A stretch of 64,000 nucleotides of DNA from positions 736,001-800,000 of the forward strand of contig CAVZQN010000004.1 of NCBI GenBank assembly GCA_963777505.1. Reading direction: 5' to 3'. A model generated the notes under the pieces. It made no database searches, had not been told where the DNA came from, and saw nothing but the letters and a program-made list of their open reading frames with translations. A program made the translations under genes and the position numbers. Below, piece after piece: positions 1-64,000 of the stretch. Source of the DNA: an uncultured bacterium (GTDB lineage: Bacteria; Acidobacteriota; HRBIN11; JAKEFK01). Position 1 is the stretch's first letter; each line of letters begins with the position of its first letter.

Positions 1-1723
1 TCAAACAAATTCCTGCGGCATTAAGCGCCTCTTTTTCTTGAAGGGGTCTTAAGGCAGAAAGTTTTCCGTATGCCGCCAGTGCGTCTTGATCTCTTTCAAA
101 ATGGGAAAAGAGCCATGTTGCGAGAGTCAGTGCCCGAACGTTAGGAGTTCCTGTATTTACAACAGGCAGGATCAGCTCCAGTGACTGTTGATACTTTTTC
201 ATGTCGAAATAAGTTTCAGATAAATCCAAAAGAGTCTCACCTTGATGTAATTCGGATTTCATTGCACTTTCAAGCAAAGGGATTGCTTCATTATTCTTCC
301 CTTGTTTGCGCAAAACATTTGCCAGGAATTTTTTGGCAATCACATTTTCAGGCTGTCTTTTTAGCACATCACGAAAAAGCGTTTCTGATTCGTTCCACTG
401 ACTGAGTTGCGCATGACGCACGGCAGACTCGATTGTTGTCCAGAGTTTGATTCCATCTTTTGGATCAAAACCTGAATTCATCACGCTGCCGCTGCCTCCC
501 GTAACGTATCCCAGGCTTGCAAGTTTTTCTCGTGTTTCGGCATCGAGTTCGGCATTTGGAACTGCTGGCGTGTTCTTACTTCGATGCTTGTTCAGTTCTG
601 AACGGTAGGAATTTGGTACCGCGGAAGAGGAATAGAGATTTTTTGACTCCTTTGGATCTTTTGCAAGATCATAAAACTCAGATTTGGGAGCATCAATCCA
701 TTTTTTTTGATTCCATCGGATCGAATGCAATGGAGCCCAACCCATAAGCATGTTTGTGTAATAACTCTCACTGTAAGCAGGAAGCTCCTTGCCGGTTCCC
801 TTCAAATGCGGCATCAGGCTGATGCCTGAAAACGATGGTTTTTTTACCAAAGAGGCAAGATCGGCAATCGTAGGCGCTACATCAATAAGCCTGACCTGTT
901 CTTTGATTTTCCGCGGTGCTAATCCAGGCGACGAAATGATGAGAGGTACCTTCAGGGTTTCATCGTACAGAAACACGCCATGGTTTTCTTCTCCATGATC
1001 GCCGAGTGCTTCTCCATGGTCAGATAATAGTATTACAATTGTAGTACTATCTAATTTCTTGTCCTTTAGAAACTGAAGGATGTTACCAATCACTCGATCC
1101 GTGTACTCGATTTCTCCATCATATGTTTGTGGATATTGTGAGGGAGGATTGTAGCCAAAATGTGGATCGAAGAAATGCAAGAAACAGAACCAGGATCCTT
1201 TCTGCGTTTCAAGCCATTCACGCCCAAGTTTCCAGACAGTTTCTGCGCGCCTTTCCACGTGACGATTCGCTTCAGGATCGTGTCCGGAACCGATTTTATC
1301 CTCGTAAAATTGGAATCCTTGATCGACTTGAAAGCTCGAATCCAAAGAGAAAGAACCAATTACTGCGCCGGTAGCATATCCATTTTGGCGGAATAGTTCT
1401 GCGAGAGTTACATATTTCTTATCAAGGACAAAATTTTCGTTGTTTCTCACCCCATGTTGATCCGGATACAAGCCTGTAAAAATTGAAGAATGCGACGGAA
1501 GCGTTAAAGGCACCTGCGAAATTGTGTTTTCAAAAAGAACAGATTTAGTTGCAAATGAATCGATTGCCGGCGTTCGTTTTGAGTACCCATAACATCCAAG
1601 CCGGTCTGCTCGCAGCGTATCAATGGAAATTAAAAGCACATTCGATTGAGCTGCAATAGCTGATGAGCTAACCAAACTCACTAAAATTGTTAGAAATAAG
1701 TATTCAAATCGACCGAGTTTCAT
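1..1723 (-). CDS. Sulfatase-like hydrolase with C-terminal TPRs (partial, runs off the left edge)
   Basis: Translated by hand from ATG at 1723: MKLGRFEYLFLTILVSLVSSSAIAAQSNVLLISIDTLRADRLGCYG...SQVPLTLPSHSSIFTG...HFFDPH. Ends in TPR-like text (QEKEALNAAGICL) with no stop at the window edge, which explains its absence from the ORF track. Paralogue of the next gene. Confidence 0.85.
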   Translation of the reverse strand, partial: MKLGRFEYLFLTILVSLVSSSAIAAQSNVLLISIDTLRADRLGCYGYSKRTPAIDSFATKSVLFENTISQVPLTLPSHSSIFTGLYPDQHGVRNNENFVLDKKYVTLAELFRQNGYATGAVIGSFSLDSSFQVDQGFQFYEDKIGSGHDPEANRHVERRAETVWKLGREWLETQKGSWFCFLHFFDPHFGYNPPSQYPQTYDGEIEYTDRVIGNILQFLKDKKLDSTTIVILLSDHGEALGDHGEENHGVFLYDETLKVPLIISSPGLAPRKIKEQVRLIDVAPTIADLASLVKKPSFSGISLMPHLKGTGKELPAYSESYYTNMLMGWAPLHSIRWNQKKWIDAPKSEFYDLAKDPKESKNLYSSSAVPNSYRSELNKHRSKNTPAVPNAELDAETREKLASLGYVTGGSGSVMNSGFDPKDGIKLWTTIESAVRHAQLSQWNESETLFRDVLKRQPENVIAKKFLANVLRKQGKNNEAIPLLESAMKSELHQGETLLDLSETYFDMKKYQQSLELILPVVNTGTPNVRALTLATWLFSHFERDQDALAAYGKLSALRPLQEKEALNAAGICL

Positions 1724-1784
1724 AAACTTAATCATGATCGTGCTCGTAATCGTGATCGATCAAGATCAAGAGCACGAGTATGAT

Positions 1785-3743
1785 TCATTGCAGTTCACGA
1801 AGTCTTGCGGCAGCTTGTTGTTTCCAATCCTCAGGGGTATTTGGTGCAGCAGCGATTTGTTTGTATAGCTCAATCGCTTCGGCTGTTTTGTTCTGTTTTG
1901 TAAAGACAAGCGCAAGATTCATTTTTGTTTGCGGATCGGATGGATCAATCTTCAGGGCCTGCGTTAGTTTTGCTTCACTACCGGAAAAATCCATTTGTTG
2001 AAACAAACATGTTGCAAAACCGTTTAAGGCTTGAATGTTTTTCTGATCCGAACGCAAAACCTGTTCGAATTCTTTCTTCGCGAGTTCAACTTTCTTAGTT
2101 TGGATATACAGATTGCCTAAGTCGACCCGCAAATCCAGATCATTTGGATCTATGTCCAATGCTCCGCGAATATTCTTGATTGCAGCAGCAAAATTACCCA
2201 GATTCATTTCTGCTTCAGCAGACAGAATAAGCGCGTCGGCATTTCCAGTTTCAAGCTTCTGCAAAGCATCCGCCCATCTTTTTGCTTCTGCCGGCTTTCC
2301 TAATTGGAGACAGACAGAAGCCATTCGATAGAGTGCCAAAGAATTGTTCGGATCCTTTGACAACACTTTTTCTAAGATTGTTCTCGCCTGTTCTTTACGA
2401 TTCGCTTCCGCATATTTTTGAGCTAGAAATCCAAGCACCATCGGATTATCAGGATCCTTTTTTTGGGCACGCTCAAGAATTGCAATCGATTCATCAGGTT
2501 TTGTTTTTTCTAGATCTACCGCCATTTCAATTTGGTTCCAGATTGCAATTTGATCTTTCGGATCAATATTGCTTGAACCTTTGATCGATGGATTTCCACT
2601 TACGTATCCAAGTGCAGCAAGCTGCTCTTCAAGTTCCGGTGAGATCTTTTCCTGTTTGTGCGGAGTGAGTGCGGGAATCTTTTTTCTTAAAGAATTCACG
2701 ATTTCAGGCTTCTTATCTGCAATATTCCTTGTTTCTTTCGGATCAGATAGAAGATGATACAGCTCAGCTTTTGGAGCCTGGATGTATTTCCATTCATCGG
2801 TGCGAATAGCTGTTAATGGACTCCATCCGAGTTGTAGCTGCGGAAATAATGACTCCATGAAGGCGGCACCTCCAGCTTTTTCTGGAAGCAGAGAGCCATC
2901 TAATCCTGATGGTGGAGAAAGCTTTAGAATCCGCAGAATTGTGGGAAGAAAATCTACCAGTTTTGTCTGTGGTTTAATTTTTTGTGGTGGACTGCCAGGG
3001 ACTTGTATGAAGAACGGAACGTGCATCGTGCTGTCATAAACGAAAATTCTGTGAGTCATCTCACCATGTTCTCCGAGACTTTCGCCATGATCGCCTGCAA
3101 CAGCAATCACCGGTTGAAATGAGCTGAATTTCTGCAACAGAATACCGATTTGTTTATCAACAAATTCAATTTCTCCTTCGTAACCACCATTTAGATAAGG
3201 AGTATGTGGATCGTAGAAATGCACCCAAACGAAAAAAGGCGGGGTAATCTTCGTTTTCAAAACTGAAGATATAACAACATCGGCACTTCTTTCGGAGCGA
3301 AAATCGAGGGACTGGTTTTTTTGACGTGGGAACAAATCATCATAAATTTCAAAACCTTGATTCAAGCCAAAACGGTGATCCAGTGGGAATCCGCCGACAA
3401 AAGCGTAAGTATGATAGCCATTCGTGCGAAGAATTTCTGCGAGTGTTACTTCACGTTGGCTAACCGTTCCGGCATTGTCGTGAGTTCCATGATGAATAGG
3501 ATATCGGCCTGTCATCAATGAGGTATGAGAGGGAAGCGTCAGCGGAGCCTGACAAACTGCATTTTCAAAAAAAAGACTCGCTGCTGCAATAGCGTCTAAA
3601 TTTGGGGTTCGTACTTTGCGATTACCGTAAGAGCCAAGATGATCTGCGCGAAGTGTATCAATTGTGATGAGCAGCAGATTCGGCTTTTCAGCAGCTAAAA
3701 TCGCAGGGAACAATAAGAATAGGCAAAACGCAAAACGACCCAT
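1785..3743 (-). CDS. Sulfatase-like hydrolase/transferase with TPR domain
   Basis: Signal peptide; ITIDTLRADH, PLTLPSH, HFYDPH, GDHGE and LAALGY motifs; several TPR repeats at the C-terminus. Confidence 0.9.
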   Translation of the reverse strand: MGRFAFCLFLLFPAILAAEKPNLLLITIDTLRADHLGSYGNRKVRTPNLDAIAAASLFFENAVCQAPLTLPSHTSLMTGRYPIHHGTHDNAGTVSQREVTLAEILRTNGYHTYAFVGGFPLDHRFGLNQGFEIYDDLFPRQKNQSLDFRSERSADVVISSVLKTKITPPFFVWVHFYDPHTPYLNGGYEGEIEFVDKQIGILLQKFSSFQPVIAVAGDHGESLGEHGEMTHRIFVYDSTMHVPFFIQVPGSPPQKIKPQTKLVDFLPTILRILKLSPPSGLDGSLLPEKAGGAAFMESLFPQLQLGWSPLTAIRTDEWKYIQAPKAELYHLLSDPKETRNIADKKPEIVNSLRKKIPALTPHKQEKISPELEEQLAALGYVSGNPSIKGSSNIDPKDQIAIWNQIEMAVDLEKTKPDESIAILERAQKKDPDNPMVLGFLAQKYAEANRKEQARTILEKVLSKDPNNSLALYRMASVCLQLGKPAEAKRWADALQKLETGNADALILSAEAEMNLGNFAAAIKNIRGALDIDPNDLDLRVDLGNLYIQTKKVELAKKEFEQVLRSDQKNIQALNGFATCLFQQMDFSGSEAKLTQALKIDPSDPQTKMNLALVFTKQNKTAEAIELYKQIAAAPNTPEDWKQQAAARLRELQ

Positions 3744-3776
3744 CGCTCATTTTTTGTGTCTTTGTGGTTAATCCAT

Positions 3777-6566
3777 TTACCAGTTGAACTTGATTCCGAA
3801 TTGCAGCTGTCGTGGTTCAAACACTTCAGTCGCTTGCGCAAAACCTTCAACAGGTGTGCCTACGTCGTCATCTCCAACTGTGCGGCTTACAGTGACAGGC
3901 CTGAAGTTAAAATTTGTCCGATTAAAGAGATTGAAAGTCTCAAAGAGTAGTTCAAGTCTAAAAGGTTCCCAGCCGAAATTATATCCAACCCGTAAATCTA
4001 CCTGGAAGAAGTCTGTTCCGCGTCCAAAATTTCGTGGCATATTACCTGGGCGATCCGCTGGTGGAATTGCAAAAGTATCACCAGGTCCTAAATCGGGTCT
4101 GTCATTGCAACAGAATCCGTCACTGTTGTGGTTTCGGTCCAAAAGGAAATTAACAGGAATAGCAGAAGAGGCTCGAACTATACCGCCGAGTTGAATGCCC
4201 ATCTGCATGTCATACACACCGCCGAACGCAAAGACATGCCGTTGATCATGCGTCCCTGGCCCTTTTTCAGCACCTAGATCTGCCTGATTACTTGGCTCTG
4301 AAACACTGAAAAAATCTGCTGCATCTTCTTCCACTTTAGAAAGCGTGTACGATGCAGTAAGGCTTAAATTGTTGCTGAAACGTTTTGACACATTTGTTTG
4401 CAGTGCATGATACCAGGATCCTGCATCAGTGAGCAGCAAACGGACGCGATTGTACTGAGGGAATGGTCTCGGTTCAGGATCAACAAGATTTACTGGAGCA
4501 TTTAAGTTGCGTTCACGCGTGAGATCCTGACCACGAACGTATACATAATCGGCGCTGATTACCAGGTCGCTGGCAAGCTCTTGCTGAAGACCTATCGAGG
4601 CCTGATCGGAGAACGCAACGTCGCCATTGCTCATCGGCCGAACGTCAAATGCACCGTCCTCATAAAAGGAAGGATCCGGAAAACCACAACAAATTTGTGC
4701 CAGAACAACCGGATCAGTAATCGCCTGGACCACGTACTTTTCTCCATTAAACATTAAAGCGTTATTGTAGACATTATGGAAAATGGGCTTGTAGTAACGG
4801 CCATAGCCGCCGCGCATAATCGATTTACCGCTGCCGGTTAGATCGAATGTGAAGCCCAAACGAGGGGCGAAGTTATTTTTGTCAACAGGGGGTATTTTCC
4901 CTAACGTGATATCAGCCGTAAGTGGCACTTCCGACTGCGGACCGTCAAAACTTTCGATGTCATAACGAAGCCCAAGGTTGAGAGTGAAGCGATCATTTAC
5001 GCGCCAGTCATCCTGAACAAATACTGAAAATTGGTGGTTCGTATCTTCGTTTACAGGATCTCCTGTACCAACGAAAAAGTAGGTTGGAAATGTATCAGGA
5101 TTGTTCGGATCAAATGGTTCATCTGTTCCAAAGAAGTAACCGCCTCCGAAATATTGAGCAAATAGGATTTCTGGTTTGATGTAAATGTAATCGACGCCCG
5201 TCTTGACTGTATGTTCTCCTTTATTCGTATTAAAAACTTGTGTGTAGGTGTCCAGGAATTCAAACCTGTTTTCCTCAAAACGCTGCGGACAGCAATAATG
5301 ATGTCCAGTGACAGCACTGGGTCTGTACAAAGCCGGGCCAACACCTTCTACAACGTCTTCTCGGACAATTCTTCCATATTGAAAGAGCGCTTCATTGTAG
5401 GAACTATCTGAAAGTATGGCATTGTGCGAAACAGCAGCCGATTGGGATTCTATGTTCTGAACAATCCCCTCCACATATCTGCCGCCAGCATAAAAACCTG
5501 CCTCCGAGCGGTCCTGAAAGTTATATCGGAACACCATTGACTGATCTTCATTAAGGTTATGATTGACCTTACCAGTGAATAGCTTCAGATCAATTGGTTT
5601 CGGACGGACTCCAGTAGGAAATTGTGGAACTGGAGCAACGGAAAGGGAGCCATCACGATTGGTTTGTTCGTAGGCAGCGAAAAAGAAAGTTCTGTTTTCT
5701 ACGATCGGTCCACCCAGAGTTGCGCCGCCTTGTTGTTGATCAACTGGAAAATCTACGTTGTTTTGTTCTGAAAAGAAGTCTTGAGAATCAAGCTCGTCAG
5801 GGCGAAAGAAGAAAAATGCGTTTCCATGAAATTCATTGGTTCCTGATTTTGAAATTACGTTTACAACACCCGATGTCGAACGTCCATATTCAGCTGAAAA
5901 TCTATTTGTAAGGAGTTGGAATTCTTGTATTCCTTCTTGCGTGAAAAGGCTACGTGCTTCATTTGTATAAGAGAAGTTGTTTTCGGCGCCATCAATTGTG
6001 TAATTGACCGCATCACCGCGTTGTCCGCCGATCGTGAATTGTCCGTAATTCACAAGTGTGCCGACTGCTTTAACACCAGGAGCTAATAAAGCCAGCTGTG
6101 TATAATCACGGCCGTTTAACGGTAGGCTTTCAATGCTTTCGTCCGTTATAGTCTGTCCAAGAGCCGATTTTGTTGCATCGATTAACGGGGTTTCACCGAC
6201 AATCTCCACTGATTCTTGAGTTGCCGATGCCAGCTTTAGCGTAAGATCCTTTATGATTTCTTTTCCAACGGTGAGAATGATTCCCGTTTGCGTTTCTTTA
6301 GCAAACCCCGCTACTTCAACAGAAATGTTGTAGGTTCCTGGCTGCAAAAGAGAGATACGGTATGAACCATTTTCTTCCGAAGTTGTGCTTCGCGAAATAT
6401 TTGTCGCAACATTCAATGCCGTAACCGTTGCACCTGGCAAAGGTCCACCTTTATCGTCACTTACTGTGCCAATGACGGTTGCAGTTGTTTCTGCTGCGAA
6501 AATGTTGGTTGTTATAAGAAGAAAAAGAAAAAAGAAACCGATAACTCCAGTGGTACAGCGTCTCAT
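3777..6566 (-). CDS. Oar-like TonB-dependent outer-membrane receptor with N-terminal carboxypeptidase-regulatory-like domain
   Basis: Signal peptide; GTVSD..G.PLPGATV; LPLNGRDY; FSAEYGR..GVVNVISKSGTNEFHG; QDDWRV..TLNLGLRYD; NNFAPRLG; C-terminal PRQLQFGIKFNW. Confidence 0.93.
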   Translation of the reverse strand: MRRCTTGVIGFFFLFLLITTNIFAAETTATVIGTVSDDKGGPLPGATVTALNVATNISRSTTSEENGSYRISLLQPGTYNISVEVAGFAKETQTGIILTVGKEIIKDLTLKLASATQESVEIVGETPLIDATKSALGQTITDESIESLPLNGRDYTQLALLAPGVKAVGTLVNYGQFTIGGQRGDAVNYTIDGAENNFSYTNEARSLFTQEGIQEFQLLTNRFSAEYGRSTSGVVNVISKSGTNEFHGNAFFFFRPDELDSQDFFSEQNNVDFPVDQQQGGATLGGPIVENRTFFFAAYEQTNRDGSLSVAPVPQFPTGVRPKPIDLKLFTGKVNHNLNEDQSMVFRYNFQDRSEAGFYAGGRYVEGIVQNIESQSAAVSHNAILSDSSYNEALFQYGRIVREDVVEGVGPALYRPSAVTGHHYCCPQRFEENRFEFLDTYTQVFNTNKGEHTVKTGVDYIYIKPEILFAQYFGGGYFFGTDEPFDPNNPDTFPTYFFVGTGDPVNEDTNHQFSVFVQDDWRVNDRFTLNLGLRYDIESFDGPQSEVPLTADITLGKIPPVDKNNFAPRLGFTFDLTGSGKSIMRGGYGRYYKPIFHNVYNNALMFNGEKYVVQAITDPVVLAQICCGFPDPSFYEDGAFDVRPMSNGDVAFSDQASIGLQQELASDLVISADYVYVRGQDLTRERNLNAPVNLVDPEPRPFPQYNRVRLLLTDAGSWYHALQTNVSKRFSNNLSLTASYTLSKVEEDAADFFSVSEPSNQADLGAEKGPGTHDQRHVFAFGGVYDMQMGIQLGGIVRASSAIPVNFLLDRNHNSDGFCCNDRPDLGPGDTFAIPPADRPGNMPRNFGRGTDFFQVDLRVGYNFGWEPFRLELLFETFNLFNRTNFNFRPVTVSRTVGDDDVGTPVEGFAQATEVFEPRQLQFGIKFNW

Positions 6567-6683
6567 GTTGTTAGCCTCCGTTAACCCTGGTCGGATCTAC
6601 TCATTTCAATTTGGAAAAGAACTGTGTACACCCATTATACAACGAAATTCTATAACAAAAGATGAACTTATCTGAGTGGATTT

Positions 6684-8189
6684 CTACTCGGAGAGAGTAA
6701 TTTCATAAACGGTAGTATATTCATCCGAAAACCGTTTTGTAAATCGCTTATCATTATCCGCTTTTTCGATAAATGATTCGTGTTTATTGTCAGTTAATAC
6801 GAATCTTGAGCTGAATTTCTCTAAAATTTCGACTGCAGGATTTTTGATTTTCCCACGAGTGATTTTTTCATAGTCACGATACAGTTTTTCATTTTTCAAC
6901 CGCATAAAGTCGGCATCAAGGCCGACAATATACCGGTTGTGTGAGTTGAAATGAAAAAGCATCGGAAAATCATCCCAATCAGTATTGAATGTAATCGATC
7001 CTGCCGGCGTATTTTTCATCAACCATTCAGAGCCTTTTTTATAAGTGTAATATTCGGGAGATTCACGGACGTCCTGGCGGACGCGAATTACTGTAATTGC
7101 AAGTATTACTGACAATAACGCTGTCGCAAAAACCAATGCAATTTTTCCATAAATGTTTTGGAGAAATTTTTCAAAGGTCATTTGTGTCACGAAACTTTTT
7201 GAAGCAAAAGCTAAGAATACAATTGCCGATGGTGGAAAGTATTCGACAAACCGGCGCGATTTCATCATTAAAAATAAGTACATACTCGCAGTTAAAAACC
7301 AGAACAATCTGGCGGGATCTGATTTCCACTCTTCACGGTTTGTAGCGATGAGTGCCGATAAATAAGCCATGATCGCAAGAGTGGCGACCTTCAGAAAAAC
7401 CCACGTAGGATAAGGGTACCATTCCGATCCAACTGACGTCTCATATTTTGCCGCGAAGATCTTGGGAACAATATGATTCCATAAGAAAAGGACATCTCGC
7501 GGGAAGTATGGATTTATAACAAGGCCAGCAACAATTCCAATGCCGCTCGCCAGAATAATTCTGTATTCGAATCGCCGTTCAGTATAAGCAAATACAAGTG
7601 TTCCAATGACGGCTAGTGCCGCAACAGTTGGGAATGCGTTGTAAGTCCAAACAAAAATCGTGCAAAGTATCGCAAGACTGTAAAACTTCCGCTTCAAGAT
7701 TAAATAGGATGCGATGAATTGAAGTCCAAGACTTAAACTCGGAGCGCGAGGCATGCTCATTCGATATAAAAAAGCATGAGATGACGCGAAGAGCACAATC
7801 AACCAGAACCATGGGAATGGCACCCTATAAGTCCGCAGAAGCCAGAAGAAAGCAGCAAACGCCAGAGCCGCACAAAAAACTGCGGAAAGTTTTGCGCCGA
7901 TTCTTAAATCCCCAAAAGTGAATGGAATCTGAATGATATGCAAAAGCAAATGATGATCGCTGTAACCTTTTTCATTCAGGATAGTAAATGGTAAATAGGG
8001 GAATGGAGTTGGAATTCCTTCCGTTCTTATAAGCTTGGCCATCTTGATGTGATAGTAGCCATCAGGATCCACCGGGTTTGGACTTGCGAACTGGATGTAT
8101 GCGAGGAGTACCGCTGAAATGAAGAACGCGGCCAATAAATTGGCAACAAGGATCGGCCGCGGAGGTTTTATTTCAGCGATTGGCATCAA
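6684..8189 (-). CDS. Polytopic GT-C-fold glycosyltransferase, STT3/PglB/AglB-like motifs
   Basis: About 11-13 hydrophobic segments and a short soluble C-terminal domain; motifs DPDGYYH, SVGSEWYP, SRRFVEY and NTDWDDFP. Confidence 0.7.
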   Translation of the reverse strand: MMPIAEIKPPRPILVANLLAAFFISAVLLAYIQFASPNPVDPDGYYHIKMAKLIRTEGIPTPFPYLPFTILNEKGYSDHHLLLHIIQIPFTFGDLRIGAKLSAVFCAALAFAAFFWLLRTYRVPFPWFWLIVLFASSHAFLYRMSMPRAPSLSLGLQFIASYLILKRKFYSLAILCTIFVWTYNAFPTVAALAVIGTLVFAYTERRFEYRIILASGIGIVAGLVINPYFPRDVLFLWNHIVPKIFAAKYETSVGSEWYPYPTWVFLKVATLAIMAYLSALIATNREEWKSDPARLFWFLTASMYLFLMMKSRRFVEYFPPSAIVFLAFASKSFVTQMTFEKFLQNIYGKIALVFATALLSVILAITVIRVRQDVRESPEYYTYKKGSEWLMKNTPAGSITFNTDWDDFPMLFHFNSHNRYIVGLDADFMRLKNEKLYRDYEKITRGKIKNPAVEILEKFSSRFVLTDNKHESFIEKADNDKRFTKRFSDEYTTVYEITLSE

Positions 8190-8230
8190 TGAATCTTAGG
8201 CTCAAGGAAGGAGGAATGGTAGAGAGGGAA

Positions 8231-8257
8231 GTAGGGCGACCCTTGTGGTCGCCACTA
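8231..8257. repeat. GTAG-type REP-like palindrome
   Basis: gtag-ggcgacc-cttgt-ggtcgcc-actac, immediately downstream of the repeat-lipoprotein stop codon. Confidence 0.6.
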
Positions 8258-8259
8258 CT

Positions 8260-8904
8260 TTATCTGACGTCATCATCGTTTTCGTTGTCGTCGTCATCAT
8301 CATCATTCTCGTTATCATCATCATCGTTGTCATTGTCATCATCGTCATCGTTGGAATTTCCATCGTCATCGTTGGAGTTTCCATCGTCATCGTTGGAGTT
8401 TCCATCGTCATCGTTGGAGTTTCCATCGTCATCGTTGGAGTTTCCATCGTCATCGTTGGAGTTTCCATCGTCATCGTTGGAGTTTCCATCGTCATCGTTG
8501 GAGTTTCCATCATCATCGTTGGAGTTTCCATCATCATCGTTGGAGTTTCCATCGTCATCGTTGGAGTTGCCATCGTCATCGTTGGAGTTTCCATCGTCAT
8601 CGTTGGAGTTTCCATCGTCATCGTTGGAATTGCCATCGTCATCGTTGGAGTTTCCATCATCATCGTTGGAGTTGCCATCGTCATCGTTGGAGTTTCCATC
8701 GTCATCGTTCGTATTGCCGTCGTCGGTGTTTCCGTTGCCATTTACGGAAGGATCCCCTCCCGTACCTGTATTGTTATTAGCCCCGGGGGTGTCATTGGTC
8801 ACACCATTGTCGCTAACGCAGGAGACAATCAATATTGATAGAAACGAAACGACAATGAGGAGCAATTTCCATTTCCAAAATAGTCTTCGGTTTGTTACGT
8901 TCAT
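8260..8904 (-). CDS. Lipoprotein with long Asp/Asn-rich heptapeptide repeat (DDDGNSN)n
   Basis: AAGAGG RBS before ATG at 8904; basic N-terminus, hydrophobic core and LIVSC lipobox; then ~17 DDDGNSN units and an acidic tail. Lies between two same-strand glycosyltransferase genes. Confidence 0.8.
   Translation of the reverse strand: MNVTNRRLFWKWKLLLIVVSFLSILIVSCVSDNGVTNDTPGANNNTGTGGDPSVNGNGNTDDGNTNDDDGNSNDDDGNSNDDDGNSNDDDGNSNDDDGNSNDDDGNSNDDDGNSNDDDGNSNDDDGNSNDDDGNSNDDDGNSNDDDGNSNDDDGNSNDDDGNSNDDDGNSNDDDGNSNDDDGNSNDDDDDNDNDDDDNENDDDDDDNENDDDVR
8340..8710. repeat. 21-bp tandem repeat, ~17 copies (gtttccatcgtcatcgttgga)
   Basis: Directly visible. The substitutions seen (ttt/ttg, gtc/atc, gag/gaa) are synonymous only in the minus-strand DDDGNSN frame. 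Confidence 0.95.
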
Positions 8905-8914
8905 TTGTACCTCT

Positions 8915-9934
8915 TTATTGTGGTTGTGTGCGGGCAGCGAACTGAGCATCAACTGCCGGTTTTACGAAAGGAATTGAATTTTGTTCAGCTGCCGATCGAC
9001 CGGTAATTCGTTGAATGAAGTAAAGTGGTCTTGCCCGAACTTCATCAAAGATTCGGCCGACATACGATCCGATCATTCCCAGACAAACTAATTGAATGCC
9101 TCCCATAAACAAGAATGAGATCATGAGGGAACTCCATCCACGTACTGTGCTTTTCAGGATTAATGTTTGATAAAGAACAATCAGAATTCCGATAAAACTT
9201 ATTCCCGAAAAGAAAACCCCAAGCGCCATAATCGCTTGAAGTGGCACACGTGAAAACGAAAGGAGTCCATTTGAAGCGAGTCGAAGCATTTTTAGAAGTG
9301 TGTATTTCGTTTGACCCTCAAATCGTTCACTCCGTTCGTATTCAATTTCTGTATGACGGAAGCCGACCCAGCTGACCATACCTCGCAAAAATCTGCTGCG
9401 TTCAGGCATACTTTTTACGGCATCAACAACCGCACGGCTCATTAAACGGAAATCTCCTGTATCTACTGGAATGGATGTGTCAGCCAGTAAACGTAGAGTT
9501 CGATAAAACAAAAATGCGCTTGCGAGTTTGAACCTGGATTCGCCATTTCGATGTTTACGTTTGGCAGTCACTACATCAAAACCATCAAGCCATTTATCAA
9601 TCATTTCCGGAATCAAATCAGGAGGGTCTTGTAGATCCCCATCCATCAAAATCACAGCATCTCCGGAGGCATAATCTGTCCCGGCAGTAATTGCGGTTTG
9701 ATGTCCGAAATTTCTTGAAAGGTGAATGATCTTGAGAAAGGTATAGTGCCTGGTTAATTGTTCCATTATTGCAGCCGAGTTATCGGAGCTGCCATCATTT
9801 ACATAGATGACCTCCCAGCGGTACTGCGGAAGTAATGCGATCACATTTGAAATCCGCAAAGTGAGTTCAGGCAGGATTTTTTCTTCATTGAAAATAGGAA
9901 CGACGACTGAAATGCGATTTTGTGATTTTGTCAT
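8915..9934 (-). CDS. GT2 polyprenol-phosphate glycosyltransferase (GtrB/CsbB/YkoT-like)
   Basis: VVPIFNEE, VNDGSSD, LSRNFGHQ.A..AG, MDGDLQDPP and GDFRLMSR motifs; two C-terminal TM helices. Confidence 0.92.
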   Translation of the reverse strand: MTKSQNRISVVVPIFNEEKILPELTLRISNVIALLPQYRWEVIYVNDGSSDNSAAIMEQLTRHYTFLKIIHLSRNFGHQTAITAGTDYASGDAVILMDGDLQDPPDLIPEMIDKWLDGFDVVTAKRKHRNGESRFKLASAFLFYRTLRLLADTSIPVDTGDFRLMSRAVVDAVKSMPERSRFLRGMVSWVGFRHTEIEYERSERFEGQTKYTLLKMLRLASNGLLSFSRVPLQAIMALGVFFSGISFIGILIVLYQTLILKSTVRGWSSLMISFLFMGGIQLVCLGMIGSYVGRIFDEVRARPLYFIQRITGRSAAEQNSIPFVKPAVDAQFAARTQPQ

Positions 9935-10079
9935 GGTTGTACCTTTGGCTTTTCATATTGAATGAGGCGGTTAAAGCTCAAAAAATACATAGATTTCGGT
10001 GTGATTAAGCGAATTGAGGGCGCAGGAGGAGAAACTTCAGTATAATTAGTGTTTTATTTGCCGTTTGGAACTGCAAAGT

Positions 10080-12863
10080 ATGGACGAAAAAACTCTGAAA
10101 AAGACTCTAAATCTACCTCAAACGAACTTTCCAATGAAGGCCAACCTGGCTCAGCGCGAGCCGGAGCAGGTAAAGGTCTGGGATGAAATGGACCTGTATT
10201 CGCGTCTTCGAAAGGTCGGCAAAGGCAAGGAGCTATTTGTATTGCACGATGGTCCACCTTTTGCGAATGGCAATATCCATTTCGGTCATGTCATCAATAA
10301 GGTTTTGAAGGATCTAGTAGTTAAGTCCAGAACCATGATGGGGTTTGATTCACCTTACGTTCCTGGCTGGGATTGTCATGGATTGCCGATCGAATTGCAG
10401 GTTGAGAAAAATACGGGCGCTAAGAAGAAAAATATGGATCCTGTGGCGTTCCGGCGTGAATGTCGTAAGTATGCTGAAAAATATATCGGCATTCAGCGTG
10501 ATTCATTTAAAAGGCTGGGTGTTTTTGGAGATTGGCAGAATCCATACACAACTATGAACCCTGCATATGAAGCGACGATTGCGCGAATGTTTGGAAGTTT
10601 TTACAAAGGTGGTCATGTTTATCGCGGTTTCAAACCTGTACATTGGTGTTGGTCTTGTGAAACGGCATTAGCTGATACGGAAGTTGAATACAACAATCAT
10701 AAATCGCCATCAGTTTACGTAAAATTTCCAGTTCAAGAAGACTGGAAAGATCTTCATCCGGAATTAGCCGGAAAGAATATTTTCGTGCTGATCTGGACTA
10801 CGACTCCATGGACTCTTCCAGCAAACCTTGCAATCGCATTTCATCCGGAATTCGAATATGTCGCTTACCAGGTTCCTGATGGCGAAGTTTATATCGTTGC
10901 GGAAAAAATGTTGTCTGCGGTTGTAAAAGCGGCAAATCTCCCGGAAGGGAAGGTTCTTGCAAAAATTCCTGGAAGCCGGTTTGAAGGTCGTAAAGCTCGC
11001 CATCCATGGATTGATCGCGATTCGCTTTTGATTCTTGCTGATTATGTAACGATGGATCAAGGGACCGGTGCTGTACACACTGCGCCGGGTCATGGTGCGG
11101 ATGATTTTTACAGTGGTGTGAAGTACAGCTTGCCAATCCTGACTCCTGTTGATGAAAAAGGCAGATTTGTTCAAGATGTCGAACACTTTGCCGGTCAGTT
11201 TGTTCTGGATGCGAATCCAAAAATTGTTGAACATCTGCGAAATATTAATCGGCTTATTCATTTTGAAAATTTTGTACATAGCTATCCTCATTGTCCGCGA
11301 TGTCACAATCCAATTCTGTTTCGCGCAACAGAGCAGTGGTTTATTTCAATGGAAAAATTGCGCGATAAAGCTCTTGCAGAAATTAAGAATGTGAACTGGC
11401 TTCCCGCATGGGGTGAAGAGCGGATGGCGAATATGATTCAATCGCGGCCGGATTGGACGATTTCACGCCAGCGTACATGGGGCGTTCCTATCATTGCGTA
11501 TTATTGTGCGACTCCGGGATGCAAAAATGCAGACGTTCCTTACGAGGATCCGCGCATTTTTGATTATGTTGCTGAAATTTTCGAAAAAGAAGGCTCCGAT
11601 TCCTGGTTCATTAGAGATGCAAAAGATTTATTGCCTCCTGATGCTACGTGCTCTGCCTGCGGAAAAAATCAATTCGAAAAAGGATATGACATTCTTGATG
11701 TATGGTTTGAATCAGGATCCAGTCATGAATCTGTGCTAGGAAAAACTCACGACCTCAGATGGCCTTCAGAAGTGTATTTAGAAGGGAACGATCAATATCG
11801 CGGTTGGTTCAACAGTTCTTTGATGACTGCAATCCAGGCGCATGGCCGCGCTCCGTATCATACCGTTGTAACACATGGAATGGTTGTCGATGCTGATGGC
11901 CGAAAAATGTCGAAGAGTCTTGGAAATTATATCGACCCGCTTGAAATTTTAAAAACGTCCGGCGCTGAAATCTTGCGTGCATGGGTCGCAATGGTTGATT
12001 ATCGTGAAGAAATCAGTATCGGTAAAGAAACATTAGATCGTGTCGCAGAAGCATATCGCAAGATCAGAAATACATTTCGATATCTTCTTTCGAATCTTTA
12101 TGACTTTAATCCGAATGAGCACTCTCTTGGAAACGAGGAACTTGAACCGCTTGATCGATGGGCAGTGGATCAACTCTCGGAACTAACACGACGTGTCGTT
12201 GATGCATATGACCGGTATGAATATCACGTCGTTTATCATTCCCTGTACCGTTTTTGTGTGGTAGAGATGAGTGCCTTTTATTTAGATATTAATAAGGACA
12301 GGTTGTACGTTTCGCATCCACAAAGCAAAAAACGCAGATCGGCTCAGACAGCGATGTACAGGATTCTCGATCAGCTTGTCCGGCTTGCGGCGCCAGTCTT
12401 CTCATTTACAACAGAGGAAGTATGGCGTGAGATGCCGGCTGTTTCGAACAAAATGGAGTCGGTGCATTTGACTCAATTTCAATCTCCAGAGAATATCTTG
12501 TTGACGGATCAGGAACGATCCGAATGGGCCAGACTGGCCGAATACCGTGAAGCAGCCTTAAAATTAATGGAAGAAGCAAGACAGAGAAAAGAGATCGGTT
12601 CATCGCTGGAGGCAAAGATCATGGTTTATTATCCTTCCAGTGACGAGTCGCTCGTTCGACGTTTTGAATCATTTTTGCCGGAACTGTTTATTGCTTCTCA
12701 GGTAGAACTTCAATCATCTTCTGAATTAAGATTTGAAGTTCATAAGGCCGAAGGAATCAAGTGTATGAGATGCTGGCAAATCCGAAAGGATGTCGGGCAG
12801 GATGAGCGTTATCCGGGCGTTTGTTCTCGTTGTGCTTCAGTGCTTCAAGAATTGGCGGTGTAA
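10080..12863 (+). CDS. ileS: Isoleucine--tRNA ligase
   Basis: [14 protein letters not shown] (HIGH-type), [32 protein letters not shown] and C-terminal CxRCW zinc motif. Confidence 0.98.
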
Positions 12864-12869
12864 CAAAAA

Positions 12870-13409
12870 ATGAGTTCTTCATGGAAGAGTCGTTCACAAT
12901 ATTTGCTGATTTCTCTGCTGGTTTTTCTTGTTGATCAGATAACCAAGACAGTTGTTGTTCAAGGAATGAGCACTCATGAATCAATTGAATTGATTCCAAA
13001 TATTTTCAATATTACTTACGTTCATAATCGGGGCGCGGTTTTTGGTCTGGGTTCTAATTTTTCAACCCCTTATCTTTCTTGGATGCTTTCAATTCTTTCG
13101 ATTGTCTCTTTAGGCGTCATCCTCTTTTACTTTTTACGTGTTCATACTACCAACCCGCGTTTGTATACCGGCTTGGCTCTTGTATTGGGCGGAGCGCTTG
13201 GGAATCTATACGATCGATTGAAGAATGGCTACGTCGTGGATTTTCTGGACCTACACTGGTACGACCATCATTGGCCATTTTTTAATGTAGCGGATCTTTC
13301 AATTTGTATCGGCGTAGGATTGCTGTTGATTTCGATGCCTTCAGCCGCTGAAAGCAGCCAGACTTTGCCTGATCAAACAAGCCTTATAAACCCAGAACCT
13401 GAAAAGTAA
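12870..13409 (+). CDS. lspA: Lipoprotein signal peptidase II
   Basis: DQITK, NRGAVFG, GGALGNLYDR, VVDF and FNVAD motifs; canonical ileS-lspA synteny. Confidence 0.96.
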   Translation: MSSSWKSRSQYLLISLLVFLVDQITKTVVVQGMSTHESIELIPNIFNITYVHNRGAVFGLGSNFSTPYLSWMLSILSIVSLGVILFYFLRVHTTNPRLYTGLALVLGGALGNLYDRLKNGYVVDFLDLHWYDHHWPFFNVADLSICIGVGLLLISMPSAAESSQTLPDQTSLINPEPEK

Positions 13410-13428
13410 TTCCTTCTGTTACCGGAAA

Positions 13429-13770
13429 CTAGCGAAGAATCTTTTCGAGTTTACTTTTTTCGTCTTCAAGGTATTGTCTGCCGGCGTCAAGTACATTCAA
13501 TATTTCGCTTCCTGCGCGGTTGGTGAATTTCCTGCCTTTTTTGATTCCATGTGTTCCTGCTTCCAGGATGTCTGCGAAGGTATGATCAAGAGTATCAGCA
13601 ATTTCACCTACGAAAACATGGGCTCGTGAGCCTGCTTTTTTCCCATATTGGGAAACAAGTTTTCGAGTTTTTCGTCCCGTGGTGGGAGCAAAAAGAAGAG
13701 CAGCAGAGGCACCAATCAGGCCCCCAAGAAATAAGAATGCAAATGACGAGCCGCTATTTCTTCTACGCAT
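13429..13770 (-). CDS. YtxH-domain protein
   Basis: FLGGLIGASAALLFAPTTGRKTR signature followed by a helical region; GGAGG RBS. Confidence 0.85.
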   Translation of the reverse strand: MRRRNSGSSFAFLFLGGLIGASAALLFAPTTGRKTRKLVSQYGKKAGSRAHVFVGEIADTLDHTFADILEAGTHGIKKGRKFTNRAGSEILNVLDAGRQYLEDEKSKLEKILR

Positions 13771-13845
13771 ATCTAAAACCTCCTTATAAATTAAGAATTT
13801 CTTCTAAAGTAAGTATCCCGTCGGGTATTTTCAAGTAGCTCTTTT

Positions 13846-13904
13846 TAACGCCGAGTGCGCCGAGGCTCTTATTACAATTCTTTCTCGGCGTACTCTGCGT
13901 TAAA
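13846..13904. repeat. Nonamer-periodic inverted repeat element (aacgccgagtgcgccgag...ctcggcgtactctgcgtt)
   Basis: Imperfect hairpin; a near-identical element lies at ~34592-34645. Confidence 0.7.
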
Positions 13905-13907
13905 ATT

Positions 13908-14600
13908 CTATTTACGTAAGCGGTAAAGCAGCTTGCCGATACGGAGTACATCGGCAAGGCTATGATGGCTCATTGCCGACGTTTCACGCGAATAAATGGT
14001 TGAAATCGGAACGCTCGCAATTTTGAATTGCTTTCTGCAGGAACAAATTAAGATTTCCGTCTCAAGTTCATATCGCAGGGTTTTAAGCTCATTGAATACA
14101 GTTCGCAAAAGATTTGTTGAATACAACCGGAAACCGCATTGCGAGTCCTCAATCCGCATTTTACAAATCCCTGAGATCAACCGATTTGATAACGAATTCA
14201 GCTGCTGCCTGTGTAATGGCATTCCTGTCAGGTCAGTCATCCGGTTTCCATAAACCAGATCAGCATGATGTTGTTCCCGCGATTCAATGAACTTTGGAAT
14301 CAATCGTGCATCATGCTGGCCATCTCCGTCCAAAGTAATAACCGAATCCAATCCAGGACGTGTATCAAGAAGGTGACGGAATCCAGTCATCAAGGCTGCG
14401 CCTTTTCCCCGGTTTTGACTATGAGCAATTAATTCAACACCAGGAATTTGAGCCTGCTTGATTGTTGAGGAGGTGTTGTCATTCGAGCCATCATCGATAA
14501 CAACCACAAGCGGTACATATTTAATTACTTCTCTCAAAACCCTTTCACAGGCAGGTCCTACGTTGTAACAGGGAATGATAACTGCATATTGTTCGTTCAT
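13908..14600 (-). CDS. GT2 family glycosyltransferase (DPM1-like)
   Basis: IIPCYN, VIDDGSND, NRGKGAAL, LDGDGQHD and DSQCGFR motifs. Confidence 0.9.
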   Translation of the reverse strand: MNEQYAVIIPCYNVGPACERVLREVIKYVPLVVVIDDGSNDNTSSTIKQAQIPGVELIAHSQNRGKGAALMTGFRHLLDTRPGLDSVITLDGDGQHDARLIPKFIESREQHHADLVYGNRMTDLTGMPLHRQQLNSLSNRLISGICKMRIEDSQCGFRLYSTNLLRTVFNELKTLRYELETEILICSCRKQFKIASVPISTIYSRETSAMSHHSLADVLRIGKLLYRLRK

Positions 14601-14639
14601 TTGCAGCAGTCGAATGATAAAATGGGTCCCGACAAGGGC

Positions 14640-15446
14640 ATGAAATTTCTCATCATACTGTTTTCGTTGTTGATCGTTTTTCCATATTCAGCAGAATCGT
14701 ATACCGTAATACTGAAAAATGGCAAAGTCCTAAAGGGAAAACTCCTTTCTGAAACTGAAGACGTTCTCGTTTTTAAGGATGAACAGGGCCTTCAATATTC
14801 TTTGAAGAAATCCGTAATCGATCTTCAAAAGACTAATGAGGCGAATGAGCCTCCTCCTGAGCCAGACAAAGAAGTTCCGGCTCCAGAAGAAGTCGAATCA
14901 TCTGAACCCGTTGGTTCGGAACAACAAGAGACTTCCACGCCTCAACAAGGCGGTGAATCGGAAGCCTCCGAGTCGGTGCCTGCTCCGGAAGAGACCATGG
15001 CTCCCGTTAGTTCTACAGAGGCAGAATCTTCCCCATATTTCATTTCGATAAATGAAGGCACAGCGAAATTGGAAAATGTATTTGAAGAAGTCGGATCATA
15101 TCTCGATGCAATGATGACCGCCTGGGAAGTCAATGCAAGTACCGGTCGCGATCCCGTTGCGGCATTCCGCGAATTTAAAACAAACAAAGGCCCGGCTCTA
15201 ACAGCATCTATTGATGCACTTTTCCAGGATTTGGAAATTTCCAAAACCAAACTCAATGATCCGCCCGTTCAATATAGTACTGCGTTCGAAGCTTTCAATT
15301 CAGGAATCGGAACTTTGACTGAATACTATAATGCGATTCGTCAGTATGATGGAAAGCCTGCCATCAGCGTTTTTAAAAGCAGATTAAGCCCGAAAGAACA
15401 AAGTATTCAGAAAAAGATCGAAGAACTGAAAGCAGTGAAGCCTTAG
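14640..15446 (+). CDS. Secreted hypothetical protein
   Basis: Signal peptide MKFLIILFSLLIVFPYSAES; small N-terminal beta domain (TVILKNGKVLKGKL); acidic P/E/S linker; helical C-domain. Confidence 0.7.
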   Translation: MKFLIILFSLLIVFPYSAESYTVILKNGKVLKGKLLSETEDVLVFKDEQGLQYSLKKSVIDLQKTNEANEPPPEPDKEVPAPEEVESSEPVGSEQQETSTPQQGGESEASESVPAPEETMAPVSSTEAESSPYFISINEGTAKLENVFEEVGSYLDAMMTAWEVNASTGRDPVAAFREFKTNKGPALTASIDALFQDLEISKTKLNDPPVQYSTAFEAFNSGIGTLTEYYNAIRQYDGKPAISVFKSRLSPKEQSIQKKIEELKAVKP

Positions 15447-15447
15447 C

Positions 15448-15597
15448 AGCCCCCGGCGTAAGCCGGGGGAACAAAGGATGCAAATGATCCAGCCCGCTTT
15501 AGCGGGCGAAAGACTAAGAGTATTAAAAGCTCTTACGTCCGCCTTCGGCGGACTAGATCATCTTATGATTCTGAACCCCCGGCTTACGCCGGGGGCT
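15448..15597. repeat. Composite REP/REPIN-like element
   Basis: 22-bp perfect terminal inverted repeats (agcccccggcgtaagccggggg / cccccggcttacgccgggggct), each itself a hairpin, enclosing two inner hairpins (gcccgctttagcgggc and gtccgccttcggcggac). Lies between convergent genes. Confidence 0.85.
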
Positions 15598-15632
15598 AAA
15601 ACAATTCCATAATTTCTGATTGACCGTGGGGA

Positions 15633-17393
15633 CTAGTTTATATATCCAAGTGCTTTGAGTTCTTCAGCCTGTTCTTCTTCTATCGCTTTATCGACAACGA
15701 CTTCCCGGCTATGCGCTCGAATCATTTTGTCAAAAGAATCAACATAAACGGCGGGACGCTCTAACAATAAATTCCGTTCAAATGCTTCTGTAAGAATTTT
15801 CCCATCCATATCCTGTGCGACTGGAAGGCCCATAATGTAAAGTATTGATGGCACAACATCCAGAACTGATGCTTTTTGAACGTTGGATTTTCGGATTCCT
15901 GGACCGGCCGCAATGATAAAACCATTGTTCTTATGCATTCCTTTCCGACCGTGAGCGAATTCACCATGATCGGTTACTACAAACACATATGTCCGACTGT
16001 CAGCAAGCTTGAGTATTCGACCAATTTCGGCATCCAGAAAGGTGTAGTAATTGTCCAGAATGTTATGGATTTTATCTAAGTCACATGCAGGGAACTTACC
16101 GCATTCAGACTTTACAAGATCCAGGTTTTCGTTGTACCCAAGAAATTGATGCGACATGGTGTCTGTACCGCGAAAATAAACCGCAAAAAGATCGATGTCT
16201 TTTTTGTTTTCCAATAAATGAGTTGAAATATTTGTGAAAAATTTATCTTGCCAAAAATAATTTAGTGCAATTTTTTCCTGAGTTGATCCGATACACCCGC
16301 ATTCTCCGAGCTTGAAAAAGCGTTTTTCAAAATCAGGAATCATTTGGTCCTTTGGAAAATAAATCTTCCTCACTTCATTCAACAGCTCAGGGGGATAGGA
16401 AAGATCTGGAATTTCGGACAAAAAATCCTTCTTTCCTTCGATGACTCTTTCTCCTTGAAAACCTACGTGAGACGAGACGAGATAACCATTTATTGGATAG
16501 GCAGGCCAGCTTGCCCACCAACCAACAACTCCTACCCTGCGGTCAAAGGCAGAAACAATCTCCCAAAGAGTTCGAGTTCGCAGGTGAAAAGAACTTGCTA
16601 GAGCAAGCTGTGTCGGAGTGATAAAGACCCATCCTTTTTGAAACATATTCGCGGTTCGGGTTGCGCAGTAATCAAAAATTTCCAATCCCGCGGCGTTATA
16701 TATTCTGATTGATTCAACATCGGCTCCGACAAAGTTATTACCCGTTTGTACAGCTTCATAAAACCGGAACATTAATTGATTGTCCTTCCATCGAACTAAA
16801 TCAGGCTGAATGTCGAAACGAAATTGTTTGAAGTCCTTTTCTAGTTTTGCGTCTCCAATTGGACGTAGATTAAACAACGCGTCAATTGTAGATTTTTGAA
16901 GACCTTGAGGGAGCCGCGCTGTCAGTATTACTGTTGTACGGTCGTGCGCATTAAATGGAAAGACTAATGAAGCAGGAAGTGGACCTGTTTTTGCGTGATA
17001 GCCCATCTGGAACAATGGTGTTCCTGGCAGTGGCAGACGGAAGTCTTCAATCCCATGTTTGGAAGGGAGTTTACCTGTTGCGATTGAAGACCAGATGATC
17101 GGGCTAAACAGTCCGTGGGATTTATCTATTTTTTTTCGCCATGGAATCGAATCAAGGTATCCCGTGGCGCCTCGTTCCATCAACTTTTGTAAATTCGGGA
17201 TTCTGTTTTCCGAAGCAAGACGCTGAAGGATATCCCAGCTGGCTCCATCAACGCCAATCAAAAATACACGCGTCCTGGAACCCGATTGAGACTCCCCAAA
17301 CCACAAGAAAAATGATCCAAGAAGAACGAGGATTAAGGCGCCTGCGAAAATCGTTTTACGTTTCATAACAAATGGCCGCCTTAATTTAAACAT
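15633..17393 (-). CDS. Alkaline phosphatase superfamily (NPP/phosphodiesterase-like) protein with inserted domain
   Basis: IGVDGASW, SPIIWSSIATG, VGWWASWPA, GTDTMSH, TDHG and terminal ELKALGYI motifs; N-terminal TM anchor. Confidence 0.85.
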   Translation of the reverse strand: MFKLRRPFVMKRKTIFAGALILVLLGSFFLWFGESQSGSRTRVFLIGVDGASWDILQRLASENRIPNLQKLMERGATGYLDSIPWRKKIDKSHGLFSPIIWSSIATGKLPSKHGIEDFRLPLPGTPLFQMGYHAKTGPLPASLVFPFNAHDRTTVILTARLPQGLQKSTIDALFNLRPIGDAKLEKDFKQFRFDIQPDLVRWKDNQLMFRFYEAVQTGNNFVGADVESIRIYNAAGLEIFDYCATRTANMFQKGWVFITPTQLALASSFHLRTRTLWEIVSAFDRRVGVVGWWASWPAYPINGYLVSSHVGFQGERVIEGKKDFLSEIPDLSYPPELLNEVRKIYFPKDQMIPDFEKRFFKLGECGCIGSTQEKIALNYFWQDKFFTNISTHLLENKKDIDLFAVYFRGTDTMSHQFLGYNENLDLVKSECGKFPACDLDKIHNILDNYYTFLDAEIGRILKLADSRTYVFVVTDHGEFAHGRKGMHKNNGFIIAAGPGIRKSNVQKASVLDVVPSILYIMGLPVAQDMDGKILTEAFERNLLLERPAVYVDSFDKMIRAHSREVVVDKAIEEEQAEELKALGYIN

Positions 17394-17404
17394 ATCGAGT
17401 TAAA

Positions 17405-17497
17405 TCACGGAAGCACGAAAGGCACTGAACTCACTGAAGATTGATTTTAAATAAATAGTTCTATTCCGTGATTTCCGTGAATTCAGTGTTTTCGTGA
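17405..17497. repeat. Nonamer-periodic inverted repeat (cacggaagcacgaaagg...ttccgtgatttccgtg...ttttcgtg)
   Basis: Visible ~9-nt periodic arms in the divergent intergenic region. Confidence 0.55.
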
Positions 17498-17633
17498 TAG
17501 TCATTTCTCGTTAAATTCAATTTGTGGACGTAGTTTCTTGGTGCCTCGTGTTGAAAATTGGTCTATGTTGATTCACTTCGGTGCAGCGGTTAAACTTTAG
17601 GTAGCTGTCTCTCGAGAGAAAATGGAGCTGACC

Positions 17634-18923
17634 ATGAGCAAAAGCACTTTAACGATTACCGATAACCGAACGGGAAAGAATTATGAAGTTCCAATCGAAA
17701 ATGGCGCAATTCGCGCAATCGATTTACGCCAGATCAAAACAGATGAAAATGATTTCGGATTAATGACCTATGATCCCGCTTTCTTAAATACAGCCTCATG
17801 CAAAAGCCTCATAACATTCATCGACGGTGATCGGGGAATCTTAAATTACAGGGGATATCCGATAGAGCAACTTGCAGAAAAGAGTACATATCTTGAAACT
17901 GCCTATTTGTTAGTTCATGGTGAACTTCCTACAAAGGCACAGCTTGAAGATTGGACATACCATATTACTCATCACACCATCATTCATCGGAATATCGAAA
18001 AATTCATAGATGGATTTCATTATGATGCCCATCCAATGGGAATGCTTGTCAGCACTGTTGGCGCACTTTCGACATTTTATCCGGATGCTCATAACATCAT
18101 GGATCCTGAATCCAGACAGCTTCAGACCTACAGGCTCATCGCAAAGATGCCCACACTTGCGGCATTCGCATACAGGCACAGCATCGGAATGCCTTATGCC
18201 TACCCGGATAACGATCTGAATTACCCTGGCAATTTCTTGAACATGTTGTTCAAAAAGACAGAATTGAAGTACAGCCCCGATCCTGTATTAGAGCGGGCGC
18301 TGGATGTGTTATTTATTTTGCATGCTGATCATGAGCAGAATTGCAGCACCAATGCAATGCGAAGCGTTGCAAGTTCACAGGTAGATCCTTTTTCGGCAAC
18401 AGCTGCAGCCGCAGCCGCTCTTTATGGTCCACTTCATGGCGGCGCAAATGAAGCGGTCCTTAGAATGCTAAGCGAGATTGGCTCAAAAGATCGAATCCCA
18501 GAATTTATTCAGCGTGTTAAAGCTGGTGAAGGAAGATTAATGGGCTTCGGTCATCGTGTGTACAAAAATTATGATCCAAGGGCTCGAATTATTAAGAAGC
18601 TTGCGTATGAAGTTTTTGAAGTTACAGGAAAAAATCCTTTGCTTGAAATTGCATTAGAGCTTGAGCAAATTGCTTTACAAGATGAATATTTTGTAAAGCG
18701 AAAACTGTATCCCAACGTAGATTTCTATTCAGGCTTGATTTATCAGGCGATGGGTTTTCCGATCAGTATGTTTCCTGTTTTATTCGCAATTGGCAGAACG
18801 GCCGGCTGGATTGCTCAATGGATTGAAATGATTAATGACTCTGAGCAAAAAATCGCGCGTCCACGGCAGATTTATTTGGGTTATGATCATAGGGATTATG
18901 TTTCGATGGAACAAAGAAAATAA
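17634..18923 (+). CDS. gltA: Citrate synthase
   Basis: DPAFLNTASCKS.ITFIDG, HADHEQNCST, GPLHGGANE, GFGHRVYKNYDPRA, YPNVDFYSG and RPRQIY motifs. Confidence 0.97.
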   Translation: MSKSTLTITDNRTGKNYEVPIENGAIRAIDLRQIKTDENDFGLMTYDPAFLNTASCKSLITFIDGDRGILNYRGYPIEQLAEKSTYLETAYLLVHGELPTKAQLEDWTYHITHHTIIHRNIEKFIDGFHYDAHPMGMLVSTVGALSTFYPDAHNIMDPESRQLQTYRLIAKMPTLAAFAYRHSIGMPYAYPDNDLNYPGNFLNMLFKKTELKYSPDPVLERALDVLFILHADHEQNCSTNAMRSVASSQVDPFSATAAAAAALYGPLHGGANEAVLRMLSEIGSKDRIPEFIQRVKAGEGRLMGFGHRVYKNYDPRARIIKKLAYEVFEVTGKNPLLEIALELEQIALQDEYFVKRKLYPNVDFYSGLIYQAMGFPISMFPVLFAIGRTAGWIAQWIEMINDSEQKIARPRQIYLGYDHRDYVSMEQRK

Positions 18924-19032
18924 GAATTAGTTTTAGAGGGGTCTTGGGAAGGTATTTTTGTTTTAGCCAGTCCGATTACCATGAAGACATGACGTTCGTT
19001 GCTTCTGTGGTGAGTATTTTCCGGCTGCCAGA

Positions 19033-22000
19033 ATGAATACAGAAATTCAGGTTTTGTTGGTCGAAGAGGAACTCGATACTCTGTCCGTTGTATCTCTATC
19101 ACTCGCAGAGTTAAAAGGATGCCGTCTTAATATTCAATCAGCCTTCGTTCATGCGCTCGATTCAATCCAGGAACAACCTCCAAACTTAATACTTTTTGCC
19201 CATGCTCTTCAGGGCACCGACAGTCTGAAATTCTTATCGGAGATTCATCGAAAATATCCAACAATTTATACAATCGTTTCACTTCCACAGCAGCATCAGG
19301 AAATGTCCGCAACCTACATTGAAGCTGGAGTCTATGACTGGATAGTTAAGGATAAGAACTACGTTTCCAACTTGATTGCAACAGTAAAAAATGCGCTAAC
19401 CCGCATTGCTGAGCGTGAATCCGTTGTCTTGCCTGAAATGATTCAAGCAGATCAACTTGCTCTGGAAGAAAATCTTGCAGATGTTGTCTTCGTACTTGAT
19501 GGTGACGGGAAATTCCTACACGTAAATCGTGCCATTACTGATTTGCTTGAGTATGAACAAAACGATGTAATTCATCTTCAGCTTGGCGAATTACTTCACA
19601 GTGCTGGAAAGCAGGATTTCGAAGAATTCATAAAAAATGGAAAGCCAAATCAGAAACTAAGAGGAAGCTTTTCAATCCGAAAGGGAAATGGCGTTATCGC
19701 AGAATTTGAAATGAATGCAGCGATTCAAGAAAACGGACAGATCCATGGAGTACTTCGAAAAGAAGAAGCATGGGAATTTGGTGATGCGGCTGCCGAAGCA
19801 TTGAGTGCTGGTTTTGGATCTGCGCTTGAGCGGACTCATCCTGAATTTGATATCGGAGGCGGAGAAGAAGAAACAAGCATTCCTGCGAGACTCGGTCCTT
19901 ACAGAGTCGTAACCATGCTCGGTGCTGGTTCGATGGGTAGAGTCTATAAAGGATTTGACGATCAATTGGATCGTCCTGTTGCGATCAAAGTAATCAGTCA
20001 GGCGCTGGCTCCCGATCCAGATTACCTGGAACGTTTTCAAAAGGAAGCACGCATTCTCGCAAGCATTTCTCATCCGAATATTGCGCTGATTTATTTTCTT
20101 GATAAAAATCACAAACCACCTTTCTTTTGCATGGAATTCATGCCCGGTGGATCGCTTGAAGATCTCCTGCAGGAAAAAAAGAAATTAGATCCAGAACTGG
20201 CAGTATCGTACACGATGCAGGTTGCGATCGGTCTTGATGAGGCATACAAACGGGGAATTGTTCATCAAGATATTAAACCATCCAACTTGATGATTGCTGA
20301 AAATGAACGATTGAAGATTGTGGACTTTGGTCTTGCGCGTACATCTCGCGAGATTGAAGAAGGTCCGCAGGTCATTGCCGGCACTCCTTTATATATAGCA
20401 CCGGAGCAAGTTCAGGAAGGCCGCACCGATTTTCGTTCAGATATTTATTCTCTTGGCGTTACCTTTTTTAGGGTGCTTTACGGTAGAACTCCTTTTGCTG
20501 GTGGTTCGCTTGTCGAGATTCTCTACAATCAATTTCATCAAGGTCTTCCTCCGCGTGAATCCCTGGATCCAGATGTTCCGAGTCAACTTTACACAATCAT
20601 TCAAGGAATGATCTCGACTGATTTATCGCGCCGCTACAATTCTTATTCTGATTTGATTCGGGATCTTGAAACTGCCCGCAGATCAATGTTGGCTGAAACC
20701 GTCACTGAAGAAATTGTTCCTCCGGCTCAAGCCGAGGTTATTCTTCGTGGACTTCTTTACGATCAGCCATTTGCCGAAGTGCTTGGAGAAATTGTTCGAA
20801 AGAATCTTTCAGGCAAACTGACATTAAGCTGGAAAGATTTATACAAAAATATTTTTGTCGAAGATGGAAAGATTGTTGGCGTACTTTCAAACCAGGAAGG
20901 CGAAAATTTTCTGGAACTTCTTCTTGAGAAAAATCGGATCAGTCCGAAAAAAGCTCGTGAAATCGGAAACAAGTCAATTGATTTGTACATGAATTATTCA
21001 ACAGCTTTAGGCGAGCTACCGCCGGAAGGGCAAACAAAGCTTCGTTCTGAATTGCAAGAACTTTCGTGGAAAATTCTAAACGGACTTTTTTCCTGGCTTG
21101 TAGGTGAAGTGATTTTCGAGTCGAGCCAAACTCCTGCGCGCATGATGATCCAAATTCCTTTAAGTGATGCCCTTGTGCGTGGAGTTAAAGAAACCGCTGA
21201 CTACAACTTCATTCGCCGTCGTTTGTTCTGGGGTAAATGCCGTATTCGAAAGAGCCACGATTTTCAGAAGAATCTGATGGCATTAAAAATGAAGTCATCC
21301 GATACTTTCTTGCTTTTCCGCTTCGAGGATCAAATATCCTTTGCAGATCTTTTTCCAATTACAGGTCTTCGTGAAGAAGAATTTTATAGACTTATCTATC
21401 TCTTTTTATGCTGTGATGTAGTAAAAATTGAAGAGGTTCAAGCGGAGCCTGTAGCAGTAAAAGAAATTCCGAAACGACCCGCAAGGCCCGTTTCAATTCC
21501 AGTAGAAATTCCAGCATCAAAAGTGCAGCCTCCTCCAAAACCTGCTGAAACTCCAGCAGCGAAACCTCCATCGCCTCCAGTTGCTGCTAAACCCACGCCG
21601 AGTCCGTTGCCGAAGACTCCATCGAAAGCTCCTTCTCCCGCACCAATTGTGCAAGACTCAGCTCCTCAGCTGGATCCAGTTGCCACAAAAATTCAATCTT
21701 CTCCGGCTGAAATTGCAAAGTATTATTACAACTGCGCTCTTGAGAGTTTCCATCAAAAAAATTATTGGGCAACCGTGGAATATTGCCACAAAACACTTTC
21801 ACATAAAAAGGATCCTCGCGCTTATCGATTGATGGGAAATGCATTTGCAACGCATCCGAAATTCAGACTGGAAGCAATGGAAGCTTACAAAAGAGCACTT
21901 GAGATCGATCCAAACAGTCCACAAACGATCCGTGATATCGCAGATTTGTACTACTCAACCGGAACGTATGCTCTTGCAAAAGCCAGATACCAGGATGTCC

Positions 22001-22074
22001 TCAATTTGGATCCGGATAATAGTTACGCTACGAAAAAGCTGGAAGAAATAAAGACTGAAAAGAAAGTGAAATAG
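19033..22074 (+). CDS. Multidomain Ser/Thr kinase: receiver-like + PAS + kinase + DUF4388-like + Pro-rich linker + TPR
   Basis: Kinase motifs GAGSMG, VAIK, HQDIKPSN, DFG, APE and SDIYSLG; PAS-like VFVLDGDGKFLHVN; SGKLTL..KNIFVEDGKIV (DUF4388-like); C-terminal TPRs. Confidence 0.88.
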   Translation: MNTEIQVLLVEEELDTLSVVSLSLAELKGCRLNIQSAFVHALDSIQEQPPNLILFAHALQGTDSLKFLSEIHRKYPTIYTIVSLPQQHQEMSATYIEAGVYDWIVKDKNYVSNLIATVKNALTRIAERESVVLPEMIQADQLALEENLADVVFVLDGDGKFLHVNRAITDLLEYEQNDVIHLQLGELLHSAGKQDFEEFIKNGKPNQKLRGSFSIRKGNGVIAEFEMNAAIQENGQIHGVLRKEEAWEFGDAAAEALSAGFGSALERTHPEFDIGGGEEETSIPARLGPYRVVTMLGAGSMGRVYKGFDDQLDRPVAIKVISQALAPDPDYLERFQKEARILASISHPNIALIYFLDKNHKPPFFCMEFMPGGSLEDLLQEKKKLDPELAVSYTMQVAIGLDEAYKRGIVHQDIKPSNLMIAENERLKIVDFGLARTSREIEEGPQVIAGTPLYIAPEQVQEGRTDFRSDIYSLGVTFFRVLYGRTPFAGGSLVEILYNQFHQGLPPRESLDPDVPSQLYTIIQGMISTDLSRRYNSYSDLIRDLETARRSMLAETVTEEIVPPAQAEVILRGLLYDQPFAEVLGEIVRKNLSGKLTLSWKDLYKNIFVEDGKIVGVLSNQEGENFLELLLEKNRISPKKAREIGNKSIDLYMNYSTALGELPPEGQTKLRSELQELSWKILNGLFSWLVGEVIFESSQTPARMMIQIPLSDALVRGVKETADYNFIRRRLFWGKCRIRKSHDFQKNLMALKMKSSDTFLLFRFEDQISFADLFPITGLREEEFYRLIYLFLCCDVVKIEEVQAEPVAVKEIPKRPARPVSIPVEIPASKVQPPPKPAETPAAKPPSPPVAAKPTPSPLPKTPSKAPSPAPIVQDSAPQLDPVATKIQSSPAEIAKYYYNCALESFHQKNYWATVEYCHKTLSHKKDPRAYRLMGNAFATHPKFRLEAMEAYKRALEIDPNSPQTIRDIADLYYSTGTYALAKARYQDVLNLDPDNSYATKKLEEIKTEKKVK

Positions 22075-22217
22075 AGTTTCGTATCACTTTATTCTTCAAT
22101 CACTTCCAGTTTCTAACCATTAAAAGCAATTCACTGGTTATAATGACTCAGGAGGCCTTTTTCACGACGTCCTGTGATTTTTGGTAGAATAGGATTGGCG
22201 AGGAGGGAGACTCGGGT

Positions 22218-24476
22218 ATGAGTAGCAAGGGCAGAACTCTGCACCAAATTCTTGATGCTGGTAAGCCTTTAGTTCCTGATCAAGTGTTTGCCATCGGTGT
22301 CGATCTAGCTCGGATCATTGATAGCCATCACAAACAAAACCGTATTTACGGAGGAGTCTATCCCGATCAGGTTCATGTTGAAACAGATGGTTTTGTCCAG
22401 ATCTACCCACTGGCTGCTCCGCGTCAAGCTGAAGACTTAACTCTTTCTTATTTATGTTTTGCTCCGCCTGAAATAGTAAAAGGAAAGCCTCCATCACCTT
22501 TATCTGATCTTTATTCGTTTGGCGCAATCTTGTATTCGCTGCTTACGGGAAGGATTCCATTTGATACCGGATCTCAGGATCAATTGATGGAAGATATTGA
22601 ACAATCAAAAATAAAACCACTTCCTATCCTTGCCGGAAATGGAAATCAAGCAGAACGGATTATCAGAAGATGCATGAGTTCCGAACCATTGCGTCGTTAT
22701 CAAAGCGCACAAGAAGTCTTATCTGAGTTACGTGGCTTATCGCGAACTTCGCGTTCTTTACCGGGACAAAGTCAATCAATAGCGGCACAATATGTACCAT
22801 CAATAGCGGCAACACCGGGTTTATTAAAAAAACACAGAAATCTTGTTGCGATTATTGCGGGTGTTGTTATTTTGTTGGGAGCCGGACTCTTCTTTTTTCC
22901 AAAGGGTCAAGGACCAGCCAAAACGTCGAAATCATCCTGGCTTGATCGTTCAGTCGCTGCAACACCGGAAATCGAACGCGATCCAGCGATCTCACCATCC
23001 GGCGATACTATTGCGTATGTTGCGAATTCTACAGGCAATTGGGAAATATACGTACGGCAAATTTCTGCAACTCAACCAATCGCAATCACTCAAAGTCCAG
23101 GGACCGAGGAAAATCCCAAATGGTCTCCTGATGGCAATCAGATTCTATTCACTTATAAAGGTCCAGGAGTTCCTTCTACATTATTCATAGTCGCACCTAC
23201 TGGTGGAATTCCACAAAAAATTGCTGATCAAGCTATTGATGGACAATGGTCTCCTGATGGCACAAAAATTTGCTATGTAACTCCTGCTGAAGCAAGTTCA
23301 CGAAGTTTGATTGTTTTGGATTGGAAAGAACAAAAAACCACAACTCTCCTTCAAAGTGAGAAAGGACTTGCTCATCCTTCATTCTCACGCGATGGAACTG
23401 AAATCGTTGCCGAAGCCGATATCGGTTCAAGTCATGGGTTGCTTCTAATTGACGTTGAATCAGGTGAGAAAAAAATCTTAACAAAGGATGCTTTTGATCA
23501 GAGTCCCTCATGGAGCTGGGTTACTGATTCCATATTGTTTTCCTCAAATCGGACTAATAGTTTCAAAATATGGAAAACCGATCGGGACGGAAAGATGGAA
23601 CAGATCACTCGAGGAAAAGGGGATGACTTTAATCCTTCACCGGCAATAAACGGAACGGATTTTGTCTACTATAGACAATCCAATTTAAGTGAGATCCATT
23701 CTATTAATCCTGATGCGGTGAATGAATCGAATCGTTCAACTGCTGTGGCAAAAAGTTTTTATCCGCGCATTATTTCGCGAGATTCATTTGCCTTTTTAAG
23801 CGAACAAGGCAAAGGATTCGATTTGAAATGGGGCATACAAGGCTCCAATGTTGCGACCACTCTAATGCAATCTCTTCCTGCAGCATTCACTTTTGCCGTA
23901 TCCCAGGATGGTTCTTATATATACCTCGAACAGTCTGAGCATGGGCTCGCGCAGATCAATCTAAAGGATGGAACTTCGATCGATCTTGGCAGCACTACAG
24001 TTCTACCGTACGAAGCTTCTCCTGACAAAAGGCTTTTGTTCTATGCAGTCCGGCGAGCAGACAGCATGGTATATAAACTAAAGGATCTGAAAACACAGCA
24101 AGAAGAGGATTTATTTATTCGTCCAAATAAACTTCGGATCATTCGCTCCTTCTGGTTAGACAATTCTAGAATTTGCTGGCTTGCTGCTGATGGATCAGTC
24201 TCATTGTGGGCAATCAAGGAAAATAAGATTTCACAAATCCTGACAGGATGTTACGACTTTGCGGTAAGACCTCGCACAGAAGTTGCTGCAGCACTCATTG
24301 GCAACAAACCTGAAGGTGCGATGCTTGCGTTGATTGATTTCAAAAGTGGTAAGCGAGTGGATCTAAAAAGTTTTGATCAAGATGGATATTCACGAAATCT
24401 TGATTGGTCGCGTGATGGAAAATTAATTTACTACGATCGATTCCGCAAAGACTCTGACCTCTACATCGCCGAATAA
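22218..24476 (+). CDS. Truncated pseudokinase - TM - PD40/TolB-like beta-propeller protein
   Basis: Kinase C-lobe only (APPE, SDLYSFG, GRIPF, RRYQSA); HRD replaced by YGG and no DFG; one TM; repeated PAISPSG/PKWSPDG/WSPDG/FSRDG blades. Confidence 0.8.
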   Translation: MSSKGRTLHQILDAGKPLVPDQVFAIGVDLARIIDSHHKQNRIYGGVYPDQVHVETDGFVQIYPLAAPRQAEDLTLSYLCFAPPEIVKGKPPSPLSDLYSFGAILYSLLTGRIPFDTGSQDQLMEDIEQSKIKPLPILAGNGNQAERIIRRCMSSEPLRRYQSAQEVLSELRGLSRTSRSLPGQSQSIAAQYVPSIAATPGLLKKHRNLVAIIAGVVILLGAGLFFFPKGQGPAKTSKSSWLDRSVAATPEIERDPAISPSGDTIAYVANSTGNWEIYVRQISATQPIAITQSPGTEENPKWSPDGNQILFTYKGPGVPSTLFIVAPTGGIPQKIADQAIDGQWSPDGTKICYVTPAEASSRSLIVLDWKEQKTTTLLQSEKGLAHPSFSRDGTEIVAEADIGSSHGLLLIDVESGEKKILTKDAFDQSPSWSWVTDSILFSSNRTNSFKIWKTDRDGKMEQITRGKGDDFNPSPAINGTDFVYYRQSNLSEIHSINPDAVNESNRSTAVAKSFYPRIISRDSFAFLSEQGKGFDLKWGIQGSNVATTLMQSLPAAFTFAVSQDGSYIYLEQSEHGLAQINLKDGTSIDLGSTTVLPYEASPDKRLLFYAVRRADSMVYKLKDLKTQQEEDLFIRPNKLRIIRSFWLDNSRICWLAADGSVSLWAIKENKISQILTGCYDFAVRPRTEVAAALIGNKPEGAMLALIDFKSGKRVDLKSFDQDGYSRNLDWSRDGKLIYYDRFRKDSDLYIAE

Positions 24477-24512
24477 TTTTATCTCACCGAAAACGCTCAA
24501 AGAAATTTGAAG

Positions 24513-24585
24513 TAGCGGTACGGGGATTCGAACCCCGGTTTGATGGCTGAGAACCACCCGTCCTAGTCCCCTAGACGATACCGCC
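24513..24585 (-). tRNA. tRNA-Glu (CTC)
   Basis: GGCGGTATCGTCTAGGGGACTAGGACGGGTGGTT-CTC-AGCCATCAAACCGGGGTTCGAATCCCCGTACCGCTA folds as a cloverleaf with a TTCGAAT T-loop; CCA not encoded. Confidence 0.95.
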
Positions 24586-24593
24586 AAAAAGGA

Positions 24594-24642
24594 AAGATAC
24601 AAGATACAGGATTCAAGATACAGGATGCAAGAAGCAAGATGC
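24594..24642. repeat. Heptamer tandem repeat (aRgatNc x7)
   Basis: aagatac aagatac aggattc aagatac aggatgc aagaagc aagatgc, immediately upstream of tRNA-Glu. Confidence 0.75.
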
Positions 24643-24721
24643 AGGGCCACTTGCATTTCTAATGCCTGTGGTAGAATGCACTGGTTCAATAATTGAATAT
24701 TTATAAGTAGGAGGAAAGTCG

Positions 24722-25003
24722 TTGAACAGAACCCAATTGGTTGACGCCATAGCGAAACAGACTAAGCTCAGCAAGAAGCAAGCTAATTCAGCGCTTCAGG
24801 CGACCCTAGATAGCATTTCTGATGCGATGAAAAAGGGCCAGAGAGTAGCGTTGATTGGTTTTGGCACCTTTGGCGCCGTTATGCGCAAAGCTCGAAAAGG
24901 AATTAATCCAAAAACGAGACAGGTGATCAAGATTGCTGCAAAGCGTGTTCCCAAATTTAAGGCAGGAAAGCAGTTAAGTAAGATGGTTCAAAAGATGAAA
25001 TAG
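24722..25003 (+). CDS. hup: HU family DNA-binding protein
   Basis: MNRTQLVDAIA, V.LIGFGTF, RKARKGINPKT, VPKFKAGK; AGGAGG RBS and TTG start. Confidence 0.95.
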   Translation: MNRTQLVDAIAKQTKLSKKQANSALQATLDSISDAMKKGQRVALIGFGTFGAVMRKARKGINPKTRQVIKIAAKRVPKFKAGKQLSKMVQKMK

Positions 25004-25030
25004 GTTTTACAAATTGACTGCAATTAAGAA

Positions 25031-25063
25031 GGCCGGGAACATCCTTTATTGGAATTCCCGGCC
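25031..25063 (+). terminator. Probable terminator hairpin after HU
   Basis: ggccgggaa...ttcccggcc stem followed by ctgatttt. Confidence 0.6.
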
Positions 25064-25085
25064 CTGATTTTCTGAACCCCACCTC

Positions 25086-25631
25086 ATGAAATTTTCAATC
25101 ATATTTTTTCCCTCATTTGCTTTGAGTCTTTTGATGGTGCTTTCATGCTCCAGAAGTGCTGAGAAAGATCCTCGCGTCGAAAAACTTCAGAATGAAGTGC
25201 AGAATCTCGCGCAACAAAATAAAGAACTTCAGACTCAAATTCGCCAGTTGCAGTCTGAGATGCATGAACTAAAAGAGCAGCAAGTGATAAAGGCACCGCA
25301 AACAAAGCCCCAAGATCAAAAAATGACTGTAGATATGATGAAGATTGAAATCAAACCAGCCTTAGCAGAAGCGATTCGGGATGTCCGAAAAAAGGCCGAA
25401 ACACCGCGTAAAGGGACTCAATTTGGCATGCGCATTGAATATGATTTGCAAAAAGCATTTTATGGATTAATTGAAACCGGCGATGCACGTGTGCCTTATC
25501 AAGCTAAAGTTATTGTTACGTTTGAAAAATTTTTAGAATCAGATAATGAATCTAAATCCTATGGTAAAGGGTCGACCATGTTGATGTTTTCCTACCGGAA
25601 ACAGAAATGGGTTCTTGACTCAGCCCAGTAA
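25086..25631 (+). CDS. Hypothetical lipoprotein with coiled coil
   Basis: Signal peptide ending LSC; heptad-rich segment. Confidence 0.7.
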   Translation: MKFSIIFFPSFALSLLMVLSCSRSAEKDPRVEKLQNEVQNLAQQNKELQTQIRQLQSEMHELKEQQVIKAPQTKPQDQKMTVDMMKIEIKPALAEAIRDVRKKAETPRKGTQFGMRIEYDLQKAFYGLIETGDARVPYQAKVIVTFEKFLESDNESKSYGKGSTMLMFSYRKQKWVLDSAQ

Positions 25632-25657
25632 GAATTAACTTAACCGCAACGTCGTCT

Positions 25658-26050
25658 ATGTTCTGGATTGTCATAATTTTCGTTTTTCTGGTCTCAGTTT
25701 TTGCCTTTATTATTATCGCGCGAAAAGGCAGAGAACTGCGCCGTGCGCAACCTTTGCCGCCTCCTGCTAAGACAGGATTCCTGCGATGGGTCGATAATGG
25801 TAAAAATCTGGAAGAGCAGATCCATACGCCGTTTTATATCGGCCGAAAGCCGGATAGTAATGTCGTTATCAACAGCGTTCGCACAGATTATGAAGTTTGC
25901 ATTTTCTATCATAACGATCGATTTGCCTTTCAGACTCTCGATAAAGCCGGTGAAATTCTTCATAACGGAGAAGAAACATTAGCCGGCTATTTAGCCGATG
26001 GTGATGTTTTGAAAATCGGGGGACGAGATTTTTCTTTCCGATGTTTTTAG
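25658..26050 (+). CDS. Membrane-anchored FHA-domain protein (degenerate)
   Basis: N-terminal TM; FYIGRKPDSNVVI and LADGDVLKIG. The SxxH and NG phospho-binding motifs are not evident. Confidence 0.7.
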   Translation: MFWIVIIFVFLVSVFAFIIIARKGRELRRAQPLPPPAKTGFLRWVDNGKNLEEQIHTPFYIGRKPDSNVVINSVRTDYEVCIFYHNDRFAFQTLDKAGEILHNGEETLAGYLADGDVLKIGGRDFSFRCF

Positions 26051-26089
26051 TTAACCGCCATGACACGAAGCATGTATAATTCGCACAAT

Positions 26090-28527
26090 ATGAAAAATGC
26101 AATTTTGAGTTTAGTGTTCGTTCTCGCTTCATCAGTTTTATATGCTGAGAAACTGCCAACAATTGATGCCAAAGTTTCTTCAATGAAAAAGTATTCTGGC
26201 TTTTTTACATTTTATTGGGACGAACAACCGGGAAAATCTATTTAGAGATCGACAAATGGGAAAAAGAATTTATCTACATTAATGCCCTTCCTGCGGGAAT
26301 CGGATCCAATGACATCGGTTTGGACCGAGGTCAAATTGGTGAAAACAGAATCGTTTATTTTTGGCGCTCGGGCCCTCGTGTCCTTTTGATCCAGCCAAAT
26401 TATTCCTATCGAGCCAATACTTCTGATCCAGCTGAAAAACGTGCGGTGGATGAATCATTTGCGAAATCAGTTTTATGGGGATTTACATCCGTTTCCGAAC
26501 AAAACGGAAATGTGCTTGTTGATGCTACAGAGTTCTTTCTTCGTGATGCGCATCACGTTGTTGGTCAGTTAAAGGAAACAAAGCAAGGTACATTTGCATT
26601 GGAAGCTTCTCGTTCAGCAATTTATCTTCCGAACACAAAGAATTTTCCATTGAACACAGAAGTGGAAAGTATTTTGACATTTACAGGCAGCGAGCCTGGC
26701 GATTTTGTGAAACAGGTCGTTCCTTCTCCGCAAAATATTACAGTCCGGCAGCATCATTCATTCGTGAATTTACCGGAACCAGGATACACGCCGCGCGAAT
26801 TCGATCCGCGTGCCGGCTATTTTGGAATCACATTTATGGATTATGCAACTCCGGTTCAAGAATCAATTCGCAAACGCTGGATTTGCAGATATCGTTTGGA
26901 AAAGAAAGATCCTTCTGCTGCAGTCAGTGAAGCAGTAAAACCAATTGTGTACTATCTCGATTCTGGTACGCCGGAACCGATCCGGTCTGCTTTGCTTGAT
27001 GGTGCGCGGTGGTGGAATCAAGCATTTGAAGCGGCAGGATATCAAAACGCTTTTCGCGTTGAGATGCTTCCGGAAGGCGCCGACTTGCTGGATGTTCGAT
27101 ATAACGTGATTACATGGGTTCATCGCGCAACGCGCGGTTGGTCCTATGGAAATGTCGTTGCGGATCCTCGAACGGGTGAAATCATCAAAGGACATGTAAG
27201 TCTTGGATCTTTGCGCGTGCGTCAAGATTATCTGATTGCGGAAGGGCTGCTGGCTCCATATGAAAAAGGCAAACAACCCGATCCGGCTTTGTTGCAGATG
27301 GCGCTCTCACGCTTGAAGCAACTTTCAGCGCACGAAGTGGGACACACATTGGGCCTGAACCATAACTACATCGCAAGTACCAACAATAGAGCCTCGGTTA
27401 TGGATTATCCTCATCCGCTCGTATCTATAAAGGAAGATGGCTCATTGGATTTACAACAAGCGTATGCAATTGGTATGGGAGAGTGGGACAAAATTGCAAT
27501 CGCATATGGATATCAGGACTTTCCAAAAAATACGGATGAACGAAAAGAGCTTGATGCAATTCTACAAAACGGAATCGCTCGTAACGTCATTTTCTTAACC
27601 GATCAAGATGCGCGTCCAGACAATAGCTCCCATCCGCGAACTCATCTCTGGGACAACAATCCGGATGCAGTCACAGAATTGGATCGTGTTATGAAAATCC
27701 GTGAACGAGCCATTGGGAATTTTTCGGAAAAAAATATTCGCGAAGGCGCGCCATTATCTACTTTGGAAAATGCACTTGTACCGATGTATCTATTTCATCG
27801 CTATCAACTGATTTCTGCGGCTAAAGTGCTTGGAGGCCTGGATTATACATATGCGCTTCGCGGAGATAATCAAAAACCAGTCGAGATTGTGCCGGCTGAT
27901 GAGCAACGGCGTGCATTGAAATCGTTGCTTGCAACTCTGGATCCCCAGGCTCTTGCATTACCTGAGAACATTCTTAGATTAATTCCACCAACTCCTGATG
28001 GTTACGAACGCGATCGTGAACATTTTCAACTTCGAACTGCGCCTGCATTTGATCCGCTTTCCGCTGCAGAAACTGCGTCTACGATGACTGTGAATTTGAT
28101 TTTGAATCCTGAACGCGCGGCAAGATTGATTGAGTATCATGGAAGAGATAAGGCGTATCCCGGGTTCATTGAAGTCGTTGATGCGCTGATGAAATCAACA
28201 TGGAAAGCGCCTCATTCAACGGACTTAAATGGTGAAATCCGCCGCGCTGTTGATACGATTGTTCTGAACCGGCTGATGTGGCTTTCATCGAACGATCAAG
28301 CACGCAATCAAGTGCGCGCAATCGCAGCCTCACAGATTGAATCATTAAGGAAATGGATTGGTGGTCAACTGGCTGCAGTTTCGAATCTGGATCAAAAAGC
28401 GCATCTACAATTCTCGCTTTCCCAGATTGAACTTTTTAAGCAGGATCCAACGCGCGTAAAATTCACTGTGCCGGTTCAAACTCCTGCAGGTGCACCGATC
28501 GGTTCGTTGTGCTCTTTTGAGCCTTAA
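26090..28527 (+). CDS. Secreted zinc-dependent metalloprotease (metzincin, DUF5117/DUF4953-type); single frameshift near 26228
   Basis: The signal-peptide ORF MKNAILSLVF...GFFTFYWDEQ joins the TGKIYLEI... ORF by one base; HEVGHTLGLNHN and SVMDY Met-turn motifs. Confidence 0.85.
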
Positions 28528-29087
28528 CGTTTTGCCGACTTTCGTTCTGCTTTCGATTTGATCTTTCTCAAAATTTCACGCCGGATCAATCCGCTGAACG
28601 GTGCAATAACACGCCAATATTCGTTGAAAGACGAAATTGCACTGCCGTAACTTAACACTCTCGTTTCAGTAATGACATCGCACAATCCTGGTTTTTGTTC
28701 TTCAATCCTCAAGTTTAAAGCTGCTTTGCAGAAGCCATCTTTTTCGAAATTTAAGAATTCATCTAAACTGTGAATCTTTATCGGAACCGAAACTGGTTTC
28801 CAGAATTGCCCGATGATCCCGATTACAATTTCCCGGTTCTCAAGCTGCTTCAGTCTGTAGAATGCGTTCTCAGAAGTTGTGCTTGTTCTACTTTTTCGAA
28901 ATAAACGTGGCAAGCCGCGCAAAGCCATCAAAAGTTTTGTAAGTGCCCCAACAGGAAGTCCTTCATCAAGAACTCGATAGATCCGTTCAGGCGGAGCATT
29001 TACACGGATTGAATATTTTGCAGAAACATCATACTTGGGAAGAATTTCATCAAGAAGCTTATGTTGCAAGTGGTAACCTGAGCTCAC
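28524..29087 (-). CDS. Hypothetical protein (DUF2867/SRPBCC-like)
   Basis: LDEILPKYDV, LMALRGLP, GIIGQFW, TETRV and YWRVIAPFSGLIRR look like a conserved family. Confidence 0.7.
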   Translation of the reverse strand: MSSGYHLQHKLLDEILPKYDVSAKYSIRVNAPPERIYRVLDEGLPVGALTKLLMALRGLPRLFRKSRTSTTSENAFYRLKQLENREIVIGIIGQFWKPVSVPIKIHSLDEFLNFEKDGFCKAALNLRIEEQKPGLCDVITETRVLSYGSAISSFNEYWRVIAPFSGLIRREILRKIKSKAERKSAKR

Positions 29088-29121
29088 AAGATTACAATAA
29101 TATATGTAATGGAGAAAAACA

Positions 29122-29763
29122 TTGTTTACACCAGAAGATGAAGTTGAAATTCGTAAACGTCTGGATGATGTTACAGAACCGGTAAAGATGATTTTATTTA
29201 CGCAAACGGATTGTGAAACTTGTGATGATACAGAAGCGTTGCTGAGTGAATTATCGAAGCTTTCAACAAAATTAATTTTTGAAGTCTACGATCTGCAAAA
29301 AGACCATGAAAAAGCAGAGCAATATAAAGTTACACGGGCACCTACGACGATTCTAGAGGGAGACCGTGATTATGGAATCCGTTTTTTGGGAATTCCTGCA
29401 GGTTATGAATTTGCAAGCGTACTGGAAGATATTGTATCGATTGGCAGGCGTCAATCAGGACTCAGTCCGGAGTCGCGGCAAAAGATTCAAGCAAATAAAA
29501 TTCCGGTAAATCTGAAGGTATTTGTCACACCTGGCTGACCACATTGCCCGTCAGCCGTTGTGCTGTCACATTGGATGGCGATGGAAAGTGATGTCATTAC
29601 TTCAGAAGCCATCGAAGCGACGGAATTTCCAGATCTTGCCAGGCAATATCGAGTTATGGCCGTTCCAAGAACGGTTATCAATGAACATGAAGTCATTGAA
29701 GGTGCTATTCCTGAATCAATGTTTGTAGATCGCGTATCTAGCTTCTCTGCGGTAAAGAAATAG
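29122..29763 (+). CDS. Two-domain thioredoxin-fold protein-disulfide oxidoreductase (AhpF-NTD/PDO-like), probable selenoprotein with Sec at TGA 29536-29538
   Basis: ORFs 29122-29538 and 29560-29763 are in the same frame and read VFVTPG-U-PHCP through the TGA; N-domain CETC, GIPAGYEF, C-terminal MAVPRTVIN..EGAIPE; GGAG RBS before TTG. Confidence 0.88.
29544..29581 (+). promoter_or_regulatory. Candidate bacterial SECIS hairpin
   Basis: cagc-CGUUGU-gcug apical hairpin with the loop starting 17 nt after UGA; lower stem weak and not folded computationally. Confidence 0.45.
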
Positions 29764-29805
29764 ACAACCGCCCGGTATTCTTGTAATGTGAGTTGTCGAA
29801 AATCG

Positions 29806-29870
29806 TAGGGGCAGCATTGAGCCGCCGAAAATTCTGGTCGCAATTGACGGGCGACCGCGAGAGTCACCCT
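29806..29870. repeat. GTAG-type REP-like doublet
   Basis: gtaggggcagcattgagccgcc...gggcgaccgcgagagtcaccctac; GTAG/CTAC ends. Confidence 0.6.
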
Positions 29871-29889
29871 ACCGCACGAACAAATCCCG

Positions 29890-32015
29890 ATGGCAATCGA
29901 AGCGGAACCGCTGCAAAAATCCGAGTTTCGCCCTTACGTCCCACCGAAGTTTCTTTACCTGAATTTACATGTCGTGCCGTTCTTTTGGGTGCGGTCTTAG
30001 GAATCGTATTCGGCGCAGCTTCGGTATATCTCGGGCTCAGAGTCGGCATCACAACATCTGCATCCATTCCAATCGCAGTCATGGCCATCACGATTCTAAA
30101 AGTGCTCGGCAAATCCTCAATCCTTGAGAACAACATTGTTCAAACAGTAGGTTCTGCAGGTGAATCCATCGCCGCAGCCGTTGTGTTTACAGTTCCTGCC
30201 TTGATCTTTCTTGGTTATGCGCTTGATCCAAAAATTACATTGTTAATCGCACTGACCGGTGGATTGCTTGGCGTGTTGATGATGATTCCTTTGCGCCGGT
30301 ATTTGATCGTGAAAGAGCACGGCAATTTACGCTTTCCGGAAGGAACTGCTTGCGCAGAAATTCTAAAAGCAGGTGAAGTGGGAGGCACAAGCGCTGCGAA
30401 AATTTTCAAAGGCATGGGAATCGGCGCACTCTTTAAAGCGCTTCCTTCATTATTCGGATTTTGGAAACCTTCGCCCGGGCGTGATCTTCCATTTTATAAA
30501 GGTTCCACAATCGCGATGGATGTGGCTCCTGAATTAATGGGAGTCGGTTACATCATTGGTTATCGTACTTCTTTGATTATGTGTGCCGGCGGACTGCTCT
30601 CTTCGTTTGTTCTGGGGCCGATTCTAGTATTTGCAGGCCAGAATGCCGCAAGTCCAATTTATCCTGGAACCAGCATTCTTCCTGAAATGGGGTTCGGTGA
30701 GGTTTGGCGCAGCTATATCCGTTATATCGGTGCTGGCGCTGTTGCGGCAGGTGGTGTTCTTGGGTTGTTCCGTGCAATGCCCGCTATCTGGGATTCGTTG
30801 AGTGCTTCATTCCGCCAGCTTACAGGTGAAGGAATTCGCGGCGGTGATCGCTCACTGATGCTTCGCACTGAACGCGATACTCCGCTTACAGTAGTAATTT
30901 TTGGTTCGCTGGCACTCGTAGTATTTATCTGGCTCTATCCCACATTTCGCGTGAATTTATTGGGTGCATTTTTAATCGTAATTTTTGGCTTTCTGTTTTC
31001 TGTTGTGTCCGCGCGTATCACAGGAATTGTCGGATCCTCATCCAGTCCGCTTTCAGGAATGACAATTGCCGTTCTGATGGCAACTTGTTTTCTTTTTCTT
31101 GCCTTCGATATGAAAGGCAGGGAATACACGTATCTTGCACTTGTTATTGGAGCCGTGATCTGCGTTTGTATCAGCAATGCTGGAACGACAGCACAGGATT
31201 TAAAAACCGGATTTCTTGTTGGTGCAACGCCGCGCGCTCAACAGCTTGGACTTCTGATTGGTGTGATTGCGTCCGCGAGTGTCGTTGGTTACACGATGCT
31301 TTTGTTAAATGAAAGCCAGACGAAAGAAACTCCTATCCCACCATTTAGTCCGCCCGCAATCGCCATGCAGCACGCTGAGGAAATCAAAGGTAAAGATGGT
31401 AAATATTATTTGCTTGCGAAAGTAACTGATGTAGAAGGTGTTGAACCCGGCAATTATCTCGTTGATAAAAACACCAGGATGGCTATAAAACGTCGAGTTG
31501 ATGGGATTGGAGGCAGAGAACTTGCTGCGCCTCAAGCAAATTTAATGTCCGTTCTCATTTCAGGTTTGCTTGAACAAAAACTTCCGTGGGATCTCATATT
31601 AATTGGAGTTTGTATCGCGTTATTTATTGAGTTAATGGGTGAACATTCCTTAACTTTTGCGGTAGGAGTCTATTTGCCGATTTCTTCAACGCTTCCAATT
31701 TATGTCGGTGGTTTGATCCGCAAAATGGCGGACCGTTCTTACAAACGCACGCCTGATGATGTGGAAGAAGCTGAAGGAACTCTTATGTCATCGGGTCTAA
31801 TCGCAGGCGGCGCGCTTGTCGGAGTGTTGGGTGCATTCCTGCACTTTGTTCCTGCCATGATGTTTGATGATGATAATACCGGTTTGCCGATGGCAATCGC
31901 TTTCGGATACAAATATCTCCGTTTCCTTTGGGATATGGATTTAGTTGCTGTGATTGCTTTTGCGTTTCTAGGTTTTCTCTTATTCCGCGGCGCCGCCCCA
32001 AGAAAAACTACCTAA
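29890..32015 (+). CDS. OPT family oligopeptide transporter; single frameshift near 29943
   Basis: ATG at 29890 gives MAIEAEPLQKSEFRPYVP, the typical OPT N-terminus, one base off the EVSLPEFT frame; YLGLRVG, ENNIVQT, FPEGTACA, QDLKTG and APQA motifs. Confidence 0.9.
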
Positions 32016-33544
32016 TCATAATGCTTCAGTTTTGGCCAGGTTTCTGCCACAGGGATTTTAATCTGCCTGCATAGATAAACGATTTTATTATCTTCATAAG
32101 GCATGCAATAGTCGCAATCAATTTTTCCAACTTCTTCAACCGTTTCAAAATATCTTTTTTTCGACTCTACCGAGCCGCCCATTGTGATCAAACATTCCCC
32201 GTTAAAATCTCCGGGTCCCCAGAGCCAGTAATTATTGTGACTGCTGATTGCGACGGGTAACCCCTTTTCCCTTCCAAGAAAACTGATCGCTCCCGCCTGG
32301 CCATAATTGGAACCGAAAATTCTGCACTGTTTGCGGTCTTCCGGACTTAATTGATTCCAGACACGTGACAATTCAGTTATGTGATCATTCCAACCAAACA
32401 TATCAGCATAAAACTGAGGAAGAGAGCCAATTTCCTTTTTTTCTTCCGTGGATGGTTCTACTCCAATCCATTTTGCGTAAGCAATGTACTTTTCAACCGG
32501 CAAAACTGGGACAGCAAAAGGAAGAACAATAATGCCAGCGCCGATGACAAGCACTGCAAGAACCGGCCTCAGCCATTTAACGTGGAATGCATCGATCCAT
32601 ACAGCGATCGTTGTTGCGCCTGCCGCAAATAACATTGGATATGCTGGAGCCAGATAGCCCGGACGGCTTTTTTGATTGGCAATTAAAAGTACAAACACGG
32701 TGAGATAAATCCATCCACAAGCACGATAGGGACGTCCCGCTGGTAGAACGAAATAAAAAACCAGACCCAGCAGCCAGATCGGCGAAAGAAATGGGTTCAT
32801 TTCATCAATCTGACCAAGCAAAAATTCATAGGGTGAAATGCCTGCCATTTTCTCTTGCGTTGCATTCTTCATGAACTCCAGGGTGGGCCAATCGTTTTGG
32901 ATTTGCCAGATTATGTAAGGAGAAAACAAAACAACAGCAATTGCAGCAGCGATCCAGGGCCAAGGGGTTCTAAAATATTTTCGTGCTTGCGTCAAAAGGA
33001 GACCTGCAAAAATTCCAGCCCCGAACCATAAGACACTAATCTTATTGAGTAAACCAAATCCCAAAATGAACCCCAGTAAGATCCAATCCCGGGGTAGACC
33101 ATTTTTCAGAATCCGTATGAATAGGAAGGATCCGATTGTCCAGAAAAGCACGTCAAAACTATTCATCGAGTAGTAGTGATTATTTCCGAGGAATGATGGG
33201 ACTGCGAAGACAGATAACCCGGCAAGCAGTACACCAAATGTCGTTGCACCCAGTTCTCGCGCCATTTTCCCTGTGAACCAGATCGTCAGCCCACCTGCGA
33301 TTGCAGGTAAAAAGCGAAGGGCAAGTAGCGAATCACCCAGCACATTCCTGCTCAACCAGAGGAGAAAAATGGAAAAAGGTGGTTGATCTACATATCCGGC
33401 GGCAAGATGCTCACTGCAAGCAAGATAATAGAATTCGTCGCGGAAATATCCGTATCCTTGTGATGTCAATAGGTGGAATCCGGCTTTTGCAAGTGACAGC
33501 AAAAAAAGAACTTTCAGGGCGGAGTCATCGCTTCGTAAGTTCAT
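32012..33544 (-). CDS. GT39/ArnT-like (PMT_2) membrane glycosyltransferase
   Basis: YGYFRDEFYYL, GYVDQPP, GLLNK, YADMFGW, NYGQAGA and HNNYWLWGP motifs. Confidence 0.88.
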   Translation of the reverse strand: MNLRSDDSALKVLFLLSLAKAGFHLLTSQGYGYFRDEFYYLACSEHLAAGYVDQPPFSIFLLWLSRNVLGDSLLALRFLPAIAGGLTIWFTGKMARELGATTFGVLLAGLSVFAVPSFLGNNHYYSMNSFDVLFWTIGSFLFIRILKNGLPRDWILLGFILGFGLLNKISVLWFGAGIFAGLLLTQARKYFRTPWPWIAAAIAVVLFSPYIIWQIQNDWPTLEFMKNATQEKMAGISPYEFLLGQIDEMNPFLSPIWLLGLVFYFVLPAGRPYRACGWIYLTVFVLLIANQKSRPGYLAPAYPMLFAAGATTIAVWIDAFHVKWLRPVLAVLVIGAGIIVLPFAVPVLPVEKYIAYAKWIGVEPSTEEKKEIGSLPQFYADMFGWNDHITELSRVWNQLSPEDRKQCRIFGSNYGQAGAISFLGREKGLPVAISSHNNYWLWGPGDFNGECLITMGGSVESKKRYFETVEEVGKIDCDYCMPYEDNKIVYLCRQIKIPVAETWPKLKHYD

Positions 33545-33680
33545 TACGTATATTCTACTGGCAGTATTAGACGTTCGCGAACTACAATTTGTTTATCAAG
33601 GTCTAGCAACCTTCTGGATAAGTTTCCGATAAATTAATGTGGGAATATCCGGTAATATGGAGTTAGTAGGAGGATCCCCG

Positions 33681-34118
33681 TTGTTAAAGACGCCTTACCG
33701 GCCTGAATCTACGATGTGTTTTCAGCGTTTGAAAGACATCGATGAAACGTACAGGAAAGCGATTGAATCAATTTTGAAAATTGCAAAGACAGAAGGTCCA
33801 TTCTGGCAGAGACTGGAAACAATGGTGAACATTCACATTGATGAAGTCGAACAGCCGGATAATTTGAAAGCCCAAAAGAAGTCACGAAAAGAAGAGGATA
33901 TTTATCAATGTTGTTTGTTTGACATTGTTGAGGCTTTTTTTGGCCACGAATGTGAATCGATTCTTGATAGTTCCTTTGGGGCAGAGCAAAAGCGGCATGC
34001 TATGGATCGTCTTTTGCGAAGCTTGAAAGATGTTCCATTAGGTGGACCTCAATGGAATCACGGAACTATGCCGAGAATCAACAAAAGACTCGAGGATGTT
34101 AAAAAGCAGATTCATTAG
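33681..34118 (+). CDS. Hypothetical helical protein
   Basis: AGGAGG RBS before TTG at 33681, in frame with track ORF 33639-34118; no family recognised. Confidence 0.55.
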   Translation: MLKTPYRPESTMCFQRLKDIDETYRKAIESILKIAKTEGPFWQRLETMVNIHIDEVEQPDNLKAQKKSRKEEDIYQCCLFDIVEAFFGHECESILDSSFGAEQKRHAMDRLLRSLKDVPLGGPQWNHGTMPRINKRLEDVKKQIH

Positions 34119-34162
34119 GGGCCTTGAGAGTGGAGGGAAATAGGACTTGATGAGGTGCTGCC

Positions 34163-34585
34163 ATGAATTTAGAAGAGATAGATTTAAGGAAGATTAGACC
34201 TTCTGGTTATTTGAAAGATGGTTTCTTTGATCATTCAGGCGATTGGATCAAGGGATTAAATGGACTCTGTTCACTGGCAACAGCTCATCATCTTCATGAA
34301 GAAGGAACCGATCCGGATGAAGTTAAAAAGATCGCCGATCAACTTATGGATTTAAGTGTCGATGTTTTTGGCGATGCTGAAATCATCGAATGTCAGCTCA
34401 TTGATGATTGGTCACGGGATGCCATTTTTCAGATTATGGATAGCCCGCAAGCACGACAATCCGCAGTCCTTACTGAATTGTTTGATACAGTCCGTCCTCA
34501 TACCAAGAATTGGAAAAACTTCGCAGCTCTCGTCATCCATTTGCAGAGAATTTCCAGCCAACTCACCCAGCTAGCTTGCGCATAG
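34163..34585 (+). CDS. Hypothetical helical protein, possibly Csm2/Cas11-like
   Basis: GAGG RBS; GYLKDGFFD start and LF...KNF.ALVIHL end resemble some Csm2 proteins (by eye only). Confidence 0.55.
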   Translation: MNLEEIDLRKIRPSGYLKDGFFDHSGDWIKGLNGLCSLATAHHLHEEGTDPDEVKKIADQLMDLSVDVFGDAEIIECQLIDDWSRDAIFQIMDSPQARQSAVLTELFDTVRPHTKNWKNFAALVIHLQRISSQLTQLACA

Positions 34586-34591
34586 TTTTTT

Positions 34592-34645
34592 CAACGCCGA
34601 GTACGCCGAGCTAAAAATGAAAAACCTCGGCGACCTCTGCGTTAA
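34592..34645. repeat. Nonamer-periodic inverted repeat element (copy of the 13846 element)
   Basis: caacgccgagtacgccgag...ctcggcgacctctgcgttaaa. Confidence 0.7.
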
Positions 34646-34729
34646 AAAGCCCCATCACCAACGCTGTTGCAGCCCCTCAGTTCGTTTGTTATTATGTGAA
34701 ATCCGCAATTTACATTCAGCAATCTGTGT

Positions 34730-34803
34730 GCACCCTTAGCTCAACTGGACAGAGCACCTGACTACGGATCAGAAGGTTGGGAGTTCGAATCTCTCAGGGT
34801 GCA
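34730..34803 (+). tRNA. tRNA-Arg (ACG)
   Basis: GCACCCTTAGCTCAACTGGACAGAGCACCTGACT-ACG-GATCAGAAGGTTGGGAGTTCGAATCTCTCAGGGTGCA folds as a cloverleaf. Confidence 0.96.
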
Positions 34804-35070
34804 TTATTTCAACAACTTACATCAAGAGATGAAGCATAACGCGCAAGGATTGTTTTATCCGTTTAAGAACAAGTTAATAATTCGTAGCTTCAAAGAGCTT
34901 AAATATCCTTTCCTTGTTCTTTGTAGATATTTATTGTTTGCTGGATAAGATGCTTCGGAGGGTTATTCAACTTCATTCCTTTTTCCCGTTCCATCATACT
35001 GCTCACCAGAATTAATCGTAACCGGCAATGAAGATCGGATATAATCGTAGGAATATATTATGGAGGTCAT

Positions 35071-35313
35071 GTGGCTCAACAGAAGGTTGCGAAGCTCGGA
35101 GTAAAGCGGGAATCAGGATTTCTTTACTACATTGATACAGATGGTGACGTGGCGAGGGCGCCCATGGCGCGAACTGGCACAAAGGGCGGAAAGAAGAAAC
35201 CCGAGAAAGTCGCCAAAGCCGGTGTTAAGCGCGAGAAAGGATACATGTACTTTTTGGATAAGGATGGTGACGCCAGCCGAGCTAAAATGGCCCGCGGTGG
35301 AAAGAAGAAATAG
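35071..35313 (+). CDS. Small basic two-repeat protein
   Basis: GGAGG RBS and GTG start; repeats KVAKLGVKRESGFLYYIDTDGDVARAPMAR and KVAKAGVKREKGYMYFLDKDGDASRAKMAR. Confidence 0.85.
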   Translation: MAQQKVAKLGVKRESGFLYYIDTDGDVARAPMARTGTKGGKKKPEKVAKAGVKREKGYMYFLDKDGDASRAKMARGGKKK

Positions 35314-35375
35314 TCAGTTGACCAGATATAAACTAGAAATCTGTACGTAAAATACCGAAGAAGTATATTTCGTTA

Positions 35376-35630
35376 ATGAAATACTACGTTTATATAGTGC
35401 AGTGTTCCGACAAGACTTTCTACATAGGTGCCACTAATAATCTTAATAAGCGATTGACCGATCATAATACTTCAAAATATGGCGCCCATTATACTAAGAC
35501 TCGCCGGCCAGTGGTTCTCGTATATTCTGAAGATTGTAAAACGCTGAGTAAGGCCTTGAAGCGCGAACACGAGCTCAAACGACTTACCCGAAAAGAGAAA
35601 CTCGATCTTATATGGCGGCTGGAAGCCTAG
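35376..35630 (+). CDS. GIY-YIG nuclease family protein (UPF0213/YhbQ-like)
   Basis: YYVYIVQC.D.TFYIG, RL..HN, GAHYTK.RRPV and ALKRE..LK motifs. Confidence 0.92.
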   Translation: MKYYVYIVQCSDKTFYIGATNNLNKRLTDHNTSKYGAHYTKTRRPVVLVYSEDCKTLSKALKREHELKRLTRKEKLDLIWRLEA

Positions 35631-36042
35631 GTGAGCCAGGCCCCGCGCCCGGGTGGGATAACGCGAACACAAACCACTTGCACCTGATAAGCCAGAACGC
35701 GAAAAAAAACTAAAAAGGATTGCGGAGACTCACTTGGCTAAGGTTGGGAGTTCGAATCTCTCAGGGTGCATTAAATTTGTTACGATTACGATAGCGCAAT
35801 GATAAACGCGGCATATCTTCAAACGTTGAAAGGTCGGGGGTGCTAAAGATGGCTTTTCATGACTATACGCGACACGAAGGGTTGGATAGGTTCTTGGAAA
35901 TGTCCTCACGATATTCAGGGATATCGTTTTTGGCTTACCTGAATCAAATAAAGAGACAGATAGCGATCAGACAATATGAACGCTTTAAACGACTGATGAT
36001 GTACATTCTTTCCAAATCGCGTTCAGGAACACTCTAAAACAA

Positions 36043-36582
36043 CTAAGTTCCAGGCACAGGTGGAACATAATTGAGTGTAAAATTCGCCGTTCCAGCTGGG
36101 AATGCTTTGTCCACACTAATAACATTCACTTCAAGAACGTCTTTGGGTCCAAAAATAATTGCATCCCGGTGACGGAAAGTCTGCAAAAGAATCACTCCAT
36201 CAGCGCCGACGGTTAGATCAAAATTCTTTGATCGAAGCAACGCATTTTGCGGGTTCTTAAGACGAAGCGCAATCCGCATTTTTGAAGGAATCTGACTTCC
36301 AGCAACTGAAGGTGTAATCTTGCCTTTAATCTTAAGATCGCCGATGTAAATAAATCCACGTTGTGTCTGCAAAAAACTTACGGAGTAAATTGGCTGGCCT
36401 TTCGCGCTTGCGCTGAACTGGCCTGAATATACGTACTGAACCCTGGTGAAGGAAATCGGAACTCCAGCTTCATCGAATGGCGATAACCTTCCTGTTAAAC
36501 CTGGTGATTCAAATAAGACTCCACATTGAAGTTGGAAAGCAGAAAGCGCCAGGATCAAAATTGCATTTCTGAAAGTAAACAT
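36043..36582 (-). CDS. Hypothetical exported protein
   Basis: GGAGG RBS, signal-like N-terminus and beta-rich body. Confidence 0.65.
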   Translation of the reverse strand: MFTFRNAILILALSAFQLQCGVLFESPGLTGRLSPFDEAGVPISFTRVQYVYSGQFSASAKGQPIYSVSFLQTQRGFIYIGDLKIKGKITPSVAGSQIPSKMRIALRLKNPQNALLRSKNFDLTVGADGVILLQTFRHRDAIIFGPKDVLEVNVISVDKAFPAGTANFTLNYVPPVPGT

Positions 36583-36723
36583 AAACACCTCCAATCAACG
36601 ATTTGATTATAAAAAGACTTCACTAACCGCAGCACTATCAAAAGTTAGGTATTTTGATCCATCATTATTCCAGCTAGACACACACACATTCATGCCTATC
36701 TTCGGAATGTGAGGTGTTAACTT

Positions 36724-36846
36724 ATGCAAGGTCCCGCGCGAGGTTGTTTGGCCAGTTTGATTTCCTGGAAACTTGGAGGCGGTATTATCTCCACGATCCT
36801 GATTTTTATTGTCGTTTATTATTTGCTAGGTCACGTTAACTGCTAG
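36724..36846 (+). CDS. 40-aa small membrane protein (not in ORF track)
   Basis: GAGGTG RBS; MQGPARGCLASLISWKLGGGIISTILIFIVVYYLLGHVNC; one TM helix. Confidence 0.65.
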   Translation: MQGPARGCLASLISWKLGGGIISTILIFIVVYYLLGHVNC

Positions 36847-36890
36847 AGCAAATACAGATCTGCGGATAACATAGAAAGTGGAGGTCTACT

Positions 36891-37367
36891 ATGGATCAAG
36901 TTTCTATCGATACCGCTATTGGACAATTACAAGCAGTTCTCGATGAATGTTTTGTTCACACGAATAAGCCATGGACTTATTTCACCGATAACAAGCCTGA
37001 AGCCGGTTTCATCGGTCTTTTGCAAACCATAAAAGCTGAGGAAGCTTCACGTAAGATTGCTGGGACATCGATTGCTTCGCATGCGCATCATGTTCGTTTC
37101 AGTCTTCGTGAATCCGCTATGTCTATTCGCGGTGAAGATGCACAGGTGGATTGGAAGGAGAGCTGGAATATCAGTTCGGTTAATGATGCTGAGTGGGCAA
37201 AAATGCGCGAGGAAATTCTTAAGGCTTACCAGGAGTTGCGCGAAGTGATCGGATCAAAAGCGTCTTCCTCAGTAGAAGCATTTGGGGGCGCAGCAGGTGT
37301 TGTTGCTCATATGGCTTTTCACCTGGGAGCCATTAGACAAAAGATCGCATTGATCAAACAGACATAA
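36891..37367 (+). CDS. DinB/YfiT-like four-helix protein
   Basis: SIASHAHH and AHMAFHLGAIRQ histidine pattern; GGAGG RBS. Confidence 0.85.
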   Translation: MDQVSIDTAIGQLQAVLDECFVHTNKPWTYFTDNKPEAGFIGLLQTIKAEEASRKIAGTSIASHAHHVRFSLRESAMSIRGEDAQVDWKESWNISSVNDAEWAKMREEILKAYQELREVIGSKASSSVEAFGGAAGVVAHMAFHLGAIRQKIALIKQT

Positions 37368-38732
37368 TTAATTCAAACTGAAAGCTGCAATCAATCCAGG
37401 AAGAGCTTCTCCGTTATTTTTATCTGCATCAAATCTAGGTGCCGCGACAAGAAGATCTTCACGGCCATCGTTATTCAAATCTCCAGCGGATCTCAATCGG
37501 ATTCCGAAATGTGTGGAGAATGCTCGTTTGTTCGGTAAAATTTCTTCAACAAAAACGAGATTATCTCCATCTTTGCCATTCAGGATCGTAAAGTGTCCCG
37601 GAACTCCTCCTGCAAGCATCGGAGGCAACGATGCAGGTGCTCCCACTGCAATTTCAGAAATGCCATCACCATTCATGTCCTTCAAAATCTCGACAGCTCT
37701 GCCGAATTGTCCTGAATCAATGGTACCCGTCTTGGTCCAGAGAGTTGTACCGTTGGCTCCATTCAATCCACTAACAGCGCCGCGCAACATACGTCCTTGA
37801 TTCGGAGCTGACACCACAAAGTCTGCAATCTGGTCAGCATTCAGATCAGAAATTTGCAACGCTTTGTCGCCAAATAATGTTTCAGAAGGACGGCTCTGCG
37901 ACCACAACTTTTTGTTCGTGACTCCATTGAATGCCCACACTCGCGCTTCAAGACGAGTCGGAGTCGGCGCAAATAATATGTCGCTAACAAGCAAATCCAT
38001 TCTTGAATCGTGACTCATTTTAGAACTTACAACGGCCGATCCAAAAAATGAGGATGAGCCTTTAGGCGCATTAAAATAGCGGAATGTTTTGCCGTCGCGT
38101 CCTGATACAAAATGAATGCGCGGCAAGTGATCATCATTGTAACGGCTTGAGATCAGAAGATCAGGAATCGCATCGCCATTTCTATCGGTAGTTACAGAAA
38201 CCGATGAACCGAATCCAGGTTCTAATTCTGGTGAAGTTCGTTTCCAGATAATTCTTCCCAGATCCGGATTTAGAATGCTGATGAGATATTTTCCACCGGT
38301 TGTAGAAGGAGGATCGCCAGAAACTTCTGCAAGGTAAGTTGTCAGCACAACATCTTTTCTTCCGTTACCATCGAAATCAGCGATTCCGGAAAAAGTGCGA
38401 TTGTGAAGAAGCGAATAAGAACGGATGACTTGTCCAGTTCTTCCAGATACGATTCGGAAAAACGTTCTTGCACTTGTACCATCATATGCATTTACAAGAA
38501 TTTCCGGTGCTCCATCGCCATCATAATCGTCAACAGCAATGGCGTCTTGCATTCCAAGATACCTGCCTTGTCCCTGTATGGACCAGAGCAACGTTGCCTG
38601 GCCGCGCGTTACGCGAAATCTAAATTCGTTAACCCGTTTATCTGAATTTGCATTCAAGCCTGAAAGAAAGAAGATAACTGCACCAAGTGCAATGAAGAAT
38701 CGTATTAAGTTTTTTAAATAGATTTGTATCAT
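37368..38732 (-). CDS. Secreted FG-GAP/integrin-alpha-like beta-propeller protein
   Basis: Repeated DxDGDG/DxNGDG loops with FG..V and VGAP/VSAP/AAP motifs; AGGAGG RBS before ATG at 38732. Confidence 0.85.
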   Translation of the reverse strand: MIQIYLKNLIRFFIALGAVIFFLSGLNANSDKRVNEFRFRVTRGQATLLWSIQGQGRYLGMQDAIAVDDYDGDGAPEILVNAYDGTSARTFFRIVSGRTGQVIRSYSLLHNRTFSGIADFDGNGRKDVVLTTYLAEVSGDPPSTTGGKYLISILNPDLGRIIWKRTSPELEPGFGSSVSVTTDRNGDAIPDLLISSRYNDDHLPRIHFVSGRDGKTFRYFNAPKGSSSFFGSAVVSSKMSHDSRMDLLVSDILFAPTPTRLEARVWAFNGVTNKKLWSQSRPSETLFGDKALQISDLNADQIADFVVSAPNQGRMLRGAVSGLNGANGTTLWTKTGTIDSGQFGRAVEILKDMNGDGISEIAVGAPASLPPMLAGGVPGHFTILNGKDGDNLVFVEEILPNKRAFSTHFGIRLRSAGDLNNDGREDLLVAAPRFDADKNNGEALPGLIAAFSLN

Positions 38733-38901
38733 GCCTTCCTCCTTACTGAAGAACAGCAGCAATTTTGACGCCAATCATTTTTTGCGGAGTAATTATAACG
38801 TTAACGGTACTGCTTCGTCTGCCTTCGGCAGACTTCAGTCTGCGTACCTTACTACAAACTTAACGAAATATTGAAAATTTATCAAAAAGTTGAGATACGA
38901 A

Positions 38902-40444
38902 TTAATTCGCTGGCTTCGCATCGTAGATCCGGAGTGCGAAAGTGAGAGGCGGCTCCCAATTGATTTTACGGGATATTGCTATCGTTTCAGGTTGAATCTC
39001 AAGTGGAACAATCGCACGAATTTCTGCGATCCGTTTTAATGCAATTCCGTAATACATATTTCGTGTTTTCAAATTGGGTTCGCGCCATGCAAGATCAATC
39101 GTTCGATCCAACTCAGGATCTGATAACCCTTGATAATTTTGATTAATCCTTTTATCCGGATGTGGGGAACGCATCAATATATCGAGCGCCAAACTAGCAG
39201 ACAGTGTCTCGCATGAAAAGCCAACCAGAGTAAAATCCGATTTGTTCTCTGCGATAAAGGGAAAGTATTCTGTTTTCGGCATTGCATTTACTGTGACTCT
39301 GATGCCGACAGAAGCAAGCTGACGAGCGACCTCATCCATAATCTGTACATCATTTACATACCTGTCTTTTGTTCCATCCAGGCGGATGGAAATTCCGTCT
39401 GGAAATCCTGCCTCTGCAAGTAATCGTTTTGCTTGAGCGCGGTCTACTTTCGGAACCGTGATCTCAGGGTTGTACCCTGCAACCTGTGGCGGTACCAGTT
39501 GGGATGCGACTTCTGCTTTTCCATGCAGTGCCCGGCGTACGAGTTCTTCGCGATCAATCGTAAGTTCAATGGCTTTCCGCAATCTGATATCGGAAAATGG
39601 TGGACGATCCATTCGAAATGTTAAAAACAAAACACGTGTGCCCGCGCGGCTAACAAGTTTTATTTTTCGGTTGGATTGAAGCCGATCAATTTGTTCCAAC
39701 GGAATGTTGTCTGCGATCTGTGCTTTCCCTGAGAGCAATGCTTCAATCCGCTTATTCGCATCAGGTTCGATAACAAATCGGACTCTGCTAAATGCAGGAG
39801 CTGGTCCACGAAAATAGCGATTTTTGATCAGGATCAATTGAGAACCTCGATCCCATCGTTCTATTGAATAGGGGCCAGTCCCAACAGCGGGAATTGGATT
39901 CTTTTGTAAAGCATCTTTCGGCAGAATAAATCCAATCGGTAAATGGGACAATAACATTGGAAAAGGATAATGCGTCCTAATTTCCACGCGGTCCGAGCCA
40001 ACAGTATGGAGAGATTGAATCGGCAATAAGAAACCAGCAGTAACAAAAGGACGTTTTAAGGCTGTTTCCAATGAACTAACAACATCTTCAGCGCGGACCG
40101 GAGTCCCATCTGAGAACCGCATCCCTTTTCGAAGATGAAATGACCACGTGTAGTCATCCAGATTTTCCCAGCTTTCAGCAATTGCAGCTTCAGGATTCAT
40201 GTCGCTTCCGAACCGAACAAGGCCTTCGAATACATTCGAATTCAAATCCAGCGTGAAGGACTCTGCGCTGAATTGGCGGATTTGGAAAAATGCCAATAAC
40301 ATCTGCGCGGGTTACCACTGTTAAAACTTCATCGGGACTTGAATTCGCACCTCGATCACAGTGCAAAGTTATCGATGAGAGAAGAAGGATCAAACAAATT
40401 TTTACTGCGAAAGAAATCTGGAGATGAATTGTTTGAGTCCTCAT
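38902..40444 (-). CDS. ABC transporter substrate-binding lipoprotein, family 5 (DppA/OppA-like); frameshift near 40270
   Basis: The signal ORF 40190-40444 (..ITLHC) joins the 38902 frame at PPIQ/AESF; VFEGLV, F.LRKG..FSDG, GTGPY and PFSD.RLRKA motifs. Confidence 0.85.
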
Positions 40445-40508
40445 AATCGCCCGCTTAAGAGGCTATAGACTAAGGCGGATTCTTTCCGTCCTGCCGTATT
40501 CTCAGTAC

Positions 40509-41141
40509 TTACGTGATTTTCCAGAAGGGTGATGTCAGACCAATGTTTTTGAAAATTTCTTGTCCTTCGCTGGGGGTATAACGTCGCCAGTCTGGATTGC
40601 GTCTGTCTGGCGTGTACCAGGCTTTCGCAAGCTCCCAGGTTTGTTCCATTGACATGATTGCGCCAAGCGGTAATTTCCATTGATCGCACCAGTTTCTGAC
40701 ATGCTCTTCCGACCGGAAGAAAAGCATTGTTTTTCAAGTATAGACAACGTTGTCCCACCAATGTTTTGCGGGAACAGCGAAGTGAACTACAGCTTCATCG
40801 TAATCAACTTTGCCTCGGCGAATTGCACAATGAATTGCAGTTCCGCAGCATCCACATGCGCTATCAATTTTTCCATCACTGCGAAGCATCGCTGGAACAC
40901 CTAACGCATCCCACGCACAATTGGCATAACGTGAACGTCCGCGTGCATCAATTACAAACGGAGTTGGCACTGCAGAAAATGGCATCGCCATTAATATTTC
41001 GCCATTCTTTTGCAACGCAAGGACATGTGCATCTGCCAGACGCGCAAAGCCATCTAACACTTCTTGCTGTGTCACATGTACGGAATTCGCAATCTGTTCA
41101 CTCGTTGGAATATCTCCTTTGTTAATGATCCGGCTGTACAC
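40509..41141 (-). CDS. MerB-like organomercurial lyase, probable selenoprotein with Sec at TGA 40734-40736
   Basis: ORFs 40734-41141 and 40509-40727 are in one frame: HWWDNVVYT-U-KTMLFFRSEEH. MAMPFS..PT and YANCAWDALG (CxxD) motifs; strong hairpin after the TGA. The true start is possibly ATG at 41181, offset by one A. Confidence 0.85.
40699..40730 (-). promoter_or_regulatory. Bacterial SECIS-like hairpin
   Basis: mRNA ACAAUGC-UUU-UCUUCC-GGUC-GGAAGA-GCAUGU: perfect 6-bp upper stem, GGUC loop starting 19 nt after UGA, and a lower stem. Confidence 0.75.
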
Positions 41142-41296
41142 GAGCTGGCGAAGCTCAACGTCCGTTAACGACCTTTTTCATTGTTTTAGTCTAAACGAAT
41201 CAAGACACCCTACAAAACCTGTGAAATTCAAATCTGAACTGTGACTGTTTTTGCTCGTGCAATTCCAGATACCATTAATTATTAGGAGGATTGAGT

Positions 41297-42187
41297 ATGC
41301 CACATTATCCCTTTTACCAGGTGGACGCATTTACAGATAAACCGCTTGAAGGCAATCCATGCGCCATTATTTTGAATGCTGATGATCTGCAGTCCACAAT
41401 GATGCAACAAATTGCACTTGAAAATAATCTTTCCGAAACTTCATTTGTATTGCGCTCAGAGGTCGCTGATTTTCGCGCACGCTACTTTACGCCTGCTGAG
41501 GAAATTCCGCTTGCGGGTCATCCTACAATTGCCACCATTCATTTGCTTGCAGAAACGGGGAAAATCAAACTAAAAGACACGAAAACAACAGTCACATTGG
41601 AGTTGAAGGCTGGAGTCATTCCAATTGAGCTTGAGTCTAAAGCATCTGGCAATGTGCTGATTACAATGAATCAGCTAAAACCTCAATTTCTATCCACGTA
41701 TAAAGCTGATGAAATTGCGAGCGCATTTTCGCTCACACCTGAAGACATTTTGTCAGATTCTCCAGTACAGACAGTAAGCACCGGGACACCCCAGCTGATG
41801 ATTCCACTCCGGAATCAGGAAAGTTTGCGAAAGGCTGTTATCAATAATTCTCTTTATACTGAGTTGCGTAAACGTGCAGATTTTTTTAGCGCGCATCTGT
41901 TTTGTCTTCAAGGCTTCACAAAAGCAGGACACACCTCGGCAAGGCACTTCGGCACTCCACCTGACACTTTTGAAGATCCATTCACAGGTTCAGCAACAGG
42001 CGGGATGGCTGCATACGTCTGGCACTATGGATTGATCAAAGAGCCACACTTTATTGCTGAGCAAGGTCATTGGATGAACCGGCCTGGCAAAGCACAGATC
42101 GAAGTTATCGGTACACGAGATGACATTCAAACTGTGAGGGTTGGCGGTACTGCTGTAACAGTTTTGAAAGGTGAATTGCTTCTATAG
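41297..42187 (+). CDS. PhzF family isomerase/epimerase
   Basis: QVDAFT..GNP, NLSET.F, RYFTP..E.PLAGHPT and EDPFTGSA motifs. Confidence 0.93.
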   Translation: MPHYPFYQVDAFTDKPLEGNPCAIILNADDLQSTMMQQIALENNLSETSFVLRSEVADFRARYFTPAEEIPLAGHPTIATIHLLAETGKIKLKDTKTTVTLELKAGVIPIELESKASGNVLITMNQLKPQFLSTYKADEIASAFSLTPEDILSDSPVQTVSTGTPQLMIPLRNQESLRKAVINNSLYTELRKRADFFSAHLFCLQGFTKAGHTSARHFGTPPDTFEDPFTGSATGGMAAYVWHYGLIKEPHFIAEQGHWMNRPGKAQIEVIGTRDDIQTVRVGGTAVTVLKGELLL

Positions 42188-42258
42188 ATCAGGATCATGA
42201 TCGATCAGATCATGAGCACGATTACGTTTTTTGAGAAGCGGTATATTATCTATGGACG

Positions 42259-43599
42259 ATGGAAATAGAGCCGCTTTCGTGGCAAACAGTTCTTACTCGA
42301 TTTGCGATCGTTTTTGTTTTAATTCTTATTAACGGATTTTTCGTTGCAGCAGAATTTGGTTTAGTCGGTGCCCGCAAAACCAGACTGCAGGAACTGGCGA
42401 AAAAAGGGAATCGTCTTGCCAAACATGCCGAAAAGTTGGCACACAATCTTGATGAAGCGATCGCTGCTACACAACTCGGAATTACGATTGCGAGTTTGTT
42501 GGTAGGTTGGATCGGTGAAGAAACCCTCGCCGAAGTCTTCATGACTTTCTTTCATTTTCTTCCCACCTTCTGGGCCGGAGTCGCTTCTCATACTGTTGCG
42601 GTCGCATGTGCATTCGCTTTAATTACGCTGATGCACGTTGTCATCGGTGAATTAATTCCTAAAAGCGTTGCGATTCAATATCCAAATCGGACCGCGATCT
42701 ATGTCTCACAGCCAATGCGTGTTGTTATGTTGATCTTCAAGCCATTTGTGTGGGTATTAAATGGCATTGGCAACTCAGGATTGCGTCTTCTTGGGTTGCC
42801 TCCCGCAAAAGGTCACCAGATGGTTCATTCCGTTGAAGAATTAAAATTAGTCATCGATGCAAGCCATCAAGGTGGCGCGCTGGATTCGCTCGAAAAGGAT
42901 TTATTAACGAAGGTCTTCAAGTTTGGCGATCTTGTTGCGCGCCAGGTCATGGTTCCCCGAACCGAAATGAGCTGCATTCCGATTAATGCGAACCTCGATG
43001 AAGTTGTTGATGTCGCAAGCCGCACAGGACATACACGATTTCCAATCTATCAAAAAGATATTGATGACATTGTTGGAATCTTACACATGAAAGATGTGGT
43101 AATTCTGTTGCAAGCAGGAAATCCGTTTTTAATTAACCGCATCATGAAGGAAACCCATTTCGTTCCCGAGCAAATGCCTATCGTGAAACTACTCACTTTT
43201 ATGAAGCAGAAACATACACAGATGGTCGTTGTTGTGGATGAATTTGGCGGAACTTCAGGCTTAGTTACGCTGGAAGATGTAATTGAAGAAATTATCGGCG
43301 ATTTTTACGATGAACATCATCCTGGGGATCACGACATACTTAAGATTAGTGGAAATGAGATTGTAGTTCGCGCCCGCGTTCGGGTGGGTGAAATTAATGA
43401 GCGGTTTCATTTAAAATTGGAAACCGAAGAGGTGGACACAATTGGTGGATTTGTGTTACACAAATTAGGTGCCATTCCGCATGTTGGGGACACGATGGAA
43501 GTGCCAGGGGCATTGATTAAAGTCGAAGAAATGTCGCGTCAGAAAATCAAAACACTTCGTATTTATTTGCGTCAACCTCAACCCGCCGAGGTCGAATGA
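42259..43599 (+). CDS. Hemolysin-family CNNM/CBS/CorC transporter
   Basis: NGFFVAAEF, QLGIT, GELIPKS, VMVPRT, VVDEFGGTSGLVTLED and TIGG motifs. Confidence 0.93.
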   Translation: MEIEPLSWQTVLTRFAIVFVLILINGFFVAAEFGLVGARKTRLQELAKKGNRLAKHAEKLAHNLDEAIAATQLGITIASLLVGWIGEETLAEVFMTFFHFLPTFWAGVASHTVAVACAFALITLMHVVIGELIPKSVAIQYPNRTAIYVSQPMRVVMLIFKPFVWVLNGIGNSGLRLLGLPPAKGHQMVHSVEELKLVIDASHQGGALDSLEKDLLTKVFKFGDLVARQVMVPRTEMSCIPINANLDEVVDVASRTGHTRFPIYQKDIDDIVGILHMKDVVILLQAGNPFLINRIMKETHFVPEQMPIVKLLTFMKQKHTQMVVVVDEFGGTSGLVTLEDVIEEIIGDFYDEHHPGDHDILKISGNEIVVRARVRVGEINERFHLKLETEEVDTIGGFVLHKLGAIPHVGDTMEVPGALIKVEEMSRQKIKTLRIYLRQPQPAEVE

Positions 43600-44120
43600 A
43601 GCAGCCGGCAATCCGGACTCAAACTAAAGCAGCTTTCCCTTTCCTCAGTTCTTATCCATTTCTGGATTTCATGTATGAATTGAACTTTTTGTTTGATCAA
43701 CTCAACAGGCGTTTCTGGGATGGAATGCTTCCAAGATTTGAATGTGAATGGTCGAGCAGAATGACTACAACCTGGGGCTGTTGTTATCGTTCAGCGCGTT
43801 TAATTCGAATCAGCAGTTTTTTCAAAAGGCGGCCACTTGCGGAAGTTGTTGCCGTTTTATTGCACGAGATGGCGCATATTCAACATCCAGGACATGGGGT
43901 TTCATTTAGAAAAGAATTGCAAAGGATTGGAATGGCAAACGATGTGGAAGGACATTTTCCACATTTGAATGATTTAACGAATGCAATGCGCCGCGCCTTG
44001 CGTTATCAGTATGAGTGTCCTCGCTGCCATCTTCGCATCCAGAGACGGCGTAAAATTCGAGGCTACTGCGCCGATTGTTATAATGCCGGCTCACTCTCCC
44101 GCTTTCGTCTAGTTCTTTGA
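43596..44120 (+). CDS. SprT-like metalloprotease domain protein
   Basis: WSSRM, LLHEMAH, HG..F and C-terminal CxxC...CxxC. Confidence 0.85.
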   Translation: MKQPAIRTQTKAAFPFLSSYPFLDFMYELNFLFDQLNRRFWDGMLPRFECEWSSRMTTTWGCCYRSARLIRISSFFKRRPLAEVVAVLLHEMAHIQHPGHGVSFRKELQRIGMANDVEGHFPHLNDLTNAMRRALRYQYECPRCHLRIQRRRKIRGYCADCYNAGSLSRFRLVL

Positions 44121-44130
44121 GCCTTTGCGG

Positions 44131-44871
44131 TTAGAATTTCGGTTTGCGTTTTTCCAAAAACGCCGCAACACCTTCAACGACATCCGGACTCTTCAACAAC
44201 TCTTCTTTATAAATTCTTTCTGCTTCTGAAAGCGCTGAATCAAAATCGAAATCCAGTGCCTTTCTTAGCACTGTCTTTAACGACCGCTGTGCATTCTTGC
44301 TGAGTGAAGTAAATTGTTTGATCATCTTTTGTAAATCATCATCAGTTTCATAAAGACGGTCGAGAATTCCAATTTCCAAAGCTTTCAAGGCGGTAATTGG
44401 TTCACCGCTCAGCAGCAGCATGTTCGCTCTTCGTCCAATGAATCGTGGGAGCAACACAGTTGCAACTGGAGGGAAGCATGCGATTGTAATCTCAGGAAAA
44501 CCGATCTTCGAAGTTTGCTCGGCAACGATGATGTCGCAGCATAATGCGAGTTCCATTCCGCCTCCGAGCGTGTATCCACGGATCGCGCAGAACGTTGTGC
44601 CTCCAAAGTGATACAACTTGCGAATCACATCATGAAACCGATCTAGCATTTCAGGAGCCATATCTGGTGTATGAATTTTTACATCGACACCAGTTGAAAA
44701 ATGCGGAAGCGATGACGCAATCACAAGAAACTCCGAACGTTTGGCTTCATCGATTGCCTGCGCAAGTTCTGACATCATTTCAAATCCGATAACGTTTAAA
44801 GGCGGATGATCAAGTTGTATTTGCGTTACATCATCGATTTGCGAAAAGTGAATTGTCTTGTATTCACTCAT
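44131..44871 (-). CDS. Enoyl-CoA hydratase/isomerase family protein
   Basis: PPLNV, FSTGVDV, GGGMELA..CD, FPEI..FPP and EGVAAFLEKRKP motifs; ATG at 44871. Confidence 0.9.
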   Translation of the reverse strand: MSEYKTIHFSQIDDVTQIQLDHPPLNVIGFEMMSELAQAIDEAKRSEFLVIASSLPHFSTGVDVKIHTPDMAPEMLDRFHDVIRKLYHFGGTTFCAIRGYTLGGGMELALCCDIIVAEQTSKIGFPEITIACFPPVATVLLPRFIGRRANMLLLSGEPITALKALEIGILDRLYETDDDLQKMIKQFTSLSKNAQRSLKTVLRKALDFDFDSALSEAERIYKEELLKSPDVVEGVAAFLEKRKPKF

Positions 44872-44875
44872 AGAG

Positions 44876-45769
44876 CTAATCCCAGAGAGGAGTGCTGAAA
44901 TATTTTTCGCCGCGGTCAGGAAAAATTGTGACAATATTTCCGTGTTTCATTCTCTTAGCAATTTCAATCGATCCAGCCAAAGCTGTACCGCAAGAAATTC
45001 CGCCAAAGATGCCTTCTTCCCGCGCAAGGCGCTTCGTATATTCATAAGCGTCCGCATCGTTAATCACCAGCTTTTCATCAATCATTGACCAATCCAGAAG
45101 TTCAGGCGTACGGCTTTCATCCATATTTCTCAGGCCCTGCTGGGTATGCTTTATTTGAGGCTCTAACGCAATGATCCGTACGTCAGGTTTTAGTTCCTTG
45201 AATCGTTTTGAAAGTCCCATGATGGTTCCACATGTTCCCAAACCTACCGTAACTACATCGATCTTTCCATCCAGGTCTTCCCAGATTTCATTTGCAGTGC
45301 CTTCATAATGCGAAAGCGTGTTATGAGGATTTGAATACTGGCGGGCATAAAAATATTTGCCGGGATTTTCACGATTCAATTTTTCAGCAATATCCCATGC
45401 TTCATCACTTCCACCTTTTTCAGATGTGAAGATGATTTCAGCACCCAAAGCTTTCAATAATTTTCTGCGTTCGATAGAAACTTTCTGCGGCATTACGATC
45501 GTAACCGGATACCCTTTGACGCATCCAACTAGGGCAAGCCCAATTCCTGTATTTCCGCTGGATGATTCAAGAATCGTCATTCCCTTTTTTAGAGTTCCGT
45601 CGCGTTCAGCGCCTTCCACAATGAAAAGTGCTGGCCTTTCTTTTACACTTCCCATTGGATTCGCGCCTTCAATCTTTGCCCAGATTGTGACTGATGGATG
45701 CTGCCAAATACGGTTGATACGCACCAACGGCGTCCGGCCGATTGTTTCTAATATGTTCTCGTACTTCAT
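44876..45769 (-). CDS. PLP-dependent cysteine synthase family protein
   Basis: IGRTPLV, NPMGSVKER, SSGNTG, GTCGT and PDRGEKY.ST motifs. Confidence 0.93.
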   Translation of the reverse strand: MKYENILETIGRTPLVRINRIWQHPSVTIWAKIEGANPMGSVKERPALFIVEGAERDGTLKKGMTILESSSGNTGIGLALVGCVKGYPVTIVMPQKVSIERRKLLKALGAEIIFTSEKGGSDEAWDIAEKLNRENPGKYFYARQYSNPHNTLSHYEGTANEIWEDLDGKIDVVTVGLGTCGTIMGLSKRFKELKPDVRIIALEPQIKHTQQGLRNMDESRTPELLDWSMIDEKLVINDADAYEYTKRLAREEGIFGGISCGTALAGSIEIAKRMKHGNIVTIFPDRGEKYFSTPLWD

Positions 45770-45963
45770 AAGTAGAAGAAGCAATCCAGTATTTTTGATT
45801 TACGAACAACGAATATCGAATACATACGAACCAGTCCCCAGTCCTGGGTAAAGGGGCATCTTCGTAAATCGTAAATCGTTATTCGTTATTGGTACTTCAA
45901 ATGTGTGGTTCATCGTATATAGCCTACTGACCGAAGTTGTCTGCTGTATGTTTGCAGGAGGTT

Positions 45964-46446
45964 TTAAATGAGCTGTTGTTTTCCCGGCGATGCCCACGAG
46001 TAGTCATTTATTTTCCATTCCTTTTTTTCAAGAACAAGAAGATATCGCACAGGAATAACGATTCCGTTCTTACCCGTGAATATCCCTTCCACCGTGGCTT
46101 TGTCGTTTACAACTTGAACGTGTTTCAGGCTGTACTCAGCAAGTGGGAAAGCATCTGAGAAAGCATCGATTTCAGATTTGAAAGTCGCAAGACTGTGATT
46201 TTTCTGATATTCACCTGAAAAATATTCGTACGCCTTCTCCGTATCTCTTGCGTTTAACGCTTCAATGTGTTCTTTTGCAATCCTGGACGGGCCCGTGAAA
46301 GAGACGAAAAATTTTCCTGCGAATACCGCAAATAGAATTCCAACAATAATCAAGCATCCACAACCGCCCAATAGGAGTTTCAGCAGAATTGAATCTTTCG
46401 GCTTAGGCGGAACATCTGGATTCGGATCATTCGGATTCCAGTTCAT
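45964..46446 (-). CDS. Membrane-anchored DUF4864/NTF2-like protein
   Basis: GGCGC TM anchor; AYEYFS..YQ and Y.LV.E..EWKI. Confidence 0.7.
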   Translation of the reverse strand: MNWNPNDPNPDVPPKPKDSILLKLLLGGCGCLIIVGILFAVFAGKFFVSFTGPSRIAKEHIEALNARDTEKAYEYFSGEYQKNHSLATFKSEIDAFSDAFPLAEYSLKHVQVVNDKATVEGIFTGKNGIVIPVRYLLVLEKKEWKINDYSWASPGKQQLI

Positions 46447-47387
46447 CGGTTGGTCCCAGCTGTTCTATACCAATCTGCGGTGAGCTTTAATCCTGCTTGA
46501 AGATCGAATGACGGTTGATATTTCAAAATCGATTTTGCTCGTGAGATATCCGCGAAAGAATGCATAATGTCCCCTTTGCGCGCAGGCTCATATTTTGGTG
46601 GAATATTGTTGCCAGTGAGCTGCTGGATTAAGACAAATAATTGATTCACACTGATTTGAGTTCCACAGCCAATGTTGTAAACGCCGCCCGGAGAAGAAGC
46701 AGAAGTTGCAGCTAACAAATTTGCTTGAGCACAATCTTCAACATACGCAAAATCACGCGTCTGTTCGCCGTTTCCATAAATAATGCATTCTTTCTTTTCA
46801 AGCATATTCCGAATGAAAATAGGAATAACTGCTGCATATTGAAGTAAAGGATTTTGTCTTGGCCCATAAATGTTGAAGTAGCGAAGGCTCACAGTTTCCA
46901 AACCATAAGCCTGATAAAAAACCTTGCAATAGTATTCATTTGTAATTTTGCTGATAGCGTATGGTGATTCTGGTGCCGGCAACATGTCTTCCCGTTTTGG
47001 AAGTTCCGGTGTTTCTCCGTATACAGCAGATGAACTTGCACATATAACTCTACTGACACCGGCATCGCGGCACGCAACTAAAACATTCAAAGTGCCGGTA
47101 ATATTCACAGCATTTGTTCCTGCCGGATCTTCGATAGAACGCGGAACCGAACCACGTGCCGCTTGATGAAAGACCCAATCCATTCCTTTGACGGCTTTTT
47201 GAACTGTATCCATATCTTCAATGGAGCCGTCAATAATCTCTACATCTTTTTTAAAGTCTGACAATGTTTCGTGACTTCCTGTTTCAAAATTATCAATAAG
47301 CCGAACGGTGTGTCCGTTGTTTAACAATAGTTGAACTAAATGCGATCCAATAAAACCAGCTCCACCTGTAACGAGACAACGTTTCAT
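46443..47387 (-). CDS. NAD-dependent epimerase/dehydratase (UDP-glucose/GlcNAc 4-epimerase-like)
   Basis: TGGAGFIGS, HQAARGSVPRS, SPYAISK, LRYFNIYGPRQ and GEQTRDF motifs. Confidence 0.93.
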   Translation of the reverse strand: MKRCLVTGGAGFIGSHLVQLLLNNGHTVRLIDNFETGSHETLSDFKKDVEIIDGSIEDMDTVQKAVKGMDWVFHQAARGSVPRSIEDPAGTNAVNITGTLNVLVACRDAGVSRVICASSSAVYGETPELPKREDMLPAPESPYAISKITNEYYCKVFYQAYGLETVSLRYFNIYGPRQNPLLQYAAVIPIFIRNMLEKKECIIYGNGEQTRDFAYVEDCAQANLLAATSASSPGGVYNIGCGTQISVNQLFVLIQQLTGNNIPPKYEPARKGDIMHSFADISRAKSILKYQPSFDLQAGLKLTADWYRTAGTNR

Positions 47388-48049
47388 AATTCTCTCTTTT
47401 TTTTCTTTGCGACTCTTCGGTTTATCTTAATTCTTTTTGCACACAACGATTCAGCTACGCAAATACTGCATAATGGCCGGATCGGTTTACAAACATTTTT
47501 GCCATGAAATACAAGCAGATCATTAATAGCAAGCCAATCTTCTTCTCCAATGATTTTTCGAAGTGCCATTTCCGTTTTTTCAGGAGTTTTAGTGCGGACC
47601 CAACCCAATCGATTCGATATCCGATGCACATGTGTATCCACTGGAATTGCAGCTTGTGCGAATGCATAGACCAGGACGCATGATGCAGTCTTTCTTCCTA
47701 CGCCAGGCAGGCTGAGCAATTCCTCCATGTCCGAAGGAACTTTGCCGGCATATTTCTCCATCAGTAACCGCGAAACATTGATGATTCGCCGTGCTTTTGT
47801 TTTGTAAAACCCAGTTTTCTTTACGAGTTTTTCGATGCGCTTGACCGGAGCCGCTGCAAGACTGGCACAATCCGGATACACTCTAAAGAGTTCACGAGCT
47901 ACGATTTCTGTTGTTTCATCGCGACTGCGTGCGCTTAAAATTGTAGCAATCAGAGTCTGCCATGGATCATCCTGGCCGAAATTACCAAGCATCGTCCGGC
48001 CATGATAAACCTGGAGCTTTTCGAGTATCTTCTTATATTCGAGGTGCAT
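47384..48049 (-). CDS. nth: Endonuclease III
   Basis: LIATILSA, HhH LPGVGRKTA, PVDTHVHRI and C-x6-C-x2-C-x5-C Fe-S motif. Confidence 0.92.
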   Translation of the reverse strand: MHLEYKKILEKLQVYHGRTMLGNFGQDDPWQTLIATILSARSRDETTEIVARELFRVYPDCASLAAAPVKRIEKLVKKTGFYKTKARRIINVSRLLMEKYAGKVPSDMEELLSLPGVGRKTASCVLVYAFAQAAIPVDTHVHRISNRLGWVRTKTPEKTEMALRKIIGEEDWLAINDLLVFHGKNVCKPIRPLCSICVAESLCAKRIKINRRVAKKKKREL

Positions 48050-48178
48050 TTTAGTGCCAAAGTAATAAGTAATGAGTGCTGAGTTTGGAGCTCGCTCAGC
48101 ACTCGTTGCTCTGTACTATTGCACTGGTAACGTACTGAAAAGATTAAGTTTACAGGGCATAAGCCTTATGGTAACATA

Positions 48179-48922
48179 ATGTCCTTTATGTTCGATGAGT
48201 TAGAGCAGCGGATAGGGTATACCTTCCAGGATAAAGATATTTTGCTGCGCGCCATGACGCATCGTTCTTATTCGCACGAGATTCCGGAAAGCCTGATTCA
48301 GGACAATGAAACCCTCGAATTTCTTGGCGATTCGATTTTGGGTTTTATCATCAGCGAACTGCTCTTCATAGCGTATGCTCACCGATATACCGAAGGGCTG
48401 ATGTCAAAGGTGAAATCGTACATTATCAGCACCGAGATCTTGGGCATGAAAGCGCGAGAGATAGAACTCGGGAATTATCTTTTGCTTGGACGAGGCGAAG
48501 AAAAAACAGGCGGGCGCAGCAAACGCTCTCTCCTTGCCAACACGTTTGAGGCATTAATTGCAGCAATTTATTTAGATGGTGGACTCGATCAAACGAAGCA
48601 ATTTGTTCATCGTTTTTTCAAACAAACGTTGGAAGAAGTTGTAGAAAAAGATTTCCATTTCAATGATTTCAAATCCCTGCTTCAAGAAAAATTGCAAAGT
48701 ATGGGAGAAATTCCACCTGATTATGAAATTGTTTTAGAAGAGGGTCCGCATCATCAGAAAGTTTTTCATGTAGACATCCGCATTCGTAATGTCGCAGTTG
48801 CAAGTGGCACAGGTTCAACAAAGAAAGAAGCGGAGCAAGATGCTGCACGAAAAGCTTATGAACAATTGCTGTCAGGCGAACTGGATTATTTGCTGGCCCG
48901 TCGTGAAAACCCCGTTTCATAA
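48179..48922 (+). CDS. rnc: Ribonuclease III
   Basis: THRS, NETLEFLGDSIL, ANTFEALIAAIYLD and dsRBD ending KKEAEQDAA. Confidence 0.96.
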   Translation: MSFMFDELEQRIGYTFQDKDILLRAMTHRSYSHEIPESLIQDNETLEFLGDSILGFIISELLFIAYAHRYTEGLMSKVKSYIISTEILGMKAREIELGNYLLLGRGEEKTGGRSKRSLLANTFEALIAAIYLDGGLDQTKQFVHRFFKQTLEEVVEKDFHFNDFKSLLQEKLQSMGEIPPDYEIVLEEGPHHQKVFHVDIRIRNVAVASGTGSTKKEAEQDAARKAYEQLLSGELDYLLARRENPVS

Positions 48923-48960
48923 AAAACTCTCTGCGTGCTTAGCGGTTCATCCGCCGACAC

Positions 48961-49869
48961 ATGATTAAACCACAACGATTGCGTCTCGGTGATAGTGTCC
49001 GAATAATTGCACCTGCAAGTCCTGTAAAAAAGGAAATGTTTGATCGCGGTATTGAAGTCATCCGCGAGCTTGGCTTCGTTCCTGTGTATTCAGATCCATT
49101 TCGCAAATGGCGATATCTTGCCGGTGAGGATGTACATCGCAAAGCCGAACTGTTACAGGCATTGCAAGATCGCGAGAGTCGAGCAATTTTCTTCGCACGT
49201 GGAGGTTATGGTTGTTCCCGGTTGTTATCTGATACAACTTTTGAAAGTTCATTCCCTCCAAAAATTTTGTTGGGCTGTTCTGATATCACTTCACTCCATT
49301 TGTATTTTCAAACGCAGCACCAATGGATCATTTTTCACGGTCCAATGCCTTCCGGAGATTTTTCGCGCGGCCAATTACACAAAGACTCTTTTTTGAAAGC
49401 GCTTTGTAACGCTGAAGGGTATGAGTTGAATCCTGATGGTGTTCAATCCCTCAAAGAAGGAAATGCAGAAGGTATTTTAACGGGCGGTTGTTTAACGCTT
49501 TTGGATGCAGCGATTGGCACTCGGTGGGAACCTGATTTCAACAATAGCATTTTGTTTTTGGAAGATGTGTCCGTTAAACCCTATCAGATCGATCGAATGC
49601 TGACGCATTTGTTGCTCGCAGGTAAGCTTGAAGGTGTACAGGCATTTATTTTTGGTGAAATGAAAGATTGTGTGCAGATAGAAAATCAAGGTTACACCCT
49701 TCAGGAAGTGATTCTTGATGTTTTAGGCAAACTGGGTAAACCCATTTATTTTGGATTTCCTTCAGGTCATGTGAGCGGACTCAATTGGACAATTCCTCTG
49801 GGAGTTTCAGCACGAGTCGGTAGTGATCGTCAATTCCGATTAGAAATTCTTGAGAGTCCTGTCGAATGA
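48961..49869 (+). CDS. LD-carboxypeptidase (S66)
   Basis: IAPAS, RGGYG, GCSDIT, HGPM, LFLED and SGH motifs; next to mpl. Confidence 0.92.
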   Translation: MIKPQRLRLGDSVRIIAPASPVKKEMFDRGIEVIRELGFVPVYSDPFRKWRYLAGEDVHRKAELLQALQDRESRAIFFARGGYGCSRLLSDTTFESSFPPKILLGCSDITSLHLYFQTQHQWIIFHGPMPSGDFSRGQLHKDSFLKALCNAEGYELNPDGVQSLKEGNAEGILTGGCLTLLDAAIGTRWEPDFNNSILFLEDVSVKPYQIDRMLTHLLLAGKLEGVQAFIFGEMKDCVQIENQGYTLQEVILDVLGKLGKPIYFGFPSGHVSGLNWTIPLGVSARVGSDRQFRLEILESPVE

Positions 49870-51257
49870 ATTCTGGAAACATCAAAAAAATTTACTTGAT
49901 CGGGATTTGCGGCACTGCCATGGCATCCCTTGCCGGTTTATTAAAGCAAAAAGGTTTTGAAGTTTCAGGGTCGGACGCAAATGTATACCCGCCTATGAGC
50001 ACCCAGCTTGAAGAATTGGGTGTTGAACTCTATCAAGGATATCGTGAAAAAAATCTTAGCGATGCTGCCCCTGATCTTGTGATACCAGGAAATGCAGTTC
50101 CGCGTGGCAATGCAGAAGTTGAAGAAATGTTGAATCGTCGCATGCCTTACATTTCAATGGCAGAAGCGCTGAAGAATTTTTTTCTGAATGAAAAGATCCC
50201 AATTGTAATTGCCGGCACGCATGGAAAAACAACAACAACTTCAATGGCTTCCTGGATGTTGCAATCTTCAGGCTTAGAGCCTTCATTTCTTGTTGGTGGC
50301 ATTCCATTAAATTTTGGAAAGAGTTTCCATTGGAATTCCCCCGGCAAATATTTTGTAATTGAAGGCGATGAATATGATACCGGCTTTATGGATCGGCGTC
50401 CGAAGCTGGTTCAATATCTTCCGCAAATTGTGATTTTAAATGCTGTCGAATTTGATCACGCCGATTTGTATTCTGATTTTTCTGCAGTTGAAAATGCATT
50501 CTGGCAATTCATCAAAGTGATTCCTGCAAATGGCAAACTTCTTGTGAACCGTGATAGTGATGCCGCGTATACACTTGCGAAGCGCGGATACAGTGAAGTC
50601 ATTACCTTCGGTTTTCATCCTGATAGTGATTTTCGTATTACGAATGAAGAATGGGATTCAGGAGAGGCGACCTTCTTTCTGAAGGATGATCGGTTCAAAA
50701 TGAAAGTCTTTGGCAAGCATAATGTTGTGAATGCGGCGGGTGTTGCCGTTCTTGGAAAAATACTTGGTTTGACACCCCAACAGATCCAAACCGCATTTCA
50801 TTCGTTTCAAGGAGTGAGGAGACGAATGGAATTGCGGGGCGAAGCGGGGAGCGTTTCAGTTTATGACGACTTCGCACATCACCCGACGGCTATCCGGACA
50901 ACGCTTGAAGGGGTTCGCCTCGCATTTCCAAATGCAAAAATCTGGGCAATTTTTGAGCCCCGTTCCTGGTCAAGCCGCAGAAATGTATTTCAAGACGCAT
51001 TTGCAAAATCATTCGATTTTGCTGATCAAACTATTATTGCATCCGTGTTTGAGCCGGAAAAAGTTCCTGAAGATCAACGATTGGATCCATATCGACTTGT
51101 AAGGGAAATTGGTAATCGTGCACGATACATCAACGATCAGGATGAACTCATTGCTGCTATCATTCGCGAAACCGCGTCCGGTGACAAATTGATTCTGATG
51201 TCAAACGGTTCCTTTGATGGCTTACATGAAAAGATTCTTGCGGAATTGCAGAAGTAG
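49866..51257 (+). CDS. mpl: UDP-MurNAc:tripeptide ligase
   Basis: GICGTAMASLA, VYPPMSTQL, AGTHGKTTT, EGDEYD, DDFAHHPTAI, FEPRS and MSNGSFDG motifs. Confidence 0.9.
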   Translation: MNSGNIKKIYLIGICGTAMASLAGLLKQKGFEVSGSDANVYPPMSTQLEELGVELYQGYREKNLSDAAPDLVIPGNAVPRGNAEVEEMLNRRMPYISMAEALKNFFLNEKIPIVIAGTHGKTTTTSMASWMLQSSGLEPSFLVGGIPLNFGKSFHWNSPGKYFVIEGDEYDTGFMDRRPKLVQYLPQIVILNAVEFDHADLYSDFSAVENAFWQFIKVIPANGKLLVNRDSDAAYTLAKRGYSEVITFGFHPDSDFRITNEEWDSGEATFFLKDDRFKMKVFGKHNVVNAAGVAVLGKILGLTPQQIQTAFHSFQGVRRRMELRGEAGSVSVYDDFAHHPTAIRTTLEGVRLAFPNAKIWAIFEPRSWSSRRNVFQDAFAKSFDFADQTIIASVFEPEKVPEDQRLDPYRLVREIGNRARYINDQDELIAAIIRETASGDKLILMSNGSFDGLHEKILAELQK

Positions 51258-51317
51258 AGGCGGCCCGTGTGGCCGCCCGCAAGTGTGTTCATTTGAGGCG
51301 GGAGACCACAAGGGTCT
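51254..51317. repeat. GTAG-type REP-like element
   Basis: gtagaggcggcccgtgtggccgcc...gggagaccacaagggtct. Confidence 0.5.
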
Positions 51318-51345
51318 AAAAGGTGCAACAGTTTAAGGAGAATTT

Positions 51346-52209
51346 ATGGCACGTCGCGCGGTAAAAAAACAACCATCAAACGGACGAAAACGCTTTCCAG
51401 GTTTGGATCCAAATTCTTTTCAACATCCATTAGATCGTGAAGCAATTAAGAAATTATCAAAACTCCCCGGTCTTTCAACGATGATCCGGAAAGTTTCTGT
51501 GTCTTATTCGGAAAAATTATTCCGAATGAAAAATACTGCAGATAACATTCGTGTATCACCAAAACAAGCGCCAAAGATCTATGAAATGTTTCGGGAGGCG
51601 TGCAATATTCTAGATATTTCCGAACTTCCGGAAATCTATATTGACACCGCGTATCATGCGCAGGCATTTTCTTTCGGTGTGGACCGATATACTGTCACTC
51701 TTCGTACAGGTTTGATTGATCTGATGACCGATGATGAACTCTTGTTTATTATCGGACATGAATTAAGCCACATTAAATGTGCACACATGTTGTATTCAAC
51801 TTTGCTTTATCTTTTGACTTTCGTTGGAACTGAATTATTCGGAATGATATTCAAAGTTGCGAAGATCACATTTTTGCCGCTTGAAATGAAACTTCGTTCC
51901 TGGGAGCGTAAAGCGGAATTTACATCGGATCGTGGTGGACTCTTAGTTGTACAGGATATAAAAGTTGCTCAAACGGCGTTGGTGAAATTAGCTGGTGCTT
52001 CCAAATCTCTTTTATCAACAATCAGTATTGATGAAGTATTAAAACAAGCGGATGATTTGCGCGGCATGGATGAAGAATTACTGGTCCGCGCGATGAAGGT
52101 TTATCACACGGCATTTCGTACACATCCATTTCCAGTGATTCGAATTAAGGAAATCACCAACTGGTCGCAATCGGATCAGCATCGGCGTATTCTGAAATCT
52201 GGAGTTTAA
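51346..52209 (+). CDS. M48 family metallopeptidase
   Basis: FQHPLD, FIIGHELSH, AEFTSDR and THPFP..RI motifs. Confidence 0.9.
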   Translation: MARRAVKKQPSNGRKRFPGLDPNSFQHPLDREAIKKLSKLPGLSTMIRKVSVSYSEKLFRMKNTADNIRVSPKQAPKIYEMFREACNILDISELPEIYIDTAYHAQAFSFGVDRYTVTLRTGLIDLMTDDELLFIIGHELSHIKCAHMLYSTLLYLLTFVGTELFGMIFKVAKITFLPLEMKLRSWERKAEFTSDRGGLLVVQDIKVAQTALVKLAGASKSLLSTISIDEVLKQADDLRGMDEELLVRAMKVYHTAFRTHPFPVIRIKEITNWSQSDQHRRILKSGV

Positions 52210-52221
52210 TTGGTAGTAATT

Positions 52222-52295
52222 GTAGGGGCGGGTCTAAGACCCGCCCGCCAGTGTTCTAGCAACTTTATCGGGCGGGTCTCAGACCCGCGCCCTAC
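52222..52295. repeat. GTAG-type REP doublet
   Basis: gtaggggcgggtctaagacccgccc...gggcgggtctcagacccgcgccctac; two hairpins in inverted orientation. Confidence 0.8.
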
Positions 52296-52302
52296 TACAA
52301 AC

Positions 52303-53538
52303 ATGAAAAATATTCCCGATTCGCTAACACCATTGGAAGCCTGGAGCAAGCTCAGCAAAGTTTCACCCCTTGATACAAAGTTTCACAAGGTGAAACATGC
52401 TATGAACCTGGTTTTGGCTGAAGAGTTGCGGGCTACAGAAGATGTTCCTTCCGGCCATCGCTCTTTCATGGACGGCTATGCAGTTCGATCGCAGGACACA
52501 CTTTCCGCTCCTTTAGTCCTGGATCTGATCGGTGAAATAGGAATGGGGGAGCAACCACAAAACAGCCTTTCGGCGCAAAAGACAATTCGCATTCCAACAG
52601 GTGGTTTTCTGCCTGAATCGGCTGACGCAGTTGTGATGCAAGAAAACACAGAACTTCTGAATGGAAGCGTCAAAATATTGAAGCCAGTTAAACAATGGGA
52701 AAATGTGCAATTCCGCGGTGAAGATTTTCGAAAAGGCGACACCTTGTTACCGCATGGCCATCGTTTAAGGCCACAAGATTTATCTGGCATTGCAACATTT
52801 GGAATTTCTGAAATCAAGATTTATCCAAAACCTGTTTTACGAATCTTCAGCACTGGAAATGAACTCGTACCATTTGAACAAAGTGATGTCGCTGCAGGAA
52901 TGATTCGAGAAACGAATGCGTTGTCTTTGTCAAATGCATCTTCAAAGTTTGGATTTGAATCGGAAGTCTCCGGAATTTTCAAAGATGAGTTTGATATTCA
53001 AAGGAATGCTCTTGCAAAAGCTCTTGAAGTTGCGGATGTCGTTCTAATTTCCGGAGGTAGTTCAGTTGGGGATCGCGATTATTCGCTTGAAGTCATCCAA
53101 TCATTTAGCGATCACGAAATTATTTTTCATGGCCTTGCGATTCGTCCGGGTAATCCAACGATCTTTGCAAGAATCGGGAAGCGGTATGTTTTCGGACTTC
53201 CGGGACAACCAGTCTCTTCATTGATTGTTTTTTATCAATTTGTTTTGCCATTTTTGTTTCATTTATCAGGTTTGAAAGTGGATTATTCCACTTTTCACGA
53301 TTCCAACTTTGTATCGATGATGGTTCATCTAGTAGAACCAATTCAGCCGCTGAAAACGAAAACAGATTATGTGAGACTTCAAATCAGTCAGTCTAAAAAT
53401 GGATACGAAGCGAAGCCTATTTTAGGAAAGTCTGCGAGCCTTTCAACGCTGGTTCTGGCCCATGGATATACAGTCGTGCCTCCTGGTCAGGCGATTATTG
53501 AGGCCGGCTCACCTCTAAAAGCTTATCTTTTCCCGTAG
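52303..53538 (+). CDS. moeA: Molybdopterin molybdotransferase
   Basis: MDGYAV, IPTGG, ADAVVMQE, FSTGNEL, SGGSSVG.RD, RPGNP and GLPGQPVS motifs; ATG at 52303 after the REP. Confidence 0.92.
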   Translation: MKNIPDSLTPLEAWSKLSKVSPLDTKFHKVKHAMNLVLAEELRATEDVPSGHRSFMDGYAVRSQDTLSAPLVLDLIGEIGMGEQPQNSLSAQKTIRIPTGGFLPESADAVVMQENTELLNGSVKILKPVKQWENVQFRGEDFRKGDTLLPHGHRLRPQDLSGIATFGISEIKIYPKPVLRIFSTGNELVPFEQSDVAAGMIRETNALSLSNASSKFGFESEVSGIFKDEFDIQRNALAKALEVADVVLISGGSSVGDRDYSLEVIQSFSDHEIIFHGLAIRPGNPTIFARIGKRYVFGLPGQPVSSLIVFYQFVLPFLFHLSGLKVDYSTFHDSNFVSMMVHLVEPIQPLKTKTDYVRLQISQSKNGYEAKPILGKSASLSTLVLAHGYTVVPPGQAIIEAGSPLKAYLFP

Positions 53539-53545
53539 GGTTGTC

Positions 53546-53653
53546 GGAGCGCAGGCTTCCAGCCTGCATTTCGGGCCGCGGACTTCTAGTCCGCAATTCT
53601 TCTGCAGGCAAGATGCCTGCGGCCCGTAATGCGGGCAAAGATGCCCGCGCTCC
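53546..53653. repeat. GGAG-type REP-like cluster
   Basis: ggagcgcaggcttccagcctgc...gcaggcaagatgcctgcggccc...gcgggcaaagatgcccgcgctcc. Confidence 0.75.
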
Positions 53654-53687
53654 GATATGGTAAACTGCCTTCAGATTTACAAGTTTC

Positions 53688-55469
53688 ATGACACCGATTT
53701 CATTCCGTGAAAGTCAGAACATTGTCAACGAACGTGCTTCTTTATTGCACGCAACTCGCGAGAGAATAAAAACCCGTGAGTCCATTCATCGTGTGCTTTC
53801 CGAAGCGATTTATGCTCTCCGCTCGAATCCATCTTGCGAGGTCGCTGCAATGGATGGAATCGCAGTCGATGCAACTCAAATCCATTCCTATCCTGCGCGG
53901 ACCACGCACTGGAAGCGTATCAATACCGGGGAAGTGATCGATTCAGAATGGAATGCAGTCGTAAAGATTGAAGATCTGGAATTCGAAGACGATGTTGCGA
54001 TCATTTCTGCTCCAATTGCACCGATGCAACACATTCGACTCAAAGGTGAAGATTTTGCTGAAGGTGTATTGCTTTTCGCAGCGGGTCACTGTTTGAGTGC
54101 ACCAGATCTTTCTCTTTTATTAACCGCCGGACACGAAACTGTGGAAGTTCTGAAAAAGCCTGTAATCACATTTTTGCCGACCGGTTCTGAAATTATTTCT
54201 GCAAGCATCATTGAGTCGAATTCTGCGATGGTTCGTGCACTCGTAGAATCCTGGGGAGGTGTTTTCAAAATTGCCGATCCAGTTGCAGATGATGTTGCCG
54301 CGCTCAAGCGAGCCATTCGTGAGGCTGTTGCGAATAGTGACATTGTTATTGTTTCCGCAGGAACTTCAATGGGAACACGCGATTTAACGGCGTCAACAAT
54401 TCAAGAACTCGGAACACTCTGGTTTCATAGAGTTGCTTTACAGCCAGCGAAACCTGTATTGATGGGACAGATTGGTGATGTTCCGGTTATCGGTATGCCG
54501 GGTTATCCCGTGTCGGCGTACATTTCTTCGATTTATTTTTTGCAGCCTCTTGTTAAGGCGCTTTCAGGATTGCCTACACATTCGCGTCAGGAAGTTCACA
54601 TTAGTGCCGAAGATGTATCTGCGCGAAATGTCGATACGATTTACCGGGTCAATCTTTTCGAAGTTGATGGACGAATCTATGTTCGGAAAATTTCAAGCGG
54701 GGCGGGGTCTGTATCATCCCTTACAAAAATGGATGGTTTGATGCACGTTCCTGCGGAGACAGAAATTCATAAACGGGATGGTCTTCGTATCGATATAATT
54801 TTGGATCGTTCAGCGAATACACTTGCAATCCGCGGTTCTTCCGACCCAGCTCTGCAACATCTCTGGGATCTATTCAAAATCGCGATGCCATCCCATCGAA
54901 TTTTATTCTGGCAAGCAACTCCGGAAGATGCGCTGCAAAGCATTATTGAAAAGAACTGTCATATTGCAATCATCAATACGTTTCCTGAAAATGATTTATT
55001 TCCTGAATTCGCGCGACAACTCCAGGAAAATATGCTGCGATACCGGATTCTTACGCGCACTGTTGGTCTAACCGTACCTAATCCTTCTACGGTAAATAGT
55101 CTTCATGACCTGCCAAACAATTTTCAGGTCGCAATCCCGCAAAATAATTTGCATTTGTGGCCAAAATTGAATGACCTGAAGCATACGCCAATAAATTTGA
55201 TTGATAATGGAGTCTTACGATGGATTAAATCGCAACCAGACACCGGTGCTTTCGTAGATATCAGATTTTTGAAATCGAACGAAAAAGTCTTACTTGAAGT
55301 ACACGAACATTTTGATCTGATTGTCTCGGAAAGCTATAGCGAACTCCCACCTATCAAAAAGTTGATAGATCTGCTACTTTCGCCGCAATATGGGGAATTG
55401 ATCGCATCAATGCGTGGATGCGACCCCCGCTCTCGAGGATTGTTGCACGAAACCTACGACGTGCTCTAA
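53688..55469 (+). CDS. MoeA-family protein fused to a degenerate PBP/LysR substrate-binding-like domain
   Basis: AAMDGIAV, INTG, PTGSE, IESNS, AGTS.G.RD and PGYPVSA motifs, plus a ~220-aa C-terminal extension. Confidence 0.82.
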   Translation: MTPISFRESQNIVNERASLLHATRERIKTRESIHRVLSEAIYALRSNPSCEVAAMDGIAVDATQIHSYPARTTHWKRINTGEVIDSEWNAVVKIEDLEFEDDVAIISAPIAPMQHIRLKGEDFAEGVLLFAAGHCLSAPDLSLLLTAGHETVEVLKKPVITFLPTGSEIISASIIESNSAMVRALVESWGGVFKIADPVADDVAALKRAIREAVANSDIVIVSAGTSMGTRDLTASTIQELGTLWFHRVALQPAKPVLMGQIGDVPVIGMPGYPVSAYISSIYFLQPLVKALSGLPTHSRQEVHISAEDVSARNVDTIYRVNLFEVDGRIYVRKISSGAGSVSSLTKMDGLMHVPAETEIHKRDGLRIDIILDRSANTLAIRGSSDPALQHLWDLFKIAMPSHRILFWQATPEDALQSIIEKNCHIAIINTFPENDLFPEFARQLQENMLRYRILTRTVGLTVPNPSTVNSLHDLPNNFQVAIPQNNLHLWPKLNDLKHTPINLIDNGVLRWIKSQPDTGAFVDIRFLKSNEKVLLEVHEHFDLIVSESYSELPPIKKLIDLLLSPQYGELIASMRGCDPRSRGLLHETYDVL

Positions 55470-55478
55470 GATTCACCG

Positions 55479-55494
55479 TGGCACAGAATTTGTA
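55479..55494 (+). promoter_or_regulatory. Putative sigma54 (-24/-12) promoter
   Basis: TGGCAC-agaat-TTGTA versus consensus TGGCAC-N5-TTGCW; 21 nt upstream of the kinase ATG, in an operon encoding a sigma54 activator. Confidence 0.6.
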
Positions 55495-55515
55495 AGGAAA
55501 TTGGAAGGAAGTCTT

Positions 55516-56943
55516 ATGTTTAAGCGGATAGGAAGCAGGGTTCTCGCTCTATTCGTTCTGTCTGTGGCCGTGCTCGTAATTCTGCTTGGTTTTGTTTTTT
55601 ATTTCATTGGAGCTCGTTCACTTGAAAAGCAAGTTGACAGCAACTTGAAATCAACGGCAGTAGTTCTTGCGTCACAATGGGATGGCTCGATTTTGTTATT
55701 ACTAAAACCTGGAATGGAAAATGCTCCACTTTTTCAATCATTCACTCGCCGGATACTCCGGATGAAAGAGCAAGCTCAAGTTCATGCAATTTATATCGCT
55801 ACACCTGAAAGAACGCAGATTATTTCAACCGAAAGTCCGATTAGAATTGGGCAGTCCTTGCCGCGTTTGGATTTGCTGCAATCAGAAATGACAGAAGCTA
55901 TGAAGGGAAATGCAGCAGTCTCTGATCTGGTTCGTGTTGAGAATCATCAGTACAAAAGTGCGATCGCACCGGTTTATGCAGGCGATCGTATCGCAGCAGT
56001 CTTGATGGTTGATATGAGTCCATGGTACCTGGTGTACCTGAAATCATTTCGTAACTCACTCTTATTGTTTACGCTTCTTGCGCTTGCTGGAGCAGCGGTG
56101 CTTGCAAGACTCTTTTCAAGAACAATTACTGAACCCATTTCAAAAATGGTTGAACGAGTGGATGAGATCGGACGTGCACGCTATGAAGAACCTCTTGAAG
56201 TTTCAGGTGGTGATGAGTTAGGACGTTTAGCATCATCGATCGAAACAATGAGACAGAATATTCACAAACGCGATGCACAAATGCGGATGATGCTGAGCGG
56301 GGTAGCGCATGAGATTCGAAATCCTCTTGGCGGCATTGAATTGTTTGCAGGAATTCTGGAAAAGGAAAATCTTAACTCAGAACATCGTGAATATCTGCGC
56401 AAGATTCAATGGGAAATTCAACAACTTAAACGGCTGTTGAATGAATTCCTGGATTTTGCTCGTCCAAGAAATCTTCAATTCGAGAAAGTCGAGCTTTCAG
56501 GATTAATGGAAGAAATCCGAAGTCTTGTGGGAAATGATATTGAAACGCGAAGTGCGCGATGGATTGTTGATGTTCAGCCGGATGTTTCATTGATCGAAGC
56601 AGATCGGAGTAAATTGCGCCAGGCACTTTTGAATCTTTACAGAAATGCATTCCAATCAATTCCTGAAACGGGTGATGTGCAATCGCGGATCCGAAGAAAT
56701 GGTTCGGGGATTGTAATGGAAATATCTAATAGCCAGATAAAGAAACTGGATCCCGAAGTGGAAAGAAGAATTTTTGAACCGTTTTATACCACACGTGAAA
56801 AGGGGATTGGTCTCGGTCTGCCTCTGGCAAAACGCATTATTGAAGCGCATGGTGGAGAAATTCAGTTAGCGGAAAATTCAGATTCCCAGATTACGTTTGC
56901 AGTAAAGCTTCCCGGAATCAAACGCGAAAATGCAACCTGGTAA
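55516..56943 (+). CDS. Membrane sensor histidine kinase (HAMP + HisKA + HATPase)
   Basis: Two TMs; DELGRLA (HAMP), AHEIRNPL, NLYRNA and FEPFYTT..GIGLGL; ATG at 55516 with RBS. Confidence 0.93.
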   Translation: MFKRIGSRVLALFVLSVAVLVILLGFVFYFIGARSLEKQVDSNLKSTAVVLASQWDGSILLLLKPGMENAPLFQSFTRRILRMKEQAQVHAIYIATPERTQIISTESPIRIGQSLPRLDLLQSEMTEAMKGNAAVSDLVRVENHQYKSAIAPVYAGDRIAAVLMVDMSPWYLVYLKSFRNSLLLFTLLALAGAAVLARLFSRTITEPISKMVERVDEIGRARYEEPLEVSGGDELGRLASSIETMRQNIHKRDAQMRMMLSGVAHEIRNPLGGIELFAGILEKENLNSEHREYLRKIQWEIQQLKRLLNEFLDFARPRNLQFEKVELSGLMEEIRSLVGNDIETRSARWIVDVQPDVSLIEADRSKLRQALLNLYRNAFQSIPETGDVQSRIRRNGSGIVMEISNSQIKKLDPEVERRIFEPFYTTREKGIGLGLPLAKRIIEAHGGEIQLAENSDSQITFAVKLPGIKRENATW

Positions 56944-56973
56944 TCTCTGCGCCTTTGTGGTGAAAGTATATCT

Positions 56974-58329
56974 ATGAGCAGAATTTGGATTATTGAAGAC
57001 GACCGAACAATACGCGAAGCCATTGAAGTCATTTTAAAAAAGGATGGCCATGCAGTTCGTGTGTTCAGGAGTGCTGAAGAAGCATTAAATGGTGTGGAGG
57101 GTGAGCCGGAACTTCTCATTTCCGATTACAAACTGCCGGGTATGAATGGCATTGAATTGATTCGGCACTTTAAATCGAAGAGTCCGGCGATGGAATCGAT
57201 TGTGATTACAGCATTCGGAAGCATCGACCTTGCTGTGGAGGCGATCAAACAAGGCGCGAGTGATTTTCTAACAAAGCCATTTTCACCTGATGAATTAATG
57301 CTGAAAGTACATCAACTTTCTACCCTGAGCAGAGTTAAAGAGCAGACACAATATCTTGAAGAAGAAATGCGCAGCGCATTTTCTGACTATGAAATCGTTG
57401 GCAACTCTGAAGAAATGAAGCGCATCTATGCGCTGCTTTCAAAAGTATCAAAGAGTGAATCAACAGTTCTTATTCAAGGTGAAAGCGGTACAGGAAAAGA
57501 GCTGATAGCCCGTTTCATTCATCATAACTCACGGCGTAATCATGGACCTTTTATTAAGGTAAATTGCGCTGCACTTGCGGAAGGCATTTTGGAAAGTGAA
57601 TTATTCGGACATGAAAAAGGCGCCTTCACGGGCTCCATCCGGCAGCGGAAAGGCCGGTTTGAGCTTGCGCATCAAGGCACTATTTTTCTTGACGAAATCG
57701 CAGACCTTGCAACCGGCGTTCAAGTGAAATTATTGCGTGTCATTCAGGAAGGTGAGTTGGAACGTGTCGGAGGTGAACAGACACTTCATGTCGATGTGCG
57801 GATCATTGCTGCAACAAACCGGAAACTTTCAGAAATGGTCCAACAATCAGAGTTTCGTGAAGATCTGTATTACAGGTTAAACGTCATACCGATTGATCTT
57901 CCACCATTACGAAAGCGAAAAAGCGATATTCCGGATCTTGTAATTTTCTTTTTGAAACGTCTGGCGCGAGATAACAAACGTACGGAAATTACGATTGAAC
58001 CTGAGGCGATGCAACTCCTTTTGGATTATCCATGGCCCGGTAATATTCGTGAATTAGAAAATGTTTTGGAACGTGCGGTTGTTCTTTGCGACAGCGACAG
58101 GATTACTGTGCATGAACTTCCATTTGTTCATGAATCATCACCTTCTTTAGCCGGCAAGCCTGTTCAATTGTTCGACGGCAATCTTGATGACCGGTTGGCT
58201 GATATGGAAAAACAATTATTGTTGAAGGCCATGCAGGATGCACATGGTGTAAAAACTCGTGCTGCAAGATCGCTTGGAATCAAGACATCGACTCTATATT
58301 ACAAGTTGGAGAAATACGGACTGATATGA
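56974..58329 (+). CDS. NtrC-family sigma54-dependent response regulator
   Basis: Receiver (EDD, SDYKLP, KPF); GESGTGKE, GAFTGS, FLDEI and WPGNIREL; Fis-type HTH. Confidence 0.96.
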   Translation: MSRIWIIEDDRTIREAIEVILKKDGHAVRVFRSAEEALNGVEGEPELLISDYKLPGMNGIELIRHFKSKSPAMESIVITAFGSIDLAVEAIKQGASDFLTKPFSPDELMLKVHQLSTLSRVKEQTQYLEEEMRSAFSDYEIVGNSEEMKRIYALLSKVSKSESTVLIQGESGTGKELIARFIHHNSRRNHGPFIKVNCAALAEGILESELFGHEKGAFTGSIRQRKGRFELAHQGTIFLDEIADLATGVQVKLLRVIQEGELERVGGEQTLHVDVRIIAATNRKLSEMVQQSEFREDLYYRLNVIPIDLPPLRKRKSDIPDLVIFFLKRLARDNKRTEITIEPEAMQLLLDYPWPGNIRELENVLERAVVLCDSDRITVHELPFVHESSPSLAGKPVQLFDGNLDDRLADMEKQLLLKAMQDAHGVKTRAARSLGIKTSTLYYKLEKYGLI

Positions 58330-59252
58330 AACGAAGTTTTTTTGCAGCATTATTGTTAACCTATTTTATCTCGCCTGTATTTGCACAGGATTTTGAAACT
58401 CAATACAAGCAGTTGTCAGGCCTCGAAAAGCAAATCAAGGAATTGAAAGCCGAATATAACAGCGAGAAACAAAACAACGATCTTCGTTTAACAAGAATCC
58501 AGCAGGCCAAATCAAAAGGAAATTCTCAGGCGGCCGAAAGTGAGTTAAAGGATGCGTATGTCGCCGCAGAACGGCTTAACCAACTCAATGGAAAGGTAAA
58601 TCAAAAACAGCAAGAGATTGATGCGCTTTGTTCAACATGGGGAAAACTTTATGGGCCTTCTGTTGATACCCTGCTGGCAGAGGCGGAAAAGAATTCTGAT
58701 AGCAAAAAGCGCGCTGAAATTGGAGCGCGATTGCAGAAATATCAGTCTTTAAATTCACGTTTGTGTTTGAAAACTTTGAATAGTTTTTCAACCGAGTGGA
58801 AAGCCTTACAAATTGAACCTTATGATGGTCCTCAAGAAATCATGCTGAAGGTACAGCTTCTAAAGGATATTGAACGAGAAATGGCGATCGGTATTACGCG
58901 ATTTGAGGAGCAGTATCGGCAGATTACTCGTGAGCGTTTAACGCGTGAGCGCGCGCAAGAATTTGTTGATGAAGGTACGCTGTTTGATGGCGGGATTACA
59001 GTCCGATCTCAACCAAAAGGAGGGATCGATGCAGAGGGCTATGTACCACTTTCCGGCGCGCAGGATCGTGCCAGCCCGGGACCGGAAGCCGCTCCTAGCG
59101 AAGTTATGTCCGTCGGTTCTTCCTGGAACGATGTTCCAACTACAGAAGAGGACTACAAAAAGCAACGTTCCGATTTGACGAAACAACAGGAAGAACTTCG
59201 AAATAAAATCAAACAATTCGAGGAACAAGAAAAAGCACTATTAAAGCCATGA
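58326..59252 (+). CDS. Secreted coiled-coil hypothetical protein
   Basis: Signal peptide ending VFA; long heptad helices; ATGA overlap with the regulator. Confidence 0.75.
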   Translation: MKRSFFAALLLTYFISPVFAQDFETQYKQLSGLEKQIKELKAEYNSEKQNNDLRLTRIQQAKSKGNSQAAESELKDAYVAAERLNQLNGKVNQKQQEIDALCSTWGKLYGPSVDTLLAEAEKNSDSKKRAEIGARLQKYQSLNSRLCLKTLNSFSTEWKALQIEPYDGPQEIMLKVQLLKDIEREMAIGITRFEEQYRQITRERLTRERAQEFVDEGTLFDGGITVRSQPKGGIDAEGYVPLSGAQDRASPGPEAAPSEVMSVGSSWNDVPTTEEDYKKQRSDLTKQQEELRNKIKQFEEQEKALLKP

Positions 59253-60341
59253 TCCGCTGGATTGTTCTGCTGTCTATCATCCTTGTGTCACCGGTAACAG
59301 CAGAAGTTCCACTCCAGGTTGAAAAACAAAAATTAAAACTGTCCCTTGAATATGAAAATTATGTCGATTTCGTCAGCAATGAAGTTCGCACGACAGGAAT
59401 AAAAGGGACATATCTTCTTAAAGCAAAAGGTCCGATCGCAGGGGATTCATACTGGACGATTGATTTACAAAGCGGAATAAAAACGAATTTTGATCGTACC
59501 TTCGTTTCAGGCAACCTTTCACCGTTAATCTGGTCGAATCGAGTCAACGTGCGGACGTTTATTCCGGCAGGTGCCTTTTTCTTTAGCGGAGGATTTTATT
59601 ATCGCAATAAATGGCTTGCAAATGCCGATGATCCTGATCTGTTTGTGGATATATTCGGCGGCGTAGGTTTCTCAGATCTCGCTGGTAATTTTCAGGCAGG
59701 ATTTACGATGTCACAAGCCTGGGACTTTGCAGTAAGCGCACATAAATCGCAGCAACGATATGATCGTTTCCAACTTTCCAATACTGATACAGAAGCAGCT
59801 TCAGCAAGACTATCGCGTAATTTTTCAAAAGTTCGTGTAGGACTTGAATATCGAGTACGTTCTATCGATTATCGGCGTCCTGTGATTCCCGATGACACAA
59901 TTGCATTCCCCGTCGATCCGACTGGTATTGAATTGCAGCACGATTCTCTGAATGAAATCGGTTTCCATGTTGAAGTCATGAAACCTTTTTATATTTCCGC
60001 CAGTTATTTTTATCAGGATAACAACTCAAACAATCCAGGTTTTAGTTATACGAACAATCGAGTGACATTGTTAGTTGGGACGCAGCTTTCTGATGATTAT
60101 CATTTTCAAGCGTATGGAATTCTTCAGAATCAAAGTTTCGCAGATCCTTCATCATTTTTTCAGGTCCCCGTTGTTACTGGATGAAAATGAAAACAATACG
60201 ATGGCTGCAAGTTTAATTCGTACTTTCACTTCTTCCAGGGAGCTAGAGCTCGGAATTCAACGGCTATCGTATAACTCTTCTTACACACTGCTGGATACTT
60301 CCAAGTACGTCCTTTACGTTGCATACAATTATCGGTTTTAA
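59249..60341 (+). CDS. Probable outer-membrane beta-barrel protein; frameshift near 60167
   Basis: Signal peptide and amphipathic strands; removing one C at gtccccg joins ORF 60075-60341, which ends in the barrel signal YVAYNYRF. Confidence 0.75.
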
Positions 60342-60347
60342 TTTAAG

Positions 60348-60395
60348 GGAGCGCGGACGTTCCGTCCGCTTTAGGGACCGCAGGCTTTTAGCCTG
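60348..60395. repeat. GGAG-type REP-like pair
   Basis: ggagcgcggacgttccgtccgc...ggaccgcaggcttttagcctgc. Confidence 0.6.
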
Positions 60396-60407
60396 CTTCT
60401 TTTGTTC

Positions 60408-61502
60408 ATGAAAAGTTCAGACATTGCACATTTACGCCTTAGAAACCTGCATCTTACTGAACCCACATTCAAAAAAGCGGCAGATGTTGTTCGATGGTTA
60501 GGGGCCGTACAGTCACAGGATTTTGCGTCAGCAAAATTTGGCGTCGCCGTTCGCATGAAAAATGCAGTCGATCGAGACATTGAAGATGCATTTAACAAAG
60601 GAGAAATTTTAAGAACTCATGTGATGCGTCCAACATGGCACTTTGTGATGCCTGAAGATATTCGCTGGATGCTTGAGCTGACAGCCCCACGTGTGAAATC
60701 GATTCTCTCTTCATATGATCGTGGATTAGAACTCACTGAAAAGGTTCTTTCCCGCTGCAGTGAAATTTTCATACGTCTTTTGAAAGGCGGTAAGAATTTA
60801 ACAAGAACTGAGCTGGCCGAACACCTTGAAAAAAACAAGATCCTTGCACGCGGTCAGCGACTCGCCCGTATTGTAATGCATGCAGAACTGAATGCTGTAC
60901 TTTGTAGTGGACCTCGAAAAGGCAAACAGTTAAGTTATGCACTTTTGGATGAGCGTGTGCCTCAGAAAACGAAAAAGTTGAATCGTGAAGAAGCTCTTGC
61001 AAAATTGATGCTCAAATATTTTGCAAGTCATGGCCCGGCTCAATCAAAAGATTTTTACTGGTGGTCCGGACTTTCAGCGAAGGATGTCACACAAGGACTT
61101 GAAATCGTCAAATCAAAATTAGTGCGCGAAGAGATAGATGGCAAAACATACTGGATGACGAATGATGCGAAAGTTCATTCTGAAACGCTCGCAATAAAAC
61201 ACCAGGCATTCTTCTTATCCATTTATGACGAATATACGATTGCGTATAAAGACAGGAGTGCGCTTGGCGACGGGCGATATGCCGAAAAGTTTCTATCGAT
61301 GGGAAATGCCCTGACGTCAGTCATTATTCTCAACGGCAAACTTGAAGGCACATGGAAGAAAGCATTGAAGAAAAGTGGCGTTGAAATTCGAGCTGATGTT
61401 TTTAGAAAATTGAACAAGAGCGAACAACAAGCGCTGAAGAAAGCTGCCGAACGTTATGGTCAGTTTCTGGAACTGCCGGTTGAATTACTAGTTCATCAAT
61501 AA
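60408..61502 (+). CDS. HTH_42 winged-helix protein (AlkZ/YcaQ-like DNA glycosylase family)
   Basis: AVQSQD (QxQ), RTHVMRPTWH, YF.SHGPA..DF.WWSGL and YDEY.IAYKDR motifs. Confidence 0.88.
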   Translation: MKSSDIAHLRLRNLHLTEPTFKKAADVVRWLGAVQSQDFASAKFGVAVRMKNAVDRDIEDAFNKGEILRTHVMRPTWHFVMPEDIRWMLELTAPRVKSILSSYDRGLELTEKVLSRCSEIFIRLLKGGKNLTRTELAEHLEKNKILARGQRLARIVMHAELNAVLCSGPRKGKQLSYALLDERVPQKTKKLNREEALAKLMLKYFASHGPAQSKDFYWWSGLSAKDVTQGLEIVKSKLVREEIDGKTYWMTNDAKVHSETLAIKHQAFFLSIYDEYTIAYKDRSALGDGRYAEKFLSMGNALTSVIILNGKLEGTWKKALKKSGVEIRADVFRKLNKSEQQALKKAAERYGQFLELPVELLVHQ

Positions 61503-61536
61503 GGGGTGATGCGACTACGCGTGTCTTCGATGGAAT

Positions 61537-61791
61537 TTAGGCGTATTTTGCTACTGGTATGGAACGCTTTGGTGCAAGACGGCGATGAGATTTGATTCGC
61601 TCAAGTTCATGCAGTGTCTCTGAAGTAAGATAACTGGCCCCGCAATGTGGACAGCTGATAACTGGGACGTTTTCAATCAGCAAAAGGTCATTCCCTCTTC
61701 CGTAAGTTCGAGTAACATAAATGAGCCTAGATCCTGACTTACCGCAAACGTCACATTGGAGCGTTGATGGATGCTGGGCTTTACGCTTCAT
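61537..61791 (-). CDS. YgiT-type zinc finger protein (MqsA N-domain-like)
   Basis: CDVCG...IENVPVISCPHCGASY. Confidence 0.88.
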   Translation of the reverse strand: MKRKAQHPSTLQCDVCGKSGSRLIYVTRTYGRGNDLLLIENVPVISCPHCGASYLTSETLHELERIKSHRRLAPKRSIPVAKYA

Positions 61792-62062
61792 ATATTGTGA
61801 TAATAACCAACTTCCCAGTTGTACTCAACTTCACGACGACTCCAAGAATCTGTTTATTGAGAGCCTCACCTTCAACAACGTATTTAAGCTCTCCCGTATC
61901 AGCGTCAGTCTGACGCTCGATGATGGCGCCAGTAAGAATCGCTGCTTCTACATCAAAGATTGTAAACTCATCAAAGTTCATTTCTTCTTCAGCATGAATT
62001 GTCATAACGTAGCTGCCATTTCGGATATTATGACGGATTCGATTAAGGATGCGCGGATACAC
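61781..62062 (-). CDS. DUF4258-domain protein (putative toxin)
   Basis: T.HA.EEM, DVE.AILTG.IIE, KY.VEG and LVIITIY motifs; overlaps the zinc-finger gene. Confidence 0.85.
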   Translation of the reverse strand: MYPRILNRIRHNIRNGSYVMTIHAEEEMNFDEFTIFDVEAAILTGAIIERQTDADTGELKYVVEGEALNKQILGVVVKLSTTGKLVIITIYEA

Positions 62063-62215
62063 GAAAAATATTGTATCTTATGTGATGAAGTCGGCGGTGA
62101 ACGAAGGAGTTGGGCAGGCACAGCGACTTTTCTTCGCTACGTCTCAGAGACTTCCGAGATTCCACATGTCAGTTTTTCCTGCCGATTACGTTGATCATCT
62201 GATCGCTATCTTGGC

Positions 62216-63352
62216 TTAACGGATCCATACGTCTGAAAATACGCGCAGGAGATTACGACCGAGAATCTTTTCGATACGAGCTCCTGTGTGACCACGGCTG
62301 GATAGCATGGATGCGAGTGTTTCGAGACGGCGTGGTGTGTTGAGTTCATTTGCGAAGAGGTATCCGTCTTCGGTTTCGTTTGGCGCAGCGATGCCGGCTT
62401 CACGTCGCGCGCGAGTGTTTTCCGCAAAGTTCTTGCGGAATGCGTCGTCAACGATTTCGGGTGAAATGCCGCCGTCGGTGCCAATCGATACGTGGTCTTC
62501 ACCCGCCACTTTGATCGCATGTTCCAGGTGAGCAATGACGTTTTCAGCGGTTGGCTGCTTTCCATTGTTCAGATAAGGCATGATGTAAATTCCCGCGACG
62601 CCGCCTTTTTCGGCGACTGTGCGTAACTCTTCATCGGTACGATGGCGTGGATGATCCGCCAGTGCAGCGCAGCCTGTGTGTGTGAAAGCAACAGGACGAG
62701 TTGAAGTCTTGATGGCGTCAGCAGCGGTGCGTCGTCCGCAATGGCTAAGATCCACAAGGATCCCGATTTCGTTCATGCGTGCAATCGCTTCAAATCCAGC
62801 TCGGCTCAACCCGGCATCGGCTGGTTCCATACATCCATCACCCAGAAGGTTACGCCGGTTGTATGTCGGTTGAATGATTCGTATTCCGAGTTTGTGAAAG
62901 TCGTTTAATAGCGAGAGATCGCTTTCGAAAGCAACACCATCTTGAAAACCATAGATTAAGCCGGTTTGTTTTGTCTTCTTAGCGGCAAGAATGTCTGTGG
63001 CTTTCCGTATGCGCGTGAGTACTTGCGGAACGCGGTCGATCTGTGATTCCCAATAGATAATTTCACGCACCGCTTGCACAAAGGCACTCTCCGGTGGTGT
63101 CGTACCAACCGGGAGGATTGTTATATTCACTGCAGCTAATCCTGACTGGCGTATATGCTCCACATCCGTTTCGGAAAGCGGAACACTGTTTTCTCTAGCG
63201 CTGTTTCCGGGTGACCCAAGGCCATCGATCACAATAGCAAGGTCGTATCCAATCCAATCGGCAGCAGATGCGAACTTCATCGGCAGAAGACCTGCAAGTG
63301 TCCAGACTGCCGCATTCGTCAAAAATGTTCGCCGTGTAATTTGCCCTATCAT
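62216..63352 (-). CDS. Tat-exported membrane dipeptidase (M19)
   Basis: TRRTFL Tat motif after ATG at 63352; QPTYN..N..GDG, VDLSH, FTHTG and HVSIGTD motifs. Confidence 0.9.
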   Translation of the reverse strand: MIGQITRRTFLTNAAVWTLAGLLPMKFASAADWIGYDLAIVIDGLGSPGNSARENSVPLSETDVEHIRQSGLAAVNITILPVGTTPPESAFVQAVREIIYWESQIDRVPQVLTRIRKATDILAAKKTKQTGLIYGFQDGVAFESDLSLLNDFHKLGIRIIQPTYNRRNLLGDGCMEPADAGLSRAGFEAIARMNEIGILVDLSHCGRRTAADAIKTSTRPVAFTHTGCAALADHPRHRTDEELRTVAEKGGVAGIYIMPYLNNGKQPTAENVIAHLEHAIKVAGEDHVSIGTDGGISPEIVDDAFRKNFAENTRARREAGIAAPNETEDGYLFANELNTPRRLETLASMLSSRGHTGARIEKILGRNLLRVFSDVWIR

Positions 63353-63371
63353 AAGACACGAAATACCTATC

Positions 63372-63836
63372 CTATTTACCAGCTTGTGCGCCAGACATAC
63401 CTGTAATGATCTGCCAGGTCTCACCTCTACGTTGCCATGTATGTGTAATTCTATATTCGTCAAGTTGCCTTACTACCTCATTAGTACTAGCCGATCGGTA
63501 AAAGTCACGCACAAGATAATGGACAACAACAACGTCACCAAACGACCGTACAGCTTTTGGAGTCAATTCATAGTCATATCGTTCCGCTGGATCCTTGTGT
63601 AACGGGGCAATCCATTCGCCGATGTTCGCTTTCTCAACTGGCGTCATGCTAAAACCTGGCCAACCAATGAACCGCTCATCCCAAAGAGTCCGGTAACCTT
63701 TGATGTCGTTGTTCTTAACATATTTCCAATAAGCTTCTTCGAGGCCCCAAACCGCTTTTTCATCGGAAGCGCTATCAGGCCATAGCGAAGCCGAGAAAAA
63801 TAAGACTATTACGAAAGTTAGAAATAGTTTGCGCAT
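63372..63836 (-). CDS. Secreted NTF2-like (DUF4440) protein
   Basis: Signal peptide MRKLFLTF...; FGDVVVVHY and RITHTWQR...WQII. Confidence 0.82.
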   Translation of the reverse strand: MRKLFLTFVIVLFFSASLWPDSASDEKAVWGLEEAYWKYVKNNDIKGYRTLWDERFIGWPGFSMTPVEKANIGEWIAPLHKDPAERYDYELTPKAVRSFGDVVVVHYLVRDFYRSASTNEVVRQLDEYRITHTWQRRGETWQIITGMSGAQAGK

Positions 63837-63865
63837 AGTGTCCCCCATTAGATTTGTATCAAAAT

Positions 63866-64000
63866 TCAGGTGTTCTTGATTGACTTCCAATTCCTCAGTC
63901 GCTCTGCGAGCAATTCCGCACGCCGCTGGTCATCTACGCCATCCAGAGTTTGCATGTCAATTGGATCAGCGCGCAAATAGATACCCGATGTGCGCGCGTT
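63866..64000 (-). CDS. C-terminal fragment of a CDS entering from the right edge
   Basis: Open frame NARTSGIYLRADPIDMQTLDGVDDQRRAELLAERLRNWKSIKNT-stop on the same strand as the downstream genes. Confidence 0.5.
   Translation of the reverse strand, partial: NARTSGIYLRADPIDMQTLDGVDDQRRAELLAERLRNWKSIKNT

Follow-up and report, generated by a model that had tools for sequence, protein, structure and literature searches.

A minimal oligosaccharyltransferase-like enzyme family that putatively N-glycosylates arrays of N-x-N sites

Why would a small polytopic membrane enzyme be encoded beside a protein that consists mostly of one repeated heptapeptide? The question is raised by a locus in the window analysed here, a 64,000-nucleotide stretch of DNA from an uncultured member of the Acidobacteriota. 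Three minus-strand open reading frames, encoding a GT2 glycosyltransferase, a repeat protein and a polytopic protein, lie there between ileS and a gene for a TonB-dependent receptor (Table 1). An earlier note had described them as close-packed genes of a candidate dedicated glycosylation system. The arrangement was borne out, with intergenic gaps of 10 nt and 73 nt (70 nt if the enzyme starts at TTG), and the motifs DPDGYYH, SVGSEWYP, SRRF and DWDDF follow one another in the polytopic enzyme in the order claimed. The length of 501 aa given earlier holds from the TTG at position 8189, while the ATG gives 500 aa.

Table 1 Features of the locus and their positions in the window
Feature	Position	Strand	Remarks
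GtrB-like GT2, predicted polyprenyl-phosphate sugar synthase	8915..9934	-	339 aa, two C-terminal hydrophobic segments
Predicted lipoprotein, candidate acceptor	8260..8904	-	214 aa, acidic, low-complexity, 24 N-x-N sites
Signal peptide ending in lipobox-like IVS-Cys29	8818..8904	-	sequence prediction; Cys29 also in L001 orthologue
21-nt tandem array encoding (DDDGNSN)17	8340..8709	-	TRF; inter-unit differences all synonymous
GTAG-tagged palindrome (hairpin), acceptor/enzyme intergenic	8231..8253	.	second copy 29850-29872
Minimal STT3/PglB/AglB-like GT-C transferase	6684..8186	-	500 aa from ATG; 501 aa from TTG at 8189
Asp42, start of first external-loop helix	8061..8063	-	conserved 77/81; model helix starts at residue 42
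Arg142..Arg147, second external loop	7746..7763	-	both Arg 81/81; no second DXD after
VGSE255, probable TIXE/SVSE counterpart	7422..7433	-	E255 81/81; invariant in 121 distant members
R311-R312-F-x-E315	7242..7256	-	R311, R312, E315 each 81/81
DWDDF403-407, C-terminal domain, at WWDYG position	6966..6980	-	domain model vs AglB-S2 Z 10.2; exact register approximate

The repeat protein contains exactly 17 DDDGNSN units and one DGNTN, in agreement with the earlier estimate (TRF: period 21, 17.6 copies, 96% match, score 684). The 17 units show 8 nucleotide differences from one another, each of them at a third codon position and without effect on the amino acid, which supports the DDDGNSN reading frame. 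This was one reason to reject the alternative frames over the repeat, an MTMETPT-like one and two more from the plus strand; the other was that they have neither a signal peptide nor a lipobox. The designation as a lipoprotein stands as a prediction: a hydrophobic stretch precedes the lipobox-like Cys29, which is kept in the positional orthologue at locus L001 together with a different N-x-N repeat. A profile search of the repeat protein gave no family match and an Atlas search only weak leads. The DDDGNSN unit is also found at an Anaerolineae locus (L042), encoded there by other codons.

To which family does the enzyme belong? In its AF2 model (pLDDT 93), a multi-helix membrane module, with an acidic residue opening the first external-loop helix as in GT-C enzymes, is combined with a C-terminal globular domain, an architecture of the oligosaccharyltransferase (OST) type. 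The comparison with PglB, AglB, ArnT and PMT that had been proposed upheld an STT3/PglB/AglB-like fold. STT3B was the top structural match (Z 26.4, rmsd 3.7, 478 aligned), and PglB (24.3) and AglB (22.9) came ahead of Pmt (fourth, 21.1), ArnT (19.9), DPY19 (19.8), AftA (19.7) and AftD (11.4); Foldseek also ranked OST chains first (STT3A, E 3.5e-9). The C-terminal domain model matched AglB-S2 (Z 10.2, rmsd 2.5, 110 aligned) in a tie with DPY19 and AftD. As dome scores range from 10.2 to 8.4 across OSTs, DPY19 (10.0), AftD and ArnT, the dome alone cannot tell OSTs from the other three. That the dome is shared has also been noted elsewhere (PMC10154233).

By sequence, the enzyme has no Pfam match, its homologues have no consistent family, and the STT3 family HMM does not match the query. 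TIGR04154 (AglB) is matched by 19 of 92 distant members (E 1e-8 to 5e-4), with scores of 19-34 bits where the cut-off is 450, and one other family appears among the 92, once. The Dpy19 profile hit a single member of 80, at E 0.047, and PMT_2 hit none of the 80 and none of 91 in a second set; Atlas neighbours with a partial PMT_2 score 0.94, and some JGI records of homologues carry the automatic name 'Stt3'. PDB searches with the protein and three profiles returned nothing significant, so there is no residue-level alignment to PglB or AglB. The family comprises 2805 clusters (50% identity) at E <=0.001 and 798 at 1e-30, and we found no description of it in the literature. There is no cultured isolate among the homologues listed, which include MAGs, and tblastn of plasmids and phages gave no match. 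Fusions of 729-964 aa occur in the family; among 5910 candidates in the range above (1023-2920 aa), no longer fused form was found.

The conserved residues follow the order of the OST active site, with similar spacing: a first-loop Asp, a TIXE/SVSE-like Glu, an Arg and a W-D core. The DPDG motif pointed out earlier is present, but its conserved residue is the second Asp, Asp42, whereas Asp40 varies. Asp42 is probably the counterpart of PglB D56 and AglB D47, and together with Glu255 it probably forms the catalytic pair. VGxE255 and R312 are invariant and, matched by order and spacing rather than by superposition, are separated much as in PglB: the spacing from E255 to R312 is 57, compared with 56 in PglB (PMC7226087). 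R312 is the probable counterpart of PglB R375, which binds phosphate. GLD424 lies roughly at the place expected for DGGK, and no clear case of the DK/MI motif was seen in the alignment columns inspected.

Two OST-defining features differ. WWDYG does not occur in the enzyme; DWDDF occupies its position, and DWDD is present in 293 of 342 family sequences, with a literal WWD in one member (P0198, WWDFP). The second DXD is absent from external loop 2, where an acidic residue at 143-155, by sequence position, occurs in 1 of 81 sequences. An unusual cluster of H46, D77, H79 and H83 is also conserved.

The neighbourhoods of related enzymes suggest what the substrate may be. We analysed 80 mutually related loci, the top-ranking ones among 588 or more; the nearest relatives in sequence (79-86% identity) and distant members lie outside this set. 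A quick tree divided the enzymes into clades A, B and C, and a dense tract was defined as at least 5 N-x-N per 40 aa. An open reading frame with such a tract is present in 43 of the 80 loci. All 54 of these frames are situated at most 2.5 kb away from the enzyme gene (357 kb of sequence), and none was found in the 651 kb farther out. A general lack of repeat partners among homologues had been named earlier as one refuting outcome. It did not materialise for two of the three clades, where 19 of 28 loci in one and 24 of 28 in the other have a partner, but the clade B paralogues (24 of the 80 loci) keep DWDDF and have no dense tract nearby. When both flanks reach at least 1.5 kb, the partner is found in 15 of 18 loci in clade A and in 19 of 20 in clade C. 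L069, L077 and L078 have no dense tract despite long flanks. The partner gene may be upstream of, downstream of or convergent to the enzyme gene. The folded domains of the partners are unrelated, 56 of 58 partners have an N-terminal hydrophobic segment that predicts export, and those with an N-x-N tract span at least five phyla.

What is common to the partners is the spacing of asparagines. In 58 tracts, all from enzyme-carrying loci, N-x-N occurs 1437 times against 671 expected (2.1-fold), is present in every tract, exceeds expectation in 57 and is enriched in all nine representatives (one per partner type), while N-N stands at 0.17x. L066 (Mariprofundus) runs counter to the pattern in favouring N-x-x-N and N-x-S. 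N-P-N was observed 0 times against about 25 expected, as would follow from the proline rule of OSTs (PMC8342417); the expected number is inflated in so far as the counted prolines probably lie mostly at tract edges. The two-residue period of Asn and the avoidance of proline could also be a structural preference of the tract.

The earlier note had read the sequon as D-x-N with Ser/Thr at +1, a reading that we now give scarcely any credence. D-x-N-[S/T] does stand out in the query (18 vs 2.6 expected) and in L042 (19 vs 2.3), but among the nine representatives it is significant in one, the query itself, and it occurs in only 29 of the 58 tracts, missing from the other 29. D-x-N is at chance level in the query (21 vs 20.6) and depleted overall (0.70x).

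Could the enzyme be an OST that is relaxed but ordinary in other respects, with N-x-S/T sites as its true targets? The mature N-terminal part of the repeat protein does hold two canonical sequons, N37-D-T and N44-N-T, and the WWD of P0198 and the 'Stt3' records fit. We consider this quite improbable, as the tracts hold fewer N-x-S/T than expected (99 vs 220, 0.45x), with 50 of 58 below expectation and 23 lacking it altogether, and WWD is altered in nearly all members. PMT-like O-linkage to Ser or Thr at the middle position (N-S-N, N-T-N) is a somewhat better candidate, though still unlikely. Asn followed by Ser/Thr is enriched 1.9x, all 17 query units read N-S-N, and Pmt1/2 is the fourth fold match. 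However, the commonest middle residues are G (368), D (243) and A (219), ahead of S (205) and T (137); the enrichment of Ala equals that of Ser; no more than 2 Ser/Thr occur in 9 of the 58 tracts; and the Pmt alignment spans residues 6-375 only. N-x-N itself is accepted by OSTs now and then (PMC2952790, PMC12530493, PMC12818257), and it is not known other than as such an occasional departure from the consensus.

The GT2 was correctly recognised as GtrB-like. It matches PF00535 (E 1e-34), its residues 7-312 match the structure of Synechocystis sll0501 (GtrB; E 5e-87), and it has the GT-A domain, C-terminal membrane helices and full-length similarity of a GtrB; the PgfS and ArnC models match below their cut-offs. 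From its sequence, it is a candidate for making the lipid donor here. No GtrA-type flippase is adjacent, and none was found among 37 window proteins scanned against Pfam. A fixed three-gene unit was an overstatement: the full-length GtrB-like GT2 has an orthologue in one of the 80 loci (L001), and a different, short GT2 is found in 12 more. In total, 13 loci have an adjacent GT2 of the lipid-sugar-synthase type, of at least two types, and 67 have none. One natural GT2-enzyme fusion exists (P0265).

That most loci have no adjacent donor-type GT2 could mean that what the enzyme moves from a lipid donor to the N-x-N tracts is not a sugar, or that it couples the protein to a polymer of the envelope; the absent second DXD and the His/Asp cluster would also suit this. 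We regard it as very improbable, because the 13 loci with a GT2 and the fusion point to sugar. Less remote, if still unlikely, is a Gtr-type enzyme with a non-protein acceptor (polysaccharide, glycolipid or lipid A), the N/D-rich proteins being co-regulated surface or cation-binding proteins. GtrB-type GT2 and GT-C pairs classically modify polysaccharides (PMC11127046). ArnT, AftA and AftD match the fold at the scores given above, and an ECF sigma factor within 1.7 kb in 15 of 28 Chloroflexota loci could explain the co-location. This leaves unexplained why unrelated partners from at least five phyla share only the N-x-N tract, and why SVSE-like and WWD-like motifs are retained. Most Chloroflexota are not known to have LPS, which also counts against it.

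Taken with the fold, conserved residues, gene linkage and N-x-N pattern computed here, our model, which we judge rather likely to be right, is that of a minimal OST-like family N-glycosylating N-x-N arrays. On the external side of the cytoplasmic membrane, the stand-alone enzyme would take a sugar or a short glycan off its polyprenyl-phosphate donor and attach it to exported proteins, at the amide of the leading Asn of N-x-N (x not Pro) in unfolded, low-complexity tracts. Its main acceptor would be the product of a neighbouring gene. At this locus, the acceptor would be the (DDDGNSN)17 lipoprotein, which would thereby become a densely glycosylated acidic surface chain. The GtrB-like GT2 would make the donor, with another GT2, or a donor from elsewhere, serving other lineages. 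We hypothesize that Asp42 and Glu255 have the OST role of activating the amide, that Asp in place of a Trp of WWD enlarges the +2 pocket so that the Asn carboxamide is accepted, and that arginines stand in for the missing second DXD, as in the metal-independent DPY19.

PglB, AglB and STT3 belong to CAZy family GT66. The enzyme resembles them in overall fold, including the dome (Z 22.9-26.4), in the order and approximate spacing of its putative active-site residues, in its weak HMM link to TIGR04154 and in its predicted extracytoplasmic acceptors. It differs in size (about 500 aa, against 700 or more) and in sequence (11-14% identity), it has DWDDF for WWDYG and no second DXD, its partner tracts carry N-x-N rather than (D/E-x-)N-x-S/T, it has a candidate dedicated acceptor as its neighbour, and there is no pgl/agl cluster nearby. 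DPY19 shares the STT3-like variable module and dome. It uses a monophosphate-monosaccharide donor and binds phosphate through Arg without metal (PMC10154233), which would fit the missing DXD. DPY19 is eukaryotic, though, and reads W-x-x-W/C, while the tracts here are nearly devoid of Trp. Three-component Gtr systems, which modify polysaccharides, likewise place a GtrB-like GT2 beside a GT-C (PMC11127046). Unlike them, the present loci have no adjacent flippase and mostly no GT2, the conserved partner being the repeat protein. In dedicated adhesin glycosylation (SdgAB on SD repeats, GtfAB on serine-rich repeats, HMW1C on HMW1), the glycosyltransferase is likewise encoded next to a surface protein on which sites are densely arrayed. 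Those enzymes are cytoplasmic, nucleotide-sugar-dependent GT-B proteins acting on Ser or N-x-S/T, whereas the enzyme described here is a GT-C of the membrane and is predicted to work once its acceptor has been exported.

More tentatively, and with somewhat less confidence than even, we propose an undescribed, widespread family of minimal OST-like enzymes in which remodelling of the WWD pocket re-specified the sequon from N-x-S/T to N-x-N, and which builds dense glycan arrays on surface proteins dedicated to it, from simple polyprenyl-phosphate sugars and without metal, in Acidobacteriota, Chloroflexota, Binatota and Zetaproteobacteria. If so, a natural N-x-N-dedicated family would show how sequon specificity gets rewired, protein N-glycosylation would reach phyla that abound in soil, sediment and sludge, and glycoengineering would gain an orthogonal tag together with a small transferase made of one chain. 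As enzyme, probable donor synthase and candidate acceptor share one locus, the claim is directly testable with peptides. In Chloroflexota, the putative anti-sigma factor bears an N-x-N tract as well, and the cell may thus sense its own glycosylation state.

An Rfam search of positions 6000-10500 gave no match, and a promoter scan gave matches at chance level only. The palindrome between the acceptor and enzyme genes, which we take to be REP-like, occurs in 2 copies in the window against 0 expected in shuffled sequence, and it possibly stabilises the upstream mRNA.

As the earlier note had described, a GT2, a predicted lipoprotein with repeats and a polytopic enzyme are encoded consecutively on the minus strand, which the ORF coordinates, the repeat units and their synonymous differences confirm. 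The gaps measure 10 nt between GT2 and repeat protein and 73 nt between repeat protein and enzyme. The repeat protein has a predicted signal peptide ending in IVS-Cys29 and contains DDDGNSN exactly 17 times; its residues include 75 Asp and 52 Asn. TRF reports period 21 with 17.6 copies, and at the 8 bases where the units differ the change is always synonymous. Divergent ileS-lspA flank the locus on one side and a TonB-dependent receptor gene on the other. L001, the nearest locus among the best 80 of at least 588, shows identical gene order. The receptor gene, which starts 117 nt past the enzyme, is likewise placed in L001, followed by sulfatase/TPR genes, and lies outside the wider module.

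Coordinates of the features discussed (window positions, unless one of the 80 enzyme-bearing loci is named by its L number)
Feature	Coordinates	Strand	Length
GT2	9934-8915	minus	339 aa
Repeat protein	8904-8260	minus	214 aa
Polytopic enzyme	8186-6684	minus	500 aa
TonB-dependent receptor	3777-6566	minus
Second polyprenyl-phosphate-type GT2, short	13908-14600
Second GT-C (PMT_2)	32012-33544
GTAG-tagged palindrome	8231-8253; 29850-29872
7-nt tandem repeat	24594-24643
ECF sigma factor and DUF5667/DUF5666 membrane protein	L048:10763-12750; L058:9457-11333
Enzyme and partner beside pilin-like genes	L061:1715-4760; L066:4941-7880
Acidic-repeat partner	L002:4051-5424
Clade B lipoprotein	L024:5756-6214	minus
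Genes preceding clade B enzyme	L019:4426-7582

The enzyme matched no Pfam or NCBIfam family in profile searches and no PDB entry in sequence searches. Its family is large, with 1133 matches among 8000 candidates scored; clustering at 50% leaves 2805 representatives, of which 798 match at E 1e-30 or better. An AlphaFold model based on an alignment of 80 sequences was confident (pLDDT 93, pTM 0.91), and its top Foldseek matches were oligosaccharyltransferase (OST) chains (STT3A, E 3.5e-9), followed by DPY19, PglB and AglB, upholding the proposed likeness to STT3/PglB/AglB. With VIA-align, STT3B scored Z 26.4 (rmsd 3.7, 478 aligned), PglB 24.3, AglB 22.9, Pmt 21.1, ArnT 19.9, DPY19 19.8 and AftA 19.7. 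The C-terminal domain folded alone matched AglB-S2 (Z 10.2), and is non-discriminating because DPY19, STT3B and AftD tie with it. Among 92 distant family members, 19 weakly matched the AglB model TIGR04154 (E 1e-8 to 5e-4, far under cut-off) and one matched another family. Seven family members (P0136, P0141, P0159, P0145, P0160, P0181, P0240) are fused to extra N-terminal membrane or C-terminal beta-rich domains without a Pfam match.

In 81 sequences (the query and the best 80 of at least 588 loci), R142, R147, E255, R311, R312 and E315 are invariant, while D42 is kept in 77, W404 and D424 in 79, D405 in 78 and D403 in 76; the remainder are mostly gaps, because of truncated ORFs. The PglB reference residues are D56, R147, E319, R375 and WWD (PMC7226087, excerpt), and the E-to-R spacing is 57 residues in the enzyme versus 56 in PglB. 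Motif order and spacing resemble PglB, from which we infer the residue equivalences. The enzyme falls outside the OSTs (GT66) on three counts: it stays below the HMM cut-off, and both WWDYG and the second DXD are absent. Instead of WWDYG the enzyme reads DWDDF, and DWDD occurs in 293/342 family sequences. Evidence on the register between the two is mixed: by ungapped extrapolation W404 falls on profile position 519 in 12/19 alignments (one further, earlier-ending match excluded) and two profile alignments stop exactly at W-D, pointing to the first Trp of WWD as the one lost, whereas a single member that reads WWDFP points to the second. In PglB itself, the residues of WWD are essential (PMC3527161, excerpt). 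The second DXD, an OST feature (PMC8342417, excerpt), has no counterpart by sequence position, an acidic residue standing at 143-155 in 1/81. A possible parallel is DPY19, which is metal-independent and holds the phosphate with two Arg (PMC10154233, excerpt). The enzyme probably works in an OST-like manner.

Dedicated glycosylation systems for comparison are SdgAB, GtfAB and HMW1C. When ORFs were filtered without regard to spacing (at least 50% D+N within 30 aa), a partner appeared in 43 of the best 80 of at least 588 loci, confirmed in one GTDB genome scan and related to one another; also admitting ORFs with five N-x-N per 40 aa brought one more locus and 58 ORFs in all. The 357 kb lying within 2.5 kb of the enzyme genes contain 54 ORFs with at least five N-x-N per 40 aa, and the 651 kb farther away contain none. 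A quick enzyme tree gave three clades (support 99-100). Dense-tract partners occur in 19/28 loci of clade A (the query, Blastocatellia, Binatota, Zeta- and Gammaproteobacteria, others) and 24/28 of clade C (Chloroflexota), or 15/18 and 19/20 where both flanks reach 1.5 kb, and in 0/24 of clade B (Acidobacteriota paralogues); the repeat partner expected beside homologues is a feature of A and C, not B. Where a locus of A or C lacks a partner, the contig mostly ends nearby; in L017 the partner is short and broken, with N-T-N-T-N, and it is truly absent from L069, L077 and L078. A non-protein acceptor, with co-regulated repeat proteins, is an unlikely alternative. To our knowledge, most Chloroflexota have no LPS.

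The partner lies upstream, downstream or convergent, and is a bare lipoprotein, a DUF5666 protein, a DUF5667 protein or a protein without family match. An N-terminal hydrophobic segment is present in 56/58, the other two being fragments. DUF5667 partners adjoin ECF sigma factors and are putative anti-sigma factors; such a sigma factor lies within 1.7 kb of the enzyme in 15/28 clade C loci. In L048, L058 and other Chloroflexota, the sigma factor is nearest a BldN-like model, under cut-off, and the DUF5667/DUF5666 membrane protein has both a Pro/Thr linker and an N-x-N tract in its outer tail; the pair might sense glycosylation state. In Zetaproteobacteria, the enzyme and an N/S/D-rich partner stand beside type IV minor-pilin-like genes. 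Blastocatellia partners (L002 and 7 related loci) combine D-x-D-G-D-G acidic repeats, presumably calcium-binding-like, with an NGNAN tract and DUF5666. L008, L010, L024 and L025 are labelled 'uncultured Clostridia' and yet fall within a group of Acidobacteriota sequences that have identical gene order; the labels may be wrong.

We compared 58 tracts with composition-preserving shuffles: that of the query and 57 from enzyme loci, which are related to one another, after setting aside one ORF that had no Asn-rich region. N-x-N occurred 1437 times versus 671 expected, present in 58/58 and above expectation in 57/58, with N-N at 0.17x, N-x-x-N at 0.35x and N-P-N at 0 versus about 25. After removal of duplicate 7-mers, Asn stood at +2 of Asn in 66% versus 32% background; Asp had no +2 spacing, and 965 other ORFs no such Asn spacing. 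In the query tract, 47/48 Asn belong to an N-x-N pair and D-x-N is at chance. Among nine hand-picked representatives, one per partner type, N-x-N was enriched in 9/9 (p at most 0.006), D-x-N in 0/9. The sequon first proposed, D-x-N with S/T at +1, gives way to N-x-N: D-x-N is at 0.70x and D-x-N-[S/T] is present in only 29/58 tracts, and we consider it the least credible reading. Canonical N-x-S/T targets, at 0.45x, are improbable too; L066, the sole exception to the N-x-N preference, favours N-x-x-N and N-x-S. O-glycosylation of the middle Ser/Thr would fit N-S/T-N, as in the query units; nine tracts have two Ser/Thr or fewer, and we hold it doubtful.

We favour, with moderate confidence, an OST-like mechanism in which the exported N-x-N tract is glycosylated. 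Our model suggests that the unfolded tract would bind along the VGxE loop, the first Asn being activated by Asp42 and Glu255 and the +2 Asn read by the DWDD pocket, and that the sugar would move from polyprenyl phosphate, the donor held by arginines. The chemical steps follow by analogy the OST mechanism, whereas computation supplied the fold, the motifs, the linkage and the pattern. Against it stand clade B, without dense partners, and the relatedness of the loci. According to excerpts, N-x-N is tolerated at an engineered H. salinarum site (PMC2952790), occurs at an antibody site of low occupancy, whose +2 Asn was placed by docking at the WWD loop (PMC12530493), and is an occasional motif (PMC12818257). 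The titles and abstract openings returned by a full-text search, mostly of non-subscription journals, contained no description of the enzyme family or gene module.

In 15/24 clade B loci a lipoprotein lies 1.6-7.2 kb from the enzyme; its linkers hold 31 N-x-N versus 8.1 expected, against 0 versus 2.3 in 16 control lipoproteins, one weak observation because a single lipoprotein family is involved. All 15 (L024 and 14 other loci) have an in-frame TGA in the context P-[S/G]-stop-G-C-T and a conserved reading frame past it; judging by sequence, the TGA probably specifies selenocysteine as part of a U-x-C motif. The part ahead of the TGA has no Pfam match. Two conserved genes without Pfam/NCBIfam match precede the clade B enzyme, encoding an exported protein of ~268 aa in 23 loci and, in 18, a ~760-aa membrane protein whose tail probably forms a coiled coil.

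GT2 residues 7-312 match GtrB (sll0501, E 5e-87), and the protein also matches ArnC (E 1e-49). GtrB loads sugar on polyprenyl phosphate (PMC11127046, excerpt), so the GT2 probably loads a single sugar likewise; transfer of a non-sugar group seems very improbable. A donor-type GT2 adjoins the enzyme in 13/28 loci of clade A and never in clades B and C. Among the best 80 of at least 588 loci, L001 alone has the GtrB-like type again, and one natural GT2-enzyme fusion exists. Of the dedicated glycosylation system put forward earlier, the OST-like fold and linked Asn-rich partner stand, while the fixed GT2 is reduced to a local accessory. Either the PMT_2 GT-C or the short GT2 of the window might draw on the donor pool or feed it. 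The window also contains a short, degenerate 7-nt tandem repeat and two copies of a GTAG-tagged, REP-like palindrome, where chance would give 0.
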